Part shown: positions 1 through 47,910 of the stretch, piece after piece
How positions within the stretch are numbered: position 1 is the first letter of the stretch
Layout: each line of letters begins with the position of its first letter
Assembly (NCBI GenBank): GCA_052168235.1
Contig: JBQLZK010000060.1
Coordinates: 1 to 47,910 of the forward strand
Length of the DNA: 47,910 nucleotides
From: Thainema sp.
Lineage (GTDB): Bacteria > Cyanobacteriota > Cyanobacteriia > Phormidesmidales > Phormidesmidaceae
Direction of reading: 5' to 3'
Notes under the pieces: model-generated
What the model was told of the DNA's origin: nothing
The model's input: only the letters and a program-made list of their open reading frames with translations
Databases searched by the model: none
Translations under genes and position numbers: made by a program

Positions 1-55
1 TGCATTATCGAACGGTTCCCATACCTGCCTGATCATTCATCAATTCAGCAACGCC
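1..55 (-). mobile_element. Probable insertion-sequence end (family not assigned) running off the left edge
   Basis: The minus strand reads GGCGTTGCTGAATTGATGAATGATC... from position 55. This is exactly where the PepSY-TM ORF loses family-like sequence (after VYTVS), and the ORF stops 16 codons later. Confidence 0.5.
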
Positions 56-1075
56 GGAAACGGTATAGACACCTGTTTCACCCTGGGGCAGAGAAACGCT
101 ATAACCCGGAGGCGCACCGTTAGCCTGAGCCAGTTGAACTACAGAGTCGAGGCTAATGCGATCGCGATCGCTAGTTGTCAAGCCTGCATCGCCATGACCA
201 GAGTGATTGCTGCTGACCAATACAGCCGATTGGGGTATAGACTGGGGCATGGGTAGCTGCTCAACCGCCCAAGGTACAACCTGTCCACGCTGATTGAGGG
301 AACCCGTCAGCACAGTTGATTGAGGCACGTTGTCCCACATCTGGTCAGGAAATCTGCCCCAGACTTGGGCGAAGGTGTCTCCCCAGAAGCCTGTCCAGGG
401 TAGACCTGTGAGAATCAGAAAACCAATCAGCAGAATGCCATAGAAGCCGGGAACGGCGTGCAAGTCGCGCCAGAATATGCGTTTGTTTTGACTCCATAGA
501 CGAGGAACCAGAGTGCCCAAGACCGCAAACCGACGGCGCGGCCACCACAAGTACAGCCCTGAAATCAGCAAAACCAGTCCCCAGCAGGCCGCTAGTTCAA
601 CTAAATAGTCGCCCAGCTTGCCAATCAGCAACTCGCCGTGAATCTGGCGCGCCATCGCCTGTAGGTTGTTATCTTCATTGCGATCGCCCAGCACTTGAGC
701 TGTGTGCGGATCAACAAACACCATCAGGTTTCGTTGATCCGCCGTTGTAATCAGCACTTCCGTACTGCGGTTGTTGGCAACGCTCGGCGTGATTTGAGTC
801 ACCGCTGCGTCAGGATAGGCGCTTTCAACGGCCTGTACCTGCTCGGTGTAGGGCAGGGTGGACGCTGTCGTGGTCACAAACATCAGATTGGGATACATGG
901 CCGCATCCAACTGCGGTTTAAACAGATAGATGATGCCTGTGATCGCCAAGATCAGCATGAAGGGAATGACAAACAAGCCAGCATAGAAATGCCAGCGCCA
1001 GACGGTGCGGTAAAACCGATTGCCTGGAGGTTCTGTGGTGGGTGTCGGGTTAGATGCGATCGCAGCGTTTTTCAT
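5..1075 (-). pseudogene. PepSY-associated TM helix (iron-regulated membrane) protein, C-terminally truncated
   Basis: Motifs YRTVWRWHFYAGLF, VFVDPHT, IHGELLIG, SGLYLWWPR and WRDLHAVPG are present. The usual final LHIDQYSG/H-x-G TM segment is missing. ATG is at 1075 (the ORF track starts at TTG 1099). Confidence 0.8.
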
Positions 1076-1145
1076 ATCAGCGCCTTTTGCTGAGAACAAA
1101 GAGCCTGATCAATATGTCGCACCAGACAAAATCTCGTCAAAAGAC

Positions 1146-1163
1146 GGACTGTCAAACTTTGAG
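1146..1163 (+). mobile_element. IS6-like terminal inverted-repeat relic
   Basis: GGACTGTCAAACTTTGAG resembles IS6-family ends (GGCACTGTxxxA type). No transposase follows. Confidence 0.3.
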
Positions 1164-1179
1164 AAATGAAACACCGGCA

Positions 1180-1207
1180 TAGGGGGCACGGCATGCCGTG
1201 CCCCCTA
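1180..1207. repeat. REP-like perfect 28-bp palindrome
   Basis: TAGGGGGCACGGCATGCCGTGCCCCCTA is self-complementary and is followed by C (CCCCTAC end, typical of GTAG-family REPs). Confidence 0.8.
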
Positions 1208-1463
1208 CAGGTATGACACTACAAAGGTTATTTAAGCTCCGCTCCTAAGTCTTCGACTGTGAGCCTCCTAGCCCGATTTAATCCAGGCATAACAGACTCT
1301 TTAAAGTCTCCCTGTTGCATTTCGCAAAATATAAGATATCTTCAGATTGGCCTCTAACCAAGAGCTAATCAGGGTTCAGTACAGCTAAGTTATCGATTTA
1401 ACTCTTGCGTTTACGCATATTTCCCCACCCAGTAGAACCGTTCGCTAAGCGAGCGGTTCTGAT

Positions 1464-3287
1464 GTGATTAGCCTCTTACTCAGTACGGTATTCAACGGTT
1501 TTGACGCGGATATGTCAGATTTACGCAGAATGTTCCAGCCAGCTCGTCGCGGTTTTGTCATGCTCATGGGCATTGGGCTACTCAGCACCAGCCTCACGAA
1601 CAGTACTGAGTCCTTAGCACAGACACAAGAGACTGAACAACAGCCTTCTATTTTGGAGTGTTCAGCCACTCGTCAACCCTCAGTCGCCGCCTCTGCCCCG
1701 ATTCAACTGGTGAGTCAACTTGTCACACCCCAAACTCAGATTGAGCGGGTTTTGAATCAGATTGGGCCAGTGGTGATGGCCTATGCTAACCCGCAGCCGT
1801 GGCCGCAACTGCATCCTCGCTCAGAAATGGCGCGCGTGCCCGTGATTATGTATCACGATATTCTGCCAGAAAAGGAAGTCTTCTTTGACGTTACTCCCGA
1901 AGAACTGCGGGAAGACTTTGAGCTAATTCGCGATCGCGGTTTGACTCCGATTAGTCTCGACCAGTTGGTGGCGCATCTGCGGACTGGAATGCCGCTGCCC
2001 GAAAGGCCCGTTCTGCTGACGTTTGATGATGGTTACGTGGGCCACTATGAGCATGTCTTGCCGATGATGGAAGAATTTGGCTATCCTGCCGTCTTTTCTA
2101 TTTTTCCGGCCAAGCCCAATGGGGATATCGCGGGACGCTCCACGCTCACCTGGGAGCAACTGCAAAAAATGGCTCAGAACCCGCTGGTGACGATTGCCTC
2201 CCACAGCGTCACTCATCCCCGTGACCTGCGCGAGATTGAGGAAGCGGACGAATTGGTGCGGGAAGTGGTGGATTCCAAACAAGAGCTAGAGGCTAAGCTG
2301 GGCATTCCAATTCGCTACTTTACCTATCCAGAAGGCAAGTACGACAAGCGAGTGCTCAAGGTCGTGAAAGAGGCAGGCTATACCGCTGCACTGACGATGG
2401 ATGACATCGACGAGCGGTTTGCCGGAGAATCAGAAAACCTGCTAGCGATCTCACGCTTTGGTCAGTCCCAATTAGAGAATGTAATCGAAGAAGCCTGGGG
2501 TGGGCCACCCGCTCCCACCTGGGGCCAGAACTTTGACTTTGATGCAGACGTGCAGATGGAGCAGACGGAAATCGAGGAGATTCCGCTGGTTCTCGTCTCT
2601 GGCGGCAAACCCGTTACCATTCATGCCGATAGCCGCTATCAGGTGCCGGAAATCATTGCCGGAACAGATGCGATCGCAGCCGTTGATGGTGGTTTTTTCT
2701 CACTCAAATACCTGGATTCCAACGTGATGATTGGCCCCGTGCTCAGTCAGTACACGGGCGAGTTTGTACCAGGCTATGAGGGCGAAATTGGTAAGCTGAT
2801 GGGTCGGCCCCTGGTGATGATTAGTGACAACACTGTCAAGTTTATTGAGTTCGATCCGCAGAAGCATAACACCCTCGATGGTGTCCAGGCAGAACTACTG
2901 GATGTGACCGATACATTTGTGGCGGCGGCTTGGTTGGTTAAAGATGGTCAACCGCGATCGCCGGAAACCTTCAATGGTCTGTTTGATTTCGATGCCTATC
3001 GCCACCGGGCATTCTGGGGCATTAATCAGGCTGGGCAGCCCGTCATTGGTGTGACCGCTGATCGAGCTGATTCCGTTTCGCTGGGTCAAGCTCTCGTGAA
3101 AGCCGGACTGCGCGATGCCGTCATGCTGGATTCGGGAGCCAGTACGTCGCTGGCCTATGCCGGACAATCAATGGTGGCCTACGAGCCGCGCCCTGTGCCC
3201 CATGTAGTTGCACTAATTCCGCCAGCGTCCAGCCGCAACTGCCTTCAAATTACTGCTCAACAACCCTCTATCTATTCTCAAAATTGA
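1464..3287 (+). CDS. Polysaccharide deacetylase (NodB/CE4) fused to a phosphodiester glycosidase (NAGPA-like) domain, exported
   Basis: CE4 motifs PVIMYHD, LTFDDGY, SHSVTH and FTYPEG. C-terminal AAVDGGFF and AVMLDSGASTSL motifs. N-terminal hydrophobic segment. The true start may be ATG 1512 or 1530. Confidence 0.85.
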   Translation: MISLLLSTVFNGFDADMSDLRRMFQPARRGFVMLMGIGLLSTSLTNSTESLAQTQETEQQPSILECSATRQPSVAASAPIQLVSQLVTPQTQIERVLNQIGPVVMAYANPQPWPQLHPRSEMARVPVIMYHDILPEKEVFFDVTPEELREDFELIRDRGLTPISLDQLVAHLRTGMPLPERPVLLTFDDGYVGHYEHVLPMMEEFGYPAVFSIFPAKPNGDIAGRSTLTWEQLQKMAQNPLVTIASHSVTHPRDLREIEEADELVREVVDSKQELEAKLGIPIRYFTYPEGKYDKRVLKVVKEAGYTAALTMDDIDERFAGESENLLAISRFGQSQLENVIEEAWGGPPAPTWGQNFDFDADVQMEQTEIEEIPLVLVSGGKPVTIHADSRYQVPEIIAGTDAIAAVDGGFFSLKYLDSNVMIGPVLSQYTGEFVPGYEGEIGKLMGRPLVMISDNTVKFIEFDPQKHNTLDGVQAELLDVTDTFVAAAWLVKDGQPRSPETFNGLFDFDAYRHRAFWGINQAGQPVIGVTADRADSVSLGQALVKAGLRDAVMLDSGASTSLAYAGQSMVAYEPRPVPHVVALIPPASSRNCLQITAQQPSIYSQN

Positions 3288-3289
3288 CA

Positions 3290-3343
3290 TATAGCTGTAG
3301 TCAGCTCTGTTGGGACACAGACAATTTTATGACTATTGCTATA
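3290..3343. mobile_element. Small MITE relic with TATAGC-type termini
   Basis: TATAGCTGTAGTCA ... TGACTATTGCTATA is a 14-bp inverted repeat with 12/14 matches and TA at both ends. Confidence 0.5.
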
Positions 3344-3352
3344 AACAACTAT

Positions 3353-3417
3353 TGAAAACCCAAAGAGGCGATCTTGCCGCCGCGATGCGGCGGCAAGATC
3401 GCCTCTTTGGGTTTTCA
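3353..3417. repeat. Long perfect palindrome (31-bp arms, 3-nt loop), MITE/REP-like
   Basis: TGAAAACCCAAAGAGGCGATCTTGCCGCCGC-GAT-GCGGCGGCAAGATCGCCTCTTTGGGTTTTCA. Confidence 0.9.
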
Positions 3418-3427
3418 GTGTGGAAAA

Positions 3428-3456
3428 GTACGGCGAACTGGGTTCGGTTAGTTCGG
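3428..3456 (+). promoter_or_regulatory. Three GTNCGG motifs (Rre1/K-box-like) upstream of the small heat-shock gene
   Basis: GTACGG at 3428, GTTCGG at 3442 and GTTCGG at 3451, about 160-180 bp upstream of the hsp20 ATG. Confidence 0.45.
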
Positions 3457-3611
3457 TGTAAAACCACTCCATTCTTATCGGTTCCCTCCACTAGGAGTAT
3501 TCTAAAACTTAGCGCACTATAGGAAATGTAAAGAGATTGCACTGACAAAACACATCGCACTTCTCCTTTTCAGAACGAGAGAAGCCGCGATTTTCTAGGA
3601 GGTTTTAGAGC

Positions 3612-4100
3612 ATGATTGTTCGTCGTCGTTACTTAGATCCATTCACTGAATTCAACGCGCTTCGTAGTCAGATTAATGAAGTATTTGGTGAGCTAACCGA
3701 GAACGCCACCAAAGCAACTTGGACACCGGCCATTCGCTTAGTTGATCAGGGAAATGAGTTCGTTCTCACAGCCCAATTAGCTGGCGTTAAAGCTGAAGAT
3801 TTAGATATCCAAGTCAGCAAAGACGCCATCTCTCTCTCCGGTGAGCGTCGCGCTGCTGAAGCTGGCGATGGAGTCGAGTTGCTCTATGACGATACCCGCT
3901 ACGGCAGCTTCTACCGGGTAATTAATCTGCCCGAAATGGTTCAGAACAACAATGTTCAGGCTGATTTTAACCACGGCGTGCTGACGCTAACGTTGCCCAA
4001 AGTGATTGAGGCCCGCAACAAAGTTGTGAAAATCAATCTTGGCCAGATGAATGGAGCAGAAACGCCTCAAATTAATACAGCAACTGATGCAAATGCATAA
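3612..4100 (+). CDS. hspA: Hsp20/alpha-crystallin small heat-shock protein
   Basis: WTPAI, LAGVKAEDLDIQV, YGSFYRVINLP and ADFNHGVLTLTLPK motifs. AGGAGG RBS at 3597-3602. Confidence 0.9.
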   Translation: MIVRRRYLDPFTEFNALRSQINEVFGELTENATKATWTPAIRLVDQGNEFVLTAQLAGVKAEDLDIQVSKDAISLSGERRAAEAGDGVELLYDDTRYGSFYRVINLPEMVQNNNVQADFNHGVLTLTLPKVIEARNKVVKINLGQMNGAETPQINTATDANA

Positions 4101-4204
4101 GCGTTCTGTAGATTCCTGAGAGAGCTAACGTTAGCTGATTTTGATTCATTAGCTCATTGCTAGAGACGGCTTAGTTGCCATTGGTTAATCAAGTCCTACG
4201 TTTC

Positions 4205-4232
4205 AAAGAGCCGCATACGCGGCTCTTTTTTA
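4205..4232 (+). terminator. Intrinsic terminator after hsp20
   Basis: AAAGAGCCGC-ATAC-GCGGCTCTTT followed by a T-run. Confidence 0.85.
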
Positions 4233-4436
4233 TTGCAACATTAAGGCTTGTTGGAAATGCGATCGCACCTCAAATTACCACTTTCTATTCTTAATTTGAA
4301 GATTGTGAGCAATCAATCGCATTGGCAAAGGTGAAAAGCTGAATTGGAAGTTTAACACTGCCCATTTCCCGTCCCTCTCAGATTCGACCAATAACCTATA
4401 AACAGTTGGGGTCATGGATAGCGTTAGCTGATGTTT

Positions 4437-4706
4437 TTACAGTTGGTCAAGCAGCAGATCGTATTCTGCATGGGAACCAACCCAGAACCAAATGACCGTA
4501 TCACCCTCTAATTGACCGACAGCACGATAATCTTTGTTGATGCGTGCAGAATAGATTGGCAATTTTGGATGAACCTTCTTAAATCGCAGGCTTGGATAGT
4601 TTGGATCTTCTTTGAATTGTCGATAGGCTTTGCGAGTCTGCTCTTGAATAGGCTCTGGGAGGTTAGCAAACATTTCTCGGAAACGAACAGTGGTACGAGA
4701 CTTCAC
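4437..4706 (-). CDS. RelE/ParE-superfamily type II toxin
   Basis: 89 aa with DPNYPSLRFKKV, YSARINKDYRAVG and WFWVGSHAEYD. Its GTG start overlaps the stop of the upstream gene (GTGA). Confidence 0.8.
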   Translation of the reverse strand: MKSRTTVRFREMFANLPEPIQEQTRKAYRQFKEDPNYPSLRFKKVHPKLPIYSARINKDYRAVGQLEGDTVIWFWVGSHAEYDLLLDQL

Positions 4707-4921
4707 AACGTTTCCGGATCTAATTCTTGAGTTTTATCGGCTCGATGTTCTGCCATTGCTTCAGTTGCTAGTTTAGCCAACAAGTCCGGTGAGCGGGCAA
4801 AGGAGTTATCCCATCGCTGTTCTTCTTCGAGTTCTTCCAGAATTAAGGTTGCGATCGCATCTTGCTTGTCGGTCGGCAAAGTTTTTAGCCGGGCAATCAC
4901 TGATTCGAGTAATTCAGTCAC
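4703..4921 (-). CDS. Putative antitoxin of the RelE/ParE-type toxin
   Basis: 72-aa acidic protein (LPTDKQDAIA...EEQRWDNSF), translationally coupled upstream of the toxin. Confidence 0.7.
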   Translation of the reverse strand: MTELLESVIARLKTLPTDKQDAIATLILEELEEEQRWDNSFARSPDLLAKLATEAMAEHRADKTQELDPETL

Positions 4922-5028
4922 AGCTTATGAACTCCCAAGAGCGCAGCATTACTCCATTATTACTTAGCGTAGCAAGAGGCCGTTAAAGTTGTAGAACCCA
5001 TTACTTAACAAACTCGAACTAAAAGACG

Positions 5029-5070
5029 GTAACTTGTGTTGCGGTGGTTATTATCGGTTCACAGCATAAT
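5029..5070 (+). promoter_or_regulatory. NtcA-activated-promoter-like arrangement upstream of the Mo oxidoreductase
   Basis: GTA-N8-TGC (5029-5042), a 22-nt spacer, then CATAAT (5065-5070). Each element has one mismatch to GTA-N8-TAC-N22-TAN3T. Confidence 0.4.
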
Positions 5071-5107
5071 GAGCTAGCTCAAAATTTACCGTTTCAATGC
5101 TCCATCT

Positions 5108-7996
5108 ATGTCTCAGCCGCTTCAGTTTTCTTTTAATGGTCAACCCTGCACCACTACCTGTGCCCCTGGTACTAGCTTGTTGACTGTACTGCGCGATCGC
5201 AACTTTACCAGTGTCCCTTGCACCAGCGTCCATCGAGTTTGCGAAACCGGAGACTGCGGTAGCTGCACCGTCTGGGTGAATGACCAAGCTGTGCATAGCT
5301 GCATCTATCCAGCTCAACGGATTCAGGGTGCAGCGGTGACGACCGTTGAGGGACTGGCTGAGGCTGAAATGCTAGCACCGATGCAGCAGGCGTTTCTAGA
5401 TAAGCAGGGATTTCAGTGTGGCTACTGCACTCCCGGCATGATTCTGTCGGCTGAGAAGATGGCGGAGCGACTACAGGCGGAGTTAGGGGATCTTGCCAAC
5501 AGTGGCACACTGTCCAAACCTGAAATCCAAGCCAAAATTCGGCAACTGATGGACGGCAATATCTGCCGCTGTACGGGTTATGAGGCCGTTGTCGAGAGTA
5601 TTGCTCTGGGAATTCAGTATCGCCAGCAGCCGGAGCGGGATCATGCCGTTGGGGTTGAGACGGAGGCAGATGTGCGATCGCAGGTTAGTCAAATTGGTCA
5701 GAGCGTCCCCAAGCAGGATGGGCCAGATATCGTCACGGGCAAACCTATCTACACAGCTGATTGGCAGCCAGCGGGACTGCTGCACCTGAAGGTGTTGCGA
5801 TCGCCCCATGCCCACGCGCGGATTCGCGATATTGATACGAGTCAAGCCGAAGATCTACCTGGAGTTCATGTGGTGTTGACCTACAAAGATGTGGAGCGCC
5901 AGCCCTACTCCACGGCGGGACATGGCGAACCTGTGCCCGATCCGCATGACCATTACTTGCTGGATAACAAAGTGCGGTTTGTTGGTGATCGGGTAGCGGC
6001 AGTGGTGGCGGATTCGGTTGCGATCGCAACTCAAGCTTGTCAATTAATTCAAGTGGATTATGAGATCCTGCCCCATGTGGTTGATCCGATAGTGGCAATG
6101 GGCGAACGAGCAGCGGAAATCAGCCCCTGGTCAGCTTCTGAGCTGCCGAGCAGCACCGCACCTGTGGCTCAGATTCACGATGAGCCGGAGTCGTTTCAGA
6201 TTAAAGACGCGGCGCACAACATTGCGGGCGAGGTGCAGATTGACAAAGGCGATATTGAGGCGGGTTTGGCCGAGGCTGACCATATTTTCGAGCGCACCTA
6301 TCACCTGCCTGCGGTGCAGCACTGCCACCTGGAACCCCATGTTTCAATCAGTTGGCTGGAGGAGGACGGTACGCTGGTGTTGCGTTCCAGTACGCAGGTG
6401 CCGTTTCATGCGCAGCGGGTGATTGCTGATTTGCTCAACCTGCCGCGAGAGCAGGTGCGGGTGTTCAAGCCAAATATGGGCGGTGGCTTTGGCAACAAGC
6501 AGGAGATTTTGACGGAAGACCTCTGTGCGCTCGCGACGCTGAAAACGGGGCGTCCCGCCCAGTGGGAATTTAACCGCCAAGAAGAGTTCAGCGCCACTAC
6601 CAGTCGCCACGCCATGACGATTCACCTGCGTTTCGGTGTGAAGCAGGACGGCACCCTAACTGCAATGGAAATGCGTGCGATCGCAAATACGGGAGCCTAT
6701 GGCAATCACGGTGAACAGGTGGTATTTCTGACAGGCACGATGCCGCTGGGCCTATATCGCTGCGACAATCAGCGGTTTCTGGGCCGATCGGTCTACACGA
6801 ACGTCATGCCAGCGGGGGCGTTTCGCGGGTATGGCGCGACGCAAGGAGTGTTTGCCGTGGAGTGCCTGATGGATGAAATTGCGGCGCATCTGGGCTTGGA
6901 TTCTCTCGCAATGCGGCAGCGGCAGTTAGTTACGCCTGCGGATCACCTGCTGATTGGGCGTGACCATCATTTTCACTTGATGAGCAGCGACGGGCTGGAT
7001 AAGGCGGTGCAGCGGTTGCGGCAACAGTTTGGCAGCACTCCAAATCCAGTAACAGCAGACGATACCGCGAAAACTCGGCGCGGGATGGGATTTGCGATCG
7101 CAATGCAGGGCAGCGGTCTAGCTAAAATCCATCTGGCTAAAGCCAAGCTTTGTCTGAAGCCCGATGGTCGATACGAACTCCGCACAGGTGCAGTGGACGT
7201 GGGGACGGGTTCGGATACGACCCTGCGCCAAGTGGCGGCTGAGGTGCTGAATACAACGGTGGCTCAAATTGATTTGATTGCCTCGGATACGCACCGCACT
7301 CCATTTGATGCGGGATCGTATGCCTCCGCGACGCTCTACATTTCCGGGCAGGCGGTGAAAAAAGCGGCGGAAAAGTTGCTATCGCACCTCCTCCAATCTG
7401 CATCTGATCAATTACAAGTCCCGACTGCGGAGTTAGAGCTAACAGCCCAGTCTGTACAATCCCGTCAGGCCAAAATGGATTTGGCGATGCTAGGACAACT
7501 AACCGCGATCCGCGACGTCTGGGCCGAAGCCGAATATGCAGCGAATGAGTCCACGCTGACGTTTGCCGCTCAGGGTGCAGAAGTGGAAGTGGATTTGGAA
7601 ACGGGGCGGGTCACAGTCCTGCGCTGTTTGCAGGTATTGGACATTGGCAAAGCCGTCAATCCCCGCATTTGCCGAGGGCAAGCGGTGGGCGGCATGGCGA
7701 TGGGGTTGGGCTATGCGCTTCAAGAGGAGCTGCTGCGAGACAAGATGGGGCAGACGCTCAACCCGCTGGTACGAACCTATCGCCTGCCACTGGCCAAAGA
7801 AATGCCGCTGATTGAGGTGGAGTTTTTGGAAGATCCCGATCCCTATGGGCCGTTTGGAGCCAAGGGGATTGGCGAGATTGGCACCAACTGTACGGCACCC
7901 GCGATCGCAAATGCCGTAGCTCAGGCAACCGGACATCGGTTTTATCAGCTACCGCTGACCCCGGAGCGGGTCTGGCAAACTTTAACGGCCACTTGA
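5108..7996 (+). CDS. Xanthine dehydrogenase/aldehyde oxidase-family molybdopterin oxidoreductase with fused N-terminal 2Fe-2S domain
   Basis: 2Fe-2S motifs CETGDCGSCTV, FQCGYCTPG and GNICRCTGY. Mo-subunit motifs MGGGFGNK, AFRGYG and GAKGIGE. Confidence 0.9.
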   Translation: MSQPLQFSFNGQPCTTTCAPGTSLLTVLRDRNFTSVPCTSVHRVCETGDCGSCTVWVNDQAVHSCIYPAQRIQGAAVTTVEGLAEAEMLAPMQQAFLDKQGFQCGYCTPGMILSAEKMAERLQAELGDLANSGTLSKPEIQAKIRQLMDGNICRCTGYEAVVESIALGIQYRQQPERDHAVGVETEADVRSQVSQIGQSVPKQDGPDIVTGKPIYTADWQPAGLLHLKVLRSPHAHARIRDIDTSQAEDLPGVHVVLTYKDVERQPYSTAGHGEPVPDPHDHYLLDNKVRFVGDRVAAVVADSVAIATQACQLIQVDYEILPHVVDPIVAMGERAAEISPWSASELPSSTAPVAQIHDEPESFQIKDAAHNIAGEVQIDKGDIEAGLAEADHIFERTYHLPAVQHCHLEPHVSISWLEEDGTLVLRSSTQVPFHAQRVIADLLNLPREQVRVFKPNMGGGFGNKQEILTEDLCALATLKTGRPAQWEFNRQEEFSATTSRHAMTIHLRFGVKQDGTLTAMEMRAIANTGAYGNHGEQVVFLTGTMPLGLYRCDNQRFLGRSVYTNVMPAGAFRGYGATQGVFAVECLMDEIAAHLGLDSLAMRQRQLVTPADHLLIGRDHHFHLMSSDGLDKAVQRLRQQFGSTPNPVTADDTAKTRRGMGFAIAMQGSGLAKIHLAKAKLCLKPDGRYELRTGAVDVGTGSDTTLRQVAAEVLNTTVAQIDLIASDTHRTPFDAGSYASATLYISGQAVKKAAEKLLSHLLQSASDQLQVPTAELELTAQSVQSRQAKMDLAMLGQLTAIRDVWAEAEYAANESTLTFAAQGAEVEVDLETGRVTVLRCLQVLDIGKAVNPRICRGQAVGGMAMGLGYALQEELLRDKMGQTLNPLVRTYRLPLAKEMPLIEVEFLEDPDPYGPFGAKGIGEIGTNCTAPAIANAVAQATGHRFYQLPLTPERVWQTLTAT

Positions 7997-8207
7997 TGCA
8001 ACGACCTGGATTAAAAACTCGGTAGTCCTCAAAATCATCACCTGAATACCACTACCCAAAATTCAAAGGGGGACTACTTGCCGTCGCAGTGTGACAGTAA
8101 ATAGTACCCCTAAATTTACGTTAACTCAGCACTCGAAACAGCGAGAAATGAGGCGAGAGGAATAAGAGCGGGGAAGGGTTTAGAGGCTGAAAAGGGCGGC
8201 AAAGACC

Positions 8208-8247
8208 AGTACCTAGTATCTAATACCCAATACCTAACCCAATACCC
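8208..8247. repeat. STRR-like degenerate heptamer tandem repeat
   Basis: AGTACCT AGTATCT AATACCC AATACCT AACCC AATACCC. Confidence 0.6.
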
Positions 8248-8281
8248 AAAATCCAGCCCTCAGCACCGTCTAACAAAACCT

Positions 8282-8980
8282 CTACTCGCGAATATCACCG
8301 TTGTAATCCACAGTGATATCTCCTGATTCGCTGACTGTAATCACGCTTTCAACCGTGTAGGTTGATGATCCCGGTGGGCCACCTTGGAACGTAAACGTCC
8401 AGGTGCCATTCTCGTTGTCAACATACGGCGCATTCGTCACTGGCCCGTGCATCGCTGGTTCGGCTCGATAAGCGCCGAGTCCACCATTGATGCGTTCTGC
8501 TGTTTGGCGAGCCAGGTTTTTAGCGCGACTGGTGCTAACCCGGTTTAATGCTGAAGAAACGTCATCATCAACCGGGGCTGGCTCCGGAAATACCGTCGTT
8601 GCCCGGATGGGGCCGTTATATTCGACTGCGATGTCTCCACTGGGGGAGACATTGACGACGCTCTCAATCGTATATTCTGATGCTCCGGGTTCGCGTCCCC
8701 GGAACGTAAATGTCCAGGAACCATCGCTGTTCTCCACATACGGAGACTGACGAGCGGGGCCATGCATTGACGGCTCGGCTCGATATTGGCCCAGACCACC
8801 ATTCAGTTCTTCCGCCGCTTGCCGCGCTAAATTTTTGGCTCGGCTGAGATCAATGCCTTCGACCACTTGAGCCAATAAATCAGGAGTCGCCAACGCTGGC
8901 AGGAAACCAGCTCCCAACCAACCTAAAGTCGCTAGGCTTAAGGTTGCGGAAACAAAAACTCGCTTCATAAAAAATCCCAA
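8282..8980 (-). CDS. Secreted hypothetical protein with two copies of an ~85-aa domain
   Basis: Signal peptide, then [30 protein letters not shown]...PYV.N..G.WTFTF.G twice. Confidence 0.8.
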
Positions 8981-9055
8981 AAAGACTTTACTTGCAAGAC
9001 ATATCGCTATGACCTATCCCAGTGTGATCAGACGTGAAAATCGCTGATCAGTTCC

Positions 9056-9793
9056 CTAATTAGCGCTATTTTCCGTCTCACCCAGGGCGTTTCGCTGAGC
9101 TGTCATTAATTCTGTGATCCCTTTTTCAGCTAGGTCAAGCATTTGGTTGAGCTGATGACGGCTAAAGCTTTGTTCTTCGGCAGTCCCCTGAATTTCAATC
9201 ACACTAAGATCGCCGTCTAGCACAATGTTGCAATCCACTTCCGCCTTGAGATCTTCAGGATAGTTTAAGTCCAGATAGGCTGCTCCCTCGATGATGCCAA
9301 CGGAAACGGCTGCCACCTGCTGTTTAATGGGAGATTGCTCTAGGTCACCCTGCTGGATCAAATGTGCGATCGCATCTTGCATCGCCACATAGGAACCCGT
9401 GATCGCTGCCGTGCGCGTGCCAGCATCAGCCTGAAGAACATCGGCATCGATCCAGAGCGTCCGTTCACCCAACAGTTTCATATCAAGGGCTGCCCTTAGG
9501 CTGCGTCCAATCAGCCGCTGAATTTCCTGCGTGCGACCGGAAAGCTTCATCCACTCGCGGGACTGTCGCTGGGGCGTTGCGCTAGGTAGCATGCGATATT
9601 CTGCCGTGAGCCATCCCTGCCCCGTATCTGCCAAAAATCGCGGTACTCCAGGCTGAATCGACACTGTACAGAGCACCTGCGTGTTGCCACAGTGAATCAG
9701 AACAGAACCGGGAGCAAATTGGGTGAAGTGGCGATCGAATTTGACCGGACGGAGTTCATCAGGTTTGCGATCGTCTGGTCGTTGCCAAGCCAT
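9056..9793 (-). CDS. rph: Ribonuclease PH
   Basis: [28 protein letters not shown] and [16 protein letters not shown] motifs. Likely ATG at 9793. Confidence 0.97.
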
Positions 9794-9973
9794 ATAAGTC
9801 TTCCTAGTGCAATGCCTCACTCAGGATACAGCAGACTAGAGAATCCATTGCAGGCTTCTGCCCACTCATAGCAAACCTAAATGAGTGGTGCAAAGTGTGA
9901 GTGAACGGACTTCAGTCGGCGAGAATACCGTACATTTTTGTAAATGCGTTTCTTTCTGAAGTTCTATTGACGT

Positions 9974-10031
9974 TCTGTATATCTAGTGTTTTGATAAGGA
10001 GGAAACAGAGCATTTACGCTATATATCAAAC
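9974..10031 (+). promoter_or_regulatory. Candidate tandem NrdR boxes
   Basis: TCTGTATATCTAGTGT (9974) and ACGCTATATATCAAAC (10016) start 42 bp apart. Both partly match ACACWATATATWGTGT. Confidence 0.4.
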
Positions 10032-10215
10032 TCTGCTTAGAGCATTTCGCTTCTTGGCTTCGGTATTTAAAGTCGCTTAGTTTTTATATCCTCTTTTAGA
10101 TTTTGTTTCAGTGCGTCATGCGTCAGAACAGTGGCAAAGATGATGATACGCTTGTATCAAGCTGAGTGCTGTTCCGGCTCGTCCGTTTTCGTTCAATCCC
10201 TTATCGCTTGCCTCT

Positions 10216-10770
10216 ATGGTTTCTCAGCTCGGAGCCCCATCAACCGCCGCCAAGCCTCAGGTTTCCTCAAACCGCCGCTACCTACATGTGATTAAAGGCA
10301 GTATCCAAGTCTTCACCAGTCCTCACCGCAGTTTTTTTACCAGCGTGATGTCGCAAGCGCTGCGGGCTGCGGGGCAGGGGATGCCTGTCTTGATCGTTCA
10401 GTTTCTTAAAGGCGGGATGAATCAAGGCGTTGATCATCCCACTCAACTCAGCCAGCACCTTGACTGGTATCGTTGCGATCTCCCCCGCTGTATCGATACA
10501 CCACAGGTAGAGCCGCAAGAGCAATCAGCCCTGCAAGAGCTGTGGCAGCATACTCAAGATATGGTGATGCAGGGGCGGTATGGATTCGTCGTCCTGGATG
10601 AACTCAGCCTAGCGGTGCATTTTGGCTTGATTTCCGAAGCCGAAGTGGTGGCTCTGCTCAAAAAGCGTCCGCCTCATATTGATGTGGTGCTAACGGGGCC
10701 AGAGGTTCCGGCTGCAATTCTGGACTTGGCCGACCAAATTACCGAACTGCGTCGCCATCCATTTATCTAA
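10216..10770 (+). CDS. Cob(I)alamin adenosyltransferase (CobA/CobO/BtuR)-like protein with degenerate P-loop
   Basis: ALRAAGQG, IVQFLKGG, VVLDEL, DVVLTG and ADQITELR motifs. The GxGKGK(S/T) loop is replaced by TSPHRSFFT. Confidence 0.8.
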   Translation: MVSQLGAPSTAAKPQVSSNRRYLHVIKGSIQVFTSPHRSFFTSVMSQALRAAGQGMPVLIVQFLKGGMNQGVDHPTQLSQHLDWYRCDLPRCIDTPQVEPQEQSALQELWQHTQDMVMQGRYGFVVLDELSLAVHFGLISEAEVVALLKKRPPHIDVVLTGPEVPAAILDLADQITELRRHPFI

Positions 10771-10843
10771 TAGGAGTGATGGAGGTGGGATGCGATCGCT
10801 CCTTTCCCACCACATAAAAAGCCACCACAGCATTCAGAATTGG

Positions 10844-10859
10844 ACACTATCTGTAGCGG
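10844..10859 (+). promoter_or_regulatory. Candidate NrdR box upstream of dcd
   Basis: ACACTATCTGTAGCGG, 12/16 to the NrdR consensus. Confidence 0.4.
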
Positions 10860-11001
10860 CATTCCACGGATACAGTTTTTGTACCTAACTCGGAATTGTT
10901 TCTGTAACAATTTCCCAAAAATCAGCGTAATATTGCCAAGTCAATCCATAAGTTGCGCTATAAGGTTCACTCACTCAGCGCCCTAGTTTTAAGTTAAACC
11001 G

Positions 11002-11604
11002 ATGATTAAAAACGACACCTGGATTCATCAAATGTCCACACGGGGCATGATTGCGCCCTTTGAGCCGTCTCTCGTGCGCCACATTTCAACCAATGGCTCG
11101 GCCAATTCTGGACAGCCCGTAATTAGCTATGGCCTGTCCTCCTATGGCTACGATATTCGCCTCTCGCCATCGGAATTCCGCATTTTCCGCCACATTCCCG
11201 GTCGTGTAGTCGATCCGAAAAACTTTAATCCTGAGAACCTGGAGCCGACTTCGCTACACGAAGATGAAAGCGGCCAGTTCTTTATCTTGCCTGCTCATTC
11301 CTATGGTCTGGGCGTTGCCCTAGAGCGAATCGAGGTGCCCGACAATATCACTATCATCTGCATCGGCAAGAGCACCTACGCCCGCTGTGGCATCATTGCT
11401 AATCTAACTCCGGCTGAGGCCGCTTGGCGTGGTCATTTGACGCTTGAATTTTCTAACTCATCCAGTGCCGACTGCCGCATCTACGCCAACGAAGGAGTCG
11501 TGCAGTTGCTGTTCTTGGAAGGCGAACCCTGCGCCGTCAGCTACGACGCTCGCCGAGGCAAGTATCAAGATCAGCCGGAGCAAGTCACGCTAGCGCGAGT
11601 ATAA
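11002..11604 (+). CDS. dcd: dCTP deaminase
   Basis: ISYGLSSYGYDIRL, GKSTYARCG, TPAEAAWRGHLTLE and GKYQDQ motifs. Confidence 0.97.
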   Translation: MIKNDTWIHQMSTRGMIAPFEPSLVRHISTNGSANSGQPVISYGLSSYGYDIRLSPSEFRIFRHIPGRVVDPKNFNPENLEPTSLHEDESGQFFILPAHSYGLGVALERIEVPDNITIICIGKSTYARCGIIANLTPAEAAWRGHLTLEFSNSSSADCRIYANEGVVQLLFLEGEPCAVSYDARRGKYQDQPEQVTLARV

Positions 11605-11605
11605 G

Positions 11606-11686
11606 TACTCTGTAAATTAAGTTTTGATGGTTGATGTGCTGCGCTCCGCGCAGCACATCAACCATCAAAACTTAATTTACAGAGTA
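11606..11686. mobile_element. Palindromic MITE (39-bp perfect arms, 3-nt loop) with 5-bp target duplication
   Basis: ATAAG [TACTCTGTAAATTAAG...GCGC-TCC-GCGC...CTTAATTTACAGAGTA] ATAAG. The duplication is at 11601-11605 and 11687-11691. Confidence 0.85.
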
Positions 11687-11856
11687 ATAAGTCTAGCCCT
11701 GTGGGTTTGGTGCTGAGTGTTCAGCCTTTACAGTCTTTACAGCCCTTTTCTTCCTCACGAGAATTGCGCTTTTTCTCGACTTGCACTAGTTTTTGTGTTG
11801 AGAGGTGACTCAGCAAGAGCAGAGCAACCAGTATTGAACAGAGGTCAAGTGGCGTT

Positions 11857-12909
11857 ATGGCAAAAGCAGCAAAATCAGAAACAGTGCCCAAGGCGATGCA
11901 GGAAAAATTTGACAGCATCACGGCCATTACTGATGAGTTTGCCAAGCAGCATCTGAACGATGAATATGCGCTGCTCATTCGTCAGGCCACTGCTGCGCTG
12001 TGTCGTAAACGGCCTTCTCCGCTTATGAGTGGTCGAGAGAAGACCTGGGCTTGTGGGATTACGCATGCGATCGGGATGGTGAATTTTCTGTTTGACTCCT
12101 CCCAAGAGCCGCACGTGAGCGCCAGAGATTTGTATGCACTGTTTGGTGTCGGTGCCAGTACGGGGCAGGGTAAATCGAAACAGGTGCGGGACATGTTGGA
12201 TATGCACCAGATGGATCCCAACTGGAGTTTGCCGAGCATGATCGACCAAAATCCGCTGGCTTGGATGATTTCAGTGGATGGCCTGATCTTGGATGCGCGC
12301 TCGGCTCCTCGTGCGGTGCAAGAACAGTTGGCTGCGGCTGGAATGATTCCCTATGTACCGAACGTTGAGGGTGGCGATTCGACCGCTCAGGGGTTAGGGC
12401 ATCAGCTGCAAAAAGTAGAGCGACCAACGATTGAACGTGAGCCAGATACGCTCTACGTTTTAGACGTGAGTGTGATTGATGGGCCAGTCACAGAAGAGTT
12501 TATGCAACGTAATCCAGAAGTGACGCGCACGATTGAAATTAAAGGCAGTCAGACGCTAGCAACCTTACATCAGATTTTATTCAAGGCATTTGATCGAGAA
12601 GACGAGCATATGTATGAGTTTCAGGTTGGTGGCAAAGGGCCGCAAGATCCGGCTGCGCTGCGCTACGGTCTCACGTCACCATTTAAGAATATGGATGACG
12701 ACATAGATGGTGCGGTTGAGCAGACGACGATCAACGATTTGAACCTGACGGAGGGCGAATTCTTCGGCTACTGGTTCGATTTTGGTGACGACTGGTGGCA
12801 TGTGGTTGAGGTGAAAGAAATCGGCAAGAAGAAGGCAGGAAAAGGTAAATTTCCTAAGATTACCAACCGGATTGGTGCGAGTCCGCCGCAGTACGCTGAC
12901 TTTGAATAG
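11857..12909 (+). CDS. DUF6398-like N-terminal domain fused to plasmid pRiA4b ORF-3 (IS1096 passenger TnpR-like) domain
   Basis: N-terminal LCRKRPSPL..G...WACGI..A.G.VNFLFD. C-terminal TL..LH..LF.AF..EDEHMYEF and YWFDFGDDWWH. Confidence 0.75.
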   Translation: MAKAAKSETVPKAMQEKFDSITAITDEFAKQHLNDEYALLIRQATAALCRKRPSPLMSGREKTWACGITHAIGMVNFLFDSSQEPHVSARDLYALFGVGASTGQGKSKQVRDMLDMHQMDPNWSLPSMIDQNPLAWMISVDGLILDARSAPRAVQEQLAAAGMIPYVPNVEGGDSTAQGLGHQLQKVERPTIEREPDTLYVLDVSVIDGPVTEEFMQRNPEVTRTIEIKGSQTLATLHQILFKAFDREDEHMYEFQVGGKGPQDPAALRYGLTSPFKNMDDDIDGAVEQTTINDLNLTEGEFFGYWFDFGDDWWHVVEVKEIGKKKAGKGKFPKITNRIGASPPQYADFE

Positions 12910-12952
12910 GTTTGAATAGGGTCGATAGGTTGGGATTCAGAGCTATACTGCT

Positions 12953-12983
12953 GTTGGGCTTTGCGTTGCTCAACCCAACCTAC
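12953..12983 (-). repeat. GTAG-family REP sequence
   Basis: The minus strand reads GTAGGTTGGGTTGAGCAACGCAAAGCCCAAC. A partial opposite copy TAGGTTGGG lies at 12926. Confidence 0.7.
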
Positions 12984-13012
12984 TGAACTATTGGATTTAC
13001 ACTCCGACAACC

Positions 13013-14326
13013 ATGACTGCGTCTCAAACCACTCCAATTCCTTCCTTGGTTGAAATTGCTCAGCAGACTCGGCAGGCCGCTCAGCAATTGGCCGTCATGT
13101 CTACTGAAGCCAAAAATCAGGCGATTTTAGCGATCGCAACTGCTCTGCAATCCCACACGCCAGAAATTCTGGCCGCCAATCAGGAAGATTGCGAAGTAGC
13201 TGAGCGGGAAGGACTAGCCAAGCCGCTCTACGGTCGCCTAAAGCTGGATGAGGTGAAGCTGCAAGGTGAGATCGCAGGCGTGCAGGACGTGGCGCGACTG
13301 CCCGATCCAGCCGGTACGGTGCAGATTCATCGGCAGTTGGATGATGGCTTGGAGCTGAAGCGCGTCGCCTGTCCGCTGGGGGTACTGGGTGTAATTTTTG
13401 AATCTCGTCCCGATGCCGTAATGCAGATTTCGTCGCTGGCCATCAAGTCCGGCAACGGCGTCATCCTCAAAGGCGGTAAAGAAGCCGTGCGTTCCTGTCA
13501 GGCATTGGTCAAAGCGATTCGTGACGGTCTCGAACAAGCTGGCGTCAATCCGGCTGCGGTGCAGTTGCTGACGACGCGTGAGGAAACGGCGGCGCTGCTG
13601 GAGCTGGATGAGTACGTGGATTTAATCATTCCCCGTGGCTCTAACTCCTTTGTTCGGTTTGTGCAGGAAAATACTCGCATTCCGGTCTTGGGTCACGCAG
13701 ACGGTATTTGTCACCTCTACGTTGATCAGGCCGCCGATTTGGATCAAGCGGTCGAGATTGCCGTCGATGCCAAGACGGGCTATCCCTCAGCCTGCAACGC
13801 GATTGAAACACTGCTGGTGCATCGTGCGATCGCAGATCAGTTTTTACCCGCTGTGGCAAAGGCATTGGAAGCCAAAGGGGTTGAACTGCGGGGCGATGCT
13901 CAGACAGCGCAAGTTTTGTCCAGCGTAGTGCCAGCGACTGAAGCGGACTGGCAAACGGAATACAGCGATTTAATTCTGTCGATTCGTGTGGTTGAGAGCG
14001 TGGATCAGGCGATTGAGCACATCAACACCTACGGTTCTCGCCATACCGATGCCATTGTCACGACTGACGATGCGGCGGCAGCTCAGTTTATGAATCAGGT
14101 GAATGCCGCTGGGGTCTATCGCAATTGTTCCACCCGCTTTGCTGATGGCTTCCGCTACGGTTTTGGTGCAGAGGTGGGCATCAGTACTCAAAGCCTGCCG
14201 CCGCGTGGCCCGGTCGGACTAGAAGGTCTGGTGACATATAAGTATCAGGTGGAGGGGCATGGCCACATTGTTGCCACCTATTCCGGCGCTGATGCTAAGC
14301 CCTTTAAGCATCAAGATTTGCTGTAA
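13013..14326 (+). CDS. proA: Glutamate-5-semialdehyde dehydrogenase
   Basis: [41 protein letters not shown] and [11 protein letters not shown] motifs. Confidence 0.97.
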
Positions 14327-14505
14327 GTCGAGGTTTCTAGTTCCTGAATAAGAATGCCCTCAACGCTGAACGTCGGGGCCTTCTCATCCAAAATCCGCTC
14401 ACAAGAACCAGTTCTTATTGTTTGTGAAAGCTAGGTTGTGTCTGACTTTTGCAAATAACAATTCGGACTTTTTCCTAGTCGGATTCGTATCATCTGTAGC
14501 TAAAT

Positions 14506-14571
14506 TACAGCCATCTTAAATTGATTATGAACAGGCCGCCCCACTGGAGCGGCCTGTTCATAATCAATTTA
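14506..14571. repeat. Long hairpin (23-bp arms) with TACAGC-type left end; MITE relic and/or bidirectional terminator
   Basis: TAAATTGATTATGAACAGGCCGC (14517-14539) pairs with GCGGCCTGTTCATAATCAATTTA (14549-14571). It lies between convergent genes. Confidence 0.75.
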
Positions 14572-14598
14572 GTTCATCAGCTATTTGAGAGCGCTGTG

Positions 14599-14928
14599 CT
14601 AGCTGTCTCGATTTTCGTTGCGGGCATCCTTAAAAGTGTCGTTTAACTGATTTAAGGTTTCGAGCCGTTCCTGTTCAAAGCGATCTGACAGACTGTTGAG
14701 CGTTTCGATTCGCTCTTGCTTGAAGCGCTCCGATAAACCTTTATTTAGGACTTCCTCACGGGATTCCTCAAACCGATCGGTGAGCCGATTGAGCGTTTCA
14801 ATGCGTTCAGTTTCAAAGCGATCGCTGAGTTTGGATTGAGGATTGATTTCAGATGCATTCGCAGCAGGGACAAAAACGTTGGCAGCGATAGCGAGTACGG
14901 AAAGGTTGGCAAGTACGAAACGTTGCAT
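14599..14928 (-). CDS. Small secreted protein made of five ~15-aa repeats
   Basis: Signal peptide ending VPAANA, then LSDRFETERIETLNR-type repeats. Confidence 0.8.
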   Translation of the reverse strand: MQRFVLANLSVLAIAANVFVPAANASEINPQSKLSDRFETERIETLNRLTDRFEESREEVLNKGLSERFKQERIETLNSLSDRFEQERLETLNQLNDTFKDARNENRDS

Positions 14929-14992
14929 GGTGGGGGCTCCTTGAAAGAATCAAATGATTTGCTTTCATTGATTCCTATGGTGCAAGGTCAGC

Positions 14993-15019
14993 CTGAATCT
15001 GCTCTGAATCGAGTCTGAA
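14993..15019 (-). promoter_or_regulatory. Three TTCAG direct repeats at 11-bp period (OmpR-family-like site)
   Basis: CTGAA at 14993, 15004 and 15015 on the + strand, 65-91 bp upstream of the repeat-protein ATG. Confidence 0.5.
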
Positions 15020-15210
15020 GTTCGCTTAAGGCTTAGATGAGAAATCTGAGCCAGTCTCTCAGACTAATTTCAGGATAGTGGTGATATGGCACTGAGCTTG
15101 TAGATGAAGACATTTATTCTTGGGAAAATCGCACGGAATGTGTGATTTTTCCAAAAATATTGGTTTGACTTAAGCACGTAGCGCTATCTCAGCAAATTCT
15201 AGGGACATGC

Positions 15211-15243
15211 AAAAAGGGGCAAATCTCTATTGGATCTGCCCCT
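15211..15243 (-). terminator. Intrinsic terminator after mraY
   Basis: AGGGGCAAAT...ATCTGCCCCT hairpin with an A-run on + (T-run on -). Confidence 0.65.
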
Positions 15244-15278
15244 CAGCCTAAAGGATGTGAGATGAGAATGGCGTGGCT

Positions 15279-16370
15279 CTAGACGGCCAGCGCTAACACA
15301 ACGAGAAATGCGCTGAACACATAAAATGCAGCGACAACCTGAAGTTCAGACCAGCCCGTTAACTCTAAATGGTGATGGAAGGGAGCCATCTTGAATAGGC
15401 GTTTGCCAACACCGTTGCCATCTTTTGTGGCTTTGTAGTAAGCCACTTGAGCAATTACAGATAAGCTTTCGCCGAAGAAGATGAGGCTGAGAATAAACAG
15501 GCCGAATAAGTTACCGCTGAGGATGCCAATTCCTGCCAGTGCGGCACCCAGGCTCAATGAGCCTGTATCTCCCATGAAGACCTGGGCTGGGTTGCGGTTG
15601 TGGATCAGAAAACCTAAGCAGCCACCGCTCAAGCAGGCGGCAAACGTCATTAAGTCGGGATGAGTTGGTGCAACCAGCGAACCTAAACCAAGCAGTGAAA
15701 TGGCTACGGAGCCTGCGGCTAAACCATCTAAGCCATCGGTCAAATTGGTAGCGTTGCTCTCAGCAACAATCACAAATCCAGCGAGCGGCCAGAAGAGAAG
15801 ACCCAGCGGCAGAACAAGCCCAAGCGGTAAGGCCACTGTTGTTAAATCGTCGCCGAGCTGACCCGCAAGCCACATGCAAAATGCGATCGCAGTTCCAACC
15901 TGAAGAGCCAACTTCATGCGGGGAGAAATCCCTTTATTAGAGCGGCGCTGGAGTACCTGCCAGTCATCGATCCAGCCAATAGCACCATAGGCTAAGGTCA
16001 ACGCCGAAACAACCAATGCGTTGGTTGAGAAGCCAGTGACTAAAAGCGCGATCGCAACGGCTGCGGGCACAAAGAAAATACCGCCCATCGTTGGGGTCCC
16101 GGCCTTCTTCTGGTGGGCTCTCGGCCCCTCTTCACGGATAAACTGTCCAGTTTTCCAAGCCTTGAGCAGAGGTACCACACCAAATCCCAGAGCACCGCTG
16201 ACCAGAGCTGCCAACCAAAATGGTAAGGTCAGCGATCCGCTTAAGGTCAGATTGTGGCCTAGAACCCAGTCCAAACCTAGAGCAGCCGCACTGAGACTCA
16301 GTCCTAATAGCCAAAGGAGACGAACCCCGGATAGCGCTAGTGATTTATCAGAAAAAAACTTCGCGTCCAC
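15279..16370 (-). CDS. mraY: Phospho-N-acetylmuramoyl-pentapeptide transferase
   Basis: KAGTPTMGG, SNATNLTDGLDGLA, VFMGDTGSL and FKMAPFHHHLE motifs. Confidence 0.97.
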   Translation of the reverse strand: MDAKFFSDKSLALSGVRLLWLLGLSLSAAALGLDWVLGHNLTLSGSLTLPFWLAALVSGALGFGVVPLLKAWKTGQFIREEGPRAHQKKAGTPTMGGIFFVPAAVAIALLVTGFSTNALVVSALTLAYGAIGWIDDWQVLQRRSNKGISPRMKLALQVGTAIAFCMWLAGQLGDDLTTVALPLGLVLPLGLLFWPLAGFVIVAESNATNLTDGLDGLAAGSVAISLLGLGSLVAPTHPDLMTFAACLSGGCLGFLIHNRNPAQVFMGDTGSLSLGAALAGIGILSGNLFGLFILSLIFFGESLSVIAQVAYYKATKDGNGVGKRLFKMAPFHHHLELTGWSELQVVAAFYVFSAFLVVLALAV

Positions 16371-16380
16371 AAAGAAACCA

Positions 16381-16396
16381 CACTACTCACACCACA
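16381..16396 (-). promoter_or_regulatory. Yfr1 sRNA target-like site in the mraY 5' leader
   Basis: The mRNA reads UGUGGUGUGAGUAGUG about 10 nt upstream of the GTG start. It is complementary, with one mismatch, to the conserved Yfr1 motif ACUCCUCACAC and its flanks. Confidence 0.6.
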
Positions 16397-16668
16397 GACT
16401 TCACAGATTTCAGCCGGAATTCCAGCCAATCTGGATATTTATACTCAATCGAAACAATAAAGCAATTTTCTACTCTAGTCCAAACTGATAGCCAAAACTA
16501 ATCGTTTACCTTACACCGATCCGGATTTAAGTTATAAACCGTAACGATTCTCTGAAAACGCTGGTCTATCTGGTTTCGATTGCTTGGAATGATAACGGAA
16601 ATGATGCAAGCTGAATAAATGATCAAAATTCTTCATATATCTAGTATCTAGCATCCACGGAGTCAGAA

Positions 16669-16747
16669 CTAAACCTAGTAAAGGTTGCCATTCTGCGGCG
16701 ACACAATACTAGGTTTAGGGACTAGGTTTAGGGCGCTAGGTATAGGA
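16669..16747. repeat. 13-bp tandem repeat plus inverted copy
   Basis: ACTAGGTTTAGGG x2 (16708-16733), a degenerate third copy, and the inverted copy CTAAACCTAGTA at 16669-16680. Confidence 0.7.
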
Positions 16748-16792
16748 CTCGGTCTAGACCGTAACGCTAAATGTGAGACTAATCCTCAGAGA

Positions 16793-17026
16793 CTAGTCTT
16801 CATCATCGACATCATCGAGATCATCATCTTCGTCATCGTAGTTCTCGCTACCCATGAGTGCCGTGATTTCTTCTTCATCTTCTTCCTTGGTTTCGGTTTC
16901 TTTGGTATCCCGTTCAATTAGGCGACCGCTGCTTTCGAGCCACTCCAAGACAGATGGACTAGTTGACGGTGGAAGAACAGGCGCAACTTGGTTGCGTCGA
17001 TATTCATGTAGAGAAGGGTTATACAT
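16793..17026 (-). CDS. DUF3134-family small acidic protein
   Basis: MYNPSL...SVLEWLESSGRLIERD with an acidic tail, located upstream of mraY. Confidence 0.8.
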   Translation of the reverse strand: MYNPSLHEYRRNQVAPVLPPSTSPSVLEWLESSGRLIERDTKETETKEEDEEEITALMGSENYDDEDDDLDDVDDED

Positions 17027-17363
17027 AGATCTGGCACCTAGCAGAGGAGTGTTGTTGATTTTAAGTTATGGAACAGTCATCGCTTTGAACTGACGAAGCT
17101 GTGGAAATAAACGCTAGACGTTTCACAGCGCGTCCTAAAACGATCCTGATCAAGTTTACATCGCCAACAGTTAGCTTATGTCTATCACTCTGTCAATAAA
17201 TAAGGGTTAAGAAATCCCCCAAAAGGTTACAGCTGCGACACTAACACCAGCGAATGCCCAATAACCTGCCGGATTCTAGAGTTTCACAGGGTACCAGACG
17301 CGGTATGACTAAGGTGCAAGATATCGACAAGATGTCTATGAGGATGCTAACTGAGGACTCACT

Positions 17364-17948
17364 ATGTTAGGAAAGGCTGAACTGCTCGAAACCATTGCAG
17401 GCAAGAATCGGGGTTTACTCGCATCAGAATCGCAAAAGCAAGCCATTCTATCTGCGATCGCACAATTAGAAGATCGCAACCCCACGGCCCGCCCCCTAGA
17501 GGCCACGGAACTACTCGATGGCAATTGGCGACTGCTCTACACCACTAGTCAAGAACTGCTGCGCCTCGATCTGATTCCCTTTAGTCGATTAGGCCAAATC
17601 TATCAGTGTGTGCAAACGGCTACTGCTCGGATTTACAACATCGCAGAAGTCGCTGGCGTTCCCTACCTAGAAGGTTTAATCAGCGTCGCAGCCCGATTTG
17701 AACCGTCCTCTGAGCGGCGAGTGCAGGTCAAGTTTGAACGGGCCGTGCTCGGCTTACAGCGGTTGTTGAACTACACACAGCCGGATGATCTGATTCAGCA
17801 GATCGAACAGCAAAAATCGTTAAAAGCTATTGATTTCAAAATCGATAGTGAGAATCAGCAGGGCTGGCTAGATATTACATATCTGGATGCTGACTTACGA
17901 ATTGGACGTGGTAATGAAGGTAGCGTTTTTGTCCTGACTAAAGCTTAA
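17364..17948 (+). CDS. PAP/fibrillin family protein
   Basis: LEDRNPT, LLDGNWRLLYTTS and WLDITYLDADLRIGRGNEGSVFVL motifs. Confidence 0.92.
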   Translation: MLGKAELLETIAGKNRGLLASESQKQAILSAIAQLEDRNPTARPLEATELLDGNWRLLYTTSQELLRLDLIPFSRLGQIYQCVQTATARIYNIAEVAGVPYLEGLISVAARFEPSSERRVQVKFERAVLGLQRLLNYTQPDDLIQQIEQQKSLKAIDFKIDSENQQGWLDITYLDADLRIGRGNEGSVFVLTKA

Positions 17949-18398
17949 TCAGCTTAAATTTACGTGATCCGAGTGATCGTAAATCTCTATTTTTGTTTCT
18001 TTACAAAATTTTAGTTTAAAAATCTCAGGATAGCTTTTGTAAAGGTTGGTGCTCTGCCCTTTCGCGCAGAACTAAGATTGATCTCATCTAGCGTTGATCA
18101 ACATCGATTTTATCAACGTGCAAGATTGAGTTTGCCAAACTGTCCGCTCCAACTTGGCTAGCGCACCGAAATTCCAACAGGATTTTGGGCAGATGGACGC
18201 TGCATCTTCATTTCGCCCAAAATCGCATTTCAGATTCATGGCAAATTCTGCTTCGTATTACTGTCACGATTTTATGTGACCAAAAGCACCCCGACAGGTG
18301 CCGTCAGCTCAGGGATTGCGCTGCCAGGATAGAACCGAACCTGACCAACGGTTCCTATTCAAAAGCAGTGCTTTAATTAGCCTCATAAGGAGTTTGTT

Positions 18399-20171
18399 AT
18401 GCGCGATCGCAGACTTGCAGCCCTCGAAGTCCGTCGTCAAGCCGCCGAACTCGCCAGCAATCGGCCTCACCCCAAACAGGTCGGCAATGGTGATGAACTG
18501 CGCTACCGGGACGAAAAGAATAAACCTACTCATATTGCCAACTATACAAAAGGTTTACCCCATGACGATAAAGGGCTGTTGGCGAATGCCGATGACTATC
18601 AGCAGTTTATTCGCGGCATTGACTCAGGTGATGTGCGTGACTTTAAAGATACGTCCCTTGGCCCTCCAGGACAGAATGGAAACGCCAATCCGACTTGGAA
18701 ATCGCAAATGGCGCAAGCCGTTGATGCCGATAAGCGGGCGATGAAAATGGCGTCCGTCCGAGCCTGGGAAAGTGCTGGAGCAGGCAACACTTTTGACTTA
18801 GAAGGCCCGGATGCGCAAGCTGTCACAATGCCACCCGCACCGAATCTGGACAGCGACGAACTTATTGCAGAGATGGCTGAACTTTACTCAATGGCGCTGC
18901 TGCGAGATCTGCCCTTTGCCAAATTTGATAGTGATCCGGAACTCCAGGTTGCAATCGAGCGCTTGAACCGAACTAAGTGGATTAACAATCCTGGCGATGA
19001 CCTGACGGCTGCTGAGCAGTCTCGTCTGCGTGGCCCCTTCACGCGGCAAAATGTCTTCCGGGGTATAACCAAAGGGGATAATGTTGGCCCTTATCTCTCC
19101 CAATTCTTGCTAGTTGGCAACAAGGGCCTGGGTAAAAAACACGAATTTTCCGATGGTTTTGTTCAATATGGTTCGATTCGCATCGATCAGCGTGTGCGCC
19201 TGGCTGAACCCTGCAAGGACTATATGACCACCTGGGAAAGCTGGCTTGATGTGCAGAACGGAGCTGACCTGCGCGGCACTGAGCTGTATGTCGATGATCC
19301 CAAGACCAATGAGCCGATTTATCGGTTTATGACCACACCGCGCGACTTGGCTACGTATGTTCACTATGATGCGCTGTATGAAGCCTATCTCAATGCCTGT
19401 TTAATTTTGCTCAGCATGGGTGTGCCATTCGATCCGGGCATTCCGTTCCAGCGGGGTGATCATCTCGATAAGCAGCAGGGCTTCGCTCAGTTTGGGGGAC
19501 CCCACATTTTGTCCCTCGTCACTGAAGTAGCTACTCGGGCACTCAAAGCTGTGCGCTATCAGAAGTTCAACCTGCATCGTCGGGCTCGTCCAGAAGCGCT
19601 AAGTGGATTAATTAACCGCTACTGCAATAACGATAAGGAAAACATCGCGGGCATCATGGCCTTGGCAGAAGGCATTGATGATGACTTGCTGCATGATGTC
19701 GCCACTCACAATGCACTGCAAAACCAAAGTAGCGATCGCATGAATGATGCTAACGGTGGCTACAGTAATTCCTTCCTGCTGCCAATGGCGTTCGCCGAAG
19801 GTTCGCCTATGCATCCTGCCTATGGTGCAGGTCATGCTACAGTTGCTGGCGCTTGCGTCACTATCCTGAAGGCGTTCTTTGACCACGGCTATGAGCTGCC
19901 GTTCTGCTATGAACCCTCAGTGGATGGCTCTCGTTTAGAGACTGTCAAACTGGATCGGCCACTCACCGTCGAAGGTGAACTAAACAAGCTTGCGTCCAAT
20001 ATCTCCATTGGTCGCAACTGGGCGGGTGTTCACTACTTTACCGACTACATTGAGTCGATTCGGCTCGGCGAAACAGTCGCTCTCGGCATTCTGGAAGAGC
20101 AAAAGCTAACCTACGGCGAAAACTTCTCAATGACGATACCGTTGTTCGACGGTGGCACCCGACGCATTTAG
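18399..20171 (+). CDS. Vanadium-dependent haloperoxidase (algal/cyanobacterial bromoperoxidase type)
   Basis: Vanadate-site motifs QKFNLHRRARPE, GSPMHPAYGAGHATVAGAC and NISIGRNWAGVHY. AAGGAG RBS. Confidence 0.92.
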   Translation: MRDRRLAALEVRRQAAELASNRPHPKQVGNGDELRYRDEKNKPTHIANYTKGLPHDDKGLLANADDYQQFIRGIDSGDVRDFKDTSLGPPGQNGNANPTWKSQMAQAVDADKRAMKMASVRAWESAGAGNTFDLEGPDAQAVTMPPAPNLDSDELIAEMAELYSMALLRDLPFAKFDSDPELQVAIERLNRTKWINNPGDDLTAAEQSRLRGPFTRQNVFRGITKGDNVGPYLSQFLLVGNKGLGKKHEFSDGFVQYGSIRIDQRVRLAEPCKDYMTTWESWLDVQNGADLRGTELYVDDPKTNEPIYRFMTTPRDLATYVHYDALYEAYLNACLILLSMGVPFDPGIPFQRGDHLDKQQGFAQFGGPHILSLVTEVATRALKAVRYQKFNLHRRARPEALSGLINRYCNNDKENIAGIMALAEGIDDDLLHDVATHNALQNQSSDRMNDANGGYSNSFLLPMAFAEGSPMHPAYGAGHATVAGACVTILKAFFDHGYELPFCYEPSVDGSRLETVKLDRPLTVEGELNKLASNISIGRNWAGVHYFTDYIESIRLGETVALGILEEQKLTYGENFSMTIPLFDGGTRRI

Positions 20172-20199
20172 ACGCATTTAACGGTTAGCCGCCGTAATT

Positions 20200-20239
20200 A
20201 AAAGTCAGCTGTCGCCGTATCGCGGCGACAGCGACTTTT
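20200..20239 (+). terminator. Terminator hairpin after the haloperoxidase
   Basis: AAAAGTCAGCTGTCGCCG-TATCG-CGGCGACAGCGACTTTT. Confidence 0.75.
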
Positions 20240-20376
20240 GATGTTCGGTATTGCCAGACCTTTGTTGCTGGTAAGCATCAAGCACACACGAACTCTATAA
20301 AGCTCACCCAACCATCTTTGCTGAAACTTTACGGGAGCTTTGCGGATAAGTCTCTGGAATGTTCGCATTAGGGAAT

Positions 20377-20390
20377 GTAGTTCTTCTTAC
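20377..20390 (+). promoter_or_regulatory. NtcA box upstream of sigC
   Basis: Perfect GTA-N8-TAC (GTAGTTCTTCTTAC) preceded by T. There is no perfect -10 element at 22 nt. Confidence 0.5.
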
Positions 20391-20648
20391 TTCATGTCTT
20401 CAAGCACTTAACTATTTCTGTTCATATCCGTTAGCTGACATTGTTTTCTAACGATGCTTTCTAACGATAGGACAGTCGGATCAGCCGACAAGACATAGAA
20501 CTCCATTCACCTCTCAGCTTATGCGCGTTTATAACCGAACTGTTAAGGAACTCAAGCCCCTGTTTCGTAGTCAATAAATTTGGGCATACTACCGTCAGAT
20601 AGCATTCCCGAAGTTCGCGCGCTCTGTACCCAGACATAGTTGATCGTC

Positions 20649-21917
20649 ATGCCAGTACAACCTTTTCAACCTGATACCGCTGAACTGAATTCTTATTCAT
20701 CGCCTGATGAATCTGCTGATGATTTGAATTTGGACAGCGAAGAACCAGATATCTCCTCAGACGATTTGGTTCGCCTCGAAATTGATTTTGATGATGACAG
20801 CTCTCAGGCTGCTAAGTTATCAAAGGCTGGACGTCGCACGACCGACCTTGTGCGTTTATATCTTCAAGAAATCGGTCGAGTCCGTCTACTCGGTCGTGAT
20901 GAGGAGGTTTCTGAAGCACAGCGGGTTCAGCGATATGTGCAACTGCTCGAACTGCGGGAAGAAGCCGCTGAAACAGCCGGTGAGGCTTTGCAAAAATACG
21001 TCAAGTTAGTGGACGCTCGCAATCGCTTGACAGCGCAACTTGGACATCGTCCTTCTCTAGAGCGTTGGGCCAGAGAAGCCGGAATTGAGGTGTCAGAGCT
21101 GAAGCCGACTGTGGCAGAAGGTAAGCGTCAGTGGGCCGAACTGGCGGGACTCAGTCTAGAAGAGCTGGAGCATATCCAGAAAGAGGGTATTCGCGCTAAA
21201 GAGCACATGATCAAGGCCAATCTGCGGTTGGTTGTGTCGGTAGCGAAGAAGTACCAAAATCGCGGATTAGAACTGCTGGATCTAATTCAAGAAGGAACCC
21301 TCGGTCTAGAGCGGGCGGTCGAAAAGTTTGATCCCACCAAAGGCTATCGGTTTAGTACCTACGCGTACTGGTGGATTCGGCAAGGGATCACACGTGCGAT
21401 CGCAACTCAAAGCCGCACGATCCGCCTACCGGTTCACATCACCGAAAAGCTGAACAAAATTAAGAAAGCCCAACGGAAAATCTCCCAAGAGAAGGGCAGC
21501 ACTGCCACAGTAGAAGATGTGGCACGCGAGTTGGATATGACTGCACCCCAAGTGCGGGAAGTCCTGATGCGCGTCCCTCGTTCCGTTTCTTTGGAAACCA
21601 AGGTTGGGAAAGAGCGCGATACTGAACTCGGTGATCTGCTGGAAACCGATGATGCATCGCCCGAAGAAACTCTGATGCGGGAATCTCTGCGGCGCGACCT
21701 GCAACAGCTGTTAGCTGACCTAACCAGTCGTGAGCGCGACGTGATCCGCATGCGTTTTGGGTTAGGAGATGGCACTCCCTACTCCTTGGCGGATATTGGT
21801 CGTGCTCTGGATCTGTCCCGTGAGCGGGTGCGCCAGATTGAGGCCAAAGCGCTGCAAAAGCTGCGTCAGCCCAAGCGCCGCAATCGTGTGCGCGACTATT
21901 TGGAAGCGCTCGGCTAA
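20649..21917 (+). CDS. sigC: Group 2 RNA polymerase sigma factor, SigC type
   Basis: RRTTDLVRLYLQEIGRVRLLGRDEEVSEAQ, ANLRLVVSVAKKYQNRG, STYAYWWIRQ and SRERVRQIE motifs. It is adjacent to furA. Likely ATG at 20649. Confidence 0.88.
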   Translation: MPVQPFQPDTAELNSYSSPDESADDLNLDSEEPDISSDDLVRLEIDFDDDSSQAAKLSKAGRRTTDLVRLYLQEIGRVRLLGRDEEVSEAQRVQRYVQLLELREEAAETAGEALQKYVKLVDARNRLTAQLGHRPSLERWAREAGIEVSELKPTVAEGKRQWAELAGLSLEELEHIQKEGIRAKEHMIKANLRLVVSVAKKYQNRGLELLDLIQEGTLGLERAVEKFDPTKGYRFSTYAYWWIRQGITRAIATQSRTIRLPVHITEKLNKIKKAQRKISQEKGSTATVEDVARELDMTAPQVREVLMRVPRSVSLETKVGKERDTELGDLLETDDASPEETLMRESLRRDLQQLLADLTSRERDVIRMRFGLGDGTPYSLADIGRALDLSRERVRQIEAKALQKLRQPKRRNRVRDYLEALG

Positions 21918-22159
21918 AACTTATTTGCCATTAAATCGGCTGATACCGGATTCAGTATCGATCCCCCCAGCCAGTGATCAAGTACCAACCTGTTAATGGG
22001 TGAAACTCCACGATATGCGAAAGGGCATGCGAGAGTTTCACCCATTGGTCATTGAGAGCGAATTTAGTGTGACAAACCGAGAGCTGATCTTCATAAAAGT
22101 TTGCAAACCTGGCTTTTATGAAGATCGGCTCTCGGCCTTCTTTTCATGCTGTTTTATCT

Positions 22160-22258
22160 ATGATGGCAATGCCAATTATTCTCAATAGTGACATCTTCTT
22201 GCACATTAGCTCAGGATTCGTTATTATTCTCATTAAGAAATGATTCTTGAGAATTAAA
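22160..22258 (+). promoter_or_regulatory. AT-rich Fur-box-like sites upstream of furA (autoregulation)
   Basis: Repeated ATTATTCTCAAT / ATTATTCTCATT / TTGAGAATT half-sites. Confidence 0.5.
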
Positions 22259-22261
22259 GCC

Positions 22262-22717
22262 ATGCCGATTTACAGTGCTGCTTCGCTGAAATCTGAATTG
22301 AATGAGAGAGGCTGGCGTTTAACTCCTCAGCGTGAAACCATTCTGCAAGTTTTTCAAAACCTGCCGAAAGGTAATCATTTAAGCGCAGAGGACTTGTACA
22401 ATCTGCTGCAAGAGCAAGATGAACCCATCAGCCTGTCAACGATTTATCGCACGTTGAAGCTGATGGCACGCATGGGGATCCTGCGGGAACTTGAGCTTGC
22501 AGAAGGTCACAAGCACTACGAAATAAATCAGCCTTATCCCCACCACCACCATCATTTAATCTGCGTCCGGTGTAGTAAAACGATTGAGTTTAAGAATGAC
22601 TCGATCTTGAAAATTGGCACCAAGACATCGCAGAAGGAAGGATATCATCTGCTGGATTGCCAAATGACAATTCATGCGGTATGCCCGACTTGTCAGCGAG
22701 CCCTGTTGCCTAACTAG
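22262..22717 (+). CDS. furA: Ferric uptake regulator FurA
   Basis: RLTPQRETIL, HLSAEDLY, LSTIYRTL, HHHHLICVRC and C-terminal CPTC. ATG at 22262. Confidence 0.95.
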   Translation: MPIYSAASLKSELNERGWRLTPQRETILQVFQNLPKGNHLSAEDLYNLLQEQDEPISLSTIYRTLKLMARMGILRELELAEGHKHYEINQPYPHHHHHLICVRCSKTIEFKNDSILKIGTKTSQKEGYHLLDCQMTIHAVCPTCQRALLPN

Positions 22718-22772
22718 GTTGCACCAGTTCTGAAAGGGTAATGATACTCGTAACCAAGTTTGGTTAGAAAGG

Positions 22773-22832
22773 AGCCAGTTTTTAGTTTTTGCAAAGGTCT
22801 ACAGCCTGACCTTCGCAAAAACTAACCTGGCT
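22773..22832. terminator. Long imperfect hairpin downstream of furA
   Basis: AGCCAG..TTAGTTTTTGCAAAGGTC pairs with GACCTTCGCAAAAACTAA..CTGGCT. Confidence 0.55.
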
Positions 22833-23046
22833 TTATCAGGTACTGTTTTGGGATTGTATGGCAATGCTCATCCAGCTCCAGAATGCGCTGTCTGAGAATG
22901 ACCTTGCAAAGTGAGGATTACAGGTTACAGATTGTAAGCGCTAAGTGCTCTAGCTTGCTGTCGCATGGCGATGGGCTGAGTGCCGAGAATTGGTGTGTAG
23001 CCCTAGCTTTGGGAAATAATGTCTAGCTATAGCCATATTGGTGAGG

Positions 23047-23081
23047 ACGTTGAGAGGCAGGCAACGCCTACTTCTCAACGT
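23047..23081 (-). terminator. Hairpin downstream of the GGCT gene
   Basis: ACGTTGAGAGGCAGGC-AAC-GCCTACTTCTCAACGT. Confidence 0.55.
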
Positions 23082-23123
23082 TCATAACGATACGAATAGC
23101 AATCCGTTTGAGTGATGTTCAGG

Positions 23124-23687
23124 TTATGCCATGAGACGGTACAGCGCAATGGCTTGCTTCTGGAGATTGTGCATGTGGTGAAATAGCTGCCAGCGATACT
23201 CTTCAGGTAGACCACAAGTCAATGCTCCTCGCATGACAACATCAAAGTACCAGTCGTTGGGTGCAATTTCAGTGGTTAGCTTTTGGCTGACGGTATAGGT
23301 ACGGATTTTGGTGTATCGGCGATCATTACACTCAACCGAAATAGCATGGCGACGATAGCCCTCTTCTCGGGCATCGAGTAGAGGACTTAGGCGCAGAGGC
23401 AACTGATATAGAACGCCATACACCGTTGAGGTTTCGTCCGGCATGATATCTAGTACGCCACACTGGCGCAGCCGTGATCGCCGATAGAACCCCAAGCGAT
23501 AACCGGACAACTTGGCAGCCCCAACCACGTAAGGATGGGTGGCTTCACCCAGAGAACGCTTGAGATCCACTGGGCACATACATGAACCGTAGGCAAAGTA
23601 GTAAAACGCTGATTCTACGGCAGGGACAGAAACGGATGAGTTGATTGTCAATGCGTGGTTTGGGTCAGAGTGATCTGAATGAGGCAT
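23124..23687 (-). CDS. Gamma-glutamylcyclotransferase (GGCT/AIG2-like) family protein
   Basis: YYFAYGSCM, VYGVLY and LDAREEGY motifs. Likely ATG at 23687. Confidence 0.85.
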   Translation of the reverse strand: MPHSDHSDPNHALTINSSVSVPAVESAFYYFAYGSCMCPVDLKRSLGEATHPYVVGAAKLSGYRLGFYRRSRLRQCGVLDIMPDETSTVYGVLYQLPLRLSPLLDAREEGYRRHAISVECNDRRYTKIRTYTVSQKLTTEIAPNDWYFDVVMRGALTCGLPEEYRWQLFHHMHNLQKQAIALYRLMA

Positions 23688-23752
23688 GTAGCTAAGTCTG
23701 GTCGAAAATGCGATCGCAAAATCTATGCAACTCAAAAATTACAAACTACGAC

Positions 23753-24646
23753 CTAAATGGCCTGGCTTTGCTCTGTGACCGGGGGATCAGCATTCGGATC
23801 CCAACCTTGGTTGACCGCTTTAATGAGCTGCCATGCGACTATACCAACAATAATTAATGCGACTAGAGCTGCTAGCAGGGAGAAGAGTTGAGCGACTGCA
23901 CTTGGATCGTTAGAAACGGGTTGACTTTTTTGCAAACGGGAACGGGAAGGCCGACGCGATTTGTTTGCCATAGTGCCAGAGCGATTACTACTCGTACGTG
24001 GAATTGTTGTAGATTGTCCGGATCGAGCCGTACTTAATCCAGAATATAGGTCTGATGCAGGATACGGGTTGATATCAGACCGAATACCGGAAATAGGGCC
24101 GCTGCCTACCTCCATTGGCTGCAAGCCACCCGCTTTCATCTGCTGCCAGTGCTGCATGACTGAAACAGGGCGTCGTCCATACTGTGACCACTGTTGTAAT
24201 GCCGTCCCCGTAATGCAGCAGAGGTTGGGAACTTGTAGCGCTTGAATTCGCTGAATTTGCGGCTGGTCATTTGTGGCCAAGACAACCATACGGGCTGGAT
24301 ACCGTTTGGCCACACCATAGGCACAGCGGGCAACCGCTAGCGACAGGCGTGCTTTTTTGCTGATGGCTCGGCCCTCCGGTCCCTTCAAGAGTGGATGGCT
24401 AGCTATAATTTCCGTCGATTGCCATTGATGAGTGGCTTGAAACCGATGAAATTCTTTTGCTACACGCTCCAAATCCGGATCGACCGCATCTTTGAAGAGC
24501 AGATGCATTTCGTCGGCCACAGACTGAGGCAGAATGCAGGAGCCAACAGAGGAGTATTGATGCCAATCACGCAGATTGCTCGTTACTAAGACATTGATGT
24601 CAAGTAGCAGCAAAACAGGGGGCAGGGGTTTAGCTACAGTCACCAT
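23753..24646 (-). CDS. PIN-like domain protein with C-terminal membrane anchor
   Basis: LLLDINVL, ILPQSV..E and VVLATND PIN-type motifs, a low-complexity linker and a TM helix. Confidence 0.7.
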   Translation of the reverse strand: MVTVAKPLPPVLLLLDINVLVTSNLRDWHQYSSVGSCILPQSVADEMHLLFKDAVDPDLERVAKEFHRFQATHQWQSTEIIASHPLLKGPEGRAISKKARLSLAVARCAYGVAKRYPARMVVLATNDQPQIQRIQALQVPNLCCITGTALQQWSQYGRRPVSVMQHWQQMKAGGLQPMEVGSGPISGIRSDINPYPASDLYSGLSTARSGQSTTIPRTSSNRSGTMANKSRRPSRSRLQKSQPVSNDPSAVAQLFSLLAALVALIIVGIVAWQLIKAVNQGWDPNADPPVTEQSQAI

Positions 24647-24948
24647 AGTGGATGGACTAAACGTAGTTAATCTATGTGGAAATCAAATTGGAAATCAAAG
24701 TCGCGATCACTCGTAACAAATCAAAAATTTAGCAGGACACCCTTCACGTTTTAAGACTCTATCTTTAAAGAAAGAATTTTATTGATTTAAGTATATAACT
24801 CCGTTAGGGAGCGATACCCTTTCAGACTACAGCGTCATTGTCTCAATCCTACAGGCTGCTAAAAAAGCCATCTTGAGTTTTTTGTGAAAGACATACGCCG
24901 CATCCCTTTCACAAATCACAGTTCTGAGGCTTGATTGTGGGATTCGGA

Positions 24949-24974
24949 TTGAAACAGTCACTTGAAACAGTCAC
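24949..24974. repeat. Exact 13-bp tandem duplication
   Basis: TTGAAACAGTCAC x2. Confidence 0.8.
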
Positions 24975-25077
24975 ATAAATACGAGCCTAGTACTAACGAT
25001 ACTGTTTGACTATCTTTTTTACCTATCTTAAGTCGTCATTTCGATCATGATCACAGATCTTACATTTGCTCCCAAAA

Positions 25078-25130
25078 CCCAAAGGAGGGATTTTGCCGAT
25101 GCATGATGGCCGCAAAATCCCTCCTTCGGG
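25078..25130 (-). terminator. Hairpin downstream of the site-2 protease gene
   Basis: CCCAAAGGAGGGATTTTGC pairs with GCAAAATCCCTCCTTCGGG. An A-run to the left gives a T-run on the minus strand. Confidence 0.65.
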
Positions 25131-25265
25131 TCTAAGTTGTCATCCGATTGGGATTTTCGGGAGGATTCCCTAGGACATGGAGTGGACGGTATCGGCAAAT
25201 CTGCGATCGCACCTCCACATCTATTTGTTCATAAAACTCTACAATTTACGGATTAGCTAACAAGA

Positions 25266-26897
25266 TTAGCCAATGCCAAGCCGTCCGGCCAAGCTGGGCG
25301 TTAGCGGTAGCAGCGTCGCAATCATCAGAAATAGGGCTAGTAAACCAATGGCTGCGCGGGCATCATCCGGTTCCGTCAGCTCTTCTAGACTGGGCCGTTC
25401 CAAGTCGCGCTGGAGGAAGAGGATGAGGATAGCCCAGTAGAGGGCCAGTGGATTCACTAGAGAGGCCAAACCGAGAATAATCAGGGTGGCAAAGGTGGTG
25501 CGGCGGGCAGTGGTGCGGCCATAGATAGCTTGGACAATGCGGCCCCCGTCCAGTTGTCCGGCAGGCATCAGATTGATGGCAGTAATCACCAAACCCAGCC
25601 AGCCAATAATCATTAGCGGATGAACATCAACAATTGGTGTGGTGAGGGCATCGCCCAAAATCACTTTGGCCAGAGTGCCCACTAGGATGGAACCCTGAAA
25701 AAACTCCACCGGAATCTGAAATAGGCTGCCGGGATGAGACAGTACCAGGCCAGCGATCAGCATGACCAGTGAGATCAAACCGCCTGCGGCAGGGCCTGCG
25801 ATCGCAACATCAAATAAAACGGTGCGGTTCGGCAAAAGCGACGTAAAGCGCGTAATTGCCCCAAAGGAGCCAATCTGAATCGCGGGAATAAAAAACGGCC
25901 AGGCTAGCTTGACCTGATTGCGCTTCGCCAGTACCCAGTGGCCGATTTCATGGGCAACTAGGATGAGCAAGACGCTAATGCCGATGGGAGCTACTTCTGG
26001 CCAGCGATTGGGCGTTTCAAATAAATCAAAGCCCAGCAGAAACGCACAGGTTTCAAACACAGTGACCAGTGTTGCGATCGCAAGGCCAACTGCGATGCCC
26101 TTTTGCAGAGGAGAGAGGGGTTTGGGGTCGTTGCTGCTGGGTAAAACGATTACGACTGGGCGCTTTTCAACCCCTTCCACTAGAAACAGCCGATAGCGAT
26201 CGCTGAGCCGTTCTGCCAGAGCTTTGGTCAGTTCGTGATGTACCTCCGCTGGATCACCGCGCAGATTGCCTTTAAAGATTGCTCCGTCCTGATAGGGAAT
26301 GGTTTCCGTGCTGAAGAAGGTGTCAACGCCGAAAATGCCCTGAATTGCAGTTAAATCTTCGGCTGGAATGGGATGGATTTCCGGTAGGTCAAGCTTTGGC
26401 TCTGCTTTATCCTTAGGCGGCTCAGTTGCACCACCCTCGCTTGGAGTGGATCGGGTCTCTGATTCAGATGGCTGAGTTGATTCTGTCCCTGCATCCGTCT
26501 CTGCTTTAACGGATTGAGCCTCGGCATCATAGGTGGCTGGACGGCTCGTTGCCCCTTTGACCGCTGAGTGACTGGGGGATGCGGTGTCAGATGATGTCGC
26601 GCTGCCAGTCTCGGTCAGGGAAACTGGCTGATTGGTTTTCGGTAAGTTGGCCCCTGCTTTGCGGAGCTGCCGTCCGATGAAGATATAGATCCCGGTGGAG
26701 ATCAGCAGCATAAATAGCACGGTGGCCAGGTTGAGGAACAGCCCGAAAGCGGTTAAACCAAAAAACAAGAGCCAGGGCAGCATCAGCACCACAGACTGGA
26801 GCCAAGCCAAAATACCCAGCTTGCCATAGGGCAACGCCCGATAGAGTCCCCAGCCCAGAATAGCTAGAGCCGCCAGCAAGATCAGAACAGTAATCAT
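25266..26897 (-). CDS. Site-2 protease (peptidase M50, EGY-like)
   Basis: HEIGH, AIAGP and NLMPAGQLDGG motifs with multiple TM helices. Confidence 0.92.
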   Translation of the reverse strand: MITVLILLAALAILGWGLYRALPYGKLGILAWLQSVVLMLPWLLFFGLTAFGLFLNLATVLFMLLISTGIYIFIGRQLRKAGANLPKTNQPVSLTETGSATSSDTASPSHSAVKGATSRPATYDAEAQSVKAETDAGTESTQPSESETRSTPSEGGATEPPKDKAEPKLDLPEIHPIPAEDLTAIQGIFGVDTFFSTETIPYQDGAIFKGNLRGDPAEVHHELTKALAERLSDRYRLFLVEGVEKRPVVIVLPSSNDPKPLSPLQKGIAVGLAIATLVTVFETCAFLLGFDLFETPNRWPEVAPIGISVLLILVAHEIGHWVLAKRNQVKLAWPFFIPAIQIGSFGAITRFTSLLPNRTVLFDVAIAGPAAGGLISLVMLIAGLVLSHPGSLFQIPVEFFQGSILVGTLAKVILGDALTTPIVDVHPLMIIGWLGLVITAINLMPAGQLDGGRIVQAIYGRTTARRTTFATLIILGLASLVNPLALYWAILILFLQRDLERPSLEELTEPDDARAAIGLLALFLMIATLLPLTPSLAGRLGIG

Positions 26898-26966
26898 AGG
26901 TGTATGAACTCAAAGAAGGGGGCTTGATTAGCGAGGTGTACAACTCCGGTCGATTCAGGCACTCGA

Positions 26967-27947
26967 CTAATCTGATGAGGCGGCAACTGAGCCGGATTCT
27001 AACGCCTGACGCAGATTGCCTTGGTGGTCGTCTAACAGCCGTTCGGCTTCAGCGACAGGAACGCCTGACCAGTGCATCAGCAGAGCCAATTTGACCCGAT
27101 TGCCGCTCTGATCCAGCAGCGTTTGGGCCGCCGTACGGTTGAGATCAGTTAAATCTTGGATCATGCGCAGGGCGCGATCGCATAATTTGCTGTTGGTGAC
27201 AGCCACGTCGATCATGCGATTGCCGTAGACCTTGCCTAATCGCACCATCACGCCTGTAGATAAAATATTCAGCGCCATTTTGGTGACGGTGCCCGCCTTG
27301 AGCCGGGTGGAACCCGCTAGAATCTCTGGCCCAACCAGCAGCCGAATGTCAATATCGGCGATCGACGACACCTGCTCAGATGGGACGCAGGCGATAAAGA
27401 TCGTCGTTGCGCCGCGTTCTTGAGCGGCATGAAGCGCCCCGTGGACATAGGGAGTCGTCCCTCCCGCCGTGATGCCCACCACCACGTCCCGGTTGGTAAT
27501 GTGATGATGCGCGATCGCACTGGCTCCGTCCTCGGCTCGATCTTCTAAACTTTCGGAACTCCGCACCAGGGCCGCAGCTCCGCCAGCGATAATTCCCTGT
27601 ACCTGCTCCGGATCGGTGCAGAAGGTGGGTGGACATTCGGCAGCGTCCAGCACGCCCAAGCGGCCACTGGTGCCTGCGCCGATATAAAACAAGCGGCCAC
27701 CCTGGCGCAGGGTTTCAGCGGTTTGGTCAATTGCGATCGCAAGCGGAATACGGGCCTGGGCAATGGCCCGCAGCGTTTGAGCGTCTTCCTGATTAAACAA
27801 ATCCACCAGTTCCAGGCTTGAGAGCTGATCGAGATTGTGGCTGTTGGGATTATTCTGTTCGGTCAGCAGATGTCCCCGTTCTGGGGCAACTGTATTGCTC
27901 GGTTGAGCGGAGGATAAACCCTGCTGGATCGGGACATTTTGATTCAC
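26967..27947 (-). CDS. murQ: N-acetylmuramic acid 6-phosphate etherase
   Basis: LTEQNNP, GAGTSGRLGVLDAAECPPTF and GPEILAGSTRLKAGT motifs. Confidence 0.97.
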   Translation of the reverse strand: MNQNVPIQQGLSSAQPSNTVAPERGHLLTEQNNPNSHNLDQLSSLELVDLFNQEDAQTLRAIAQARIPLAIAIDQTAETLRQGGRLFYIGAGTSGRLGVLDAAECPPTFCTDPEQVQGIIAGGAAALVRSSESLEDRAEDGASAIAHHHITNRDVVVGITAGGTTPYVHGALHAAQERGATTIFIACVPSEQVSSIADIDIRLLVGPEILAGSTRLKAGTVTKMALNILSTGVMVRLGKVYGNRMIDVAVTNSKLCDRALRMIQDLTDLNRTAAQTLLDQSGNRVKLALLMHWSGVPVAEAERLLDDHQGNLRQALESGSVAASSD

Positions 27948-28363
27948 AGTAGCCCCTCCAACTGACGTCGAATCCGGTCGAGTTCTGATTCGGGCATAGT
28001 CTCAGCGCTGTCTGCTGCGTCCGCCGCTTCGACGGGCCGACCAGATTCAGAGGTCGCTGACCGCTGATCGGGATTCCAGTCCGTTTGCTCGACATTCTCC
28101 TCTGGCGGCACGGCCAGCATCCCTTCAGGAATGAGCTTGGCCTCATAGCCCGCTCCCTGGCAAAACTCTTCAATCTCTTCTGTAAAGAAGGCTTCAACTG
28201 AGCAGGACGGAAAATCCTGTGCTTCCAGCATGAGGCCAAAGCGGGTGGCATCATCCTCGCTCTCAAACATCAGAATGGTGTTGCGACCGTTGACCTGGAG
28301 GCTGTGAATGCCCTCATTTTCTGTACGGGCGTTAAATAAAATGACAAAAACCTGCTGCTGCAT
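27944..28363 (-). CDS. DUF3110-family protein
   Basis: VFVILFNARTENEGIHSL, LMFESEDDATRF and ELDRIRRQLEGLL motifs. It overlaps the murQ start. Confidence 0.85.
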   Translation of the reverse strand: MQQQVFVILFNARTENEGIHSLQVNGRNTILMFESEDDATRFGLMLEAQDFPSCSVEAFFTEEIEEFCQGAGYEAKLIPEGMLAVPPEENVEQTDWNPDQRSATSESGRPVEAADAADSAETMPESELDRIRRQLEGLL

Positions 28364-28398
28364 CGGATGTCACAAGACGACTTCACGTTTTCTTCATC

Positions 28399-28703
28399 CT
28401 ACCTGTTCACGCTGTGAAATTGGTCAGGACAACTGGGATGAGTAGGAGCGCAGAAATTGACGATGGTGCGGTTAACTTCCTCTGGGCAGTCGGAACTCGT
28501 GTCATGACCGCAATGTGCGATCGCATGAAACTGGGAATTGGGTAACTGCTCGGCTAACCGTTTCCCCTTTTCAATGGAAAACCACTGATCCTGTTCTCCC
28601 CACATGACCAACGTTGGACAGGTAATTTGGGGCAATCTCTGCTCAAGCCGATAGAGCGGCCCGGTCTGGCGATGACGAGCCCGGATTTCTGCATGGGAAT
28701 ACC
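28399..28703 (-). pseudogene. C-terminal fragment of an alpha/beta hydrolase
   Basis: LPQITCPTLVMWGEQDQW...HCGH...PEEVN. The frame is open upstream only to an in-frame TAA near 28704, and the nucleophile-elbow half is absent. Confidence 0.75.
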
Positions 28704-29065
28704 ATTACTCTACTGCTGAGAAAGGTGAGTGACATCCGCTGGGGGAGGAGCATCTACTGTTATAAAACTTACGTATGAAAGAGATAGAGAATGAGGTGCT
28801 AGCCTAATCAGAGATCAATTTCTGCCAGCCCTGTCCAAGTGAAATTGGTGTTGTATGGATGAGTTCTAAATGTGGCACATTTGGCCCCTGATCTGCGTCC
28901 TAAATGTGCGTCCTGTGCCTCTGAATGCGTTCCTGCCTGTGATCCCTGAGTTTTCGTCAGTCTAAATGCTGGTCTCACCGCGCTTGCCTAATTGCGTCAC
29001 ACAATACTGGCTTATTTGCGATCGCGCCATCGGTCATCTTCTCGCTACGGCTGTAACGACTCTTA

Positions 29066-32000
29066 ATGTCTCATTCTGCTAATTCCGAAAATTCTGAACT
29101 CAGACCACAGCCACCGAGAACGCCTCGTTCTCGGTGGCTCATCAAAGTATTCTTAGGTACCAGTGCGATCGCGGGTTTGGGGGCACTGGCTGGCGGTTGG
29201 TGGGTTTCCAACTATGTCAACGAACGCCTCACGCCCCAGGTTGAGCAATCCCTCGAACGGTTGATTAACCGTGAGGTCGAAATTGGCGACGTTCAGTCTT
29301 GGTCGTTCAGCCACATTACCTTTGGCGAATCCACTCTACCCGCCACGACGACCGATCCAGATACGCTGACGATTGAATCGCTGCGCGTTCGGTTTAATTT
29401 GCTACAAGTTGTGTTCGAGCGCAAGCTGTCGATGAACCTGCATTTGCAGGGAGCACAGGGCTATTTTGAGCAGAATGCGGATTTAGACTGGCTTGATCTG
29501 GAACTGACGCCGCAACCAGCGGGAACGATCGAGTTTGAAGTGGCTGCGGTTACTGTTCAAGATAGTGCGCTGACGCTAGAACCGTTTACGCCGCCGGAGG
29601 CCAATCCTTACGAAGCGATTCAACTGACGGACATTGTCGGACGGGTGCGGCTACGGGATACCAGCGAACAGATTACCTTCAGCTTGGCCGGACAGGTGCG
29701 GGAAGAAGGCGACCTCAAGATTCTCGGTTCCTTTCGTCGCGAACCGCAGGTGCTACGTGTATCCATTCAAGCCAATGATTTACGCACGAAAGATATCAGC
29801 CATTTAGCCCAACTACCGCCCACGCTGGATTTTCAAAGCGGCCAAATTGGTGGCAACGTGATCATTTTGAACCGCGAGGCTCACCCGCTGTTGCTACAGG
29901 GGGTGGCGCGGATTGAGGATGCTGACTTTGCCATTCAAAATGTGCCCCAGTCCTTCAGCGATGCGACGGGGCTGATGCGGTTTCAGGGACAAGAAATCCA
30001 GTTCGACCAGGTGGCGCTGACCTATGGTGAGCTGCCGGGCATTGTGAATGGTGCCATTCATCTGAAAAATGGCTACGACCTGCAGGCGAGGCTGGAGGAT
30101 GTGCCCATTGCGTTGCTGTGGGATACCTTTGGCTTTGAACCGCCCGTTGCGACCGAAGGAAATCTGCAGGCCGACTTGAGCTTAGAAGGCGCATTAAATC
30201 GTCCGCTTCTTTCCGGTGCCGTTCGCAGTCAGGGAATTGCTCAGGTTGATCGCGTTCTCTTTCAGCAAGTCGCAACCGAATTTGCCCTGCGCGGGCCAGA
30301 GCTGACGTTTACCAATATTCAAGCCCGTCCCCAAGCAGGTGGACTGATTACGGGCGATGGCCAGATTCTGCTGGGTGAATCTAGGGGATTGGTCTTTGAC
30401 TTAGCCGGACAGGATTTACCCGGTGATCCTCTAGCCCGTACCTATGGATTTAACAGTTCTGCGATCGCACTTGGCGCAGTTGACGCAGATGTTCAAGTTT
30501 TCGGCCCATTAGGCAATCTGGAAACCATAATCGACTGGCAGGCTCATACTGCCACCTATCCGGGCCAGGGTGAAATTGCGATCGCAAACGGCGTTGTGCA
30601 GCTGCGGAATACGGTGCTGCAAGTTGCAGACGGGACTATCCGAGGTAGAGGACGATTAGCTGAGGGACTGTGGGAAGCGGATGTGCAGGCGGAAGGGGTG
30701 CAGCTGCGCCGCTTTTCACCGATGCTACAGGGCAGCTTGGGCGGCGATTTGCGGCTGACGGGTTCGCTAGATCAGGCAAGTGTCGCCAACACGCGAGCCG
30801 AGGGCACGGTGAACTTTTCCGATGGCCTGCTCAGCTTTTCAGAACTGCTGGCCGATTTCAACCAGCCGCTGACGGCAGAGGTGGTCTGGGATGGCGAAAA
30901 GATTCAGGTTCTGGAAGCCAATGCCGATCGCGTCACGGCAGATGGGGCGGTCTACGTGCAGCTTCAGGGTGAGGGTGCGCCAGCGATTGAGCGCTTGGCT
31001 CTTAATGTCGATGCTCAGGGCTATGCGCTGACATCGCTACCCGTGTCGCTGCCCTACGCCAATCTGACGGGTACGGCAGACTTCGAGGGACAGGTGACTG
31101 GGCCGCTGTCTGCCATCAATTTGGTCGGTGATGTGCAGCTCAATCAGGCCCAGGTCAATAATCTAGCCTTTGATCCGACCTTGGTGGGCACGATTCGCTT
31201 TGGCCTAGGTAGCGGTCTGGATCTGGATCTGCAAGGGCCAGCCGATAGCGTTCTGCTCCGGTTAGCCGCCGATAATCGACCCCAGGAGCTTCGGGTGGTG
31301 CTAGATGATGCGATCTCAACAGGCCGATCCAGTGGCGACGATTTGATGATTGGGCTTGAGAATCTGCGCTTGGATCAGCTGGCGCTGCCTCCGGCTGGTT
31401 ACTTGGGCAGTTTGGGCGGAGAGGTCGATGCACAACTAACCTTCAACTGGCTGGATCGAAGCCTAGCTGGTTCGTATCAAGTTGCCGCTCCCCGCATTGG
31501 CTACATCGAACTTGATGACTTGCAGGGCAATTTTCGCTACGCCGATGGCTCGCTGTTTATTCCCACGACCACTCTGAGCCAGGGTGAAAGCGTCTACCAG
31601 CTCCAGGGCCGAGTCACTCCCGGTGCGGAACCGCTGGTGCAGGGCAGTATCCAAATCGAGGAAGGCCGCTTACAAGATGTCCTCGCGGCGCTGAGAATCT
31701 TTGAGCTAGAAGATCTCCAGCGGGGGCTGCGTCCTCCTATTTATGACGGTGCAGCCAGTTTGGATTTAATTGGCGTTGGCTTCCCTGGCGACGTGCCCAT
31801 CTTGCGCCAGTTGCGCCGACTGGCGGAAATTGATGCGCTCCTGGCGCAGCAGCGTCTAGAAGAGGCTAATGCCTCTCGCTTGCCGCCCCTGTCGGAACTG
31901 ACTGGCGAATTCTCTGGCACGATTGAAAATATTGCCTGGTCGCCGCGTCAGGGCTTACAGATGGAGTTTGACCTTGATGGCGAGAACTGGGTTTGGGATC

Positions 32001-33940
32001 GCTATCAGATTAATGATGTGGTGGCGCAGGGCAATCTGGAGCAAGACGTGTTGACTCTGCAACCGCTGCGGCTTGTCGGTGAAGATGACTTGCTGCTGTC
32101 GTTCCGGGGACGCATTGGTGGGGAGGATCAGACGGGGCAGCTAGAGGCGCAAAACCTGCCCGTTGCCTTGGTGCGAGATTTTGTCGATCTGCCCGTTGAT
32201 TTAGAAGGCGATTTTGGCGTTCTGGCCAACTTGAGCGGCAGCTTTGACAATCCCAACGTGGTTGGCAGTGCCAACCTGAGCGATGCCTCGATCAACGACA
32301 CTGAGATTCGTATGGGAGAGGTGTCCTTCCGCTACGCCGATGCGGTGATTGGAGCCAACGGCAACGTCGTGGTCGGCAAGTCTAAGGAACCCTTGACCCT
32401 GCAAGCTCGCATTCCCTATCAGTTTCCCTTTGTCAGCGTTGCACCCGCTACCGATGAGGTGTTTGTCCAGGTTGACGTGCGTAACGAAGGCTTGGCCTTC
32501 CTGAATGCCTTTACCGATCAGGTGGAGTGGATTGAGGGACAAGGGCTGGCCCAGTTGCAGATTACGGGTGCGCCAACCGATCTCTCGGTTCTGGGCGATA
32601 TTCAGGTGCAAGATGCGGTGTTGGCCTCGCAAACTTTTCCTACGGAACCGTTTACCAATGTCGATGGTCAAATTCAGTTCAGCCGCGATCGCATTATGGT
32701 CGAACAGCTGCGGGGCGACTTCAGCCAGGGCGAAATTTACGCGGCTGGTGTGATCCCGCTTTTCAGATCTCTACCCGAAGGCGATCCGGATCTGGCCGAT
32801 CCGCTCACCATTGCCATGCGGGACATCGATATCAACTTTAAGGGACTCTATAACGGTGGCGTAGGTGGTCAGGTCTTTCTGCTAGGAACCGCGCTGGCTC
32901 CCCAACTGCAAGGGGACGTGATCTTGTCGAATGGTCAATTTTTCTTACCCGATCAGGCGGCAAATGGGGCTGCGACTGAAACGGCTGCCAATGGCTCAAC
33001 GCCGGACGGTACAGATGCCAATGCCAATGCTGCCGATGCTGGATTGACCGATCCAAATGCGACTGCGTCGCTGCGGTTCCGCGATCTCAACCTGCAGCTT
33101 GGCGACAATGTGGAAATTCGCAAAGAGCCAATTCTGGCGTTTATCGCCACTGGCAATATTCTGCTCAATGGCAGTCTGAATAATCTGCAAAGCCTCCGCC
33201 CAGAAGGCACGATTGAGCTGCAGCGGGGGCAGGTTAATCTGTTTACCAGCCGTTTTCGCCTGACTAACGACTATCCTCAAACGGCCACGTTTCGACCGAA
33301 CTTGGGTCTTAATCCCCTGCTAGACATTCAGTTGATTACCTCAGCTACAGAGGTGACTCGCGCACCGATTCAAGACACCACCTCACCAACCTGGCAGGGC
33401 GCAATTCCCTTTGCCTCAACCGAAGTGCAGGATGTTTCCCGCAATAACGTGGGTGAACTGCAAACGGTGCGGATTTACGCCACGGTGACGGGGTTGGCCA
33501 GTGAACTGTTTGAAAATATTGAACTCACCAGCAGTCCCTCTCGTAGCGAGGCTGAAATTGTCTCACTAATCGGCGGTGGCTTTGTCGATACCCTGGGCCG
33601 CAGCGACAGTACACTTGCGATCGCCAATCTAGCGGGTTCGACTCTGTTCGGCGGCATTCAAGATGCGATTGGTACAGCCATTGGCCTCAGCGAATTTCGC
33701 CTATTCCCCACCTACGTCACGTCAGATGACTCACAGACTTCGGCGCTAGCGCTGGGGGCTGAACTCGGTATCGACATTACCGATGATTTATCCGCGTCCG
33801 TAGTGCAAATTCTTACGGGCAGCGAAGACGCCACTCGCTTTGGCCTGCGCTACCGGATCAACGACGAGTTTCTCCTGCGCGGCTCAACCAACCTGGACAA
33901 CGACAGCCGCCTCATCCTGGAATACGAAACTCGCTTTTAG
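29066..33940 (+). CDS. tamB: TamB/AsmA-like translocation and assembly module protein (DUF490 C-terminus)
   Basis: 1624 aa with an N-terminal TM anchor, beta-taco-like repeats and C-terminal LTSSPSRSEAEIVSLIGG...EYETRF. Confidence 0.88.
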   Translation: MSHSANSENSELRPQPPRTPRSRWLIKVFLGTSAIAGLGALAGGWWVSNYVNERLTPQVEQSLERLINREVEIGDVQSWSFSHITFGESTLPATTTDPDTLTIESLRVRFNLLQVVFERKLSMNLHLQGAQGYFEQNADLDWLDLELTPQPAGTIEFEVAAVTVQDSALTLEPFTPPEANPYEAIQLTDIVGRVRLRDTSEQITFSLAGQVREEGDLKILGSFRREPQVLRVSIQANDLRTKDISHLAQLPPTLDFQSGQIGGNVIILNREAHPLLLQGVARIEDADFAIQNVPQSFSDATGLMRFQGQEIQFDQVALTYGELPGIVNGAIHLKNGYDLQARLEDVPIALLWDTFGFEPPVATEGNLQADLSLEGALNRPLLSGAVRSQGIAQVDRVLFQQVATEFALRGPELTFTNIQARPQAGGLITGDGQILLGESRGLVFDLAGQDLPGDPLARTYGFNSSAIALGAVDADVQVFGPLGNLETIIDWQAHTATYPGQGEIAIANGVVQLRNTVLQVADGTIRGRGRLAEGLWEADVQAEGVQLRRFSPMLQGSLGGDLRLTGSLDQASVANTRAEGTVNFSDGLLSFSELLADFNQPLTAEVVWDGEKIQVLEANADRVTADGAVYVQLQGEGAPAIERLALNVDAQGYALTSLPVSLPYANLTGTADFEGQVTGPLSAINLVGDVQLNQAQVNNLAFDPTLVGTIRFGLGSGLDLDLQGPADSVLLRLAADNRPQELRVVLDDAISTGRSSGDDLMIGLENLRLDQLALPPAGYLGSLGGEVDAQLTFNWLDRSLAGSYQVAAPRIGYIELDDLQGNFRYADGSLFIPTTTLSQGESVYQLQGRVTPGAEPLVQGSIQIEEGRLQDVLAALRIFELEDLQRGLRPPIYDGAASLDLIGVGFPGDVPILRQLRRLAEIDALLAQQRLEEANASRLPPLSELTGEFSGTIENIAWSPRQGLQMEFDLDGENWVWDRYQINDVVAQGNLEQDVLTLQPLRLVGEDDLLLSFRGRIGGEDQTGQLEAQNLPVALVRDFVDLPVDLEGDFGVLANLSGSFDNPNVVGSANLSDASINDTEIRMGEVSFRYADAVIGANGNVVVGKSKEPLTLQARIPYQFPFVSVAPATDEVFVQVDVRNEGLAFLNAFTDQVEWIEGQGLAQLQITGAPTDLSVLGDIQVQDAVLASQTFPTEPFTNVDGQIQFSRDRIMVEQLRGDFSQGEIYAAGVIPLFRSLPEGDPDLADPLTIAMRDIDINFKGLYNGGVGGQVFLLGTALAPQLQGDVILSNGQFFLPDQAANGAATETAANGSTPDGTDANANAADAGLTDPNATASLRFRDLNLQLGDNVEIRKEPILAFIATGNILLNGSLNNLQSLRPEGTIELQRGQVNLFTSRFRLTNDYPQTATFRPNLGLNPLLDIQLITSATEVTRAPIQDTTSPTWQGAIPFASTEVQDVSRNNVGELQTVRIYATVTGLASELFENIELTSSPSRSEAEIVSLIGGGFVDTLGRSDSTLAIANLAGSTLFGGIQDAIGTAIGLSEFRLFPTYVTSDDSQTSALALGAELGIDITDDLSASVVQILTGSEDATRFGLRYRINDEFLLRGSTNLDNDSRLILEYETRF

Positions 33941-34025
33941 AGAATTCGTCATTCCCGGACACATGCGCTACACTGAGTTGCTAGGCACCACGTTGAGCAA
34001 GCTGACTCAGCATTAGGTCGCCAGA

Positions 34026-34052
34026 GGAAGTGGGGATTCGCCCACTTTTTTT
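34026..34052 (+). promoter_or_regulatory. rimP-leader-type attenuator hairpin
   Basis: AAGTGGG-GATTCG-CCCACTT followed by a T-run, about 55 nt upstream of the rimP ATG. Confidence 0.7.
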
Positions 34053-34105
34053 GTTGTTTAGGGATGTTTAGTCCCAGCGCACCTGCAAATAGTGCATATA
34101 GTCGT

Positions 34106-34561
34106 ATGGTTCATCCACTCGTTCCCAAAGTCATCGATATTGCTGACCCCATCGCCCAAGAGTTGGGCTTAGAGGTGGTTGGTGCCACGTTCTACACCAA
34201 CCAAAAGCCACCCGTATTGCGGATTGACGTTCGCAACCAGGCCCAGGATACGGGGTTGGATGACTGTGAGCGCATGAGCCGTGCCTTAGAAGCCACCCTG
34301 GACGAGGCTGATATCATTCCGGGTGCCTACGTACTGGAGGTTTCCAGTCCAGGCACGACTCGCACCTTAGAGAGCGATCGCGAATTTGTCGCCTTTCGCG
34401 GCTTCCCGGTTGTGCTAATGCTGAGTGAACCCCACGACGGCCAGGATCAATGGACAGGCCAACTGGTCAAGCGAGACGAGGATGCCATTCATCTATCGCT
34501 CAAAGGGCGAACCATCGCCATTCCGCGTCAGCTCGTTTACCGAGTTCAGCTTGAGGACTAG
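34106..34561 (+). CDS. rimP: Ribosome maturation factor RimP
   Basis: LDDCERMSR and YVLEVSSPG motifs, upstream of nusA. Likely ATG at 34106. Confidence 0.95.
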   Translation: MVHPLVPKVIDIADPIAQELGLEVVGATFYTNQKPPVLRIDVRNQAQDTGLDDCERMSRALEATLDEADIIPGAYVLEVSSPGTTRTLESDREFVAFRGFPVVLMLSEPHDGQDQWTGQLVKRDEDAIHLSLKGRTIAIPRQLVYRVQLED

Positions 34562-34701
34562 CCACCAGAGTATGGATGCTATTTAATTCTCGTTCCTAAA
34601 AATTAATCGTTAAGTCTAGGTCGTTTAGGGCTGATTGCCCGCCATACCGTTACAAGTAAACGAATTCACGCTCGCAACTCACACCTAACTGGAGGTTTTC
34701 T

Positions 34702-36219
34702 ATGTCAATGGTTCCGCTGCCGGGATTACAAGACATGATCGACAACATTAGTCGAGAACGCACGTTGCCCAAACATGCCGTGCAGGCGGCCCTACGTGAG
34801 GCGCTGATGAAAGGCTATGAACGCTACCGTCGCGCTCAGCACCTCGACAGTTTTGAAGAAGAGTATTTCGAGAATTTTGAAGTTGAGCTAGATGCAGAGG
34901 AAGAAGGGTTTCGCATCCTAGCTAATAAAACCATTGTGGAATCCGTCTCTGATCATGACCATCAAATTGCCCTAACGGACGTGCAGGAAGTGGCACCCGA
35001 AGCGCAGCTTGGCGATACGGTGGTGTTAGATGTGACGCCGGATCGGGGCGAATTTGGCCGGATGGCTGCGATTCAAACCAAGCAGGTTCTGGCCCAGAAG
35101 CTGCGCGATCAGCAGCGCAAACTGATTCAAGAAGAATTTAAAGACCTAGAAGGTGAAATCCTCCAGGCCACCGTGCGTCGCTTTGAGCGGCAGTCGGTGA
35201 TTATGACCGTCACCAGCGGCTACAACCAACCGGAACAGGAAGCGGAACTGCTCAAGCGTGACCAGTTACCCAACGACAACTACCGCGCCAACGCTACGTT
35301 TAAGGTCGTTCTGAAGAAGGTTTCAGAAGGTTCCCATCGCGGCCCACAGCTGCTGGTTTCCCGCACGGATGCCGCCCTCGTGGTTGATCTGTTTGCTACA
35401 GAAGTACCTGAGATTGAAGATGAAGTGGTGCGGATTGTCGCTGTGGCGCGGGAAGCAAACCCGCCGTCGCGCTCTGTTGGCCCCCGCACCAAAATTGCCG
35501 TAGACACAGCAGAGCGGGATGTTGATCCAGTCGGTGCCTGTATTGGCGCACGCGGATCGCGGATTCAAGCCGTTGTGAATGAACTGCGGGGCGAAAAGAT
35601 TGACGTAATTCGCTGGTCGCCCGACCCCTCCACGTATATCGCCAATGCTCTAAGTCCGGCACGGGTGACAGAGGTGCGGCTGATGAATCCCGAAGAGCGA
35701 CAGGCCCACGTCTTGGTACCAGAGGATCAGCTCAGTTTAGCGATTGGTAAAGAAGGCCAGAATGTGCGCCTAGCGGCTCGGCTGACGGGCTGGAAAATTG
35801 ATATTAAAGATGCCGCCAAATACGATTATGCTGCCGAAGATCAAAAAGTGGCTGAGCTGCAGGAAGCTCGTCGCCAAGCTGAACTAGCTGAGGCAGAAGC
35901 AGCGGCGGCCCTAGAAGCAGAAGAGGCGGCAGCAGCAGCCTTAGAAGCGGAGGAAGCCGAGGCAGCGGCTTTAGCGGAAGCCGAGGCTGAGGCAGAAGCG
36001 GCTGTAGCAACTGAAACGGCGGATGAGATTGATGAGACGGATGAGATGGATGAGGTAGATGAGGTGGAAGAAATGGATGAAGAAGATGCGATCGCATCTA
36101 CTTCTGACAGCACCGAAGCCGATGCAGCCGAAGATGAAGCAGATTTAGAAGTAGAAGCGGAAGACGATACCGACTACGAAACAGATGACGAGACTGATCT
36201 AAGCGAAGAAGAAGAATAG
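34702..36219 (+). CDS. nusA: Transcription termination/antitermination factor NusA with long Ala/Glu/Asp tail
   Basis: FGRMAAIQTKQV, DPVGACIGARGSRI and LSLAIGKEGQNVRLAARLTGWKIDI motifs. Confidence 0.97.
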   Translation: MSMVPLPGLQDMIDNISRERTLPKHAVQAALREALMKGYERYRRAQHLDSFEEEYFENFEVELDAEEEGFRILANKTIVESVSDHDHQIALTDVQEVAPEAQLGDTVVLDVTPDRGEFGRMAAIQTKQVLAQKLRDQQRKLIQEEFKDLEGEILQATVRRFERQSVIMTVTSGYNQPEQEAELLKRDQLPNDNYRANATFKVVLKKVSEGSHRGPQLLVSRTDAALVVDLFATEVPEIEDEVVRIVAVAREANPPSRSVGPRTKIAVDTAERDVDPVGACIGARGSRIQAVVNELRGEKIDVIRWSPDPSTYIANALSPARVTEVRLMNPEERQAHVLVPEDQLSLAIGKEGQNVRLAARLTGWKIDIKDAAKYDYAAEDQKVAELQEARRQAELAEAEAAAALEAEEAAAAALEAEEAEAAALAEAEAEAEAAVATETADEIDETDEMDEVDEVEEMDEEDAIASTSDSTEADAAEDEADLEVEAEDDTDYETDDETDLSEEEE

Positions 36220-36232
36220 TCATTTTGAACTT

Positions 36233-36279
36233 AAAGCGGCAAGAGGTTGGCACATTGTGCCAACCTCTTGCCGCTTTTT
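36233..36279. terminator. Perfect 22-bp-arm hairpin, bidirectional terminator between nusA and the TPR gene
   Basis: AAAGCGGCAAGAGGTTGGCACA-T-TGTGCCAACCTCTTGCCGCTTT followed by TT. Confidence 0.85.
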
Positions 36280-36301
36280 CGTTAGATTGAACAGAATTCT
36301 C

Positions 36302-37411
36302 TTAATCAATCAGATCAAGGATGGCTTCTGTTCGTTCAATTCCAGCTTCGTTATTGGTGGCCTCATAGAGCGATAAAGCGGTTTCAAACTCTTCGATCGC
36401 TTCTGCGGTGCGGCCATGACCCCGTAGCGCCAACCCATAATTATAGTGCGCTCCTGGATCATTAGGTAGCATTGCAATGAGCCGCTCATAGACGATGACA
36501 GCCCGGAGAAACTCCTCATTTTGCAACAGTAAACTACCGTAAGCGGCCTGCGCTTCGGGTAATTCGGGAGAAAACCGGGTGGCCTGGCGGTAGTGTTCGA
36601 GCGCTTTCTCCAAATCGCCCTGGGCTTGATAGATCTGGCCAACGCTGAGGTGAACCGCTCCATCCCAAGGTTCTAGCTCAATGGCTTTTTCCACCAGCGG
36701 CCAGCCCTGATCGGGCCGATCGAGATTAATCAGGGCAATTCCTAGATTGAGGTTAATACTGCCGTTATAGGAGGCTAGGCTCTGGGCCTGCTGCAGAAAC
36801 TGCAATGCACTAGCGTAGTCGCCCTGCTGCATGTAAACCGTGCCGATGGCCTCTTGAATTTGGGCGTTGTTGGGCTGTTGACGAGCGACAGCTTGATAAG
36901 CCTGAACGGCTTCATCATATCGGCCCAAACGTGCTAGGACGATACCGAGTCCCAACTGCGTTTCGACATCAGCGGGATCGAGATTGGCCGCTTGCCGATA
37001 GGCATCCGCTGCCGCTTCATAAGCTTGTGTATTCGCGAGACTATAGCCCAAGGCGTAGTAAAAGGCAGCATTGTCATTGTCAAGTTGAATAGCCGTTTCG
37101 TAGGCATCAACGGCTGCGGCATAGTTGCCCTGCTTCGTTTGCAAATAGCCAATGCCAGAGTAAATACGGGCATTTTCGTTATCCAACTGGGCCGCTCGTT
37201 CATAGACCGTCAGCGCTTCGCCATAGTTGCCTTCAATGACGAGTTCCTGCCCACGAGCCAGCAAATCCTCTAGTTCTTCTTCACTAGCAGTGGGGTTAGA
37301 TTGGCTTACCGTTTGTGCGATCGCAGATGGAGCGATGACGGTGGACACGATGCCACCTGTTAAACCACCTAGGAGCGCCATTACCAGCAAAGTTTGCTTA
37401 TACACGACCAA
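36302..37411 (-). CDS. Exported tetratricopeptide-repeat protein
   Basis: Signal peptide (PSAIAQ) followed by about nine consecutive 34-aa TPR units. Confidence 0.9.
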   Translation of the reverse strand: MVVYKQTLLVMALLGGLTGGIVSTVIAPSAIAQTVSQSNPTASEEELEDLLARGQELVIEGNYGEALTVYERAAQLDNENARIYSGIGYLQTKQGNYAAAVDAYETAIQLDNDNAAFYYALGYSLANTQAYEAAADAYRQAANLDPADVETQLGLGIVLARLGRYDEAVQAYQAVARQQPNNAQIQEAIGTVYMQQGDYASALQFLQQAQSLASYNGSINLNLGIALINLDRPDQGWPLVEKAIELEPWDGAVHLSVGQIYQAQGDLEKALEHYRQATRFSPELPEAQAAYGSLLLQNEEFLRAVIVYERLIAMLPNDPGAHYNYGLALRGHGRTAEAIEEFETALSLYEATNNEAGIERTEAILDLID

Positions 37412-37491
37412 ATTGTCCTACCTGCGTTAACGTCAACAGAAAAATCACAGTAAAGTTGGAGTGTGTGAACATTTATTGAGTGGAACAATCC

Positions 37492-37818
37492 ATGATTGTA
37501 TCAACAACTGATGTGCTTCAGGGAGTCACCATCGATCGATACCTGGGTGTGGTGACCGCTGAAGTGGTTTACGGTAGTAATGCTTTACGGGATTGGTTTG
37601 CCGGAATCCGGGATATTATCGGCGGTCGGACGGGCAGCTATGAGCGGGTTTTTCAGCAGGGACAGCAGGCCGCGATTGATGAGCTGAAGGAACGGGCAGC
37701 GCAAATGGGCGCAGATGGTGTAATCGGCATTTCGGTTGACACGGGCACGATTAATATTGACCAGAAAGGCGCTCTACTACTGATTACGGCAACGGGTACA
37801 GCGGTGAAAATTGCCTAA
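37492..37818 (+). CDS. YbjQ/UPF0145 family protein
   Basis: MIVSTTD, RDIIGGRTGSYE, MGADGVIG and ATGTAV motifs. Confidence 0.9.
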   Translation: MIVSTTDVLQGVTIDRYLGVVTAEVVYGSNALRDWFAGIRDIIGGRTGSYERVFQQGQQAAIDELKERAAQMGADGVIGISVDTGTINIDQKGALLLITATGTAVKIA

Positions 37819-37839
37819 ACATGAGCTACCGTAGAACCG

Positions 37840-37907
37840 GTAGGGGCGAGTTTTGGTGTTAGGAAATCGGTTGAAGCCGACAACGTATCGGCTAAATCTG
37901 CCCCTAC
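37840..37907. repeat. GTAG-family REP element between convergent genes
   Basis: GTAGGGGCG ... TGCCCCTAC termini with an internal AGCCGA/TCGGCT hairpin. Confidence 0.7.
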
Positions 37908-37914
37908 ACAGCGT

Positions 37915-38307
37915 TTAGACCAGTTCGGGAAGTTTGAGCCAGTGATGTAGATGCTGTTTGACCTGCTGGGTAAAGTGCGATCGCAACTCATATTTATCCG
38001 TTCGCATAGGTTTGCGCTCCTCGTTTAACACCCAGCCGTAGTCGCTGCTGAGGCGCAACTGATCTTGCCAATCGGCAATCGACAGAATGAGCTGCGGAGA
38101 CGGTGAATTATCGTAATCTTTGACGCGAAAGACATAGTTGAAGGTATTCTGGCTGGCGGCGGCCACGGTGGACGATTGACCAAACTCCTCAGCTAGCTGC
38201 GCCTGCACCCGGCGCGTCAACTCCGGCTGATGGATATCTTCCAGTTTTCGCACCGATAGCGTAATCGCGAAGTAAAACTCTTCAACTGGAATAAACTCAA
38301 GCTGCAT
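37915..38307 (-). CDS. Conserved hypothetical protein
   Basis: Coherent ORF MQLEFIPVEEFYFAITL... in tandem with the glycosyltransferase. Likely ATG at 38307. Confidence 0.7.
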   Translation of the reverse strand: MQLEFIPVEEFYFAITLSVRKLEDIHQPELTRRVQAQLAEEFGQSSTVAAASQNTFNYVFRVKDYDNSPSPQLILSIADWQDQLRLSSDYGWVLNEERKPMRTDKYELRSHFTQQVKQHLHHWLKLPELV

Positions 38308-38380
38308 TGCGTTCCGTTCACCCACTCGACATCGCTTAATTTGGTTATCATGCCACGTCAATGCACTTGTAGCTAGAGCG

Positions 38381-39574
38381 TTAAGGAGTAAACCCCATTT
38401 CCAGTAGCCCCTGGCGAAGGCGCTGCGCTTCGGCGGGGTTGTGCTGATCGTGAAGGGTGATGGCTTGACGGAAGGCGTCTAGGCTTTCGGGGACTCGACC
38501 TAGCTTGAGGTAGACGACACCCAGATTTTGGTAGGCATCGGCATAGCTAGGATGGAGTTCTAGCGCTCGTTCGTAGGCTGCGATCGCACCTGCCAAATCG
38601 CCCAACCCTTTACGCACCATGCCTAAGTTGTAGTGCCCAGGCGCAAACGTCGGGTCAACCTGAATCACCTGCTCATAAAGCTGTCGGGCCGGAGTGAGGT
38701 GGCCTGCCGCTTGCAAAATTGCGCCTAAGTTGTTCAACGCACCTAACTTAAGCGACGGTAAGATGCGCTGCTGAATCGCGGTCTGATAGTGCTGCACCGC
38801 TCGATTTGGATCGCCCTGCTGACGGTAGGCAATGCCCAGATGATAGTGCAGCTCGTAGGCAACACCCGGATCAAGCGCGTTGGTATCCTGTAAGCCCCGT
38901 TGCAGTAGCTCCACGCCGTCTTTAACCCGTCCCTGCTGGACATAGAGCGCCCCTAGCTTGCTGCACACGTAGGCATCGTTGGGATGGTCAGCCAGATAAG
39001 AACTCATGGCGGCTTCGGCGCGGGCGAGCTTGTCGCGACTTGCGATCGCACCAGGCTGATACCCTTCATGCAAAATGGCAATCTGCGGCAGGGATTGAAT
39101 TTGCCACTGGGGTTCCTGCTGCAAAATCTGGGCCACGCTGTCGTCAATCATGGCGTGGTAGGGGCGAGTGAAGTGAATATCAGGATGCTTGCGGAATAGG
39201 CGGGAAACGAGGGAGTAGGGCGATTGGGTTGCGCCGATTTCTTGGCGGATTAAGTTGACGACGAGGGTATTCTCGGACTGAATGGCATCTTTGACGGCGG
39301 GAATCGCCTCAGGGGCAAGCTGTTCGTCGGCATCAAGAACTAACACCCAGTCGCCCGTGACGTGCTGCAGGGCGGCATTGCGGGCAGCAGCAAAGTCGTT
39401 CACCCAGTTAAATGAAGGTGCGATCGCACCCCATTCTTCAGCAATTTTGACCGTCTCGTCGGTAGAGCCTGTATCCAGCACAATCATCTCGTCCACTAGG
39501 TTTTGCACACTGGCCAAACACTTGGGCAGCGTCTCGGCTTCGTTTTTGACAATCATGCACAGGCTAAGTTTCAC
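38381..39574 (-). CDS. Glycosyltransferase family 2 with C-terminal TPR repeats
   Basis: LSLCMIVKNE, VLDTGSTD, DFAAARNAAL and LVLDADE motifs, followed by TPRs. Confidence 0.92.
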   Translation of the reverse strand: MKLSLCMIVKNEAETLPKCLASVQNLVDEMIVLDTGSTDETVKIAEEWGAIAPSFNWVNDFAAARNAALQHVTGDWVLVLDADEQLAPEAIPAVKDAIQSENTLVVNLIRQEIGATQSPYSLVSRLFRKHPDIHFTRPYHAMIDDSVAQILQQEPQWQIQSLPQIAILHEGYQPGAIASRDKLARAEAAMSSYLADHPNDAYVCSKLGALYVQQGRVKDGVELLQRGLQDTNALDPGVAYELHYHLGIAYRQQGDPNRAVQHYQTAIQQRILPSLKLGALNNLGAILQAAGHLTPARQLYEQVIQVDPTFAPGHYNLGMVRKGLGDLAGAIAAYERALELHPSYADAYQNLGVVYLKLGRVPESLDAFRQAITLHDQHNPAEAQRLRQGLLEMGFTP

Positions 39575-39690
39575 GGTAGTTTCGATTGTTGCTGGTTAGA
39601 ATCATTCGTACAATTGCTACGATTCATCATCCCATCATGTTTCTGTGAATCGCACTAGGATAGAAAACAAATCCAATCAATTTTCAGCAG

Positions 39691-39978
39691 ATGGCTTTAA
39701 CCGCGACCGAATACAAGCATATTCAGCTTGATGAAAATGGCAATGCCATCATTGCCAATAGTTCAATGAAAGTGGTTGAGCTGATTACGTCTCATCTCAC
39801 CTATGGCTGGAGTCCTGAGGAGTTGCATTTTCAGTATCCACATATTAGATTGAGCCAGGTTTACTCCGCCTTATCGTATTACTGGGATCATCAAGCAGCA
39901 TTAGATGCTGAAATGCAGCGGCGCTTTGCAGAAGCTGAAATCCTGAGGAAGAAAATTACTTGTAGAGAGGATGATTAA
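39691..39978 (+). CDS. DUF433-family antitoxin-like protein
   Basis: GWSPEELHFQYPHIRLSQVYSALSYYWDH motif. Confidence 0.85.
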   Translation: MALTATEYKHIQLDENGNAIIANSSMKVVELITSHLTYGWSPEELHFQYPHIRLSQVYSALSYYWDHQAALDAEMQRRFAEAEILRKKITCREDD

Positions 39979-40311
39979 GGCAGTCATTACATACAAAGCC
40001 CACTTCCCTTCAGAAGGCCAAAGCATTTCCGGTTCAAATCTAACTGTGCAGAACTTTCATCGAATTCCCGAACGTGGAGATTTAAACCCCAACAGGGTTG
40101 AAAAGTAGAGTTTTCCCTGAGGGAAAACTCTACTTTTCAACCTGGATTTGGTTTAATTCGTCTTGATCTGAAGTATAAGAGCCGAATTATTGAATTAGAA
40201 GTAGAGAGAATTAAGTACTTTGTTCAACCTGCTGAAGAACAATCAACACAATGGAAATGCTCAGATACGATTGAGATTCAATGTAAAGTGCTTGACACAC
40301 ATAAATATTGA
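39971..40311 (+). pseudogene. Unannotated 89-aa ORF interrupted by a MITE
   Basis: Removing 40085-40155 joins MIKAVITY...IPERGDL to IRLDLKYK...DTHKY* in frame. Its ATG overlaps the DUF433 end. Confidence 0.65.
40085..40153. mobile_element. 69-bp palindromic MITE flanked by TA (IS630/Tc1-like target)
   Basis: TA-AACC...GGTT-TA termini, with a 23-bp perfect internal inverted repeat (40096-40118 / 40120-40142). Confidence 0.75.
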
Positions 40312-40477
40312 GATAAAAGCCGCAACTTAAACTTTTTAGTTCTGGCCTTGTGTACCATTGCCACCAAGAATATAAAGTTTTGTAAAACAGAAAGGGTTTT
40401 GCTATTTGAGGCGTGAAATATAGTTTGGGCTAGATTTCAGCCTATTGCCCATACTTTTAACTTAGCAAAGCCTCAAC

Positions 40478-41404
40478 ATGGAAGAACAATATATCGGATT
40501 GACTGCTTGCGATGAATGTGGAGCGAGATTTCGAGTCAAGCGTAAGCATCAGCATTTAGTGGGTCAGCCTGTCCGATGTCCCAAATGCAGCAGCATCTTT
40601 ACGATGGGTTTGATTGATTTGAGTCCTCTTGAAACCGCTGCAATTGAGCAAGAAACCACAGAGACAGCATCAGAAGAGGATCAAAAGCAGTCTCGACGAC
40701 GTACAAAGGCTGAAATTAAGCAAGAACTGATTGATTCAATCCGCGAAAATTTCCGTTTGTTACATCCGCGTTTGACAGAAATTTCCAGTGCAGCTCGTTC
40801 GTCAGAAGAAGCCGTCAGAATTTGGGTCGTTGATGCACTCGAAAAAGCGCTGGGTTACAGCAAAAGCAATATCGATACTGAGATCTCTACAATCGGTGGG
40901 CGCATTGATATTGCGCTGCGACAGGATGATCATGTGTTCATGGTCATTGAATGCAAAAATATCCGGGCAAAGCTGAATAAAGCAGTTCGGGATCAAGCGA
41001 TTAACTACGCAACTACGCTTTCCGCAGAATGGGCAGTTGTTACCAATGGAGCGATCTGGAAGTTATACCGAGTAATTCCACAACCCGGTCGCGATCCTCA
41101 TGTGATCGAAATTTTTGATTTGTCTCTGCTAGATGAGGATGGTGTTAGTGAAGCGGATGCAGAAAACCTTTACTTACTAACATCCAGGGCTGTATTTGGC
41201 GGCGACTTGGAGAAGATGAGCCATTTACTAGCCTGTACGAGTAAAAAGAGAATTTTGAATGCTTGTTTGTCAGAGAGGGTAATTAAAGCGTTTCGTTTAG
41301 AGTTGTCTTCTGTGTATAAAGATGAGCATGATGTCAACGTCAGGCTTGATGATGAAGAGGTGACAAACGCATTGCGAGAAGCATTTTCCCTCATCGATCT
41401 CTAA
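40478..41404 (+). CDS. Zn-ribbon (MJ0042-like) plus HsdR N-terminal PD-(D/E)xK nuclease domain protein
   Basis: CDECGARFRV...VRCPKC zinc ribbon. Nuclease motifs SEEAVR, LGY, RIDIAL...IECK, QAINYA and VVTNG..W.LY. Confidence 0.8.
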   Translation: MEEQYIGLTACDECGARFRVKRKHQHLVGQPVRCPKCSSIFTMGLIDLSPLETAAIEQETTETASEEDQKQSRRRTKAEIKQELIDSIRENFRLLHPRLTEISSAARSSEEAVRIWVVDALEKALGYSKSNIDTEISTIGGRIDIALRQDDHVFMVIECKNIRAKLNKAVRDQAINYATTLSAEWAVVTNGAIWKLYRVIPQPGRDPHVIEIFDLSLLDEDGVSEADAENLYLLTSRAVFGGDLEKMSHLLACTSKKRILNACLSERVIKAFRLELSSVYKDEHDVNVRLDDEEVTNALREAFSLIDL

Positions 41405-41487
41405 ACGCTAGGCAGAGTATATCTTCAGGTTGGATGAGTATCATGAAAACTGTTTGCTCATCACACATCCAACCACAGCAGGACAAC

Positions 41488-42273
41488 ATGGGATATACGC
41501 TCATTACTGGCGCATCATCTGGCATTGGGGCAGCCTTTGCTCGTAAGTTGGCGGCGCGGCAGGCCAACTTGATTTTGACCGCTCGCTCAGAAGAGAAGCT
41601 GATGGCATTGGCGCAGGAACTGCGCGATCGGTTTCAGGTTGACGCTCAAGTGATTGTCAAAGATTTGACGGCTCCAAGTGCGATCGTAGATTTGTGGCAG
41701 CAGATTGAAACCCAGGGTTGGGAGATTGATCAGCTGATTAATAACGCAGGCTTTGGGGACGTGGGCGAGTTTGCTCGTTCCGATCTACAGCGGCAGTTGA
41801 CGATGGTTCAGCTCAACATTGCTGCGGTAGTCGAGCTTACCCACCGCTGTTTGCCCGCCATGCAGCGGCGCAGATCCGGCAGCATCATTAACCTCTCGTC
41901 TATTGCTGCCTTCCAGCCGATGGCCTACTGGTCGGTCTATGCGGCATCGAAAGCCTTTGTACTGAACTTCAGCGAAGCGCTGTGGGCTGAGAATCAAGAC
42001 ACCGGAGTTAAAATTCTTGCCCTGTGTCCTGGGCCAACCGAAACGCAGTTTTTCAAGGAAGCCGGACTGAACGAATCTGGTACGCCAAGTTCCGGCCTGC
42101 AAATGACGCCGCCCGAAGAAGTGGTGGAAGAGGCATTGAACGCCCTGGCTCAAGGCCAATCATCCGTCGTCACAGGTGGCTTGCCCAATCAGCTGATTGC
42201 CAATGTGCCCCGCTTTTTGCCGAGAGATGCGATCGCAAAGCTGGTTGAAAAGCAGTTCAGGTCAACGAAATAA
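41488..42273 (+). CDS. Short-chain dehydrogenase/reductase
   Basis: LITGASSGIG, LINNAGFG and YAASK motifs. Likely ATG at 41488. Confidence 0.92.
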   Translation: MGYTLITGASSGIGAAFARKLAARQANLILTARSEEKLMALAQELRDRFQVDAQVIVKDLTAPSAIVDLWQQIETQGWEIDQLINNAGFGDVGEFARSDLQRQLTMVQLNIAAVVELTHRCLPAMQRRRSGSIINLSSIAAFQPMAYWSVYAASKAFVLNFSEALWAENQDTGVKILALCPGPTETQFFKEAGLNESGTPSSGLQMTPPEEVVEEALNALAQGQSSVVTGGLPNQLIANVPRFLPRDAIAKLVEKQFRSTK

Positions 42274-42298
42274 ATCCACAAAATCAATCCGCAAACTG

Positions 42299-42333
42299 AG
42301 AGGGAGCATTGTGTCATAATGCTCCCTCTTTTT
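42299..42333 (+). terminator. Intrinsic terminator after the SDR gene
   Basis: AGAGGGAGCATT...AATGCTCCCTCT followed by TTTT. Confidence 0.8.
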
Positions 42334-42383
42334 AGTGCAAACCTAAAGCGATCTAACTTGCTTTAACGACTGTCGGGAATCGG

Positions 42384-43454
42384 TTAGTCGTCATCATCAT
42401 CATCATCGTCGTCGTCATCATCATCGTCGTCGTCGTCATCGTCATCATCATCGTCGTCATCATCGTCGTCATCATCATCGTCGTCATCGTCGTCGTCGTC
42501 ATCATCGTCGTCGTCACCATCAATATCCACATCCACATCAGTGGTGATGGTCTGTTCTTGCTCGATTTCGATGGTTTCCAGGCCAACAAAGTTGATGCTG
42601 TTCACGATATAGGCAGACTGAATGCGTTCAACCCGACCCAGATAGGCCAGCGTTTGATACATAAACGCACAAGCCTCGGAACGAGAGACAACTTGGGTCA
42701 GATTTAGCGATCGCACTTGGGGATAGTTCACCAAAATGCCGCGCTCAACCAAAGCCGCAATGATCACTCGATACTGACTGGGAATTTCGTCAGCGTCATC
42801 AAAAATGCTCAGCAGTTGGTCAACGGACTGCCCAGAGGAAACCTGCGTAATCCCAAGCCCTCTGGCGAGCATCACCAGCATGTCTAAGCGAGTCATGCCG
42901 CTATCAACATCAATGCTGCCGTTATCTAAATCCAGGAAGCCCATTGAGTAAGCAGTTTGAATCGCCTCATACGCCCAGTAGCTGCGGGATAGATTACGAA
43001 TCGTCACCAACTGCCGCGTCGCTGGCATATCAAACGCTTGAGCAATCATCGCAGCATACTGCGCTTTCGTAAGTACTGCCGAAGGACGGAATTCATCATC
43101 GGGAAAACCGCTGACCACCTGAATTGCCGACAGGCGGTAGATGAAGTCACTTGCCCAGTAGTTAGAACTCAAGTCGGTGTAGCGCACCTGAGTCACACTG
43201 GTTTGGCCAACGGTGGTCTGACCCAGGATAATCTCGCCGCCTTCTGCCTGATCGGCTGTGTCAACAGCGATCTCATCCAGCAGGGAGTCATCCAGCAGCC
43301 AGTTGAAGTCCTCAATCGGGCCATTGATGGTGCCGCTTGCATTTTCGCCTGCGGCCAAGGAAGCGGGGGCAAAGCTGCTGCCGATAATTGCCGCGATCGC
43401 AACAGCAGACAAGGGTAATGTACGTCGTAATGGAATCCAGCGAATATGTTTCAT
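42384..43454 (-). CDS. Exported S-layer-homology (SLH) domain protein with C-terminal poly-Asp tract
   Basis: Signal peptide, three SLH-like repeats (YTDL...YWA...SGFPD..FRP...TKAQ; YWAY; VNYP...SRSEA), and 43 Asp codons before the stop. Confidence 0.9.
   Translation of the reverse strand: MKHIRWIPLRRTLPLSAVAIAAIIGSSFAPASLAAGENASGTINGPIEDFNWLLDDSLLDEIAVDTADQAEGGEIILGQTTVGQTSVTQVRYTDLSSNYWASDFIYRLSAIQVVSGFPDDEFRPSAVLTKAQYAAMIAQAFDMPATRQLVTIRNLSRSYWAYEAIQTAYSMGFLDLDNGSIDVDSGMTRLDMLVMLARGLGITQVSSGQSVDQLLSIFDDADEIPSQYRVIIAALVERGILVNYPQVRSLNLTQVVSRSEACAFMYQTLAYLGRVERIQSAYIVNSINFVGLETIEIEQEQTITTDVDVDIDGDDDDDDDDDDDDDDDDDDDDDDDDDDDDDDDDDDDDDDDDDDD
42387..42515 (-). repeat. GAY x43 codon repeat (poly-Asp)
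   Basis: 129 nt of irregularly mixed GAT/GAC codons. Confidence 0.95.
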
Positions 43455-43780
43455 CAGTTTGCTCTCTATTTTCTCTACAGAATCAGAATCATCCAGATCA
43501 AATGGCGACGCACCCGATGAAGTACCAAATTGACGTAAAGCGGCTTTTAGCCGTTTCAGTTAAGTAAAAGCAGCCAAATTCAACCGATTAGCGGCTCTTT
43601 TCACTGTTTACAGACTCGCATGACTATTTAAGTCTCGTTTAGGTGGCACAACCTTGGTAAACTCACGAGAACTTTGTCAAATGGCTCTGAATGTGTAGAT
43701 TGAATGAAATAGGGGAACTGCGTTCTGTTGCGCAATTGCAGATTTAAATGCTGCGGGTAAGAGGAGGCAGAGTGTCATCT

Positions 43781-44824
43781 TTACTCAAGATAGCGATCGC
43801 AAAACTGCTGAAGCTGAAGTTTGCACTGTTGTGCCCAATCAGATTTGGCTCCAACCGCATGAGCGCAGCGCGTGCCATAGGCCAGGGTGTAGACCATTGC
43901 GGCACCGATGGCGATCTGCTCCTCTGCGGTAAACTGCCAACCTCTAGCGGTTTCGTACTCGCGAATAAACGCCTCGGCGTCAGCCACGGTAATCGTTCGA
44001 GCAGGTGGGCCAATACGCCAGTCGTGGGCATAGCAACGAGCCGCACCACCGACAAAAAAGGCTTCTGGCCCTACGCACAGACTGTCCCAGTCAAAAGCGC
44101 TCGTAATTTGCCCTCGCTGAAAGGCCATATTTTGCAGGCTCCAGTCGGCATGACCGATTATCCAGGGCAGTTTAATGTCCAGTAGCAACCGTTGGGCGCG
44201 AGTTGCGATCTCATCAATCCATTCCGCTCCAGCGGCTGTTTTCTCAAAATCAAACAGAGTATTGTGCGGCGTCGGCCAAAGCGGTTTCACCGTCTCCCCA
44301 TCTAGCCACGGCATCCAAGGTGCTAAATCGAGCGGTGCGTCCCATGAACAGGTGTGGTGAATCAGTTCCGCTAGCTTAACGGCCATGCGTTGCCGTACCT
44401 GTGGATTAAACGGTGCAGTGGTTTCACCTGGATCGCAGTAGCTTTGGGCGACAAACAGGGTGCCGTCCTGAATTTGCGGTGCAACGAGAATGGCGGGACA
44501 GGAAAATCCTACTTTTGCCAGTTTGGCCTGAATTTGAAAGCTGCTACACAGGGCAGGCGGTTGTAGAGCAAGTAGACCATGCTCAATCCCGTAGGCTTTG
44601 AACACAACGACCTGCGCGTTTCTGAGCCGAACGACGACCGTTGCCCCGACTGAAACATAAGCAAAGCTGCAGCTTTCGATATCAGACTGAAGGGATGTGC
44701 GAGCAAACTGAGCAAACGCGGTACTGATGCGCTCTGGAGCAGTTGTGCCAAAGATGCTGTGGGTGATGGGGCAATCGTCTAGCTCAAGCTGCTGAATGTG
44801 ATCGGTGAGAGACTGCCAGTTCAT
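43781..44824 (-). CDS. Aminoglycoside-phosphotransferase/choline-kinase-like protein
   Basis: VVFKAY, IGHADWSLQNM (HxDxxxxN) and AFDWDS motifs. Likely ATG at 44824. Confidence 0.8.
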   Translation of the reverse strand: MNWQSLTDHIQQLELDDCPITHSIFGTTAPERISTAFAQFARTSLQSDIESCSFAYVSVGATVVVRLRNAQVVVFKAYGIEHGLLALQPPALCSSFQIQAKLAKVGFSCPAILVAPQIQDGTLFVAQSYCDPGETTAPFNPQVRQRMAVKLAELIHHTCSWDAPLDLAPWMPWLDGETVKPLWPTPHNTLFDFEKTAAGAEWIDEIATRAQRLLLDIKLPWIIGHADWSLQNMAFQRGQITSAFDWDSLCVGPEAFFVGGAARCYAHDWRIGPPARTITVADAEAFIREYETARGWQFTAEEQIAIGAAMVYTLAYGTRCAHAVGAKSDWAQQCKLQLQQFCDRYLE

Positions 44825-47252
44825 TGGCCGAGCGCTGCACTGGAATTTGAATGATAAATTCTGCTCCGTGACCGGGTGAGGAGGCAACCTCTAATTTGCC
44901 GCCGTGCTTCTCGGTGATGATTTGATAGCTGATCGACATGCCCATGCCCGTACCTTTGCCGATTGCTTTGGTCGTAAAGAATGGGTCGAAAATGCGGCTT
45001 TGTACCGCTGGCGGAATGCCTGGGCCATTATCTGCGATCGCAATTTCCACCCAAGTCTGATCGAGCAGCCCAGTACGAATTGTAATCCGGTACGGCGGCT
45101 TGCCCTTCTCCTCCAGCGCATCAATGGCATTGGACACAATATTCATCACTACCTGATTGAGCTGACCGGGATAGCATTCGACGGGTGGTAATGTATCGTA
45201 CTGGCGAATCACCTCAATCGCAGGCCGATCGCTTTTAGCTTTCAGGCGATGCTGCAAAATCAGCAGCGTGCTTTCAATCCCTTCATGAATATCAACGGCT
45301 TTGAATTCAGCCTCATCCATGCGGGAAAAATTGCGTAGGGACAGCACAATTTGCCGAATGCGATCGCTACCAATTTGCATCGAATGCAGAATTTTGCCCA
45401 AGTCCTCCTGCAAAAATTCCAGATCCATCTCGTCGGTCGCATCCAAAATCTGATCCAGTGGCTCTGGATACGCCTGCTGGTACAGCTCCACTAAGCGCAG
45501 CAAGTCCCGAGAGTAGGTTTCAATATGCGTTAAATTACCGTAGATAAAATTGACCGGGTTATTAATTTCATGCGCCACCCCCGCTACAAGCTGACCAAGA
45601 CTGGACATTTTCTCGGCCTGCACCAGTTGAGTTTGAGTGCGCTGCAAATCGGTCAGCGTCTGCTCAACCTGCTCCCGCGCTTCAGTAATGGCGGCAATTT
45701 GGGGCAAACTCGTCCAACATGCGATCGCAACCCCGATAAACGCTACCGTCACCAGCAAAATGCTAAACAGCGCCGCGTGAGTGGTGAGATCTGTGCGCTC
45801 CAGCCTGGCTCGCGCTAGCCAGCCAATGCTGACGGCTGCACAAATTAAGGCAATCAAAATCGTCACCTGTAGCGCCACCCAGTCGGCTTTGGCATTAATC
45901 GAACGCGGCACCTGATCGCGCTGCCACCACCAGCTTGGTTGCAGCACCCGCAGCCGCAAGCGAGGCAACTGAGTCGCGACAGTACCCACGATTAAAGGCA
46001 TCGCCAGCCCCATCATCCAGTCCTGCCAGCCCCAGGCAATGCCGCCCCCAATCAGCACAATGCTCTCCAAAATGAAGAAGCCCAACGAGAGCGTTTGCCA
46101 ACGGGTTTCGATGCGATCGCGGCTGATCCATTCGCCCAAGTGAATCGCCATCATCGAGGTCAAGTAGCCCGTCCCCGTCACCATCACCACCCGAGCCACA
46201 TCTCCCCAAATCAGCGACAGTAGGCTAAGCGCAAAGGTAAATAGCAGGCCCGGTGCCAGTACTGACCGCCGAGAAATCACGCCGAACACGGGCGGAATGT
46301 ATTTATCCTGAGCTAACTGATAGAGCAAACGCGGACAGTTAGCGACTGCCGTTGCTGAACTGAGCAAGCAGCCAGAAGTAATCAAAAACGTGACGAGCGC
46401 TGGCCCCATGCTGCCCCAAAATGGCTGACTAGCAGCAATCAGGTTTAAGTACGTGCTATCCGCTGCTGCTGCATCGGCAGCCAGACGCATGACGACCCAA
46501 GAGCCACCGACATAAACAATGGGAATCAGGCTGGCCGTCACTGCCAGACAGCGCAGCGTTACCTGTGGTCGCCGACTATCGGCCACAAACGAAGACGCGG
46601 TTTCACAGCCATACACGGCGTAGACGGCAATATAAAACCATTTCAGCCAATCAACTACATTAGGCGTCGGCCACACATCTGGCAGTAGGCCGGGACTAAC
46701 GGGCGAAGTGCCTAGCCAGGTCATCCCCTGCAGGCAAAAGGTCATCAAGAAGCCAATGGCTGGAAACACGAAAAAGGTGTGGAGAATGCCGATGGTGCGG
46801 GTGCCGCTGAAGGCAACGATGAACGGCAGCGCCAAAAAGCAAATTCTCAGCAGGGTGACGGGTACATAAAACCCCAGGGGCACCAGGTTGGATTCAATCA
46901 AACCCGCCAGAATAATAGCGTTCATGGCCGGAACGGAAATCCAGCCCAGAAAGTAGCCCATCGCGGCGTATTGGGCCAAAACTGGAAACCGTCTCAGCAG
47001 GTGAGTGGTGTAGTTCGGCGTACCACCGGAAACATCTGGGACGTAGGTGCCAAGGCGTTTGACCTGGAGGTTCAGCAGAATACCAATCACGGCACCGGGA
47101 ATCCAAACAAGCAGCGCATTTGGCCCCAAGGCAGTATGCATGGCAGGCGCGGTTCCTAGCCACAGCAGCAGTCCGCTAAAGCCAAACCCCCAGGTTTCTA
47201 GCGACGATAAGCTGCGAGGCAAATGGAACTTTAAATTGGTGGGTGGATTCAT
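44784..47252 (-). CDS. APC-family amino-acid permease fused to a sensor histidine kinase
   Basis: N-terminal multi-TM region (ETWGFG, SGGTPNY, YGCET, PRLLYQLA). C-terminal EKMSSLGQLVAGVAHEINNP, NQVVMNIVSNAIDA, DNGPGI, FDPFFTTK and GTGMGMSISY. Confidence 0.9.
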   Translation of the reverse strand: MNPPTNLKFHLPRSLSSLETWGFGFSGLLLWLGTAPAMHTALGPNALLVWIPGAVIGILLNLQVKRLGTYVPDVSGGTPNYTTHLLRRFPVLAQYAAMGYFLGWISVPAMNAIILAGLIESNLVPLGFYVPVTLLRICFLALPFIVAFSGTRTIGILHTFFVFPAIGFLMTFCLQGMTWLGTSPVSPGLLPDVWPTPNVVDWLKWFYIAVYAVYGCETASSFVADSRRPQVTLRCLAVTASLIPIVYVGGSWVVMRLAADAAAADSTYLNLIAASQPFWGSMGPALVTFLITSGCLLSSATAVANCPRLLYQLAQDKYIPPVFGVISRRSVLAPGLLFTFALSLLSLIWGDVARVVMVTGTGYLTSMMAIHLGEWISRDRIETRWQTLSLGFFILESIVLIGGGIAWGWQDWMMGLAMPLIVGTVATQLPRLRLRVLQPSWWWQRDQVPRSINAKADWVALQVTILIALICAAVSIGWLARARLERTDLTTHAALFSILLVTVAFIGVAIACWTSLPQIAAITEAREQVEQTLTDLQRTQTQLVQAEKMSSLGQLVAGVAHEINNPVNFIYGNLTHIETYSRDLLRLVELYQQAYPEPLDQILDATDEMDLEFLQEDLGKILHSMQIGSDRIRQIVLSLRNFSRMDEAEFKAVDIHEGIESTLLILQHRLKAKSDRPAIEVIRQYDTLPPVECYPGQLNQVVMNIVSNAIDALEEKGKPPYRITIRTGLLDQTWVEIAIADNGPGIPPAVQSRIFDPFFTTKAIGKGTGMGMSISYQIITEKHGGKLEVASSPGHGAEFIIQIPVQRSANELAVSHRSHSAA

Positions 47253-47711
47253 GACTTGGGATGGCTCTAGCAGGAAACACTCCGCTAGTTTGCCCAGCGG
47301 GGCGAAATTCTATCAGTGACTAATATACAGAGCGCTATTTGTCACTAGTCCACTAGGTGAATATTTACGATGACTCCAGCATGAAATTGGGTAAAATAGG
47401 CTCGCACTTCGGAATATTAGTGCCGAATCCTTTGGTAAGAATCCGTTTACGGTTATCGCATATCTATAGAGATCTCTAAAACCAAGAGTTTTCGTTCTTA
47501 AGTGAACATCCATTTCAAATAAGAAATCTTATTTAATACAGCCATGATTCCAAATCGCAGGTTGTTTATACTGAACGCTTTCACCTAATCACCCCTATAG
47601 GGGGATTAGGCAGAAAAGTTCCCTCTAAATAATAGTTATACGGCTTCGATTTATCGGTGGGGACGTTACCTAGAAGTTGTCTATCAGTAACCAGCGTTAA
47701 GTGAGCTATCA

Positions 47712-47876
47712 ATGTCAGAATCCTCACAAGAAACCCTGAATCTCTTTTTTCCACAATGGCAGGGTTCAGCAAGATTTGAACTTTATGAAGGTGCTAAGCT
47801 TCTTTGTGAATCTCTGTGCAATAAAATTTCTTTTACGCAGATTCCGACCTCTCTAACGGCTCTTCTGACATTATAG
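47712..47876 (+). pseudogene. N-terminal fragment of an arginase-family-like protein, truncated
   Basis: MSESSQETLNLFFPQWQGSARFELYEGAKLL... matches the PQWQG start seen in a group of arginase-family proteins. It stops just after the IS-like end begins. Confidence 0.55.
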
Positions 47877-47910
47877 TGATAAGTTTATCTAATCAGGAAA
47901 GCAAGCTAAT
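47858..47910 (+). mobile_element. Probable ISL3-family element end running off the right edge
   Basis: GGCTCTTCTGACATT...; ISL3-family inverted repeats typically start GGCTCT/GGTTCT. It coincides with the ORF truncation. Confidence 0.55.

Follow-up and report, generated by a model that had tools for sequence, protein, structure and literature searches.

Anchoring of proteins through SLH modules is well known, and several described systems bear on the protein analysed here. The modules of B. anthracis Sap (3PYW, 6BT4) and P. alvei SpaA (6CWC and related entries) anchor large self-assembling Gram-positive S-layer proteins, and in the literature on these proteins each SLH repeat carries a TRAE-like motif with a basic residue. 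Among cyanobacteria, All3983 of Anabaena sp. PCC 7120 is a predicted S-layer protein with three SLH domains at its N-terminus (residues 21-210); published work found it to be induced by lack of Ca2+ in an alr2269 mutant and to be necessary for growth when Ca2+ is low, and suggests a role in recruiting Ca2+ and in stabilising the outer membrane (PMC12548389). In Synechocystis, SLH domains are exposed to the periplasm and bind a pyruvylated polysaccharide linked to peptidoglycan, and this binding is weakened when the CsaB homologue is lowered (bioRxiv 10.1101/2020.03.24.006684). The SLH-OprB proteins Slr1841, Slr1908 and Slr0042 and the OmpM-type tethers each combine one SLH domain with a beta-barrel and tether the outer membrane, their SLH facing the periplasm and binding pyruvylated polysaccharide on peptidoglycan.

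Acidic polymers provide a second set of parallels. Binding of Ca2+ by poly-Asp is established chemistry, free polyaspartate inhibits the formation of CaCO3, and poly-Asp strongly affects CaCO3 growth. Long Asp runs serve high-capacity Ca2+ binding or carbonate control in the acidic tail of calsequestrin and in the mollusc proteins Aspein and Asprich, while Gram-positive wall teichoic acids constitute a wall-attached polyanion that keeps Mg2+ and Ca2+ near the membrane.

Here we describe an SLH protein of Thainema sp. that ends in 43 consecutive aspartates. It is encoded in a window of 47,910 nucleotides, which is the whole of a 47.9-kb contig (C60) from a draft genome of 7.54 Mb in 205 contigs. 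Like All3983 it has three SLH domains, although the two architectures differ, and All3983 offers a precedent for an experimental link between a three-SLH protein and Ca2+ (PMC12548389). The modules of Sap and SpaA have the same fold with sequence identities to the window core of just 13-22%, but they anchor S-layer proteins whereas the window module precedes only a linker and poly-Asp. Compared with the SLH-OprB and OmpM-type tethers, for which the same docking on pyruvylated polysaccharide is described as we propose for the window protein, it has three SLH repeats instead of one and no barrel. Its likeness to calsequestrin, Aspein and Asprich is one of composition, those proteins having other folds and other compartments and no homology to it, and in contrast to teichoic acids, which are phosphate polymers covalently attached to peptidoglycan, it would be docked through SLH. 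The same SLH module together with C-terminal poly-Asp is found in proteins named 'S-layer homology domain-containing protein' from Nodosilinea, Leptolyngbya, Phormidium tenue, Tildeniella, Kaiparowitsia and Halomicronema; these orthologues mostly possess N-terminal poly-Asp and poly-Thr, and 31 of 44 have a Cys-containing tail, while the window copy lacks all three. Full-text literature searches, which returned mostly titles and abstracts, revealed no publication about poly-Asp in an SLH protein, and an SLH protein with a homopolymeric Asp tail as its sole other feature, as well as the family to which it belongs, seem to be undescribed.

Architecture and fold of the window protein

The open reading frame (42384-43454, minus strand, as are all parts of the gene given below) starts with ATG, at a position shared by the orthologue alignment, and encodes 356 amino acids. 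Residues 1-34 (43353..43454) form a putative Sec signal peptide, in which a basic n-region and a hydrophobic core are recognisable; an A-x-A-like cleavage site between SLA and AGE was placed by eye using the -3/-1 rule. The following acidic segment, residues 35-90 (43185..43352; pLDDT 30-40), contains the motif GPI(E/Q)DFNWL, conserved throughout the tailed clade; N-terminal poly-Asp and poly-Thr tracts, which are present in most orthologues, are missing from the genus of the window. The SLH module with three tandem repeats occupies residues 91-285 (42600..43184) and leads into a linker rich in Glu, Thr and Asp, residues 286-313 (42516..42599; pLDDT ~40), that ends in DVDVDIDG. The rest of the protein, residues 314-356 (42387..42515), is the D43 tract, and the stop codon TAA (42384..42386) lies immediately 3' of it. 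This anatomy, as given by the original prediction, is borne out by the sequence, Pfam, AlphaFold2 and Foldseek alike.

The D43 tract is encoded by 23 GAC and 20 GAT codons, as counted by script in the assembled sequence, which are interleaved without any non-Asp codon; the irregular all-Asp mixture that had been noted earlier is thus confirmed. The tract is predicted to be disordered, with pLDDT of 51-59 and no secondary structure in the AlphaFold2 model. Net charge amounts to -11 for residues 35-90, -5 for the SLH core, -8 for the linker and -43 for the tract, and to -67 for the mature protein. In the whole 7.54-Mb genome just three in-frame (GAY)n runs of at least eight codons were found, with lengths of 43, 8 and 8; among open frames of 100 aa or longer, homopolymer runs of ten or more residues other than Asp are limited to P12, G12, S12 and A10. 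The D43 tract far exceeds chance expectation, and no other in-frame Asp run of the genome is longer than eight codons.

The SLH assignment is well founded at the level of the family (PF00395; 55 bits against a cut-off of 20.8, E 7.9e-15), and a single repeat (residues 91-134) passes the Pfam threshold by itself. The AlphaFold2 model, built with 26 homologues as input, has a mean pLDDT of 62.9; block means reach 79-94 for residues 121-240 and 71-87 for residues 241-280 of the core, and the N-terminal segment, the linker and the Asp tail are disordered. Foldseek aligned the modelled core with solved three-SLH modules over 176-185 columns (E 1.4e-6 to 2.6e-4 and TM by target 0.65-0.77 for Sap and SpaA entries, with E 1.4e-6 and TM by target 0.75 for Sap 3PYW). 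The presence of three repeats is hence supported by the model, since its core aligns with three-SLH structures and all 14 matches with E <= 0.001 are SLH modules. At the positions of the TRAE-like motif the repeats read TKAQ (129), TRLD (188) and SRSE (257), of which T129, T188 and R258 are invariant among the 26 homologues, and the window protein keeps all 44 columns that are invariant across this set. A pyruvyl transferase of the CsaB type is also encoded in the genome (PF04230; 128 bits, cut-off 25.3).

Searches with Pfam and NCBIfam found no domain besides SLH in the window protein. For instance, an S-layer-type self-assembly (crystallisation) domain is absent by both collections, and the model is disordered outside the core; likewise, a C-terminal beta-barrel is represented neither by a barrel family in Pfam nor by strands in the AlphaFold2 model.

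The surroundings of the gene are less informative. A strong hairpin (42298..42330, no strand assigned) lies between the convergent SLH and short-chain-dehydrogenase genes, with fold energies of -25.5 and -27 kcal/mol (z -5.4 and -6.8) and a U-run on the plus strand only, and is likely a terminator. A consensus scan for promoters and terminators gave no site on the strand of the SLH gene, where a sigma-70-like promoter was thus missing, and did not call this hairpin. We found no conserved gene neighbourhood that gives a functional clue, as flanking genes are common only to the same-genus locus L004 and the short-chain-dehydrogenase neighbour is in none of the compared loci. The downstream regions also differ within the genus, the window having the short-chain dehydrogenase and the hairpin and the same-genus genome G171 a DUF326/Csp1-like Cys-rich protein.

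Orthologues and their poly-Asp tracts

A word-indexed protein search with residues 36-313 as the query returned 28 proteins, the named ones among them being 'S-layer homology domain-containing protein' of Nodosilinea. In a six-frame search of the genomes of the order, matches with E <= 1e-30 were obtained in 150 of 173, a count that includes paralogues of about 40% identity. A scan of named genomes gave 69 loci, distributed over Nodosilinea, Leptolyngbya, Phormidium tenue, Tildeniella, Kaiparowitsia, Trichocoleus and Halomicronema, together with more distant loci of Nostocales. The cores of the orthologues are 50-93% identical to the window core (84.8-92.8% for the nearest relatives; 63-68% for the Nodosilinea-named P0004 and the tailed homologue P0007). 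By these comparisons the window protein has orthologues across Nodosilinea/Leptolyngbya-type cyanobacteria. Their usual architecture comprises a signal peptide, the GPIQDFNWL motif, N-terminal poly-Asp, poly-Thr, three SLH repeats, a Thr/Glu linker with C-terminal poly-Asp and a Cys-containing tail of about 38 residues.

The statistics below refer to 44 loci besides the window, 45 of 51 loci having been parsed by regular expression; they include non-independent rows, as L001 and L022 are one record and L019 and L020 are near-identical. Among the six loci that were missed (L033-L038), L036-L038 were inspected separately, one being tailed and two finishing in poly-Asp followed by GD, and L033-L035 are outside the counts. 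An unrelated Clostridia SLH match (L002) was removed from the locus set before parsing.

The longest C-terminal Asp run in the 44 other loci ranges from 5 to 31 with a median of 13, so that the D43 of the window is the longest, and an N-terminal run of at least five Asp is seen in 36 of them. GAT and GAC are mixed in the Asp tracts of the orthologues as well. The Cys-containing tail follows the tract in 31 of the 44 loci. Every one of the 13 tail-less loci ends within 0-4 residues past the poly-Asp run, seven of them exactly in Asp; for instance, the group of Leptolyngbya sp. PCC 7375 and Heron Island J has D22-D27 followed by the stop. At least five other genera retain such tail-less proteins with a poly-Asp end, and D22-D29 tracts are found on contigs of 5.5-8.2 Mb. 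Larger SLH proteins of Nostocales combine Asp runs of up to D30 with the same Cys-containing tail. Because the 13 tail-less loci all finish at or near poly-Asp runs, the poly-Asp C-terminus is in our comparison a recurrent natural design, of which D43 is the extreme and not an isolated oddity. The homologues whose collection the original prediction had proposed form a family with 5-31 Asp, within which the window copy is placed as a derived truncation.

The tract is nevertheless far from constant, and some relatives can dispense with it. A C-terminal run of at least six Asp is present in only 18 of the 28 database homologues, and in P0003, whose core is 84.8% identical to that of the window, the longest Asp run is at most two residues while the tail is kept. 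The near-absence of the tract in P0003 and the count of 18 in 28 would speak against strong selection on its length. Lengths range from 7 to 31 within the Nodosilinea group. The cores of P0002 and of the G171 protein share 99.2% identity, yet the two proteins show several differences in the acidic region, indicating that this region changes faster than the core. We propose that tracts of the family shift quickly by expansion and contraction of repeats in multiples of three.

Cys tail and selective constraint

The Cys tail is the most conspicuous part that the window copy lacks. It is near-invariant, with 26 of 41 alignment columns (38 consensus positions) unchanged across 20 distinct tails, while the cores are only ~60% identical. 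It occurs exactly once per genome in 43 of the 173 genomes of the order, and the tail module counts 159 representative clusters. Pfam and NCBIfam assigned the tail to no family, PDB sequences gave no match to it at E <= 1, and an Atlas search with it gave no usable feature match, the sole structural match being a further SLH cluster of cyanobacteria. The tail is missing from the window ORF, from the window and from the whole genome (tblastn with four tails, best E 0.14; HMM, 0 matches). A frameshift concealing it is ruled out, as three-frame translation 3' of the stop and the genome-wide tblastn and HMM searches reveal no tail.

All of the closest relatives, namely P0001 (core 92.8% identical to the window), the same-genus G171 protein (88.3%), P0002 and P0003, keep the tail after interrupted Asp-rich regions. 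A trace of the old gene end persists in the window. Directly beyond the new stop, positions 42353..42383 (minus strand) hold what is left of the ancestral 3' end, in frame but diverged, comprising six codons, the old stop and ten shared downstream bases. It matches the gene end of the same-genus orthologue (L004, in G171) without gaps and in frame at 19 of 25 positions; its score of 25 compares with a mean of 12.2 (sd 2.1) for shuffles, 0 of 2000 of which reach 25. The remnant is now diverged at tail positions that are otherwise near-invariant. Because this remnant and the old stop adjoin the new TAA, the window copy derives from the tailed type by deletion of about 30 tail-encoding codons. 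The timing of the deletion rests on protein comparison with P0001-P0003.

Against the same-genus orthologue, the SLH core has a dN/dS of 0.08 (dS 0.94, 300 codons), and relative-rate counts of unique changes in the window versus a relative are 4 vs 4, 1 vs 3, 4 vs 5 and 3 vs 12. By these measures the core is strongly constrained, with no acceleration in the window lineage.

For D43, Tandem Repeats Finder favours a 27-nt unit (4.7 copies, 89% matches, score 203) over period 3 (score 110), and the GAT/GAC pattern has a lag-9 autocorrelation of 0.68, with p 0.02 alone and 0.32 when corrected over 20 lags. This hints at growth by duplication of a nine-codon block, in which case the purity of the tract may reflect its youth. 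The mixed codons, which had been taken to argue for protein-level selection rather than simple slippage, are thus a weak sign when considered alone. The recurrence of poly-Asp across genera is a stronger argument for selection than the GAT/GAC mixture.

Location and candidate role of the poly-Asp tract

The window protein is most likely soluble and periplasmic, with its tail under the outer membrane, because SLH domains of cyanobacteria face the periplasm, the genome has a CsaB-type gene, the putative signal is of the Sec type and no outer-membrane or export module was found. The wall-anchored polyanion of the original prediction remains the best reading, with the correction that its tail would lie beneath the outer membrane, and this location favours binding of cations within the envelope over nucleation of CaCO3 outside the cell. 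We tentatively predict, with a confidence slightly short of even, a wall-docked periplasmic protein whose disordered polyanion holds Ca2+ and Mg2+ in the envelope. Following Sec export as a soluble envelope protein, the three-SLH module would dock non-covalently on the pyruvylated polysaccharide attached to peptidoglycan. The disordered D43, with a charge of about -43, would then act as a high-capacity, low-affinity binder of Ca2+, Mg2+ and perhaps Mn2+, so that divalent cations may be concentrated and buffered close to the wall and to the inner surface of the outer membrane. As such, the poly-Asp protein could correspond to the anionic polymers in the walls of Gram-positive bacteria. An in-frame deletion removed the Cys tail, so that the tract now runs straight into the stop, and its Asp run became the longest seen. 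The loss of a tail that is otherwise invariant at 26 of 41 columns could also leave the window copy functionally impaired.

Such impairment is central to one alternative, in which the gene was partly disabled by deletion of its functional tail and the 43 Asp are a by-product without function, a hypermutable repeat having drifted to an extreme length. The tail deletion with its diverged remnant, the hint of a 27-nt periodicity, the near-missing tract of the close relative P0003 and the faster evolution of the acidic region between P0002 and G171 are all compatible with drift of this kind. We nevertheless regard it as decidedly unlikely, given an unbroken ORF with no relaxation of the core and the persistence in at least five other genera of proteins that lack the tail and end in poly-Asp; moreover, frame-preserving repeats leave the gene active. 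Even less credence is due to the suggestion that a mis-assembled low-complexity repeat generated the tract length or the stop junction. A draft of 205 contigs and a 129-nt imperfect repeat, which is difficult for short-read assemblers, invite this suspicion, but the tract is situated 5.4 kb from the edge of the 47.9-kb contig and comparable D22-D29 tracts lie on multi-megabase contigs. Furthermore, a mis-join would not yield a diverged ancestral remnant in frame after the stop, and the state of the remnant therefore argues against such an event, making an artefact very improbable.

Other alternatives accept the tract as functional and differ in what it does. Control of calcification, one of the two functions offered by the original prediction, would require that the wall-anchored poly-Asp nucleates, templates or inhibits CaCO3 at the cell surface. 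The tract is extreme and located in the envelope, the sources of many homologues are, going by record titles, filamentous cyanobacteria that are marine or form mats, and poly-Asp does act on CaCO3 growth. PMC10761707 concerns amorphous CaCO3 stabilised by polycarboxylates. However, an SLH protein with a Sec signal and without an outer-membrane or export module would hold its tail below the outer membrane and away from external carbonate, the records gave no link between tract length and habitat, and literature searches found no SLH-poly-Asp protein tied to calcification; we strongly doubt this function. An electrostatic role without metal storage is rather unlikely in our judgement. Here the tract would be a spacer or brush between wall and outer membrane or a means of hydration, a dock for a basic partner such as polyamines or a basic protein, or an internal competitor for the anion-binding groove of the SLH module. 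Its disorder and high charge fit such roles, the free variation of length in the family is what a spacer would show, and in tailed relatives the tract is placed like a linker between the SLH module and the conserved terminal module. On the other hand, a spacer has no need of pure Asp when the Thr/Glu linkers of the same proteins already serve, nothing lies beyond the tract to be spaced in the window copy and in 13 of the 44 loci, and divalent ions would in any case attach to the tract at the cation concentrations of the envelope.

Cation binding in the envelope, the reading that we prefer, can be extended to the family. We think it possible, if on balance doubtful, that filamentous cyanobacteria own undescribed wall-docked SLH-poly-Asp brushes, which would be a cation reservoir and an outer-membrane stabiliser with a length tuned by repeats, a part that teichoic acids play in Gram-positive bacteria. 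These brushes would be either free-ended or capped by the Cys module, the cap linking a second partner. If the tract has no role, the case shows fast homopolymer growth inside a constrained bacterial gene. The window protein is moreover a ready-made, self-anchoring poly-Asp display module for biomaterials.

Handling of Ca2+, Mg2+ and Mn2+ in the cyanobacterial envelope bears on the stability of the outer membrane, the supply of photosystem II and the precipitation of carbonate. For these processes the family represents a genetically tunable candidate, consisting of a docking module and a pure polyanion that varies from about 0 to 43 residues between strains, and its natural length series and tailed and tail-less forms make the role directly testable.

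Genes around the SLH gene

The gene that lies downstream of the SLH gene is not the same in two genomes of one genus. In the window this position is held by a short-chain dehydrogenase on the plus strand (41434-42273; adh_short, E 1.8e-49), whereas in the orthologous locus of the same-genus genome G171 it is held by a DUF326/Csp1-like, Cys-rich four-helix protein of 113 aa (L004:479-820, plus strand), which scores 35.7 bits against NCBIfam, under the cut-off. The gene swap between the two genomes starts approximately 12 nt past the ancestral stop codon. Further along the window, a 308-aa protein (40478-41404, plus strand) combines an N-terminal zinc ribbon with HSDR_N_2 (E 1.3e-14), a type I restriction R-subunit N-terminal or PD-(D/E)XK-like domain, and is 94% identical to its same-genus counterpart across the 105 residues (204-308) that are present there.

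On the other side of the SLH gene, two minus-strand open reading frames were found: an APH-family phosphotransferase-like ORF (43781-44887; E 2.9e-8) and an 822-aa ORF (44784-47252). The called TTG start of the former, which overlaps the end of the latter by about 100 nt, was probably placed too early. Judging from its translation, the 822-aa ORF seems to join a membrane domain of many helices to a histidine kinase.

Other aspartate runs in the genome

Besides the tract of 43 aspartates, the only Asp runs of eight in this genome are two on the minus strand of another contig (C1), in open frames of 778 aa and 806 aa. One of the two proteins looks, from its sequence context, like an Omp85/BamA-type barrel. 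Ca2+ channel activity has been reported for an Anabaena Omp85 (PMC12548389). The other run is situated three residues before the end of the 806-aa frame.

Distribution and arrangement of the Cys tail

The Cys tail, a C-terminal module of approximately 38 residues with two cysteines, is carried by loci L001 and L004-L031 (for instance L004:1267-1389, minus strand) and by the database proteins P0029-P0177. An alignment of 20 tails has 26 invariant columns, and no match to the module was found in Pfam, NCBIfam or PDB. Among 1.84 billion proteins searched, 159 representatives match it (E <= 0.001), with lengths of 36-1074 aa; in the large majority the module is located at or near the C-terminus. 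Eighteen of these carriers were examined: many are SLH proteins, some are not and seem to be of non-cyanobacterial origin, and the module is internal in P0065, P0069, P0086 and P0134. P0029 and P0030 possess two copies of the module, without the Cys pair.

The same C-terminal tail is shared by Nostocales SLH proteins of 560-710 aa (L121, from a Nostocaceae MAG, and L108-L117). In these proteins an N-terminal poly-Asp tract (the longest, D30, in L121) leads into a set of repeated domains that contain Cys and a Lys-rich basic stretch; the three SLH repeats come next, and the Cys tail last. In the order to which the window genome belongs, exactly one Cys tail per genome was observed in 43 of 173 genomes. 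The Cys tail looks like an undescribed module, and is a candidate for a role in binding or sorting.
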